A stretch of DNA of 30,105 nt, taken from positions 1-30,105 of the forward strand of contig JBNAVT010000024.1 of the NCBI GenBank assembly GCA_049700215.1. The letters run 5' to 3'. Position numbers and translations under genes: made by a program. A model generated the notes under the pieces. The model searched no databases. It was not told where the DNA came from and worked only from the letters and a program-made list of their open reading frames with translations. Position 1 is the stretch's first letter; the number at the start of each line of letters is the position of its first letter. This document shows, one piece after another, positions 1-30,105 of this stretch. This stretch comes from Thermoproteota archaeon (GTDB taxonomy: Archaea; Thermoproteota; EX4484-205; JAAOZP01).

Positions 1-343
1 TTTCAACAATGTCCCTAATTATCACGCGTATCTCCTCCCCGGAAAGCTTCTGCCCGTTCATCTTCCTCCTGATGTAGGCGATGGACTGCGGCCTCTCGCT
101 TGGAACCAGGTTAACCAGGTCCCCGTCTTTTAACGCCAGGGACCTGGCTGCCTCCGTGAAAACCCCTATTTCTCCTATGCCCAGCAGTGTTGAAGTAATG
201 TTCGCCACGGCTGTCAGCGACCCCTTTTCACAGTATACCCTAACGTGGTCGAGCGGGTGGACCCCGAGCTCCCCCGCGTCGTCAACGTTCAGCAGGATCT
301 CGTAAGCTCCCTGCTCAATGTCGATAACCCTTGCCTTAAACAT
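1..343 (-). CDS. AMP phosphorylase (thymidine phosphorylase family), N-terminal part; runs off the left edge
   Basis: Not in the ORF track. Manual translation from ATG at 343 gives MFKARVIDIEQGAYEILLNVDDAGELGVHPLDHVRV...SERPQSIAYIRRKMNGQKLSGEEIRVIIRDIVE, open to the edge. This matches the N-terminal barrel plus the 'I(R/K)KKxxGxKLSxEEI' start of the helical domain of archaeal AMP phosphorylases. Confidence 0.85.
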   Translation of the reverse strand, partial: MFKARVIDIEQGAYEILLNVDDAGELGVHPLDHVRVYCEKGSLTAVANITSTLLGIGEIGVFTEAARSLALKDGDLVNLVPSERPQSIAYIRRKMNGQKLSGEEIRVIIRDIVE

Positions 344-348
344 CACTG

Positions 349-375
349 GGTTAAAAGGCACGCGGCCTTTTAACC
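349..375. promoter_or_regulatory. Perfect 11-bp inverted repeat overlapping the TATA box of the AMP phosphorylase gene
   Basis: GGTTAAAAGGC-acgcg-GCCTTTTAACC. The minus-strand AAAGGTTAAAA (378-368) lies 25 nt before the ATG at 343. Confidence 0.55.
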
Positions 376-426
376 TTTAATGATGGGTTCGAGGCTCGTT
401 TGAAACACCGGGCTCCTGCTTAACAC

Positions 427-2448
427 TCAGCCGGGTGCCAGCGCTTTAAAGTCAAGCCTCTTAATCTTCACTGTGCCGCTCAGCCTCTCCCCTGAAACAA
501 GGTCTCTGAAAACACTGCCGCCAAGGTTTACCTCCACATCCTTCTCCCCATGGTTTAAAAGGAACAGGGTTTCCTTCCCATCCCCCTTCCTCCTTGTCGC
601 CTCCACTCCTCGAACACCTGGAAGAACCTCTTTAACAATACTCTTTTCCAGAAGCCGGTTGACTAGTTCATCATAAAACTCTGCCGAGGTAAACGTTCCA
701 ATGTATATGGCAACACCCTTGCCGAAGCGTTTCATAGTTACAGCCGGTTTTCCAGCGTACATGCCTGAGCTGTATTCAGCAATAACCTCAGAATCCTCAA
801 CCGTCAGCTTCTCCATCCAGTTCCGAGCCTTGAAGAAAGCATTATTCCCGAGGAACACTGCCCCACATTCTTCACCCTCAGGCAAACCAGTGTACTCCTC
901 CACAGCGACTCCGAACAAGTCTGACACTCTTCCCGGAAGAGGCTTGTCAACAATATTGTTGTTCCAATCCTTCGCCCCAGTTCTAGGCGTGGCGATAAGC
1001 ACCCCGCCCCTATTCACGTATGATCTTAGCGTGTCCTCCAGCCTATCGTTTAACAGCATTAGGGATGGTGCGAATAAAGCGCGATACCTGTTTAAATCAT
1101 CCGAGAAGGGGTCTGCAAAGTCTACTAGAATGTTTCTCCTGTAGAGCGCCCTGTAAACGTCTAAAACCGGCTCCCAGGCGCTCATCCCGTAATAGTTCTC
1201 CCCACCGTAGCCAACCTCAAGGTCCCACGCCCAGAGATTATCGTAAACCAGAAGGATGCCGGTGTCCGCGTCGAAAGAAGTGTTCGCAAAATCCGGGGCT
1301 ATTTGGAAGAGCTCCTCAGAAACCTTCTTGACCTCGGAGAACCTTCGCCTGGGCACGCCGTCGTGATCCAGGATTCCATGCCAATACTCCTCAGCGCCGA
1401 ACCTGCAGGACCTCCACCTGAAGTAGAGGACCCCGTCAGCACCCCTGGCGACTGATTGAACAGTCCAAAGCCGTATTTCACCCGGCCTCGGCGTTGGCGC
1501 GAGACGAGTCTTAACAGCGCCGCTCTGCAGCTCCATTATCCAGTAGGGTTTCTTCTTAAGGCTTCTCATCAGGTCGTGCGCCATTGCTGAAGCCGCATAG
1601 TCAACCTTGGAGGACCATCTGGGATAATAGTCGAAGGAGACGAAGTCCAGGTCCCTCGCGAGCTTAAAGTAGTCAAGCTCCTTGTAAAGCCCCATGAAGT
1701 TATGGGTTACAAGGTGGTGGGGCGCGTGTCTACGTATTATTTCCACCTGCAGCCTCTGGTAGTTAACCCAGGCGTCGCTAGAGAAGCGGTGCCACTCCAG
1801 GCAGAGCGCAGGGTTCTGCATGTCGAACGGCGGCCTCGGCGGGAACACTTCATCCCAAGAACGGTACTCCTGGCCCCAGAAAACTAGGCCGCACGCGGAG
1901 TTCAGCCTCTCAATACTGCCGTGCTTCTCCTTCAGCCAGCTTCTGAAACCCCTTATCGAGTTTTCGCAGTAGCAGAGGTTTACGTCGAACTCGTTGTCTA
2001 TCTGCCAGCCAATAACGCTCGGATGATCCTTGTAGTGGAGAACCATTGCTTCAACCATCCTTCTCGTGTGCTCGATATAGCTTGGGCTTACCGCGCAACA
2101 GTTCTTTCTAGTGCCCTCCGGCTTACGTCTGCCATGGGGATCAACCTGAAGAATATCGGGGTGAGCCTTAACCAACCAGGGTGGTGGGGCTGCGGTAGGG
2201 GTTCCGAGTACAGCCTTTATGCCATGCTTGGACAGGATTTCAAGCGCGTCATCCAGCCAGCTGAAGTCGAACTCTCCTTCAGCAGGCTCCATCCTGCTCC
2301 AGGCGAACTCGGCTAGCCTAACAATGTTGAAACGCAGCTCAGCCATCATCTTAGCGTCAGCCACCCATCTTTCTCTAGGCCAGTGCTCCGGGTAATAGTC
2401 GGCGCCGAACCTGAAGAACGGGCTTACTCTACCACCCGTATTCCCCAT
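427..2448 (-). CDS. Beta-galactosidase, glycoside hydrolase family 42
   Basis: FGADYYPEHW, RLAEFAWSRMEP, GTPTAAPP, WQIDNE (acid/base), MELQSG (nucleophile), Cys residues of the Zn site, GAEEYWHG. Start moved to ATG 2448 because a BRE-TATA (GAAAAGCTTTATT, 2484-2472) lies 24 nt upstream and the longer ORF overlaps the divergent gene. Confidence 0.95.
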   Translation of the reverse strand: MGNTGGRVSPFFRFGADYYPEHWPRERWVADAKMMAELRFNIVRLAEFAWSRMEPAEGEFDFSWLDDALEILSKHGIKAVLGTPTAAPPPWLVKAHPDILQVDPHGRRKPEGTRKNCCAVSPSYIEHTRRMVEAMVLHYKDHPSVIGWQIDNEFDVNLCYCENSIRGFRSWLKEKHGSIERLNSACGLVFWGQEYRSWDEVFPPRPPFDMQNPALCLEWHRFSSDAWVNYQRLQVEIIRRHAPHHLVTHNFMGLYKELDYFKLARDLDFVSFDYYPRWSSKVDYAASAMAHDLMRSLKKKPYWIMELQSGAVKTRLAPTPRPGEIRLWTVQSVARGADGVLYFRWRSCRFGAEEYWHGILDHDGVPRRRFSEVKKVSEELFQIAPDFANTSFDADTGILLVYDNLWAWDLEVGYGGENYYGMSAWEPVLDVYRALYRRNILVDFADPFSDDLNRYRALFAPSLMLLNDRLEDTLRSYVNRGGVLIATPRTGAKDWNNNIVDKPLPGRVSDLFGVAVEEYTGLPEGEECGAVFLGNNAFFKARNWMEKLTVEDSEVIAEYSSGMYAGKPAVTMKRFGKGVAIYIGTFTSAEFYDELVNRLLEKSIVKEVLPGVRGVEATRRKGDGKETLFLLNHGEKDVEVNLGGSVFRDLVSGERLSGTVKIKRLDFKALAPG

Positions 2449-2471
2449 GAAAAAGACGATTCTCGGATGAA

Positions 2472-2497
2472 AATAAAGCTTTTCGAAAACATAAATA
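2472..2497. promoter_or_regulatory. Back-to-back BRE-TATA promoters for the GH42 and VIT1/CCC1 genes
   Basis: Minus GAAAAGCTTTATT (2484-2472) and plus GAAAACATAAATA (2485-2497), each 24 nt from an ATG (2448 and 2521). Confidence 0.6.
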
Positions 2498-2520
2498 TGG
2501 AGCCGTCGAGGAGAGTTGAG

Positions 2521-3396
2521 ATGGTTGAAGAGCATAGTCAAGATTTTGAAAAAAGGGTTCTGGCTTTCCAGAGGAACGAGATAACTGAGCACATGGTTTA
2601 CAATGCTCTCTCGAAAAGGGCTAGGGGCGAGAATCCACAGCTTTTAAAAAAGATTTCTGAAGACGAGTTGCGCCACTACGGTGAATGGAGGAACTATACG
2701 GGTAGAGATGTCGCCCCGAACAGGCTTATGCTTTTCAAATACCTCCTCATATCAAGGCTCTTCGGCTTAACCTTCGCGGTTAAGCTTATGGAGAAGGGCG
2801 AGAAGGAGGCGGAGGAGGTTTACGAGAAAATATCCATCGTCTTCCCGAAAGCAAGGGAAATAATGAGGGATGAGATGGAGCATGAGAATATCCTGATAGG
2901 CATGATTGACGAGGAGATGGTGAAGTATGTCGGCTCACTAGTGCTGGGTTTGAACGATGCGCTTGTCGAGCTTACTGGGGCTCTCGCCGGCCTAACCTTC
3001 ACCCTTCAAAACAGTAAGCTGGTTGGAGTCGCGGGGCTTATAACCGGCATAGCAGCCTCTCTCTCCATGTCCGCCTCAGAATACTTGTCCCAGAAATCAG
3101 AGAAGACTGAGAAAAACCCTTTGAAAGCATCCTTATACACCGGCATCACTTATTTGGCTACTGTCCTCGTATTGTCAGCCCCGTATCTCCTCCTCTCCGA
3201 TTACCGTCTCTCTCTGGCAATCATGCTCCTCAGCATAAGTCTGATCGTGTCTGTCTTCACCTTCTTCATCTCAATAACTAAGGAGACCTCGTTCAGAAGG
3301 ATGTTTCTAGAAATGATTCTCATAAGTCTCGGAGTGGCTGCAGTATCCTTCATAATAGGATGGTTTGCAAGGATCCTTTTCGGGATAGAGGTCTAG
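2521..3396 (+). CDS. Ferritin/rubrerythrin-like di-iron domain fused to a VIT1/CCC1 metal transporter domain
   Basis: N-terminal E...DELRH...E...DEMEH di-iron pattern. C-terminal LVLGLNDALVELTGALAG and SLSMSASEYLS followed by hydrophobic helices. Start is 2521 by TATA spacing (2497 is an alternative). Confidence 0.88.
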   Translation: MVEEHSQDFEKRVLAFQRNEITEHMVYNALSKRARGENPQLLKKISEDELRHYGEWRNYTGRDVAPNRLMLFKYLLISRLFGLTFAVKLMEKGEKEAEEVYEKISIVFPKAREIMRDEMEHENILIGMIDEEMVKYVGSLVLGLNDALVELTGALAGLTFTLQNSKLVGVAGLITGIAASLSMSASEYLSQKSEKTEKNPLKASLYTGITYLATVLVLSAPYLLLSDYRLSLAIMLLSISLIVSVFTFFISITKETSFRRMFLEMILISLGVAAVSFIIGWFARILFGIEV

Positions 3397-3459
3397 CCCT
3401 GAAGCCGGATGAGCATTAAGCCTTAGCGCGCGCTGTTAAAGCCGGGTTTGAAAAAGGGG

Positions 3460-4452
3460 TTAAACAGGGATCCGGCCGGCGAACAGCCTTATGTATTCCT
3501 TAGCCTTCTCCTTAACCCTGTCCCTGGCCGCGGTGCCGAATTTCCTGAAGTCTTTTTCACTCGGGTTAGCCTGGTAGGCTTTTACGAAGCCTTCGATGAA
3601 GGCTATTGACAGGGCGGTTGCAACATTAACCTTAGTCACGCCACCAGTCTTGATAGCGTCTAGAAGAGTGCCCTCGCCCTTCTGCAGAACAATTCCTTTT
3701 TCACGCGCATCCTTCGGCGTCATGAGTATTCCGGATGAGCCGTGGGACACGATGGGTATTCGCATCCGCTCCTGTATTGCGACAAGCCTGTCTATGCGGA
3801 CTGGCCATATGTCGTCCCAAATCCCGTGTATCGAGCCGAAGGCGGCAGCCAGAAAGTCGCAGCCAGTCTTCTTCACAAAGTATTCAACGTCCTCTGGCTT
3901 AGCCATGAGCTCCTCCACAGACTTCCCTGCTTTCTCGCGAATAATCCTTACGGCTTCAGCCGGCGGTAGAGATCTTAAACGGGCTATCTCAGCCTGAGAG
4001 AAATAGTCTTCAATCTTCGGAATCTTCCCTAGCTCAGCCTCAACCGGCACTCCTTTGTCACGACACATTTCAACAACCTGCCGTGTAAGCCTAATGTTTT
4101 CTTCAAGCGGAAGAGAAGAACCGTCGAAAAGCACGGCTGTGAAGCCTGCGTCAAGGGCTTTTTTAACCTGGTCTATTTCAGTCGCGTGGTCAAGGTTGAG
4201 AGCTATGCGAACATCAGTCTCAGAGGCTGCGATCTTAACCATTCCAGCCCCCAGAGACCATCCTGCGTACTTGCTTGCACCGGGGCTCAGCTGGATTATC
4301 AGATCCATGGGTTCACCGACCTCCTTGGATACTTCTTCAGCAGCCCATATGAAAGCCTGTATCATCTCCATGTTGTTCGCGTTGAAAGCACCTACGGCTC
4401 TACCCTCTTTCAAGGCTGGTAGAAGCAGGTCGCGTTCATTTACTAGAGGCAT
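3460..4452 (-). CDS. Class II (Zn) ketose-bisphosphate aldolase, FbaA/GatY family
   Basis: AVGAFN, LNLDHA, FDGSSLPLEENI, VEAELG, AFGSIHG, VSHGSSG, KVNVAT, DFRK. ATG 4452 is preceded by GGAGG and a TATA box (GAAAGCTTTTATA, 4505-4493). Confidence 0.9.
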   Translation of the reverse strand: MPLVNERDLLLPALKEGRAVGAFNANNMEMIQAFIWAAEEVSKEVGEPMDLIIQLSPGASKYAGWSLGAGMVKIAASETDVRIALNLDHATEIDQVKKALDAGFTAVLFDGSSLPLEENIRLTRQVVEMCRDKGVPVEAELGKIPKIEDYFSQAEIARLRSLPPAEAVRIIREKAGKSVEELMAKPEDVEYFVKKTGCDFLAAAFGSIHGIWDDIWPVRIDRLVAIQERMRIPIVSHGSSGILMTPKDAREKGIVLQKGEGTLLDAIKTGGVTKVNVATALSIAFIEGFVKAYQANPSEKDFRKFGTAARDRVKEKAKEYIRLFAGRIPV

Positions 4453-4601
4453 ATATTCTCCCTCCTTTCCTTCTTTCCGTGTAGAGGAAAGGTATAAAAG
4501 CTTTCCCGTAATCAAGCGGTTAGCGCACGCGCGCTGCCGTTTCCCCAGTCCAGACCACGGGTAAAGTTTAAAAGCTCTTCGATTATCCGCCTGCGGAATT
4601 A

Positions 4602-5936
4602 TTGTTGTTGAAAATAATGAATAAAAAGATGCTTTCCAAAAGCAGGTGGAGAGAAGATGTTTTGGAAATACTTGAAGAAGGATTGATGGCGTCTGACCCG
4701 AAGAAATCGGTGGCTGATGCCCTTGAAGAGATAAGCGGGGAGATTGAGGCTGCGGAAAGGGTCTTCGTAATCGGGTTTGGAAAAGCCGCTTCGTCAATGG
4801 CTGAAGCATGCGAGGAAAAAATAGGGGAGAAGATTTTCGACGGCGCCATAATAATCCCGGAGAACGTTGACGCGAGAGGTCTTACGAGGATAAGGGTTTT
4901 CAGGGGGACGCACCCCGCTCCTTCAGAGGCTAGTGTCGAGTCGACCAGGAGGCTGGTTTCAAGCTGCCAGGGTTTAACCCGGAGAGACCTTGTAATATGC
5001 CTTATCTCCGGAGGAGGATCATCCCTGTTAACCCTCCCCGCTGAAGGCGTGAAGCTGGAGGAGAAGAAGATGGCGACAGACATCCTCCTGAAATCCGGTG
5101 CGGATATAAAGGAGATCAACATGGTTCGGAAACACTTATCTAGCGTTAAAGGAGGGCAATTGATAAACTTCCTTAAGCCTGCGAAAGTGGTTTCACTCAT
5201 TCTATCCGACATAGTGGGAGACCCTGTTGAGTACATTGCTTCAGGACCGACTTCCCCAGACCCGTCAACCTTTAAAGACGCTTACAACGTTATTTTGAAG
5301 TATGATCTGACGAGAAAGCTGCCTGGAAGCATTGTTGAAAGAATAGAAAGGGGGATGCGGGGGGAGGTCCCTGAAACCCCGAAGCCGGGGGACGAGATTT
5401 TCAACAATGTTAAGAACATTATCGTGTCAAACAACATGAGGTCCCTGACAGCGATGGAAAGGAAGGCTGTTGAACTAGGCTACAACACGCTTGTCTTAAC
5501 ATCGTTCGCCGAGGGGGAGGCTCGTGAAGTCGGAAGATTCCTATGCGCAATCGTTAAGCAAATAGCCGCCTACGACTCGCCTGTTAAAAAGCCAGCCTGC
5601 CTGGTAGTCGGCGGGGAGACTACCGTAACCGTTAAGGGCAGGGGGAAAGGAGGAAGGAACCAAGAGCTCACCCTATCCGTCTTAACTAGCTGCGGCGGTT
5701 TAAGGAACCTTGTCTTCGCATCGATTGGAAGCGACGGCATCGACGGCTATACTGATGCAGCAGGCGCCATTGCCGATTTTTCCACGCTGGAAAACGCGTG
5801 TAGCAAAGGACTGAATCCGGAGGCATTTCTCAAGGATAATGATTCCTACAATTTCTTCAAGCAGACGGGTGATCTAATCTTCACCGGTTCGACGGGCACT
5901 AACGTGAATGATTTCACCTTGGCAGTAGTATACTAG
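4602..5936 (+). CDS. Glycerate 2-kinase (MOFRL/GckA family)
   Basis: VIGFGKAA, THPAP, LISGGGSSL, RKHLSSVKGG, LSDIVGD, IASGPT, GGETTV, GGRNQE, SDGIDG, TGTNVND. TTG start 28 nt after AAAGTTTAAAAG; ATG 4617 is an alternative. Confidence 0.93.
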   Translation: MLLKIMNKKMLSKSRWREDVLEILEEGLMASDPKKSVADALEEISGEIEAAERVFVIGFGKAASSMAEACEEKIGEKIFDGAIIIPENVDARGLTRIRVFRGTHPAPSEASVESTRRLVSSCQGLTRRDLVICLISGGGSSLLTLPAEGVKLEEKKMATDILLKSGADIKEINMVRKHLSSVKGGQLINFLKPAKVVSLILSDIVGDPVEYIASGPTSPDPSTFKDAYNVILKYDLTRKLPGSIVERIERGMRGEVPETPKPGDEIFNNVKNIIVSNNMRSLTAMERKAVELGYNTLVLTSFAEGEAREVGRFLCAIVKQIAAYDSPVKKPACLVVGGETTVTVKGRGKGGRNQELTLSVLTSCGGLRNLVFASIGSDGIDGYTDAAGAIADFSTLENACSKGLNPEAFLKDNDSYNFFKQTGDLIFTGSTGTNVNDFTLAVVY

Positions 5937-5943
5937 AAGTAAA

Positions 5944-5973
5944 CACGTCGACGTGGCGAATACTCGTACGCCA
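5944..5973. terminator. Palindrome/hairpin in the gap between convergent genes (possible terminator)
   Basis: Perfect 12-bp palindrome CACGTCGACGTG (5944-5955) overlapping TGGCG-N10-CGCCA, in the 45-nt gap between two stop codons. Confidence 0.3.
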
Positions 5974-5981
5974 ATAGGCCT

Positions 5982-7058
5982 TTAAACAAGGTATTTAGAA
6001 ATGTATTTTCTCCCAGCGTATTCTTCAATCAGCTTCTCGTCTATCGGATACGTACCGTATTTCTTCGTCAACTCTATCATAAGCATGTAGTTGGAGGGCT
6101 TCACCGCCGGGTGGATACTGTTGCTCGAAGCCATGACGTGGCCACCGCCCGGAGACGCCTTCGCAATGGTCTCCTTCACCGCGTCTTCAACCTCTTTCTC
6201 ACTGCCGAGTGGGAGGACGTACGAGCAGTCAACATTCCCGATGACGGCTATTCGCCCACCGTACTTCCTCTTAACCTCACCAATATCCATCCCGGCAATG
6301 GGCTCTATCGGGTCAAGGGCGTCAATCCCCGAGTCAATGATCATGTCGATTATAAGCCAAAGATTGCCGTCAGTATGCTTTATGAAGGGGACTCCAAGCC
6401 TCTTGGCTGTTTGAACAACCCTCTTCAAATACGGTAGGACAAACTCTTCAAACTGCTTCACCGGCATAAACGGCCCCTTCCTGTCAGCATAGTCGTCTCC
6501 GGTTAAAACAACGTCAGCCCCCATCCTAACAGCCCTCTCTATGACCCTACACTTATACTGTGAAATGGTTTCGCTCAGCCTGTGGACGAAATCCTTATTC
6601 TTATGGTAGTGGAGAAAAAGGTTCCGCAAGCCGCCGACTAAATAGTGAGAGAACTCGAATGTTTCATGGCTGAGCAGCACTATCGCCCGCTCCCCTTTAA
6701 ACCTGTCAACGTATGATTCAAGCGTTTTCAGCCTCCAGTCTGCATCCGGGTCTGGGGGAGAATACTTGCCCAGGTCACCCGGCTCCTTAATCGGGCCCTT
6801 AACCGGGTAGTTTACCCCAGCGTCAATCGGCTTCCACCTTATCCCCCACTCGTCGACAAGGCATTCCCCGTTCTTCTCAAACCTTTGATCCTCGCTCACG
6901 CACACCCCGTCTAGCCCTGCCCACTCAATGAAGTCAGCGTAGGTCCCGCCTGGGAGCAGGCTTCCTATCACGGGCTCGTTTATTATGAGTTCCCAAAGGG
7001 GAACCCTGTCAGGCTGCTGCCTGTTCAAAGCTTTAAGGAACCTGTCTCGAGGCTTCAC
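5982..7058 (-). CDS. Uroporphyrinogen decarboxylase/MtaA-CmuA fold protein of unknown function (copy 1)
   Basis: QPDRVP, VDEWG, TGDDYA, IKHTDGN, LDPIEP, IGNVD, GGGHVMASSNSIH. GTG start 23 nt after GAAAGTTTATAAA. Confidence 0.85.
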   Translation of the reverse strand: MKPRDRFLKALNRQQPDRVPLWELIINEPVIGSLLPGGTYADFIEWAGLDGVCVSEDQRFEKNGECLVDEWGIRWKPIDAGVNYPVKGPIKEPGDLGKYSPPDPDADWRLKTLESYVDRFKGERAIVLLSHETFEFSHYLVGGLRNLFLHYHKNKDFVHRLSETISQYKCRVIERAVRMGADVVLTGDDYADRKGPFMPVKQFEEFVLPYLKRVVQTAKRLGVPFIKHTDGNLWLIIDMIIDSGIDALDPIEPIAGMDIGEVKRKYGGRIAVIGNVDCSYVLPLGSEKEVEDAVKETIAKASPGGGHVMASSNSIHPAVKPSNYMLMIELTKKYGTYPIDEKLIEEYAGRKYISKYLV

Positions 7059-7126
7059 GGTAAAGCCTGACTCCGCATCGTTTATAAACTTTCACTTCGC
7101 CCGCTTCCCCGGAAGCGCATGATTCC

Positions 7127-7927
7127 CTAAATGCTTGAAACCGACTGTTCCAGAACCTCTAACGAGAACCTCAGCTCTTCCCTCGGGTTCTCCCCAAGCC
7201 TTGCCTCAATAGACATTGCGCCACCGTACCCTATTTCCCTGAAGCATTCGAAGAGCCTGTGGAAATCTATAATACCTCTCCCCGGCACCCTGCTATTGTT
7301 ATCCGCGAGATGCACGTGAATAATTTCCCCTCCGGCTTTTTTCAAGGACTCCACCAAGTCGTATTCCTCCCTTATCATGTGTCTAATGTCTGCAGTCATC
7401 TTTACGAAATCGGAGTTAACTTTCTCAACGAGTTCCAAAGCTTCATCAACAGTGTTAACGAAATTGGTCTCGTTCTTCGGAAGCGGCTCGATGCCGAATC
7501 TCACGTTAAACTCCTCCCCTGCTCTAGCTGCCTCCTTCAGAACCTCCAGGTTTCTTTCACAGCCTTCTTGACGGGCTGTTTCAAAAGGTATGCTTCTAGC
7601 CTTTCCGGAGCCCCATACTAAAACGGGGCACTCGATCTCTGAAGCCGCTTCAGCAAGCCTGCGAGTATACTCTATGCTCCTCCTTCTCAAGTGTTCAGAG
7701 TTAGAAGCATGCGAGAAGTCCGGCGGGTAAATACTGTTTGAAGCAACTATGCTGACGCCATAAGAGCTTGAAAGCTCCCTTATTCTCTTTAAATCCGTCT
7801 TGGAAACCCTAAACGGGTTGATCTGCAGCCAGCCTGGAATCTCTATGGCTTCAAACCCGAGTTCGGAGAGGGTTTTAAAGTTCTCCTCAGTAGCCTGCAT
7901 GCAGACGCCGAGCCTCCAGTTCAACAA
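7127..7927 (-). CDS. Sugar (phosphate) isomerase/epimerase, xylose-isomerase-like TIM barrel, similar to ketose 3-epimerases
   Basis: GFEAIEI, GIEPL, ADIRHM, HVHLADNNSRVPGRG and SIEA together give the E/D/H/E metal site. Confidence 0.85.
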   Translation of the reverse strand: MLNWRLGVCMQATEENFKTLSELGFEAIEIPGWLQINPFRVSKTDLKRIRELSSSYGVSIVASNSIYPPDFSHASNSEHLRRRSIEYTRRLAEAASEIECPVLVWGSGKARSIPFETARQEGCERNLEVLKEAARAGEEFNVRFGIEPLPKNETNFVNTVDEALELVEKVNSDFVKMTADIRHMIREEYDLVESLKKAGGEIIHVHLADNNSRVPGRGIIDFHRLFECFREIGYGGAMSIEARLGENPREELRFSLEVLEQSVSSI

Positions 7928-7966
7928 TTATCAAATGCTTCTAACCATACTTAAGCATATCTGGTT

Positions 7967-10138
7967 TCAGCAGGATGATGCCGGTTTTTCCTTCACAAGC
8001 TCCAGAACTTTTCTCCTGAAAGACAAGTAGGCCCTCGTAAACTCTTCCAGGGTCTTTACGCAGGGGCCGTAGCTCGGCCAATCTCCTATTCTGACTCCCC
8101 TATCGCCATAGTTTCCAACTACCCCAGCCTCTTTCAAAAGGCTGTTTAACTCCGGGGAGGCCTCGTACGCTTTCACAAAGTCTTCAACGCCCGTGAGAAT
8201 CTTAAGAGCTTCCTGGTCTATTCCACGACTGATAGAATCCTCATAGTCATCCATGTTGAAGCCCTCTCTAAGAGCCTCCTTAACCACGGCCAGCTGGTGA
8301 TTTGGAAACTCAGTGTTTGTAACGTTCCTCTTTGAAAGGGTTAGAAAAGTGTCTTCAGGCTTACGCTTAGACGCAGGCAGCAAGTCTATCCTGCTGATGA
8401 TTAACTCCGCGCTCCCACGCGGTATCCCGTACCTCCTAATCAGGTACTCCACCCATTTAAACCTGTTAAGCGGCGAGAACATTATCTCATAGACTCTTCT
8501 TGCAACAAACGTCCCCGCCATTTTCACAGCGTCTTCAAAAGTCTTCAAAGTATTGAGGACTTGCTCTCTACCGCCGTAAGCCCCGGTTGAAACAAGAGTC
8601 TTAACGAACACCTCGTTAAGAAGACTTCCACCGAGAAGCCTCCTACTGGTAAGCGTATCCACTTTTCCCTTAAGGTCCTTCAGCCTGAAAACTGGTTTCT
8701 CCTCGCCCCTCATTCCAAGTCCGCCAGCCATCTCCTCCAAAAGAGCCTCGCAATCGCTACGGCCCAGCTTTTCAAGCGCTTTAAGCAAGAGGCTTGCAGC
8801 AATGCTTTCCCTAAGGTGGTCCTCAAGCCTCCCACCCATGTTAGTAACGTATGTCTGCGTAGGGGCAACGCCCCTCCCCATGGCTACAGCCATCCCCTCC
8901 ATGGCGGCAACCCCAAGAATCACTTCCTGCGACACCGTGTAGCTGAGCGTGATGTTTTGCCCTATCCCAGCCTCATTGATTCTCCTAACTATCTCCACCG
9001 AGGAAGGGTAGGCGGCTGCAACCTTTATAACGAGGTTTGGCCTGCCTTTTTCACGAGGCTCCCTGTAGCCCCAGAACAGGTACTCGTCGTAAACCCTTAA
9101 ATCGTTCTCCAGCTTCTCAGCGAAGCTCTTTGCTGCAGCCACACTTTTCTCCACGTCGTCCGCAATCAACGGGTTTAGCTGATAACTTACAAGACCATCC
9201 TGGTATTTCGACAATACGAATGGTACTCTGAAGACGTGGAAATTTTCAAGCAGGGCGAACCTCGTCGCCTCCATCGTTATCTCGTCAGCATGCTTCTCTG
9301 GTTCTGAGAACCATTCCGGATATTGTTTCCCCAGCTCTTCTTCAACATGCTTCTTAAAAGACTCCCACAAATAATGATCATCCTCGTACGCTAGCGCTGC
9401 AAGCACAGGATTTGTTGAAACCTGCACATATCCCAAGTGCCTCAACCATCTTAAGCCCAGGGCATAATCGTTTCCAAACTTGCAAAGGCCCTTCGCGTAA
9501 GCAATGTAGTAAAAATTTTGATTCAAAGTTTTCTCAACAGCCCGAACATAGCTTTCCGTCAAGGATCCTGTTTCAAGATCATTCTCTATTTCCTTCGCCA
9601 TCCATGCGACAAGGCTATTCCCCCTGTTCACAAGCCTCATTCTCTCAAGCTGGCTTGCTAAAGTGCATCTTAAAACGGTTGGTTCACCCAGTTCTTCTTT
9701 CTCCAGTCTCTCACACTCCTTCAAGAAGCCGGTAAGGATCCCGGCTGCTTTCGACGCTTCCTCACCGGAGAAGCCGGCCCATGTTTTTTCAACACCCTTC
9801 AGGTTCCAAATCGTTTCAAACAGCATGTCGTAAATCCTGTTTCTAGTAACAATAGCCGCACTAAGCTTTTCCTCATCAGTCTGCCCTCGAGAGCCGGCTC
9901 TAGCGAAGACTGTTTCAAGCCTCTCTGTTAAAGAGCTCGCCGTGTCAACAAGCATCCCCTTAAGCTCAGGGTGCAGAATATGATCTGATGCGAGTTTAGT
10001 ATGTCCGTCTAAAGCAGTCTTAACCACATGGTCCACATGGTCTACGCGGAAGGGGACGGGTAGGTTTAGCGGCGATGGAAACGACCTTAATACGACTTCC
10101 ATCACATAATTGTAGGAAACACGGCTGTATGTTCCCAT
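7967..10138 (-). CDS. Large transaldolase-family protein (about 720 aa) with N-terminal extension
   Basis: GNDY, VSTNP, VSYQLNP, NLVIKV (Schiff-base Lys), QNITLSY, TNMGGRLED, PASKR. Start ATG 10138 chosen from the TATA box GAAAAACTTATAAG (10178-10165). Confidence 0.8.
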   Translation of the reverse strand: MGTYSRVSYNYVMEVVLRSFPSPLNLPVPFRVDHVDHVVKTALDGHTKLASDHILHPELKGMLVDTASSLTERLETVFARAGSRGQTDEEKLSAAIVTRNRIYDMLFETIWNLKGVEKTWAGFSGEEASKAAGILTGFLKECERLEKEELGEPTVLRCTLASQLERMRLVNRGNSLVAWMAKEIENDLETGSLTESYVRAVEKTLNQNFYYIAYAKGLCKFGNDYALGLRWLRHLGYVQVSTNPVLAALAYEDDHYLWESFKKHVEEELGKQYPEWFSEPEKHADEITMEATRFALLENFHVFRVPFVLSKYQDGLVSYQLNPLIADDVEKSVAAAKSFAEKLENDLRVYDEYLFWGYREPREKGRPNLVIKVAAAYPSSVEIVRRINEAGIGQNITLSYTVSQEVILGVAAMEGMAVAMGRGVAPTQTYVTNMGGRLEDHLRESIAASLLLKALEKLGRSDCEALLEEMAGGLGMRGEEKPVFRLKDLKGKVDTLTSRRLLGGSLLNEVFVKTLVSTGAYGGREQVLNTLKTFEDAVKMAGTFVARRVYEIMFSPLNRFKWVEYLIRRYGIPRGSAELIISRIDLLPASKRKPEDTFLTLSKRNVTNTEFPNHQLAVVKEALREGFNMDDYEDSISRGIDQEALKILTGVEDFVKAYEASPELNSLLKEAGVVGNYGDRGVRIGDWPSYGPCVKTLEEFTRAYLSFRRKVLELVKEKPASSC

Positions 10139-10318
10139 ATGGCGTTTGTCCAACCGGGACAGACCTTATAAGTTTTTCTAAACGTTGATTTGCCCGAGCA
10201 GCCAATAAACATAAAACTTAAAACCCTTTAATATGAAGCAGCTTGAATTGTTAGTTCTCAGATTATCCGGATTCAGCGGGGCTCAAGCATTTTAACCAAA
10301 CCTCTTGACGAGCCAGCT

Positions 10319-11536
10319 CTATGCGGCAGGAGGAATTATATTCATCCTCGTAGACAGGGTGAAAAGATACTTGTCAGAGTGTAGAAAAGAAGATTCTCCG
10401 AAGAACGCGACATATTCTTTCTGCTTTTCGATCTGGTAAACGTAATCATCACCCTGCTTAAGCAGAGGTAGAGAGAACCATGTTGATCCCCTGAAGTCCA
10501 TGTTTTTCGAGGAGGCGAGCCACCCGTCAACATACAGAGGCTCTTCACTGGAGCTTAGCTTGAAGCTGACGCGCCTGTTTTCATCTTTTTCAATCCTTAC
10601 TTTCGGAAGGCTCTTATTCGAAACTATTGAGTGTGCGAATGCTGAGATCGAGTTAACAACCCTCCGCTTGTCTTCTAAAGCATGGCCGGAGTTCGGCACG
10701 TACAGGAGGTATTTCTCACCCAATAAAGCGTCAAAGTAAAGGTTTGAAGAATCAACCGTCCAGTACCTGTCGTTCGTCCCGTTTACGATCAGCTTCGGAA
10801 CCTTCAAATTCTCCAAGTAATTAAACGGATCTATGATTTGAACCAGTCTCTGCCCGGTTTCAGAGAACATGCGCTCCTGAAGCCCCAGCCTAGTGTAGTC
10901 CTGAATAAGTTCACTGTAGCCCCCGTAGCATTCGAGCTGATGCTTCATCTGCCCGATAATATTGAGATTATCGAAGACTAGCGGGATTATTCCAGAAACC
11001 CTCTTGTCTACAGCAGCTAAGAGCCAGGTGGTCCATCCCCTTTTCGAAGCCCCGGTGACTATGAACCCTTTTAACTTCCCCAGCCTCGTCTCCAGAAAAG
11101 CCTCCGCCATATCAATCGCTTTCTTAGCGGATTTCACCATTGGAAGAAGAAGGGGCCATTCTTCACCCTGGTTTTCCAAAAATTTAAGGAAAGTGTATGA
11201 AACCAATCCATCCTCGTATAGCCCGTTGAACAAGGGCTGGTTTGGAACATCGTGGAGAATTACACATGGAAGAGGCAGCATGCGGGAAAAAGCCTTGCAG
11301 AAGACCAGCTCCTGTAAACCGGGGCCGCTTCCAGTTATCAGCAGTAGGATGTGGCTGTGCTCTATTCTTTTAGGAATTGATATGCTCACCCTGTGAGACC
11401 ACAAGTAGTCTCTCCATTTTTGAGACTCGAGGTTAACAGCATACGTGTCGAAGCCTCCTTCTTCACGGGAACCTTCAATCTTCCACGAGTAACACCCGTC
11501 TTCTCTCCAAACATACTCGCTTAATACGTTGGACAT
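10319..11536 (-). CDS. PqaA (PhoPQ-activated pathogenicity-related) family alpha/beta hydrolase
   Basis: VPNQPL, LYEDG, WPLLLPMVKS, TGASKRGWTTW (Ser elbow), NGTNDRYW (Asp), VPNSGH (His). Confidence 0.88.
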   Translation of the reverse strand: MSNVLSEYVWREDGCYSWKIEGSREEGGFDTYAVNLESQKWRDYLWSHRVSISIPKRIEHSHILLLITGSGPGLQELVFCKAFSRMLPLPCVILHDVPNQPLFNGLYEDGLVSYTFLKFLENQGEEWPLLLPMVKSAKKAIDMAEAFLETRLGKLKGFIVTGASKRGWTTWLLAAVDKRVSGIIPLVFDNLNIIGQMKHQLECYGGYSELIQDYTRLGLQERMFSETGQRLVQIIDPFNYLENLKVPKLIVNGTNDRYWTVDSSNLYFDALLGEKYLLYVPNSGHALEDKRRVVNSISAFAHSIVSNKSLPKVRIEKDENRRVSFKLSSSEEPLYVDGWLASSKNMDFRGSTWFSLPLLKQGDDYVYQIEKQKEYVAFFGESSFLHSDKYLFTLSTRMNIIPPAA

Positions 11537-11570
11537 TAGAGTGTATTAACAATGTTCAAACTTTTAAATT

Positions 11571-12638
11571 TTACTTTGCAACAGCCCTGTATTTGTTCGC
11601 CGCATCGTATAGAGTCAGAATGTTTTCAATCGGCGTGTTTCTGAGAATCGTGTGGCTCGGCCTCAACGTGTACCCGGTTGGGCCAAGAATCCTAATGGCC
11701 TCCTTGACTTCCTGCTCTATCTCAGCCCTGTTTTTAAACGGGAGTGTTTGAACACCTATTCCGCCCTCGAAACTAAGTTTTTCACCATACTTCTCCTTTA
11801 TTTCCGCAATATTCATGCTCTCCGGCTGTAGGGGTTCTAAAACGTCTACGCCTATTTCAATCAGGTCCTGGACAATCGGCTCAATCCAGCCGTCGCTGTG
11901 AAAATGAAAGAAAGCTCCCCCCTTATGTATCACGTCGGCAAGCCTCTCATACCTTGGTTTCAAAAACTTTCTCCACTGGGTAGGGGAAACCAGCATGGTT
12001 GTCTGCGCGCCAACATCATCACCATTGTAAACCTGGTCTACACCTGCTTCAACGAGAAGCCTAGCCTGCTTACAGGATAGTTCGAAAAGCCTATCTAGGA
12101 CGAACTCTACTTTTCTAGGCTCACTAACCATCAGTTTAAAAATCTCGTTATACCCGAATAGTGCGCAAGCCGTTTCAAAAGCCTGCAGGGTAAAACCTAC
12201 AACGCAGTACTCCTCGTATCTTCTTCTAAACTTTTCAACCTTCTCAAAATCCTCTTCCCTTATTTCTGGGAAAGGATAGTCCTTTACCTCCATGTGTTTT
12301 AAAGGATGGTCTACGTAGAAACTAGTCAACCCGTTTCTGGAAACCATTGAAACAACACCCAAGTGGTTTCTGTGAAGAGCCCTACCCTGAGAGTCTTTAA
12401 AACTCTCCTCCTTAAAGCCGCCTTTCAAGCCAATTCCTATAGCGTCGATTCCAACATTTCCACGGTAATCTATTTTTAGAAGCATGTACAGCTTCTCCGT
12501 GTCCTCTAAACCAAGACGAGTCATCAGGCTCTTCAGAGGCTCCGGTGAGTCTATCCAAATATTGATGGGAACAAGGTCTATTTCCTCCCTTTTCACAGCC
12601 CTGTAGCACCTTTCCCTTGAACTATACCCTTTCTGCAT
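11571..12638 (-). CDS. Uroporphyrinogen decarboxylase/MtaA-CmuA fold protein of unknown function (copy 2)
   Basis: EIDLVP, NGDDVG, WRKFLKP, HFHSDGW, IGVDVLEPLQPE, FEGGI, GYTLRPSHTI. Confidence 0.85.
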   Translation of the reverse strand: MQKGYSSRERCYRAVKREEIDLVPINIWIDSPEPLKSLMTRLGLEDTEKLYMLLKIDYRGNVGIDAIGIGLKGGFKEESFKDSQGRALHRNHLGVVSMVSRNGLTSFYVDHPLKHMEVKDYPFPEIREEDFEKVEKFRRRYEEYCVVGFTLQAFETACALFGYNEIFKLMVSEPRKVEFVLDRLFELSCKQARLLVEAGVDQVYNGDDVGAQTTMLVSPTQWRKFLKPRYERLADVIHKGGAFFHFHSDGWIEPIVQDLIEIGVDVLEPLQPESMNIAEIKEKYGEKLSFEGGIGVQTLPFKNRAEIEQEVKEAIRILGPTGYTLRPSHTILRNTPIENILTLYDAANKYRAVAK

Positions 12639-12755
12639 CCTCCCGCGTGAGGAGAAGCATTATTTTAAATTTTTACTACGCCTGTTTAGAGTGAGACAGC
12701 TTAAATAAGAGCCCGCGTACTCGTTCTTGAACACCACGCTAGACTATTAGCAGCT

Positions 12756-15332
12756 CTACCGAACCAGTGGAACCTGAAACCCGCATTTAGGACACTTGCC
12801 TTCGGAAGTAACTCTCATGCTTAAAACGTTGAAACCTAAGCGTCTAATCAACAGTTCACTGCACTCAGGACACCACGTGTTCTCGTATTTATTGCCCGGG
12901 ACGTTTCCAACGTATGGGAACAACACGCCTAGGGATCTAGCGATCTCCCTAGCTTTCTCCAGGGTTTTAACCGGGGTTGGCGGAGCCTTAAACCTGTACT
13001 CCGGATGGTAGCGGGTGAAGTGGAGTGGCGTGTCAGGCCCCAGCGTCCTGAGATGAGTCTCAACCAATTGTCTAAGACGGCCCTCGTCGTCGTTAACCCC
13101 AGGAATCACTAGGTTAACTATCTCCACGTGGAGGCCTAGATCCTTGGCTCTCTGCGCATTCCTCCATACAACGCTTGCCTTAACCCCGCCGCAATACTTC
13201 TCGTAAACCTCCTCGTCACCCTTAACGTCGAACTTTATCGCATCCAGCCCTGCTTCGGCAAGGGCCTCCAGCGCTTTCAGCGTCATGTACCCGTTTGAAA
13301 CAAAAGTATTGTACAGTCTCTTCTCCCTAGCTAATGGGAAAAGGTCTAGACTGTATTCCAGCAGAAGAGTAGGCTCGTTGAAAGATATTGACGTTCCTTC
13401 GCAACCGCTTTTCAAAGCAATTTCTAAAAACTGTTCAGGACTAACATACCGAGCCCTTTTAGGGTTAGGCTTGTTCTTAGATATGTCGCTATTCTGACAA
13501 TTGGACACAAGAAAACCATTGGCGAAGAAATTATGCATCGACTCTGTTGTTGTCAAATCTCTTACGTCTGAAATCTCTACCGGTTCTATACTCTCAATAG
13601 ATTCCCAGACTAAACCTTCATCTCCAAGCTTAGACTCCTTAAGCCATTCTTGAAATTTTGGAATGTCGTATCCGCATGCCGCTCCAGTAGTCCTAGTGGG
13701 ATATCTAATCCATCGCCGAATGGCCGCCCTGTGGTTATTTTCACCAAGTTCATGAATTATTTTCGTAACCGAAAGACCAGCTCTTCTAAGTTCTAAAGCC
13801 TTCTCCCAAAGAGCCCGCCATCTTAATACACTCCTTTTCTTCATCAATAAATATTCAAACACGTATCTTGCTAGAATCTCCCACTCCTTATTATACCTGT
13901 AACCCACCTTTCCATAGAGATTCAGCAGATTTTCCAGGCTATTAGAAAACAACACGTAGATACATAAAGTTTTTTGACCGTTTTCCCTAAAAGGGCCATG
14001 ATGATTGTTAATACTGGTAATTTTTATTCCAAACTCGCTTGCTAACTGTCTTAGTTCATGCACAAATTCTATTCCATTCTTGTGTAATTTCTCTAGTTTG
14101 TTCAGGGAGAACCTTGGTTGGAAAAAGCTTTTACCAGATGGGCCAACTCTCGGTTTCGTTAGTTCACAGCCAAAAAAAGCTGCCAAGAATTCTCGTTTTA
14201 TTGATCTTGCGGCTTTAAAGAGCCAGCTCGGAATATGGTAAGCGGAAGCCGCCTTGTCACCTATGGGTACTCCGAGAGCAGTCATGAGAATCCATAAAGG
14301 TTTGGAACTGCATTGCATCCACACGCTTTTCCTTGAAATGACATGTGTTTTGCCATAGCGAACGATTTTAGAAATCTTTGGCTTTTTGATAATTTTATTT
14401 GAACCAAATCCAAGTTTTTCCAAGTCTTTCCTTATGGTTTGGAGATCCTCGTATGTACCTGTGAAAACTGTAGAAACACTATCCCTTATTCTTCGATGGC
14501 TTAGCGTCAAATAACCATCGCCGAACAAATGTCCCATAAGTCTAGCTATTATTGGGAGCTTTTCGTTGTCTAACCTGAGAGGTAAAAGGGATCTCTCCGT
14601 TAGCACGTTGATAATCTCGGCTTCATTCGACCGCGGAATATATTTTTTAATAAGTTTTTTTATCTCGTCCACAGTCACAATTACCTCAGACGGAGGCGGA
14701 TCCTTTTCTCGTGTAAATTGCGGCATCGGGTAAACGGCGACCCTATCTCCTATCTTCAAATCCTTTAACGGCAAGTAGCCGTTTGTGGTGTAGAACGGAT
14801 GTTCTTCAGTAGCGATGATTTCGCGTCCAGTTTCTTTTGTAACAATCCTGAAAGATCTAAGCCCCTTTGAGCGAGGATCAATCTTGAAATACCTCGCTAT
14901 TTTTGATGTGGCCAAGGTTTTATCCTCGAGATTACAGGTGACAATTTCATGGTGCTTCCAACATTTTTCGAGCCCGCCGATTGGAATAGTGTAACTATCG
15001 TTCAAGAGCACTTCCGTGCTAGGATCTAGACACCAAGGGCAGGAAAAGTTGCAGCTCCACGTTCCCACGGTAAGCGCGTAGCTGCCCGGGTGGAAGTGGA
15101 AAAAGGGCTTTTTCTCAATAGGATTTACCGAAATGGAGGATATGTCTCCGTAAACAATCGTGTATAGTTTTCCCTCAACGTTCACCCTGGTGCCGCAGAA
15201 TCCTTGAGAACCTTCTTTAATTCTACACTGGCGTTCGCAAGCCAAGCATACTGTCTCGTCAACCCCTGTCTTCTCGTAAAACCTTGCTTCCCTAACTGTT
15301 GGGAAACGTGTAAGCTCAGCCCCCTGCTTCAA
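12756..15332 (-). CDS. amrS: AmmeMemoRadiSam system radical SAM enzyme (PFL-activase-like), intein-containing precursor
   Basis: CLACERQC, GFCGTR, NPIEKKPFFHFHPGS, and spliced CNFSCPW|CQNSDIS; SFNEP, FVSNGY, PLHFTRYHP, YVGNVPG, TWCPEC, CPKCG. The spliced length is 347 aa, normal for this family. Confidence 0.9.
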   Translation of the reverse strand: MKQGAELTRFPTVREARFYEKTGVDETVCLACERQCRIKEGSQGFCGTRVNVEGKLYTIVYGDISSISVNPIEKKPFFHFHPGSYALTVGTWSCNFSCPWCLDPSTEVLLNDSYTIPIGGLEKCWKHHEIVTCNLEDKTLATSKIARYFKIDPRSKGLRSFRIVTKETGREIIATEEHPFYTTNGYLPLKDLKIGDRVAVYPMPQFTREKDPPPSEVIVTVDEIKKLIKKYIPRSNEAEIINVLTERSLLPLRLDNEKLPIIARLMGHLFGDGYLTLSHRRIRDSVSTVFTGTYEDLQTIRKDLEKLGFGSNKIIKKPKISKIVRYGKTHVISRKSVWMQCSSKPLWILMTALGVPIGDKAASAYHIPSWLFKAARSIKREFLAAFFGCELTKPRVGPSGKSFFQPRFSLNKLEKLHKNGIEFVHELRQLASEFGIKITSINNHHGPFRENGQKTLCIYVLFSNSLENLLNLYGKVGYRYNKEWEILARYVFEYLLMKKRSVLRWRALWEKALELRRAGLSVTKIIHELGENNHRAAIRRWIRYPTRTTGAACGYDIPKFQEWLKESKLGDEGLVWESIESIEPVEISDVRDLTTTESMHNFFANGFLVSNCQNSDISKNKPNPKRARYVSPEQFLEIALKSGCEGTSISFNEPTLLLEYSLDLFPLAREKRLYNTFVSNGYMTLKALEALAEAGLDAIKFDVKGDEEVYEKYCGGVKASVVWRNAQRAKDLGLHVEIVNLVIPGVNDDEGRLRQLVETHLRTLGPDTPLHFTRYHPEYRFKAPPTPVKTLEKAREIARSLGVLFPYVGNVPGNKYENTWCPECSELLIRRLGFNVLSMRVTSEGKCPKCGFQVPLVR
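13500..15032 (-). mobile_element. Intein (511 aa) with LAGLIDADG/DOD homing endonuclease
   Basis: Block A CLDPSTEVLL (codon 15032-15030), block B ATEEHPF, endonuclease motifs LMGHLFGDG and FLAAFFGCEL, block F VRDLTT, block G HNFFANGFLVSN|C (Asn codon 13502-13500). Several lines are visibly more AT-rich than the exteins. Confidence 0.95.
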
Positions 15333-15545
15333 CAGGTTTTTAAACGGCCTTCAGCGTAAAAGTCTTTCCGTATGAAGCTACCGTCATATAGATTTTTTAG
15401 CTTTAAGCTTTTTATCCTTAAAAGCGCGCGCTAGGATTTTTTGTAGAGAAAAGGTGTATGTGGAGGAAGAGGATTATTGAGGCTTATTGCGAGGAAAAAA
15501 TGGGTTGAGGAGTAGGATTTTGTGCATGATTCTTGAGAAGACGAA

Positions 15546-17195
15546 CTATCTTAGCTTCGAATCTACTCTCCCCGCAGCTCCCCAGAATCTTTCAACAATC
15601 CTCTCCAAGCCGTGTGGCTTCCGCTCAGAGAGCCACAGCTTGCAATACTTGTTTGCGAGAGAAATGAGGTCTGATGGTTTAACCTCTTTTTTCAGCCTTC
15701 TTAACCCTACTTCAACACAGCTCTTTATGAAGCCCAGGTCCTCTGGAAGATTTACCCCACCAGTCTTCTCTAAAAGTTTTTCCCATGTTTTCTCCATGGA
15801 CTCTACGTCTGCTTCAGAAAACCTGTAGTACCAGAAGTCGGCGAAAAGCACGTGTTTCAGAGCGTCTGAAACCTCAGGCTGCCCGAAGGCTTTCCTAACC
15901 TCGACAATCTCAAACGGCTCCCCCGTTAAAGCACTCCACTTCTCCTCCCACCTGTCGTCTCCCTCAGCATACTCCATGCATGCGAGGATTAGCGGCTCCA
16001 AGAATGAGAAGAGGCATTCCTCACCGTTGTCCCCCCAGGCTGTTAAGAGGAACCCTGAAAGGCCCTCAGCCCTGGCTGCCAGCAGGAAGTTCTTCGTGTT
16101 TTCCAAGGCTGTTTTAAAGTTTGGATAATACCTGTTCCAGTTTGAAAGCCCTGGGCACACGATCTGCTGGCTCTTCCTCTTCCCAAACATGTTTATCTTG
16201 TTCCTGAAATACGTCTCATCACCCGGGCTGTAATCCCAGTTTGCAATCACAACATCCTGCCAGATGGGGCTCTCGACAACCCGTGACCATTTAGCCTTCT
16301 CCTCCTCCCTCAAGTACATTCCGGTGAGCATGTCTCCCCATAGGATCGGGGTCTTACCCTTCTCTTTAACGATGTTAGCCATGTTCCTATGGTGAGCCTC
16401 GTAGAGCGAGGGCCCTTCGAAAATCCCGGTTTTATCCAGGCTTCTTCCTCTCCCCATCGCCCAAGTCTCGTCGCCACCTATATGGATGTGTTTAGAGGGC
16501 GAGGCTTCAACCGCTTCCCTAAGGAGATCGTACGCGAACTCCCTAGCCTTCTCGTTGCTTACGTCTAAGCATCCTTCCTCCGGCCTATGCCACTCGCTGA
16601 ACCACCAGTACTCCGGCAGAACGAGTATGTGCTCCATGTGGCCAGCCAGCTCGAGCGACGGGAAAACCTCTATTCCAAGTTCCCTCCCATAGTTTACCAC
16701 TTCTAAGTATTCTTCTCTAGAAAGCCTGCCCCTGTGTACTCCTATGCTCGGATACTTCTCCCATGGGAAAAGGTCTTCGAAGTAAATGCCGAAGTAGTTG
16801 TATTTCAAGAGGAATAGCCATCTTAGGATCTTTTTAAAAGTCTCTACAGTAGGGACTCCTCCCCGCGCAATATCCAGATGGTAGCCTCGGAAAGAGAATT
16901 TAAGTTCCTCCTCAACGCTCACCTCAGGTATATGACCTGGCTTCTGCCTGAGAAGCTGGATTATCGTCGCGTAACATATTTTCTCATCACCCCAGACGAT
17001 TATCTCTCTGTTCTCCCCTTTAACCTCTAAACCGTTTCCGCTCCTCCCCGTCTTAACTATCCTCCAGGAGCCTCGAGGTATGTTGAACTCTCTACCCAGA
17101 AATTCCGGAAGGTTTAAACCGTCGAATTCAAACCATTTTCCGGAGAAAACCAGTTTCTTCGGCTCGGGAACTATTTCAACATCTTTCTTAACCAT
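15546..17195 (-). CDS. Beta-N-acetylhexosaminidase, glycoside hydrolase family 20
   Basis: FRGYHLDIARG, IEVFPSLELAGHME, HIHIGGDET (catalytic DE), LWGDM, NWDY, LTAWGD. Confidence 0.9.
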   Translation of the reverse strand: MVKKDVEIVPEPKKLVFSGKWFEFDGLNLPEFLGREFNIPRGSWRIVKTGRSGNGLEVKGENREIIVWGDEKICYATIIQLLRQKPGHIPEVSVEEELKFSFRGYHLDIARGGVPTVETFKKILRWLFLLKYNYFGIYFEDLFPWEKYPSIGVHRGRLSREEYLEVVNYGRELGIEVFPSLELAGHMEHILVLPEYWWFSEWHRPEEGCLDVSNEKAREFAYDLLREAVEASPSKHIHIGGDETWAMGRGRSLDKTGIFEGPSLYEAHHRNMANIVKEKGKTPILWGDMLTGMYLREEEKAKWSRVVESPIWQDVVIANWDYSPGDETYFRNKINMFGKRKSQQIVCPGLSNWNRYYPNFKTALENTKNFLLAARAEGLSGFLLTAWGDNGEECLFSFLEPLILACMEYAEGDDRWEEKWSALTGEPFEIVEVRKAFGQPEVSDALKHVLFADFWYYRFSEADVESMEKTWEKLLEKTGGVNLPEDLGFIKSCVEVGLRRLKKEVKPSDLISLANKYCKLWLSERKPHGLERIVERFWGAAGRVDSKLR

Positions 17196-17230
17196 CTCTC
17201 CTTCCCCGCACCCTCAAACAGGATGGAGAC

Positions 17231-17265
17231 ATATAAAGTTTAATATTTTTAGGGAAAAATTTAAT
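17231..17265. promoter_or_regulatory. Divergent BRE-TATA promoters for the GH20 and ridA genes
   Basis: Minus AAACTTTATAT (17241-17231); plus GAAAAATTTAAT (17254-17265), 25 nt before ATG 17290. Confidence 0.55.
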
Positions 17266-17289
17266 TCCTCGGCTCCGCTCTGCCTACCG

Positions 17290-17670
17290 ATGAAGAAGGA
17301 AGTTTTAACGGATGAAGCCCCCAGGCCAATAGGCCCGTATTCTCAAGCCATCCGTTCTGGAAACCTCGTGTTCCTTTCAGGGATAATACCTGTAGACCCT
17401 GCTACTGGAGAAATAGTGAAGGGCGACGTAAAAAGGGCTGCTGAGCAAGTGTTTAAAAACGCTTCCTCAATACTCAAGGCGGCAGGCGCTTCTCTAGAGG
17501 ATGTTGTGAAGGTTACAGTATTCATGAAAGACTTAACACTGTTTAATGAGATGAATGACGTTTACTCTAAGTGGTTTAAAAAGCCTTATCCCGCGAGGAC
17601 GACTGTTCAAGTATCGGCATTGCCGAGGGACGTTGACTTGGAAATGGATTTTATCGCGGAAACCGGGTGA
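17290..17670 (+). CDS. ridA: RidA/YjgF reactive enamine/imine deaminase
   Basis: APRPIGPYSQA, VFLSG, VVKVTVF, MNDVY, YPARTTVQVSALP (catalytic Arg). 126 aa from ATG 17290. Confidence 0.95.
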   Translation: MKKEVLTDEAPRPIGPYSQAIRSGNLVFLSGIIPVDPATGEIVKGDVKRAAEQVFKNASSILKAAGASLEDVVKVTVFMKDLTLFNEMNDVYSKWFKKPYPARTTVQVSALPRDVDLEMDFIAETG

Positions 17671-17677
17671 TTCAGGC

Positions 17678-18895
17678 CTAGAGTATCCTATAGCTGAAAC
17701 CCTTGTTTTCTATGCATCTCCCCAGTTCCTCCAGGGTTTCACCCCTCATGACTTCTACAACTATCTCCACGGTTGCCATCGCAGGGGGAATCCAGGGCTC
17801 GTTTCTCAAATGTATCAGGTCAACAATGTTCGCCTTAACTCTCGAGACGCATTCCAAGACTGTCCTTAGGCTCCCAGACCTGTCTGGAATAGTCACTACC
17901 AGCCTCACTATTCTGCCTTCCTGCCTGAGGCTCTGCGTAATAACCCTGGCGAGAAGAAGAGGGTTAATGTTCCCACCGCTGATCACTATGCCGACCCTAC
18001 TCTGCTTCACATCCAGCTTATTGTACAGTACTGCGGCTAGGCTCGCAGCCCCCGCGGGCTCAGCCACCATCTTGGTTCTCTCAAGCAGAATAAACATTGC
18101 GCTCATTATCTCCTCATCGCTTACTGTCACGAAATCGTCTACAACCTCGGAGGCGATTTTAAAAGTCAGTTCGCCGGGCTTCTTCACAGATATTCCGTCG
18201 GCAATCGAATAACTCCTAACAACGTCTATTATCCTGCCCTGTTTAAACGATTCGGCGAAAGCCGGGTAGCTGTTTGTCTGAACACCAATTATCCTAGTAC
18301 TTGGGGACAGCTTTTTAAAAACGGTCCCGACTCCAGATATCAGGCCTCCTCCCCCCACTGGGACAAAAAGATAATCCAGATCCATGGTTTCGCTGAGGAT
18401 TTCGAAGCCGATTGTCCCCTGCCCGCTCACAACATGCTTATCGTCGAAAGCGTGAATCATCTTAACGTTTCTTGTTCTAGCGTACTCGAGCGCATGAGCG
18501 TTAGCATCGTCGTAAGTCTCCCCCGCCAGAACCACATTGGCACCGTAGTTTCTCGTCGCCTCAATCTTATTCGGGTATGAAAACTCAGGCATAAATATCG
18601 TGCACCTCATTCCAAGCATCCTTGCGGCGAAGGCAACTCCCTGAGCATGGTTACCGGCTGAAGCAGCCACAACCTCCTTCACACCCTCTTTCCTGGCGGC
18701 AATACACGCGTTAAGCGCTCCCCTAGCCTTGAAGGAACCTGTTTTCTGAAGGTTTTCAAGCTTAAGGAAAACCTCGGCTCCAACCATGCTGCTTATTGAC
18801 TCGCTTCTTGAAAACGGTGTTTTATGCAGAAAAGAAACTATTGTTTCTGAAGCAGCCTTAGAAAGCCAGAAAACCTCATCCAAAAAAGTGCTCAT
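17678..18895 (-). CDS. ilvA: Threonine ammonia-lyase with C-terminal ACT domain
   Basis: KLENLQKTGSFKARGA (PLP Lys), ASAGNHAQG, VPVGGGGLISG, ADGI, AEPAGA, ISGGN, and ACT motif IPDRSGSL. Confidence 0.95.
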   Translation of the reverse strand: MSTFLDEVFWLSKAASETIVSFLHKTPFSRSESISSMVGAEVFLKLENLQKTGSFKARGALNACIAARKEGVKEVVAASAGNHAQGVAFAARMLGMRCTIFMPEFSYPNKIEATRNYGANVVLAGETYDDANAHALEYARTRNVKMIHAFDDKHVVSGQGTIGFEILSETMDLDYLFVPVGGGGLISGVGTVFKKLSPSTRIIGVQTNSYPAFAESFKQGRIIDVVRSYSIADGISVKKPGELTFKIASEVVDDFVTVSDEEIMSAMFILLERTKMVAEPAGAASLAAVLYNKLDVKQSRVGIVISGGNINPLLLARVITQSLRQEGRIVRLVVTIPDRSGSLRTVLECVSRVKANIVDLIHLRNEPWIPPAMATVEIVVEVMRGETLEELGRCIENKGFSYRIL

Positions 18896-19124
18896 ATAGC
18901 CTTCCACCCGGCTGCCCCATTAGGCTGGCCGCCTTCAGCCCTGGGAAAAACCCGTATATGTTTCCCCCCGAGGGTTCAAGACGTTTCAGCATTCTCCTGA
19001 AAGCCATGTGCCCGCTAGACTTCAAGCCATGCTCGTTTAAAAACTTTCATAAGCACTTTGAAAACAATACGGCCGGCGTTGGAAAACTTTTTAACAACGG
19101 GAAAACGCTCAAAATATTTGAAAA

Positions 19125-20039
19125 ATGAGGATAGTTGAGTTTACCGAAGAGTTCCTCAGTCAAGTAAGGCGCGTTGCAAACCTGAGTCTCCACGAGGACA
19201 CTATTACCGACGCGAGCCTGAAGAGAATAACTTTCGAAGACCCGAATTACAACGGCAGGTATAGCCTTGTCGCCTTGGAGAACGGTGGAGTAGCCGGGTT
19301 CGTCCTCGGGGTTAGAAGGTTGAAGGAGCCCGCGGAGGTGGTTGAGGCTCAAAGAGACCTCGCGTGGATCAAGCTTTTCGCTGTCAGGGAGGATTGCAGG
19401 AGGAAGGGTGTTGCCACAGCGCTTTTCAACGAGCTTGAAAACAGGCTAAGGGAGGATGGTGTTAAAAGAATACGCGTCTCCGACTATCCGTTCTGGTACC
19501 TGTTCAGCGGCGTAGACCTGAACTACGAAGACGCTATAGAATTTCTATCCCGGAGAGGCTTTAGGAAAGCGGGTGAAACAGTGGATTACGAGATTGACCT
19601 TCTCAAGTTTCATGTCCCCAAGAGGGTTGCAAGCATAAGCGTAAGCCCGCTAACAATAAGGAGGGCTAAGCATGAAGACAGGGAGAGGGTTTTCAAATGG
19701 ATTAAGACAGAGTTCTCGGTTTTCTGGGCTTACGAGGCGGATGCAAGCTTTAAACACACTAGCCCAAAGCTGTGGATGGCTGAGGAGAACGATAGGATAA
19801 TCGGCTTCTCAGTCTACGGCGCGCTCGAGCCACACTGGTTCGGCCCGATCGGGGTCTCGACGGAAGCGAGGTCTAAGGGGGTTGGCTCCATCCTTCTCTT
19901 CAACTGTCTGAAAAGCATGAGGGAAGAGGGTCAGAGGCATGCCGTAGTGCCTTGGACCAGCCACCTGTTCTTCTACACTCAGGTCCCCGGGATAACTAGA
20001 ATCAGGCACTACTGGGTTATGGAGAAGACGCTTTCGTAA
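19125..20039 (+). CDS. Tandem (two-domain) GNAT acetyltransferase
   Basis: Two acetyl-CoA motifs, FAVREDCRRKGVATAL and GPIGVSTEARSKGVGSIL. Confidence 0.85.
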   Translation: MRIVEFTEEFLSQVRRVANLSLHEDTITDASLKRITFEDPNYNGRYSLVALENGGVAGFVLGVRRLKEPAEVVEAQRDLAWIKLFAVREDCRRKGVATALFNELENRLREDGVKRIRVSDYPFWYLFSGVDLNYEDAIEFLSRRGFRKAGETVDYEIDLLKFHVPKRVASISVSPLTIRRAKHEDRERVFKWIKTEFSVFWAYEADASFKHTSPKLWMAEENDRIIGFSVYGALEPHWFGPIGVSTEARSKGVGSILLFNCLKSMREEGQRHAVVPWTSHLFFYTQVPGITRIRHYWVMEKTLS

Positions 20040-20073
20040 AAGAATATAAGGCCCCGTCGAAAAAGAGCTGGCG

Positions 20074-20577
20074 ATGAGCAAATTAGGCTTGAAGATTCTA
20101 ATACTCGTTGCAACTCTATTGGTCGTCCTACTGTTCGCACTACTCTTAATCGGTGTTGGCCCTGTTCGCCACAGAGGCCCCTGGAGGATTTTCCCGGTCG
20201 ACGTGGCACACTGGTTCGGATGGGCTGGCGGAGTGTTGCTAGCCGTCTCCGCAGCATATTCAGCACTTAAAAGAGGCTTCCCGGGAAAGACCAGGCTTTG
20301 GCTGACCGTCCACTGCATCCCTGGTTTGCTCTCGCTAGCCATGGCTGGGGTTCACCTGATTAACAAGATATGGTTTGCAAGGCCGGGAAACCTGCTGAGC
20401 TTCTTCACATTCGGGCTTATGACCGTAATAGTCTTAGGAGGAATCCTTGGAAGATACGTGAAAAGACCTAAGATGGTGAGGGAATACTGGAAAACCCTTC
20501 ACATACCTCTTACAGCAATATTCTACTTTACGCTTAGTATACATGTGCTAACTAAAACGGGTATACTATGGTTTTAG
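20074..20577 (+). CDS. Membrane protein with paired histidines (possible cytochrome b / ferric-reductase-like TM domain)
   Basis: About five hydrophobic helices, with AHWFGWAG, WLTVH-x13-H and WKTLH-x13-H. TATA-like AATATAAG 24 nt upstream. Confidence 0.6.
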   Translation: MSKLGLKILILVATLLVVLLFALLLIGVGPVRHRGPWRIFPVDVAHWFGWAGGVLLAVSAAYSALKRGFPGKTRLWLTVHCIPGLLSLAMAGVHLINKIWFARPGNLLSFFTFGLMTVIVLGGILGRYVKRPKMVREYWKTLHIPLTAIFYFTLSIHVLTKTGILWF

Positions 20578-20959
20578 ACTTGTCCTAAAGGGCGTGTTGG
20601 AAGAAGGATAAGTCTAGCTGGAGGAAGGACTTTATAATCGGAGTTTTCAGGGAGGCGAATCTTTAACAGGATTTCAGGCGTATGCGCCTACATTGGACTT
20701 GGAGAATACTCCGGGAAGGATAGTTTTACGGTTTAAGGGTTGTGAACACCGTTGAAGAATGGCAACGTATGATTACGAGGCACGATTGAGCAAGGTTTGC
20801 CGGGAAGCATGTGGCGCTATAAGGATCTCGGTGCGTTGGGAAACATTCATGACTTTTTACATAGCTGATGTGGAAATATTTTAGGATAAAAACTTGAATA
20901 ATAAAAGCAGTTTCTTCGAGCAAGACTTATAAGCTTCTTGAAACGAGACTTTTTGAAAA

Positions 20960-21370
20960 ATGGCTGAGAAACCCACGGCAGCTTTCATTCTATCGTTAAT
21001 CGGAGCCATCCTAATCATTCTTAATGCTCTGATCCTTGCTTTTTTCACAACCTTGGTGGGCGTAGCCCTAGGTGTTTTCGGAAGGGCTTTAGGAGTGTTT
21101 CTACCTAGGCTAGGCAGCCTGGTTTTCCTATTAGGCATTGGGGGAATAGTTATTGGAATAATTGTTCTAGTAGGAGCATTCATGATTAATTCAGAGGACA
21201 AGAGTAGGGTTACAACCGGTTCGATCATAGTTCTGGTTTTTTCAATAATGAGCTTCTTCATCGGAGGAGGCTTCATAATAGGCTTCCTATTATGCATCGT
21301 CGGAAGTATTCTTGGCTTAACATGGAAACCTTCAGCCCCACCACCGCCACCGCCCTCACAATCCTATTGA
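20960..21370 (+). CDS. Small Gly-rich membrane protein with poly-Pro tail, function unknown
   Basis: MAEKPTAAFILSLIGAIL...GGGFIIGFLLCIVGSILGLTWKPSAPPPPPP. TATA CTTATAAG 27 nt upstream. Confidence 0.75.
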   Translation: MAEKPTAAFILSLIGAILIILNALILAFFTTLVGVALGVFGRALGVFLPRLGSLVFLLGIGGIVIGIIVLVGAFMINSEDKSRVTTGSIIVLVFSIMSFFIGGGFIIGFLLCIVGSILGLTWKPSAPPPPPPSQSY

Positions 21371-21454
21371 AAGCCTATTCAGCCTTATAACCGGCGACAC
21401 CCACGTTAAAATTCGAGAGATGTTTATATAATCCGCCTATAGGCTTATTCAGGA

Positions 21455-22669
21455 TTGGAACATCTTGAAAACGTTAGAGATCTTGTAAGGTATCACAGCA
21501 CGGTGGAGAGGGAGGTCTACCTTGACCTAGAGAACTCAACACCTGTTCCACCGGAGGTTCTTCAAGAAATGCTGCCCTACTTCTCTTCTAAAGCATACGG
21601 AAACCCTACGCTAACCCATAAGCAGGGCTGGGAGGCTTATGAAACAATCATGGATGCAGCCGGCTTCATTACGAGGCTGATAGGAGGACCCTCGCCGGAG
21701 GAATTGTGCTTCACCAGCGGCGAGGCGGAGGCGAATAGCTTAGCCGTCTTCGGCACCGCCGGAGAAAAACCCGGTAGAATAGTTGTCTCATCCATAGACC
21801 CCCTCACCATCCTGCTGCCGGTTGAAAAGCTTGAGAAAAGGGGTTTTGAAGTCGTTAGGGTTCCAGTCAACCCTGAAGGCATCGTGGATCTTGAGGCTTT
21901 ATCCAAAGCTGTCAACAGGGACACGGTGCTAGTCAGCATGAGCATGGTTAACAACGAGATTGGAACTATACAGCCGTTCAGAGAGATTGTGAAGACAGTC
22001 AGGGAGGGAAACCCGGATGCAACTGTGCACATGGATGCCTCAGATGCTTACGGAAGGATCAGCTTCAACGTTAAAGACATGGGTGTTGACTTGCTGAGCC
22101 TCAGCAGCTACAAGGTGATGGGCCCAAGGGGCGTGGCCGCGCTATACGTGAGAAGCGGGGTTGAGGTTGAAAGAATAATCGAGGGCCCGATAGGAACCCA
22201 GCGCCTCTGGCCTGGTGTCGAAAACACGCCGCTGATAGTCGGGTTTAAAAAGGCGTCGGAGCTAGCGTTTAAAGACTTTGACGGGAACGTCGGCAGGATG
22301 AGGAGGCTTAGAGACATGTTGATAAACGGTCTCCTAAGCATCGAGGATACTCTTCTAAACGGCCCGACGGGGGAGAAAAGGTCTCCGGACAACGTTAACA
22401 TAAGCTTCCTACACTGTGAGGGCGAATCCCTAACCATCGAGCTGAGCTTTAAAGGGGTTTATGTTTCAAGCGGAAGCGCGTGCACGAGAAGAATACTCCA
22501 GCCAAGCCATGTTTTAACAGCCATAGGGAGAGAGTATGAGGCTGCTCACGGGAGCATCCTTATGAAGGTTTCAAGATATCATACCGTTGAAGACATTGAG
22601 TATGTTTTAGAGTCTTTTAAGCCGGCTGTTGAAAGGATACGGGCCATGAGCCCGACAAGGAGGATTTAG
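21455..22669 (+). CDS. iscS: IscS/NifS-like class V aminotransferase-fold protein with non-canonical active site
   Basis: VYLD, YGNP, FTSG, VNNEIGTIQP, SYKVMGPRG, EGES, VSSGSACT, PSHVLTAIG. TTG start 24 nt after TTTATATA. Confidence 0.85.
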   Translation: MEHLENVRDLVRYHSTVEREVYLDLENSTPVPPEVLQEMLPYFSSKAYGNPTLTHKQGWEAYETIMDAAGFITRLIGGPSPEELCFTSGEAEANSLAVFGTAGEKPGRIVVSSIDPLTILLPVEKLEKRGFEVVRVPVNPEGIVDLEALSKAVNRDTVLVSMSMVNNEIGTIQPFREIVKTVREGNPDATVHMDASDAYGRISFNVKDMGVDLLSLSSYKVMGPRGVAALYVRSGVEVERIIEGPIGTQRLWPGVENTPLIVGFKKASELAFKDFDGNVGRMRRLRDMLINGLLSIEDTLLNGPTGEKRSPDNVNISFLHCEGESLTIELSFKGVYVSSGSACTRRILQPSHVLTAIGREYEAAHGSILMKVSRYHTVEDIEYVLESFKPAVERIRAMSPTRRI

Positions 22670-22670
22670 A

Positions 22671-23177
22671 ATGTCGAGATCCCCGCTGCCCTATAGCCAG
22701 AAGATCCTTGAGCTTTTCAGAAACCCTAGGAACCTTGGGAGAATGGAGGACGCTACTGTTTCAGCCACAGCCGGAAGCCCGGCTTGCGGAGACATGATAG
22801 CGTTCTACCTTAAGATTGACGAGAACATGGTTATAACGAGGGCAAGCTTTGAAAGCTACGGGTGTGCTGCAAACATAGCTACCGCCAGCATGCTCACGGA
22901 AATGGTGAAGGGCAGGAGCCTCGAGGAGGCTTGGAGGATAAGCTGGAAAGACGTTGCGAACGAGGTTGGCGGACTGCCTGCGGTCAAGCTTCACTGCGGA
23001 GTCCTTGCAGTGGGCGCGCTGAGGAGAGCCATAAGAGAGTTTTTCAGGGGGAGGGGGTTTAGGCCGGAATGGATGCCGGAGAAGGAGACTTTCGAGGAGA
23101 AACAGGCTTTGGAGGAAGAGGCGCTGTCGAAAATTATTTCGAAGAAGCTTATGCTGGGGGAGGCTGAGGAAAAGTGA
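22671..23177 (+). CDS. iscU: IscU/NifU-N iron-sulfur scaffold with charged C-terminal extension
   Basis: YSQKILELFRNPRNLG, SPACGD, SYGCAA and VKLHC supply three Cys plus Asp and His. Starts 1 nt after the iscS stop. Confidence 0.92.
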   Translation: MSRSPLPYSQKILELFRNPRNLGRMEDATVSATAGSPACGDMIAFYLKIDENMVITRASFESYGCAANIATASMLTEMVKGRSLEEAWRISWKDVANEVGGLPAVKLHCGVLAVGALRRAIREFFRGRGFRPEWMPEKETFEEKQALEEEALSKIISKKLMLGEAEEK

Positions 23178-23443
23178 TCCAGGAGTATGTGAGCAGGATA
23201 GAGGAGGCCTGCGGAGCCGCCAAGACGAAGGACTACATTGTTATACTGAAACAGGATAGGAGGGAGGAGGCTCTTAAGAGGGTTCTTGAAAAGAGCAGGG
23301 TCCTGGCTGAGGTCCACGGCGTGGCTGTTAAGGCGAGCTTCATGGGCAGGGAGCTCACGGCTTTTACAAACGGGAGGCTGATGTTTAAATCCCTCAGGGA
23401 CAGGGATGAGTTGAAAACACTGCTTGAGGAGCTCTTTAAGTGA
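23174..23443 (+). CDS. Small hypothetical protein resembling the C-terminal domain of ThiF/MoeB-family proteins
   Basis: GTGA overlap with the iscU stop. EEACG near the N-terminus and ELTAFTNGRLMFK near the C-terminus. The family link is from recall only. Confidence 0.65.
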   Translation: MIQEYVSRIEEACGAAKTKDYIVILKQDRREEALKRVLEKSRVLAEVHGVAVKASFMGRELTAFTNGRLMFKSLRDRDELKTLLEELFK

Positions 23444-23515
23444 GCCGACGCCAGCGTTAAAAACCGGTTTTCAAACTTTTAAAGCCCTGATGGGGAGGCT
23501 CTGGTCTGAGAATTA

Positions 23516-24376
23516 TTGTCCCCCAAGAAAACGGAGCTAGCAGGATGCCTGTATGTTTCTGCCGCAGCAGTCATCTGGGGCTCGAACGGGGCGATTGTCA
23601 ACCAGGTTCCTTTAAACGCTTACGCAATAGCTTTCTTCAGGGTTTTGTTCGCCAGCCTAGCCTTAACCCCTCTGCTGGTCCTAACCAGGAGGCGGGAGGC
23701 TTTCCAAGCTGCCGGAGCCTGGAGGAGCATGCTTGCCCTAGGAGCATTCCTAAGCATGGGCTGGGTTTTCCTCTTTCAGTCTATGAGGCTCATCGCCATC
23801 GCGGACGCTGTCCTGCTCAACTACATGGCGCCGGTTTTCGTAGCGCTTTTGGCACCGTTTATTCTGAGAGAGAAGGTTGAGAAGACAGTTATCATTGCCC
23901 TAGCCATGTGCGTGATTGGGATGCTAATCATTTCATACGGCTATGGTCTTCAAACCGTGGGCTTAAACATTGCTGGAGTGCTCTACGGGTTGCTCGCCGG
24001 CCTAGCGTACGCCGGGTTCATCATCCTGTCCAAGAAAACCCTAGTCAACAGTTCAAGCCTCGCCGTAGCCTCTTACTCGTATCTTGTCAGCACGCTAATC
24101 CTTTCACCCTCGCTCTTAAGCGTGAATCCTTCTCTAAACCTGTCTTCATGGATGCTGCTGCTCGTCCTCGGCGTCTTCAACACCGCCTTCGCCGTCACAC
24201 TCTATTTAAAAGGCCTCAGGCTGGTTAAAGCTCAGAAAGCAGTTGTCTTCACCTATTTGGAGCCGGTTAGCGCCGCGGTCTTCGGATTCCTCTTCCTCGG
24301 GCAGGGACCCACCCTTCAAAGCTTAATCGGCGGAGCCCTGATTCTTTCCGCAGGATGCTTAGCTGGATCCAAGTAG
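23516..24376 (+). CDS. EamA/DMT family transporter
   Basis: Ten hydrophobic segments in two repeats, with IWGS, AFFR, LNYMAPVFVALLA, LREK, TYLEPVSA. Confidence 0.92.
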   Translation: MSPKKTELAGCLYVSAAAVIWGSNGAIVNQVPLNAYAIAFFRVLFASLALTPLLVLTRRREAFQAAGAWRSMLALGAFLSMGWVFLFQSMRLIAIADAVLLNYMAPVFVALLAPFILREKVEKTVIIALAMCVIGMLIISYGYGLQTVGLNIAGVLYGLLAGLAYAGFIILSKKTLVNSSSLAVASYSYLVSTLILSPSLLSVNPSLNLSSWMLLLVLGVFNTAFAVTLYLKGLRLVKAQKAVVFTYLEPVSAAVFGFLFLGQGPTLQSLIGGALILSAGCLAGSK

Positions 24377-24389
24377 CCTGGGGAAAGAA

Positions 24390-25517
24390 TTATTCGCCGA
24401 ATGCTCTTACATATATTCTTCTAATTTCCTCCGGGCTCAACGGGTGAGGATGCTTATCAAGGTTCCTCGCGTAAGAGAGCGCGTCTACAACCATAGCGTC
24501 CAGCTCGGCGGGCTCAGCACCTAGCTCTACGAGGCTTCTCGGGACACCCGTCCTACGCGTAACATCCTCGATTTTTTCAACCAATCTCGCCCCGTTTTCA
24601 AAGCCGAGGTTTACAGCAGCATCCTCAAGCCTGCTGAGGCCTCTCTCAAGCTCAAACCTTAAAACATGGGGGAGCAGAACACCGTTTGCAAGACCGTGGT
24701 GAACACCATGATAGTTGGTCAAGTAGTACCCCATTCCGTGAACCGCCACGGTCCCGGCGCAGTTTATCGCTACGCCTGCAAGCATGCTGGCGTAAAGCAT
24801 GTTTTCCCTAGCCTCCGCCACTCCTTCAGCTGCTTCAACAATGTTCCCGAGTATTATTCGCGTCGCCTCCAGGGCGAATAAGTCGGAGAGAACCGTGGAC
24901 TCCTTGGAGAGATATGCTTCCATAGCGTGGGACAACGCGTCGAAACCAGTGTAGGCAGCAAGCTCTCTGGAAAGACTGTTCAGAAGATTCGCGTCAGCCA
25001 GGGCAACACTGGGGGTAAGCGGGTTTCCGAGCAGAACCTCTTTCCTCCTTTCCCAAACGCTTGTTAAAACAGCATACTTAGTGACCTCGCTTCCAGTGCC
25101 GCATGTTGTCGGAACAGCCACAATGGGAAACGCCTCTTCAACCTCATTCGGGGCGAAGCTTTCCTCAAGCCTAGCCTTGCTTTTTAAAAGGAAAGCGATG
25201 CCCTTCGCAGCATCGATCGCACTCCCGCCCCCAAGCGCTACGACAAGATTACAATCGTTCTTCCTGCCTTCTTCAGCACCCTTGTAAACGGTTTCTGTAG
25301 AGGGATTGGGCTCAACCCGGTCGAAAACCGTAGTCTTCAAGCCTGATTCCTCAAGGATTCCGACGAGGATTTTCAAGTAGCCGCTTCTCCTGGCGAAGCT
25401 TCTCCCCGTAACAATCAGACACCTGTCTCCAAGCCTAGCTGCTTCCCCGCCCAGTCTGCTTAAACTCCCCCTTCCGAAGAGGATCCTCGTCCGCAAGTGG
25501 AATGTGAAAGGCTTCAA
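24390..25517 (-). CDS. Iron-containing alcohol dehydrogenase
   Basis: VEPNP, ALGGGSAIDAAKG, VPTTCGTGSEVT, GFDALSHAMEAY, VHGMG, VHHGLANG. Confidence 0.93.
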   Translation of the reverse strand: MKPFTFHLRTRILFGRGSLSRLGGEAARLGDRCLIVTGRSFARRSGYLKILVGILEESGLKTTVFDRVEPNPSTETVYKGAEEGRKNDCNLVVALGGGSAIDAAKGIAFLLKSKARLEESFAPNEVEEAFPIVAVPTTCGTGSEVTKYAVLTSVWERRKEVLLGNPLTPSVALADANLLNSLSRELAAYTGFDALSHAMEAYLSKESTVLSDLFALEATRIILGNIVEAAEGVAEARENMLYASMLAGVAINCAGTVAVHGMGYYLTNYHGVHHGLANGVLLPHVLRFELERGLSRLEDAAVNLGFENGARLVEKIEDVTRRTGVPRSLVELGAEPAELDAMVVDALSYARNLDKHPHPLSPEEIRRIYVRAFGE

Positions 25518-25655
25518 GACGACCCCGTTTAACCCGGCTTTGAATACTTATTCTTTTCCCCGCAGAACCCCGTGTTGAGCCTATGGCGCCTTTAGCCGGG
25601 GTAAGACGCAATGCCTGTTTTAAAGCTTATTACAAGGATGTTTGATAAGCATCCG

Positions 25656-26864
25656 ATGAAAACGTTCCGCCTACTCGTCTCCCTCGAAGAGGCGCTTCAA
25701 CTAATCTACGGAAGGATAAAGCAGGTTGAAAAGGTTGAAGAGGTTGAGCTAGATGATGCTATCGGAAGGGTTTCAGCGGAGAACGTGAAGGCTCCTTTCG
25801 ACGTTCCTTGCTTCGACAGGTCGGCCATGGACGGTTACTGCGTGAGGGCTGAAGATGTTTACGGCGCGAGCCAGTTTAACCCTGTTAGGCTCAGGGTTGT
25901 CGACACTATTGGCGTGGACGAGGAGCCTAGGCGGCCAGTTGGGTCTGGAGAATGCATTCAGGTTGCCACGGGGAGCATTATCCCCGAGGGGGGTGACGCT
26001 GTAGTCATGTATGAGCACACTGAGCGTGTAGATGGGGAGGTCCTCGTGTATAGGCCCGTCTACCCGGGTGAGAATATTTCCAAGAAGGGCTCAGACATTC
26101 CCCGCGGGAGGGAGATTGTTAAGGCGGGCGACTATCTCAACGCTTCCAAGATAGGTGTTTTAGCAGCTCTTGGAGTAGCGAGGGTGAGGGTTTACGAGAA
26201 GCCGAGGATCCTTATAATCCCGACTGGAAGCGAGCTTGCGAAAATAGGAGGAGAGAAATCAGCATTACAGATATACGACATAAACTCTCACACTCTCGCC
26301 GCTGTGGTTAAGGAAAACGGGGGGATACCTGTTTTACACGAGATTGTTCCAGACGATGAAAAGGAGGTTGAGAAGGCTTTAGAGAAGGGTGTTGAGAGCA
26401 GCCTCATCGTTATAACCGGGGGAAGCTCGGTTGGCGCGAGAGACATTATTTACGACGTGCTCAGCAGGAGGGGGGAGGTGCTTTTCCACGGTGTCCAGGT
26501 TAAGCCGGGTAAACCCACGGTTGGGGCAGTCTTCGAAAACAGGGTTGTACTGGCAATGCCGGGTCACCCTACTTCCTGCCTGAGCAACGCCTATCTCTTC
26601 CTCAGGCCCGTCTTAAGAAGGGTTGCAAGGCTGCCTGAAGCCGGCTTGAGGACAGTTAGGGCCAGGCTTGCCAGAAGGGTTGTGTCAACACTCGGGAGAC
26701 GGTTCTTCCTGACCGTCAGGCTGAGAAACGGTGAGGCTGAGCCTGTTTTCAAAGAGTCTTCAGCGATAACCAGCATGGCTGAGGCCGACGGTTATATCGT
26801 GATACCTGAGAACGCGGACACTGTTGAAAAAGGAGACTGGGTTGAGGTCCATCTTTTCCAGTAG
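25656..26864 (+). CDS. moeA: Molybdopterin molybdo/tungsto-transferase
   Basis: FDRSAMDGY, ATGS, DAVVMYE, PTGSEL, IYDINS, TGGSSVG, VKPGKP, MPGHPTS, ADGYIVIP. Start 25656 by TATA spacing. Confidence 0.93.
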   Translation: MKTFRLLVSLEEALQLIYGRIKQVEKVEEVELDDAIGRVSAENVKAPFDVPCFDRSAMDGYCVRAEDVYGASQFNPVRLRVVDTIGVDEEPRRPVGSGECIQVATGSIIPEGGDAVVMYEHTERVDGEVLVYRPVYPGENISKKGSDIPRGREIVKAGDYLNASKIGVLAALGVARVRVYEKPRILIIPTGSELAKIGGEKSALQIYDINSHTLAAVVKENGGIPVLHEIVPDDEKEVEKALEKGVESSLIVITGGSSVGARDIIYDVLSRRGEVLFHGVQVKPGKPTVGAVFENRVVLAMPGHPTSCLSNAYLFLRPVLRRVARLPEAGLRTVRARLARRVVSTLGRRFFLTVRLRNGEAEPVFKESSAITSMAEADGYIVIPENADTVEKGDWVEVHLFQ

Positions 26865-26912
26865 GCTGAACAACCCGTTAGGTTTATAACTCTAAGGAGC
26901 AGTGGGAAATAA

Positions 26913-28214
26913 ATGATCGGAAGGGGAAAAGCAGGAGCGTTTTCAACCATTCTTATCCTCATTATTGCTGTTGCCACGCTTCACCCAGCTGGGGCTGGCG
27001 ATGAGGAGGTTAGGGTCAACTGGCTTGTTGAAGGAAATCCGGGCTTCTTTTTCGACATCGCTTTCTCAACCTGCGAGAATGGCCCGCACATCTACGTGGC
27101 TGGTTTCGACTCGTCAACCGAGAGCGGTGTGTTACAGATGCGTGTTGAAAAGAGGCTTAAGAGCGACGGGTCTCTGGTTAAAAACTGGACCTACATGCCC
27201 TCGGAATACGGGGGACTCCTCTACGGCTGTACAATCAGCAACAATAGGCTCTACGCTGTTGGAGCATCCTACTCCGTTAACTACAGTAGCTGGGTAATAC
27301 TGGTTCTAGATTCCGACCTGAACCTGCTTAGTTGCGTAAACTTAACGGAAATACCTGGAGCAGCGATTTCAGCCTTCAGCGACCAGGAGTTTCTCTACGT
27401 CGCCGGCATCAGCGCAACCGGGTTGAGTGAGAAAGTATACGTGAGAAAGATTAGGCTCAGCGACCTAAGCCTAGTTAAGGAGTATTCTTCAAATCTTTCA
27501 GCCGTAAACTACGCTTACGATATTGCTTTAAACCCTGTGAGCAACCAGCTATGGGTCGTGGGGAACGTCAACTCTGAAAAATGGAGGGTTGAAGTCTTAG
27601 ACAAGGATCTTAACCTGGTTAAAGAATTGGAGAGCGATATTGGTTCCTCCGCAACCTCAATAGGCTTTGACGACGAGGGCTATTCTTATATTGTTGGAGA
27701 CGGAGGGATACTCAAGCTAAGCAGAGACGCGGGAGAGGTTAAGAGATACGTTCAGCCCGTGCTCTTCTCTAAAGCCCTGTGGCTAAACAACCGTCTTTAC
27801 GTGGCCGGCGGAGAGAGCGTGGGCAACTACACTAGGCAGATCCTGTATGTCTTCGACCGTGAGCTTAACCTGCTTAACAGAACAGTCATAAGCATGAGTA
27901 TGGATGCGGACGCGATGTTTCTCATGGGTAAAATGGCTTCAGACGGTGAAAACATATACGCAGCCGGCCTCGCATACCTCGGCTACTATGACTACGAGTG
28001 GGTCGTATACTCGATAAAAGTCAGCAGCTACACGGTCCCCTGGTATGTTGAAAACTGGTATTTAACGTTGATACTCGTAGCAGTGTTGCTGGCTGTTTCA
28101 GCACTTCTCCTTCTGCTTATGAGGAGGAGAAGGAGGCTGCGGCAGGCTCCCCGGGAAGAGCCTTCCCATGAGACAGGGAAGCAGCAGCCCGAAGGCATGC
28201 GTCCAGTCGGCTGA
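26913..28214 (+). CDS. Secreted, C-terminally membrane-anchored beta-propeller protein
   Basis: Signal peptide, seven (I/L)Y(V/A)xG-type repeats with LDxDLNL linkers, several N-x-S/T sequons, and a C-terminal TM helix followed by RRRRR. Confidence 0.75.
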   Translation: MIGRGKAGAFSTILILIIAVATLHPAGAGDEEVRVNWLVEGNPGFFFDIAFSTCENGPHIYVAGFDSSTESGVLQMRVEKRLKSDGSLVKNWTYMPSEYGGLLYGCTISNNRLYAVGASYSVNYSSWVILVLDSDLNLLSCVNLTEIPGAAISAFSDQEFLYVAGISATGLSEKVYVRKIRLSDLSLVKEYSSNLSAVNYAYDIALNPVSNQLWVVGNVNSEKWRVEVLDKDLNLVKELESDIGSSATSIGFDDEGYSYIVGDGGILKLSRDAGEVKRYVQPVLFSKALWLNNRLYVAGGESVGNYTRQILYVFDRELNLLNRTVISMSMDADAMFLMGKMASDGENIYAAGLAYLGYYDYEWVVYSIKVSSYTVPWYVENWYLTLILVAVLLAVSALLLLLMRRRRRLRQAPREEPSHETGKQQPEGMRPVG

Positions 28215-28224
28215 CCAGCAGGCT

Positions 28225-29226
28225 TTACAGGCTCTCTACAATTATTTCCCTGTTCTCCTCGGCAGACCTTCTGGCTGATAGAACTAGGCTCAGGCTTCTA
28301 GCACCCTCCTCTATAGGGTTCCTCGTAGGCGCGTCTCTCTTTATAGCGGTGAGGAAATCCAGGTTTACGGCTTCCGTAAGGTTCTTTCTTGATGACACGG
28401 TCAACTGCTCCTCCCACGGCTTATTCGTAGGGGTGAAAACCGCGTTATTAGCGTCGGTGAAGAAAACAGTCAGGTTTCTGGATACAATGTTCAACTCGTG
28501 AAGCCACTTGTTCGGTATTGCGAAGTTCGTGGCGGATATTGCTCCAAGCCCTCCGTGTTTAAACCTTAACATGCATACGCTAACATCCTCCACAGTATAG
28601 CCTTCAACATCCTTGTGGAAAAGATTATCCATCCTGCAGTAAACGCTCTGAGGCTCCCCAGCCATAAACCTTGAGAGATCGTAGAGGTGTATGATTTGCT
28701 CAACAACCTGGCCGCCGCTCTTAGACTTGTCCCTCCACCAAGGAGAGTGCAGAGAATTGCAGTAGTATTTTGCCAGGAACAGGCCGACTGGCCCGGCTTC
28801 CCCCTGTTCAACCATCTTCCTGAAATGCTCGACAGCAGCCCCAAACCTCAGCTGAAACCCTACCTGCGTCTTTATGCCGTGTCTCCTTGCTGCTTCAACC
28901 ATGCTCCTCGCCTTCCCCATGTCCAGCGCTATCGGCTTCTCAATGAAAACGTGCACACCGTTTTCAGCAGCGGTCTCAACCTCGTTCGAATGCGCGAACG
29001 GGGGCAGGCAGACGTAGACAGCGTCCAGCTCCTCCCTCTCAAGCATTCTTGTGAAATCGGTGTAAACCGTAGCATTACCCTTCGCATACCTAGCGTTGAA
29101 ATCCCTAGCCTTGTCCTCAACAATGTCGCAGAAGGAAGCCAGTTGAACCTCCTTCATGTTTGAGAGAACCTGCATGTGCGCGTTCGCTATCCCCCCGCAC
29201 CCTATTAAACCGATTCTGAGGGCCAT
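28225..29226 (-). CDS. Gfo/Idh/MocA family NAD(P)-dependent sugar oxidoreductase
   Basis: IGLIGCGGIA, VYVCLPPFAH, VFIEKP, VGFQLRF, SGGQVVEQIIH. Start ATG 29226, 24 nt after AAGTTTATTAC. Confidence 0.92.
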   Translation of the reverse strand: MALRIGLIGCGGIANAHMQVLSNMKEVQLASFCDIVEDKARDFNARYAKGNATVYTDFTRMLEREELDAVYVCLPPFAHSNEVETAAENGVHVFIEKPIALDMGKARSMVEAARRHGIKTQVGFQLRFGAAVEHFRKMVEQGEAGPVGLFLAKYYCNSLHSPWWRDKSKSGGQVVEQIIHLYDLSRFMAGEPQSVYCRMDNLFHKDVEGYTVEDVSVCMLRFKHGGLGAISATNFAIPNKWLHELNIVSRNLTVFFTDANNAVFTPTNKPWEEQLTVSSRKNLTEAVNLDFLTAIKRDAPTRNPIEEGARSLSLVLSARRSAEENREIIVESL

Positions 29227-29290
29227 GGCTCCACTGGTCTTCAAGAACGGTAATAAACTTAACTCGGAGAAGCCTGTTCCCCGGGCAGGG

Positions 29291-30105
29291 CTACCGGTAC
29301 CAGTCTAAACTGTTCTCTATGTAGGTGATCAGCTGGCTGAAAAAATCCTTTGCTTCACTGCTCATGCTCGTCTCAGCAATCAGCCTCCCAGCCTCCTCAG
29401 CATGCCTCCTGGAGGCCGTTTTTGCTTTTTCAAGCCCCCCGCTCCGCCTTACGAGATCCCTAACCTTTTCAACCTCCTCCCTGCTCAGGCTCATCCTCCC
29501 GCGGAGGCTTTTCAAAAAACCGGCTACTCCGGGTTCATGCGACTCGAGAGCATAGATCACGTGGAGAGGCTTCTTACCGAGCCGTATGTCGCCGCAAGGA
29601 GGCCTGCCATACTCTTCCTCAGACGCGTAAGTGTCTATCACATCATCCTGAATATCGAAAGCATAACCTATGTTTACAGCAGCCTCCCTGAGTAGCTTAA
29701 GATCCTTCTCTGAGGCGCCTCCGAGAAGCCCCCCAGTAAGCATTGTAACCTTGAAGAGGGACGCTGCCCTCTTAGAGGCCATGACACGCCACTCATCCAC
29801 ACCCACGTCCCGGTATTCGAAGAGAAGGTCGAGCATCTGGCTCTCGTTAACCTCCCTGTAACCTTCTGAAAGCAGAAGCACGGTTCCAGCGATCTTCTCG
29901 ACGGGGAAACCCGAGCCCATTATGATCTGGACGCTGAGGGAGTAGGCGATGTTCCCCAGGAAGACGGCAACCCCCTCCCCCAGCCTTTCGTCAAACATTT
30001 TCGAGAAAAGCCTGTGAACCGTTCCCCCACCCCTCCTGGTTTCCTCCATGTCTACCAGGTCGTCGTGAACAAGAATGCTCTGCCTGTAAATCTCGATGCC
30101 GGCGC
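29291..30105 (-). CDS. Trans-isoprenyl diphosphate synthase (GGPP-synthase-like), 5' end outside the window
   Basis: The frame stays open to the right edge: AGIEIYRQSILVHDDLVDMEETRRG (FARM), QMLDL, GYAFDIQDDVID (SARM), GDIRLGK. Confidence 0.88.
   Translation of the reverse strand, partial: AGIEIYRQSILVHDDLVDMEETRRGGGTVHRLFSKMFDERLGEGVAVFLGNIAYSLSVQIIMGSGFPVEKIAGTVLLLSEGYREVNESQMLDLLFEYRDVGVDEWRVMASKRAASLFKVTMLTGGLLGGASEKDLKLLREAAVNIGYAFDIQDDVIDTYASEEEYGRPPCGDIRLGKKPLHVIYALESHEPGVAGFLKSLRGRMSLSREEVEKVRDLVRRSGGLEKAKTASRRHAEEAGRLIAETSMSSEAKDFFSQLITYIENSLDWYR

Follow-up and report, generated by a model that had tools for sequence, protein, structure and literature searches.

A remodelled IscS-like protein of Thermoproteota, encoded with an IscU scaffold, belongs to a conserved clade and may be a pseudo-desulfurase

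Inactive paralogs of the cysteine desulfurase IscS are, to our knowledge, represented by one structure, from Archaeoglobus fulgidus, and by one uncharacterised methanogen protein. Further, Garcia et al. 2022 reportedly described a MIS system (MisS and MisU) and an SMS system. The accessible text of two reports presents A. fulgidus IscS as a protein that lacks desulfurase activity and provides a Cys ligand for the IscU-bound cluster (PMC13066941, PMC7585200). The accessible text of the second report also describes IscS1 of Methanosarcina acetivorans, a Lys-less paralog which was recovered in inclusion bodies, is uncharacterised, and is proposed to act like A. fulgidus IscS (PMC7585200).

We analyzed a stretch of 30,105 nucleotides from a Thermoproteota archaeon, referred to below as the window. 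On its forward strand, positions 21455..22669 form an uninterrupted, full-length open reading frame with a TTG start, which encodes 404 amino acids. We refer to it as the variant IscS; it is an IscS/MisS-like gene whose product has the class-V aminotransferase fold, with the PLP/substrate pocket remodelled and the mobile Cys loop intact. Residues 21-383 matched Pfam Aminotran_5 (E 3.6e-53). The AF2 model had a pLDDT of 83.2, and its TM scores were 0.82-0.90 against A. fulgidus IscS and 0.82-0.91 against IscS, NifS and NFS1 structures in Foldseek. None of the curated NCBIfam cut-offs for desulfurases was reached: the score was 355.2 for NifS (cut-off 530.75), 304.5 and 304.7 for IscS (cut-offs 643.2 and 548) and 191.2 for the IscS subfamily (cut-off 304). 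The DNA occurs in hot-spring metagenomes.

We observed an N-terminal extension of 19 codons (21455..21511, forward strand), which forms a helix at residues 7-15 of the model and is missing from canonical relatives. Canonical homologs begin to match the variant only at query residues 8-21, and V7, L10 and H14 of the extension are kept within the clade described below (alignment A1). In archaea, the TATA box precedes the transcription start by about 26 nt. Reading the sequence, we found a TATA-box-like element, TTTATATA, at 21423..21430 of the same strand, 25 nt upstream of the TTG codon. This candidate archaeal promoter would give rise to a leaderless or near-leaderless transcript.

The closest solved relative is A. 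fulgidus IscS2 (4EB5, 4EB7, 4HVK, 4R5F), which matched with E values of about 8e-91 to 5.6e-90 and 39-41% identity; the initial annotation had thus chosen a fitting precedent. Like the variant, the A. fulgidus protein is encoded with IscU and keeps the Cys of the SGSAC loop. The initial annotation had further described the two proteins as opposites, and this was right only in part. A. fulgidus IscS has indeed lost the Schiff-base lysine (K206 is Asp) and kept H104, together with A75, T76, R240 and Ser/Thr at 243, whereas the variant keeps K206, has P104, E75, W240-P241 and V243, and has gained K356. However, both proteins have lost Q183, H205 and R354, which in A. fulgidus are Ala, Asn and Leu. 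M. acetivorans IscS1 is likewise an archaeal IscS paralog missing essential residues, but it lacks the lysine that the variant retains.

The reference for the motif alignment was E. coli K-12 IscS from its annotated record, and side chains facing the pocket were assigned by homology to positions of that enzyme. Residue counts refer to 121 aligned sequences, that is, the variant and the best 120 of 7178 proteins with E ≤ 1e-3. They were compared with 100 canonical representatives, a set defined by His at position 104. All six pocket changes listed in the initial annotation were recovered in the alignment with E. coli IscS: A75E/T76A, H104P, Q183D, H205Y, R240W/T243V and R354L. All features given below lie on the forward strand.

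In the phosphate cup, A75-T76 are replaced by E90-A91 (21722..21727), so that SGATE reads SGEAE; a carboxylate is gained and the Thr hydroxyl is gone. Position 75 is Glu in 116 of 121 sequences and Glu or Asp in 119, and it is also acidic in other degenerate relatives (P0128 and P0155). Position 76 is Thr in 93 sequences, Ala in 17 and Val in 11, while all 100 canonical representatives have Thr or Ser. The PLP-stacking acid/base residue His104 is replaced by P116 (21800..21802; EH to DP). Pro is found at this position in 119/121 sequences, and His in 100/100 members of the canonical set, which was chosen by that position. In D194-A-S-D197 (22034..22045; DATQ to DASD) D180 is retained and Q183, which hydrogen-bonds the PLP O3', has become Asp; D183 is present in 118/121 and D180 in 120/121. 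The G037 ortholog has Pro in place of D180, and P0023 has Asn.

At Y219-K220 (22109..22114; SGHK to SSYK) H205 is replaced by Tyr and the Schiff-base Lys206 is retained. K206 is present in 121/121 sequences and Y205 in 119/121; some loci have Phe or Asn at position 205, with Phe in L042, L047, L057 and L059. The motif R240-S-G-T243, which we take to be a cross-subunit loop in canonical enzymes, with Thr243 contacting the PLP phosphate of the partner, is replaced by W252-P253-G254-V255 (22208..22219; RSGT to WPGV). W240 and P241 are each found in 121/121 sequences and Val or Ile at 243 in 120/121; across the clade, position 243 is Val, Ile or Leu. In the monomer model, the loop at residues 241-253 of the variant had pLDDT < 50. 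L369-M370-K371 (22559..22567; SIRFS to SILMK) carries the changes R354L, at the Arg that binds the substrate alpha-carboxylate, and S356K, by which the positive charge is shifted two residues on one strand, and L354, M355 and K356 are each present in 121/121.

The mobile loop S338-S-G-S-A-C343-T-R-R-I-L-Q-P-S-H-V-L (22466..22516) contains C343, the conserved Cys C328. SSGSAC and C328 are found in 121/121 sequences, and R345, L348, Q349, P350, S351 and H352 of the loop are invariant (alignment A1). N167, equivalent to N155, is intact in the variant; across the 121 sequences the position is His in 77, Asn in 41 and Pro in 3, compared with Asn in 95/100 canonical representatives. S203 is present in 118/121, and N35, N154 and E156 are conserved as strongly as in true enzymes. 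The statement that the Schiff-base Lys, N155 and SSGSAC are intact in a full-length frame was also correct, the residues being K220, N167 and C343. Together, the variant shares with canonical IscS, NifS and MisS, as type-I desulfurases, the fold, K206, D180 and the long mobile loop with its Cys. It differs from them in having five to six PLP/substrate contacts replaced (H104, Q183, T76, H205, T243' and R354 are absent), in scores below the family cut-offs and in the extra conserved N-terminal helix.

We read the protein as a paralog of type-I desulfurases that is unable to desulfurate cysteine and that, within a hybrid MIS/SUF module, serves as the subunit which docks IscU and contributes the Cys loop, and we give this reading an even chance. 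The accessible text of a mutational study reports that E. coli IscS H104Q and Q183E are inactive and that R354K retains full activity (PMC9978102). The variant would be unable to desulfurate because H104P and Q183D sit at the positions where the two inactive E. coli mutants lose activity, and because Leu stands in place of the carboxylate-binding R354; the scores below all curated NCBIfam cut-offs agree with this. The phosphate ligands appear gone or unconstrained, since positions 76, 205 and 243 vary and position 75 is Glu or Asp. From these residues, loss of PLP is plausible. Two observations point the other way. The conservation of K206, D180 and S203 would not be expected if the pocket were empty, and a cofactor or another ligand could still be bound there; further, K356 could partly replace R354.

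These observations lead to an alternative which we regard as unlikely, namely that the variant continues to use PLP in its altered pocket, but for another reaction or on another substrate. It could, for example, be a desulfurase that is slower or regulated, a lyase lacking the normal alpha-carboxylate contact, or an enzyme specific for selenocysteine or persulfide. K220 would then form the Schiff base and D194 would bind the pyridine N, with Y219 in place of H205 and K371 in place of R354. Such an enzyme would fit the retention of K206 (121/121), D180 (120/121) and S203 (118/121), the conservation of N35, N154 and E156, and the invariance of the replacement residues, which a new active site would be expected to show. 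It would also fit the charge shift R354L/S356K in 121/121 sequences, the full activity reported for E. coli R354K, and the retention of all PLP ligands except Q183 and T243 in the type-B sequences described below. However, Pro104 can neither stack on the ring nor act as an acid/base, and the abolished activity of H104Q and Q183E, in the accessible text of the same report (PMC9978102), speaks against it as well. Further, the phosphate cup has a carboxylate at position 75 and can do without the hydroxyl of Thr76 (Ala or Val in 28/121, including the variant), and Phe is tolerated at 205, so the phosphate does not depend on a hydroxyl ligand there. Position 155 is variable, D180 is lost in the G037 ortholog and in P0023, and with an intact SufS co-encoded, no second desulfurase is required.

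We observed that the residue changes mark a monophyletic clade of Thermoproteota with support of 0.99 (FastTree, 0.986-0.993). The clade consists of two sister types on a long shared stem of the tree. Type B has D183, WPGV and L354/K356 and retains H104 and H205, as well as G75, T76, D180 and K206; it may still bind PLP. Type A, to which the variant belongs, has the type-B changes and additionally E75, P104 and Y205. This distribution suggests an order of loss in which the substrate and O3' contacts would have gone first, and the stacking His and the phosphate ligands later. The clade was present in 64 of 251 genomes of a phylum sample, that is, in approximately a quarter, and most loci labelled as Bathyarchaeia belong to it. 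Within its class the variant was found only in genus g1, and families of the same order carry canonical MisS, 37-42% identical to the variant. The direction of lateral transfer into genus g1 cannot be called, because the lineage of this genus is basal within type A. Patterns like that of A. fulgidus, in P0132 and L090, fell outside the clade in alignments and a tree that did not include the A. fulgidus sequence itself. On the evidence of these sequences, the degeneration of the variant and that of the A. fulgidus type is independent in origin.

The pairwise dN/dS of 12 orthologs from the genus was 0.05-0.10 (pairs with dS < 1.5), and the new residues were near-invariant among the 121 sequences, which are 60-90% identical. 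Of 16 further genomes from the genus, 13 carry the gene, and the three in which no match was found are 70-89% complete. The initial annotation had favoured repurposing over decay, and had proposed to look in an alignment for a conserved clade under purifying selection; such a clade was found, and the changes are not private to this genome. The data support the view that the changes represent repurposing and not private decay, because a large monophyletic clade is marked by the variant residues and purifying selection is strong. The loss of several catalytic residues would fit relaxed selection on a gene that is decaying or dispensable, which we nevertheless consider scarcely credible, given the full-length frame, the low dN/dS, the invariant new residues, the conserved operon, and the occurrence of the gene in 13/16 further genomes from the genus and in roughly a quarter of the sampled Thermoproteota. 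A pseudogene was rejected on the selection and conservation data.

One nucleotide past the stop codon of the variant begins a gene for an IscU/MisU-type scaffold of 168 amino acids (22671..23177, forward strand), identified by Pfam NifU_N (1.1e-38) and by NCBIfam. Its residues include C39, D41, C65, H108 and C109, and its C-terminal tail is acidic and conserved (alignment A3). With its conserved Asp and the His-Cys pair it is of the ISC type, and no SufU insertion was seen in it. A gene of the IscU type adjoined the variant IscS in 53/53 loci and lay downstream in 52. No HscA/B, IscA or ferredoxin gene adjoined the pair among the open reading frames of the window searched with Pfam. The locus thereby resembles MIS, an IscS-like and IscU-like gene pair without chaperones or carriers. 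It differs in that MisS is the desulfurase of its system, whereas the variant lacks catalytic residues and a separate SufS is linked to it.

The third gene (23174..23443, forward strand) has a GTG start overlapping the IscU stop by 4 nt and encodes a protein of 89 amino acids, which we call X89. Neither this gene nor the intermediate type-B grade had been noticed in the initial annotation. In the window's genus the operon is variant IscS-IscU-X89, without SufS. Two short T runs past the X89 stop, at 23469..23480 of the same strand, may mark the end of a three-gene transcription unit. X89 carries an invariant Cys13-Gly14 in a beta-hairpin (alignment A2), and its model had a pLDDT of 91.9. The single sequence had no match in Pfam or NCBIfam, the model had no PDB match in Foldseek with E ≤ 1e-3, and a search of the Atlas with X89 returned only unnamed archaeal clusters of 82-91 amino acids. 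Pfam TBP and DUF3378 each matched weakly in 12 of 25 X89 members (best TBP 6.6e-4, below the cut-off). The top match in VIA-align was TBP, 1mp9_B, with a middling Z of 7.0 and an rmsd of 2.6 over 79 residues. X89 is a putative single TBP-like domain.

By profile search, X89 was present in 41/64 clade-bearing genomes and in 0/187 others. With blastp it was not found in type-B loci. We rejected its absence from these loci as an artefact of sensitivity and flank length, since the profile search detected X89 in 12/35 type-B-band genomes. The gene usually follows SufS immediately.

In 32/35 type-A loci SufS comes directly after IscU, giving the order variant IscS, IscU, SufS, X89, and in these loci its reading frame overlaps or abuts its neighbours. 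In type-B loci SufS lay within the locus in 9/17. The 35 linked SufS proteins of full length all retained the His, Asp..Gln, GHK, Cys and Arg motifs; the SufS of L040 scored 573.7, above the NCBIfam SufS cut-off of 475.1. A SufS-family match was found in 62/64 clade-bearing genomes of the 251-genome sample and in all 29 type-A-band genomes sampled, and in two type-B-band genomes (G110 and G188, 96-97% complete) there was none at E ≤ 1e-60. Matches occurred in 186/251 genomes overall. Since SufS is common in the phylum, co-occurrence alone is weak evidence, and adjacency carries the argument. Canonical MisS of family f5 did not adjoin SufS by coordinates in the two genomes checked (G026 and G036). 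No linkage to SufS or X89 is reported for M. acetivorans IscS1 in the accessible text of the report on it (PMC7585200). The clade of the variant is linked to both.

The initial annotation had suggested looking for a canonical desulfurase elsewhere in the genome, and we found one: SufS on contig C18, next to a SufU-like gene, with a score of 507.2 (cut-off 475.1). In this genus, the variant IscS-IscU pair and the SufS/SufU-like system could work independently. We found no SufE or TusA family match in the genome, which is 94.6% complete; therefore SufS needs some other acceptor. In the accessible literature it is established that type-II SufS requires an acceptor for its buried persulfide. SufS-SufU and SufS-SufE pairs of SUF systems resemble the operon described here, in which a type-II SufS is co-encoded with an IscU-family protein. 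However, known SUF systems have neither a pseudo-type-I desulfurase nor X89, and this operon has both.

The initial annotation had assigned the supply of sulfur to environmental sulfide, and the context contradicts this, with an intact SufS in the operon at 32/35 type-A loci. As an explanation of the variant, a PLP-free co-scaffold that assembles clusters with IscU from environmental sulfide and without desulfurase input, like the A. fulgidus pair, is in our estimate improbable. It would account for the residue pattern and the IscU linkage equally well, and the hot-spring origin of the DNA and the genus operon without SufS agree with it. There is also precedent, as sulfide-based assembly is documented, in the accessible text of two reports, both in the archaeal SMS system and in E. 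coli without IscS (PMC12192291, PMC13015791). However, a canonical SufS stands between IscU and X89 in most type-A loci, all 29 type-A-band genomes have a SufS-family match, the genome analyzed here has SufS and a SufU-like gene, and X89 goes together with the clade and in most cases stands after SufS. Together, the linkage and presence of SufS and the pattern of X89 point to sulfur derived from cysteine.

If the variant is a non-desulfurating subunit that serves IscU, as we prefer, its dimer would dock two IscU/MisU scaffolds. C343 would relay persulfide, provide the nascent [2Fe-2S] cluster with its fourth ligand, or do both, as in the A. fulgidus IscS-IscU pair. Sulfur would be made by the separate, canonical type-II SufS and would presumably flow from there towards the scaffold. 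X89 would be an accessory of the hybrid MIS/SUF module, possibly the persulfide acceptor of SufS.

The vacated pocket allows another explanation, which seems to us decidedly doubtful: judged by its residues, the former PLP site (E90, D194, D197, Y219, K220, K371 and W252 of the partner) would be a new site for a metal, e.g. Fe(II), or a small ligand, and what the variant supplies to IscU, or gates for it, would not be sulfur. The invariant or near-invariant residues at the former cofactor site comprise three carboxylates, one Tyr and two Lys; they are better conserved than the leftover PLP ligands T76 and N155, and the acidic residue 75 of P0128 and P0155 also agrees with such a site. However, the same residues could merely fill and neutralise an empty pocket. 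A more elaborate version of the module, which we put forward only tentatively, would be a four-component Fe-S machine made of the variant, IscU, SufS and X89. SufS would perform the PLP chemistry, X89 would take the persulfide, and the variant would hold the scaffold and pass on sulfur, or a cluster ligand, via its Cys loop. The former pocket (E90, D197, Y219, K220, K371 and W252') would be a new ligand or metal site.

In the literature searched, a Lys-retaining H104P variant and an operon of variant IscS, IscU, SufS and X89 are undescribed; most subscription journals lay outside that search. The large clade and its linkage to SufS and X89 offer a testable division-of-labour model for a pseudo-desulfurase. 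The module would be a natural hybrid of two proposed ancestral Fe-S systems, with X89 as a candidate new sulfur-relay protein. If the four-component reading is true, these loci would represent a living intermediate in the recombination of MIS and SUF parts. Genome annotations give the variant genes the name cysteine desulfurase, and this would overstate the desulfurase complement of these uncultured archaea.

We analyzed the gene of the variant IscS/MisS-like protein, referred to here as S*; residue numbers 75-356 are E. coli IscS equivalents. The open reading frame (21455..22669, + strand) is uninterrupted in the ORF listing, has a TTG start and encodes 404 amino acids, so the full length proposed by the initial annotation was correct. 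Pfam Aminotran_5 was matched over residues 21-383 (E = 3.6e-53). The best solved relatives were A. fulgidus IscS 4R5F (E = 8e-91) and 4EB5 (6e-90), with human NFS1 and E. coli IscS (1.8e-69) ranking behind. The AF2 model of S*, obtained from a 42-sequence alignment (pLDDT 83.2, pTM 0.86), superposed on A. fulgidus IscS, NFS1, NifS and IscS with TM values of 0.8-0.9, therefore the fold is whole. Further, we aligned the protein and the best 120 of 7178 database matches with E. coli K-12 IscS (annotated record). All six motif changes reported earlier were found: SGATE to SGEAE, EH to DP, DATQ to DASD, SGHK to SSYK, RSGT to WPGV and SIRFS to SILMK. K206, D180, N155 and SSGSAC are kept (codon coordinates were checked), which bears out the earlier description of the Schiff-base Lys, N155 and C328 as intact.

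Conservation was counted in 121 sequences of 60-100% identity to the window protein (the protein itself and the best 120 of 7178). K206, W240, P241, C328, L354, M355 and K356 were each present in 121/121, S204, D180 and V/I243 in 120, P104 and Y205 in 119, D183 in 118 and E75 in 116. One alternative is that the rebuilt pocket binds a new ligand or metal. Orthologs (75-97% identity) were present in 13 of the 16 other genomes of the genus; the remaining three, in which no match was found, have a completeness of 70-89%. For 12 genus orthologs (Nei-Gojobori), dN/dS was 0.05-0.10 in all pairs with dS < 1.5 except the closest pair (0.17 at dS 0.096). This low dN/dS argues against relaxed selection, and the substitutions are not private to one genome; the conserved clade under purifying selection that the initial annotation had proposed looking for does exist. 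A decaying gene was excluded.

We inspected seven same-order or same-phylum homologs (loci L023-L029, 37-42% identity to S*), and all carried the canonical EH, DAxQ, S[AGS]HK, RS[GS]T and S[IL]R. A wider comparison covered the nearest 150 representatives of 50%-identity clusters (P0121-P0270). One of three commonest residue patterns was found in 113 of them; the first two (101 representatives) are wholly canonical and the third (12) differs solely by Ser205. Just four representatives (P0121, P0122, P0124, P0151) grouped with the window protein. P0121 is intermediate, with G75, H104, H205 and K206 kept and D183, WPGV and SILFK changed. In the FastTree phylogeny 17 P104-type sequences clustered (support 0.993), with P0121 as their sister (0.986).

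We then scanned loci in one genome per species with patterns taken from the clade alignment, obtained 80 loci and built motif tables. Type A, with E75, P104 and Y205, has the pattern [PS][GS]E[TA]E / [ED]P / DASD / SS[YFN]K / WPG[VI] / SILMK, and it was found in the window's lineage and in records labelled either Bathyarchaeota or Bathyarchaeia. Type B keeps H104 and H205 (HSGTE / EH / DA[CSV]D / S[SG]HK / WPG[VIL] / SIL[MF]K) and occurs in records labelled Aigarchaeota, Desulfurococcales, Zestosphaera, Methanomethyliaceae, Nitrososphaeria, Geocrenenecus, Wolframiiraptor and Terraquivivens. A second tree placed the two types as sisters on a long shared stem, with L035 (the window's lineage) basal in type A. 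We infer that Q183D, N155H, R240W/S241P, T243V and R354L with S356K came first, and that G/A75E, H104P and H205Y followed in type A.

In an evenly drawn set of 251 Thermoproteota genomes with a completeness of at least 90%, a homolog at E <= 1e-30 was present in 125. The type-A identity band (>= 56%) held 29 genomes and the type-B band (47-55%) held 35, the bands being calibrated on motif-checked loci and the sampled genomes assigned by identity alone. In the window's small class (class/order genomes G017-G025) the variant is limited to the window's own genus. Same-order families carry canonical MisS of ~40% identity. Since the variant occurs solely in its own genus and the relatives are canonical, the distribution is patchy, and either replacement or transfer, in a direction that cannot be called, would explain it.

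One study (PMC9978102) describes H104 as stacking above the pyridoxal ring and as a proposed acid/base, D180 and Q183 as hydrogen-bonding N1 and O3' of PLP, and R354 as binding the substrate carboxylate; activity was lost in H104Q, D180G, Q183E, K206A and C328S and retained in R354K. As S* has Pro104, Asp183 and Leu354, canonical cysteine desulfuration is very unlikely. Several observations count toward loss of the cofactor itself. Position 76 is A/V in 28/121 sequences (S* included) vs T/S in 100/100 canonical representatives, N155 is kept in 41/121 vs 95/100, position 205 is Phe or Asn in five of the type-A loci tabulated, and position 243 accepts any aliphatic residue. Position 75 is acidic in 119/121; an acidic residue here also turns up in unrelated degenerate relatives and could possibly stand in for the PLP phosphate. 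The rival explanation, an altered PLP enzyme, draws on the observations that count against cofactor loss: K206 and D180 are retained, S203 is present in 118/121, N35, N154 and E156 are conserved to the same degree as in the enzymes, and the positive charge gone at 354 returns two residues on, at 356. On this evidence we consider it likely, with good confidence, that S* lacks cysteine desulfurase activity, and grade the absence of PLP lower, as probable. PLP binding may well persist in type B.

A TATA-box-like sequence, TTTATATA, was read at 21423..21430 (+), 25 nt upstream of the S* start. Directly upstream of this candidate promoter region, 20960-21370 (+) encodes a predicted membrane protein of 136 aa whose C-terminus is poly-Pro and whose DUF6114 and DUF4064 matches are weak, under the cut-offs. 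The IscU-type gene (22671-23177, +; NifU_N 1.1e-38) starts 1 nt after S* and encodes C39, D41, C65, H108 and C109. It overlaps by 4 nt with the ORF of an 89-aa Cys protein, X89 (23174-23443, +). All 53 clade loci have IscU next to S*: it lies downstream in 52, and L081 has it upstream. The gene immediately after IscU is SufS in 32/35 type-A loci; the others are L035, L037, where the contig ends ~190 bp past X89, and L041, where SufS lies beyond X89 on the opposite strand. X89 was present in 32/35 type-A loci, and the remaining three end within SufS. The L040 operon comprises S* (3959-5221), IscU (5224-5724), canonical type-II SufS (5721-6962; NCBIfam SufS score 573.7 vs cut-off 475.1) and an X89 homolog (6962-7231). 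Among the linked SufS proteins, every full-length one (35) retained its His, Asp..Gln, GHK, Cys and Arg motifs. Of the 12 loci from the window's genus, 10 have the order S*-IscU-X89 and two are truncated. SufS was found in the ~4-kb flanks of 9/17 type-B loci.

The model of the initial annotation, a sulfide-only co-scaffold, is a rival here, and its suggested check for a canonical desulfurase elsewhere in the genome turned up SufS on contig C18, where the next gene is SufU-like (124 aa); a SufB-family gene lies on contig C25. A SufS-family match (E <= 1e-60) was present in 186/251 sampled genomes, including 29/29 of the type-A band and 33/35 of the type-B band (absent from G110 and G188). By coordinates, SufS adjoins S* in many sampled band genomes; canonical MisS is far from SufS in the two family-f5 genomes compared (G026, G036).

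Cys13-Gly14 is invariant in 25 aligned X89 family members. The X89 model is confident (pLDDT 91.9) and has the topology beta-beta-alpha-beta4-alpha; its first hairpin carries the Cys. Weak Pfam matches to TBP and to DUF3378 (12/25 members each), together with TBP as the top VIA-align match (Z 7.0), suggest that X89 is a candidate single TBP-like domain. A profile search detected X89 in 41/251 sampled genomes (29/29 type-A band, 12/35 type-B band, 0/187 others), which as related genomes are non-independent samples, with matches spanning at least 12 families. The gene is mostly immediately 3' of SufS.

The data for S* establish its residue changes, the selection on the gene, the structure of the clade and the linkage to other genes. 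The mechanism we propose is as follows. SufS would generate a persulfide, and the acceptor would be X89 (Cys13) and/or IscU; SufE and TusA had no match in the window's 94.6%-complete genome. S*, probably catalytically dead, would dimerise and dock IscU in the IscS manner, and C343 (E. coli C328) on the invariant mobile loop could serve as a relay or ligate the cluster transiently, the precedent being the A. fulgidus complex. A. fulgidus IscS is the system S* would work most like, yet S* is of a different type, with the Lys kept, other residues lost and a separate origin. Compared with true type-I desulfurases, S* fails four defining features and all curated cut-offs. As a label, MIS (IscS-like plus IscU-like) suits the S*-IscU gene pair, but not the enzymology. 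We found no description of the variant or the four-gene operon in the literature searched.

Elsewhere in the window, 12756-15332 (-) encodes an 857-aa radical-SAM protein with a Pfam Intein_splicing match over residues 114-610, probably an intein-containing radical SAM enzyme. Two URO-D-family genes (5982-7058, -, E = 3.5e-33; 11571-12638, -, E = 5.8e-26) have sugar-metabolism surroundings (including GH42 beta-galactosidase, GH20, class-II aldolase, MOFRL/DUF4147, xylose-isomerase-like TIM barrel). A 433-aa ORF (26913-28214, +) that matched no Pfam family at E <= 1e-5 is flanked by MoeA and GFO/IDH/MocA oxidoreductase genes.

Other degenerate desulfurases were also observed. The window genome (G000) encodes a second one on contig C23 (locus L003, 1450-2595, -; 382 aa), SufS-like, with 28% identity to the C18 SufS and an NCBIfam SufS score of 115 vs the cut-off of 475; its SufS His (MEHHSN), GHK Lys and active-site Cys are all substituted in the BLASTP alignment. 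A more diverged relative (44% identity) in a Heimdallarchaeota MAG record (L085, 1287-2528) has SHK changed to SNR (K206 to R) and WPGV to SPDV, keeps SLLMK and the adjoining IscU, and has an X89-like ORF (27% identity) immediately upstream. Fifteen of the 150 representatives lack K206 in varied ways, one A. fulgidus-like pattern among them, with T, M, L, A, S, G, P, R, Y or D instead. In the Candidatus Atabeyarchaeum deiterrae record (L090), an A. fulgidus-type pseudo-desulfurase (3971-5167; SSND, Q183A, R354Q) has a SufS-like gene (5574-6875) ~400 bp downstream; IscU was not detected within this locus. In summary, the many different K206 replacements indicate that catalysis seems to have been lost repeatedly among IscS-like proteins, and the L090 gene pair suggests that degenerate IscS paralogs may be linked to SufS beyond the S* clade as well.
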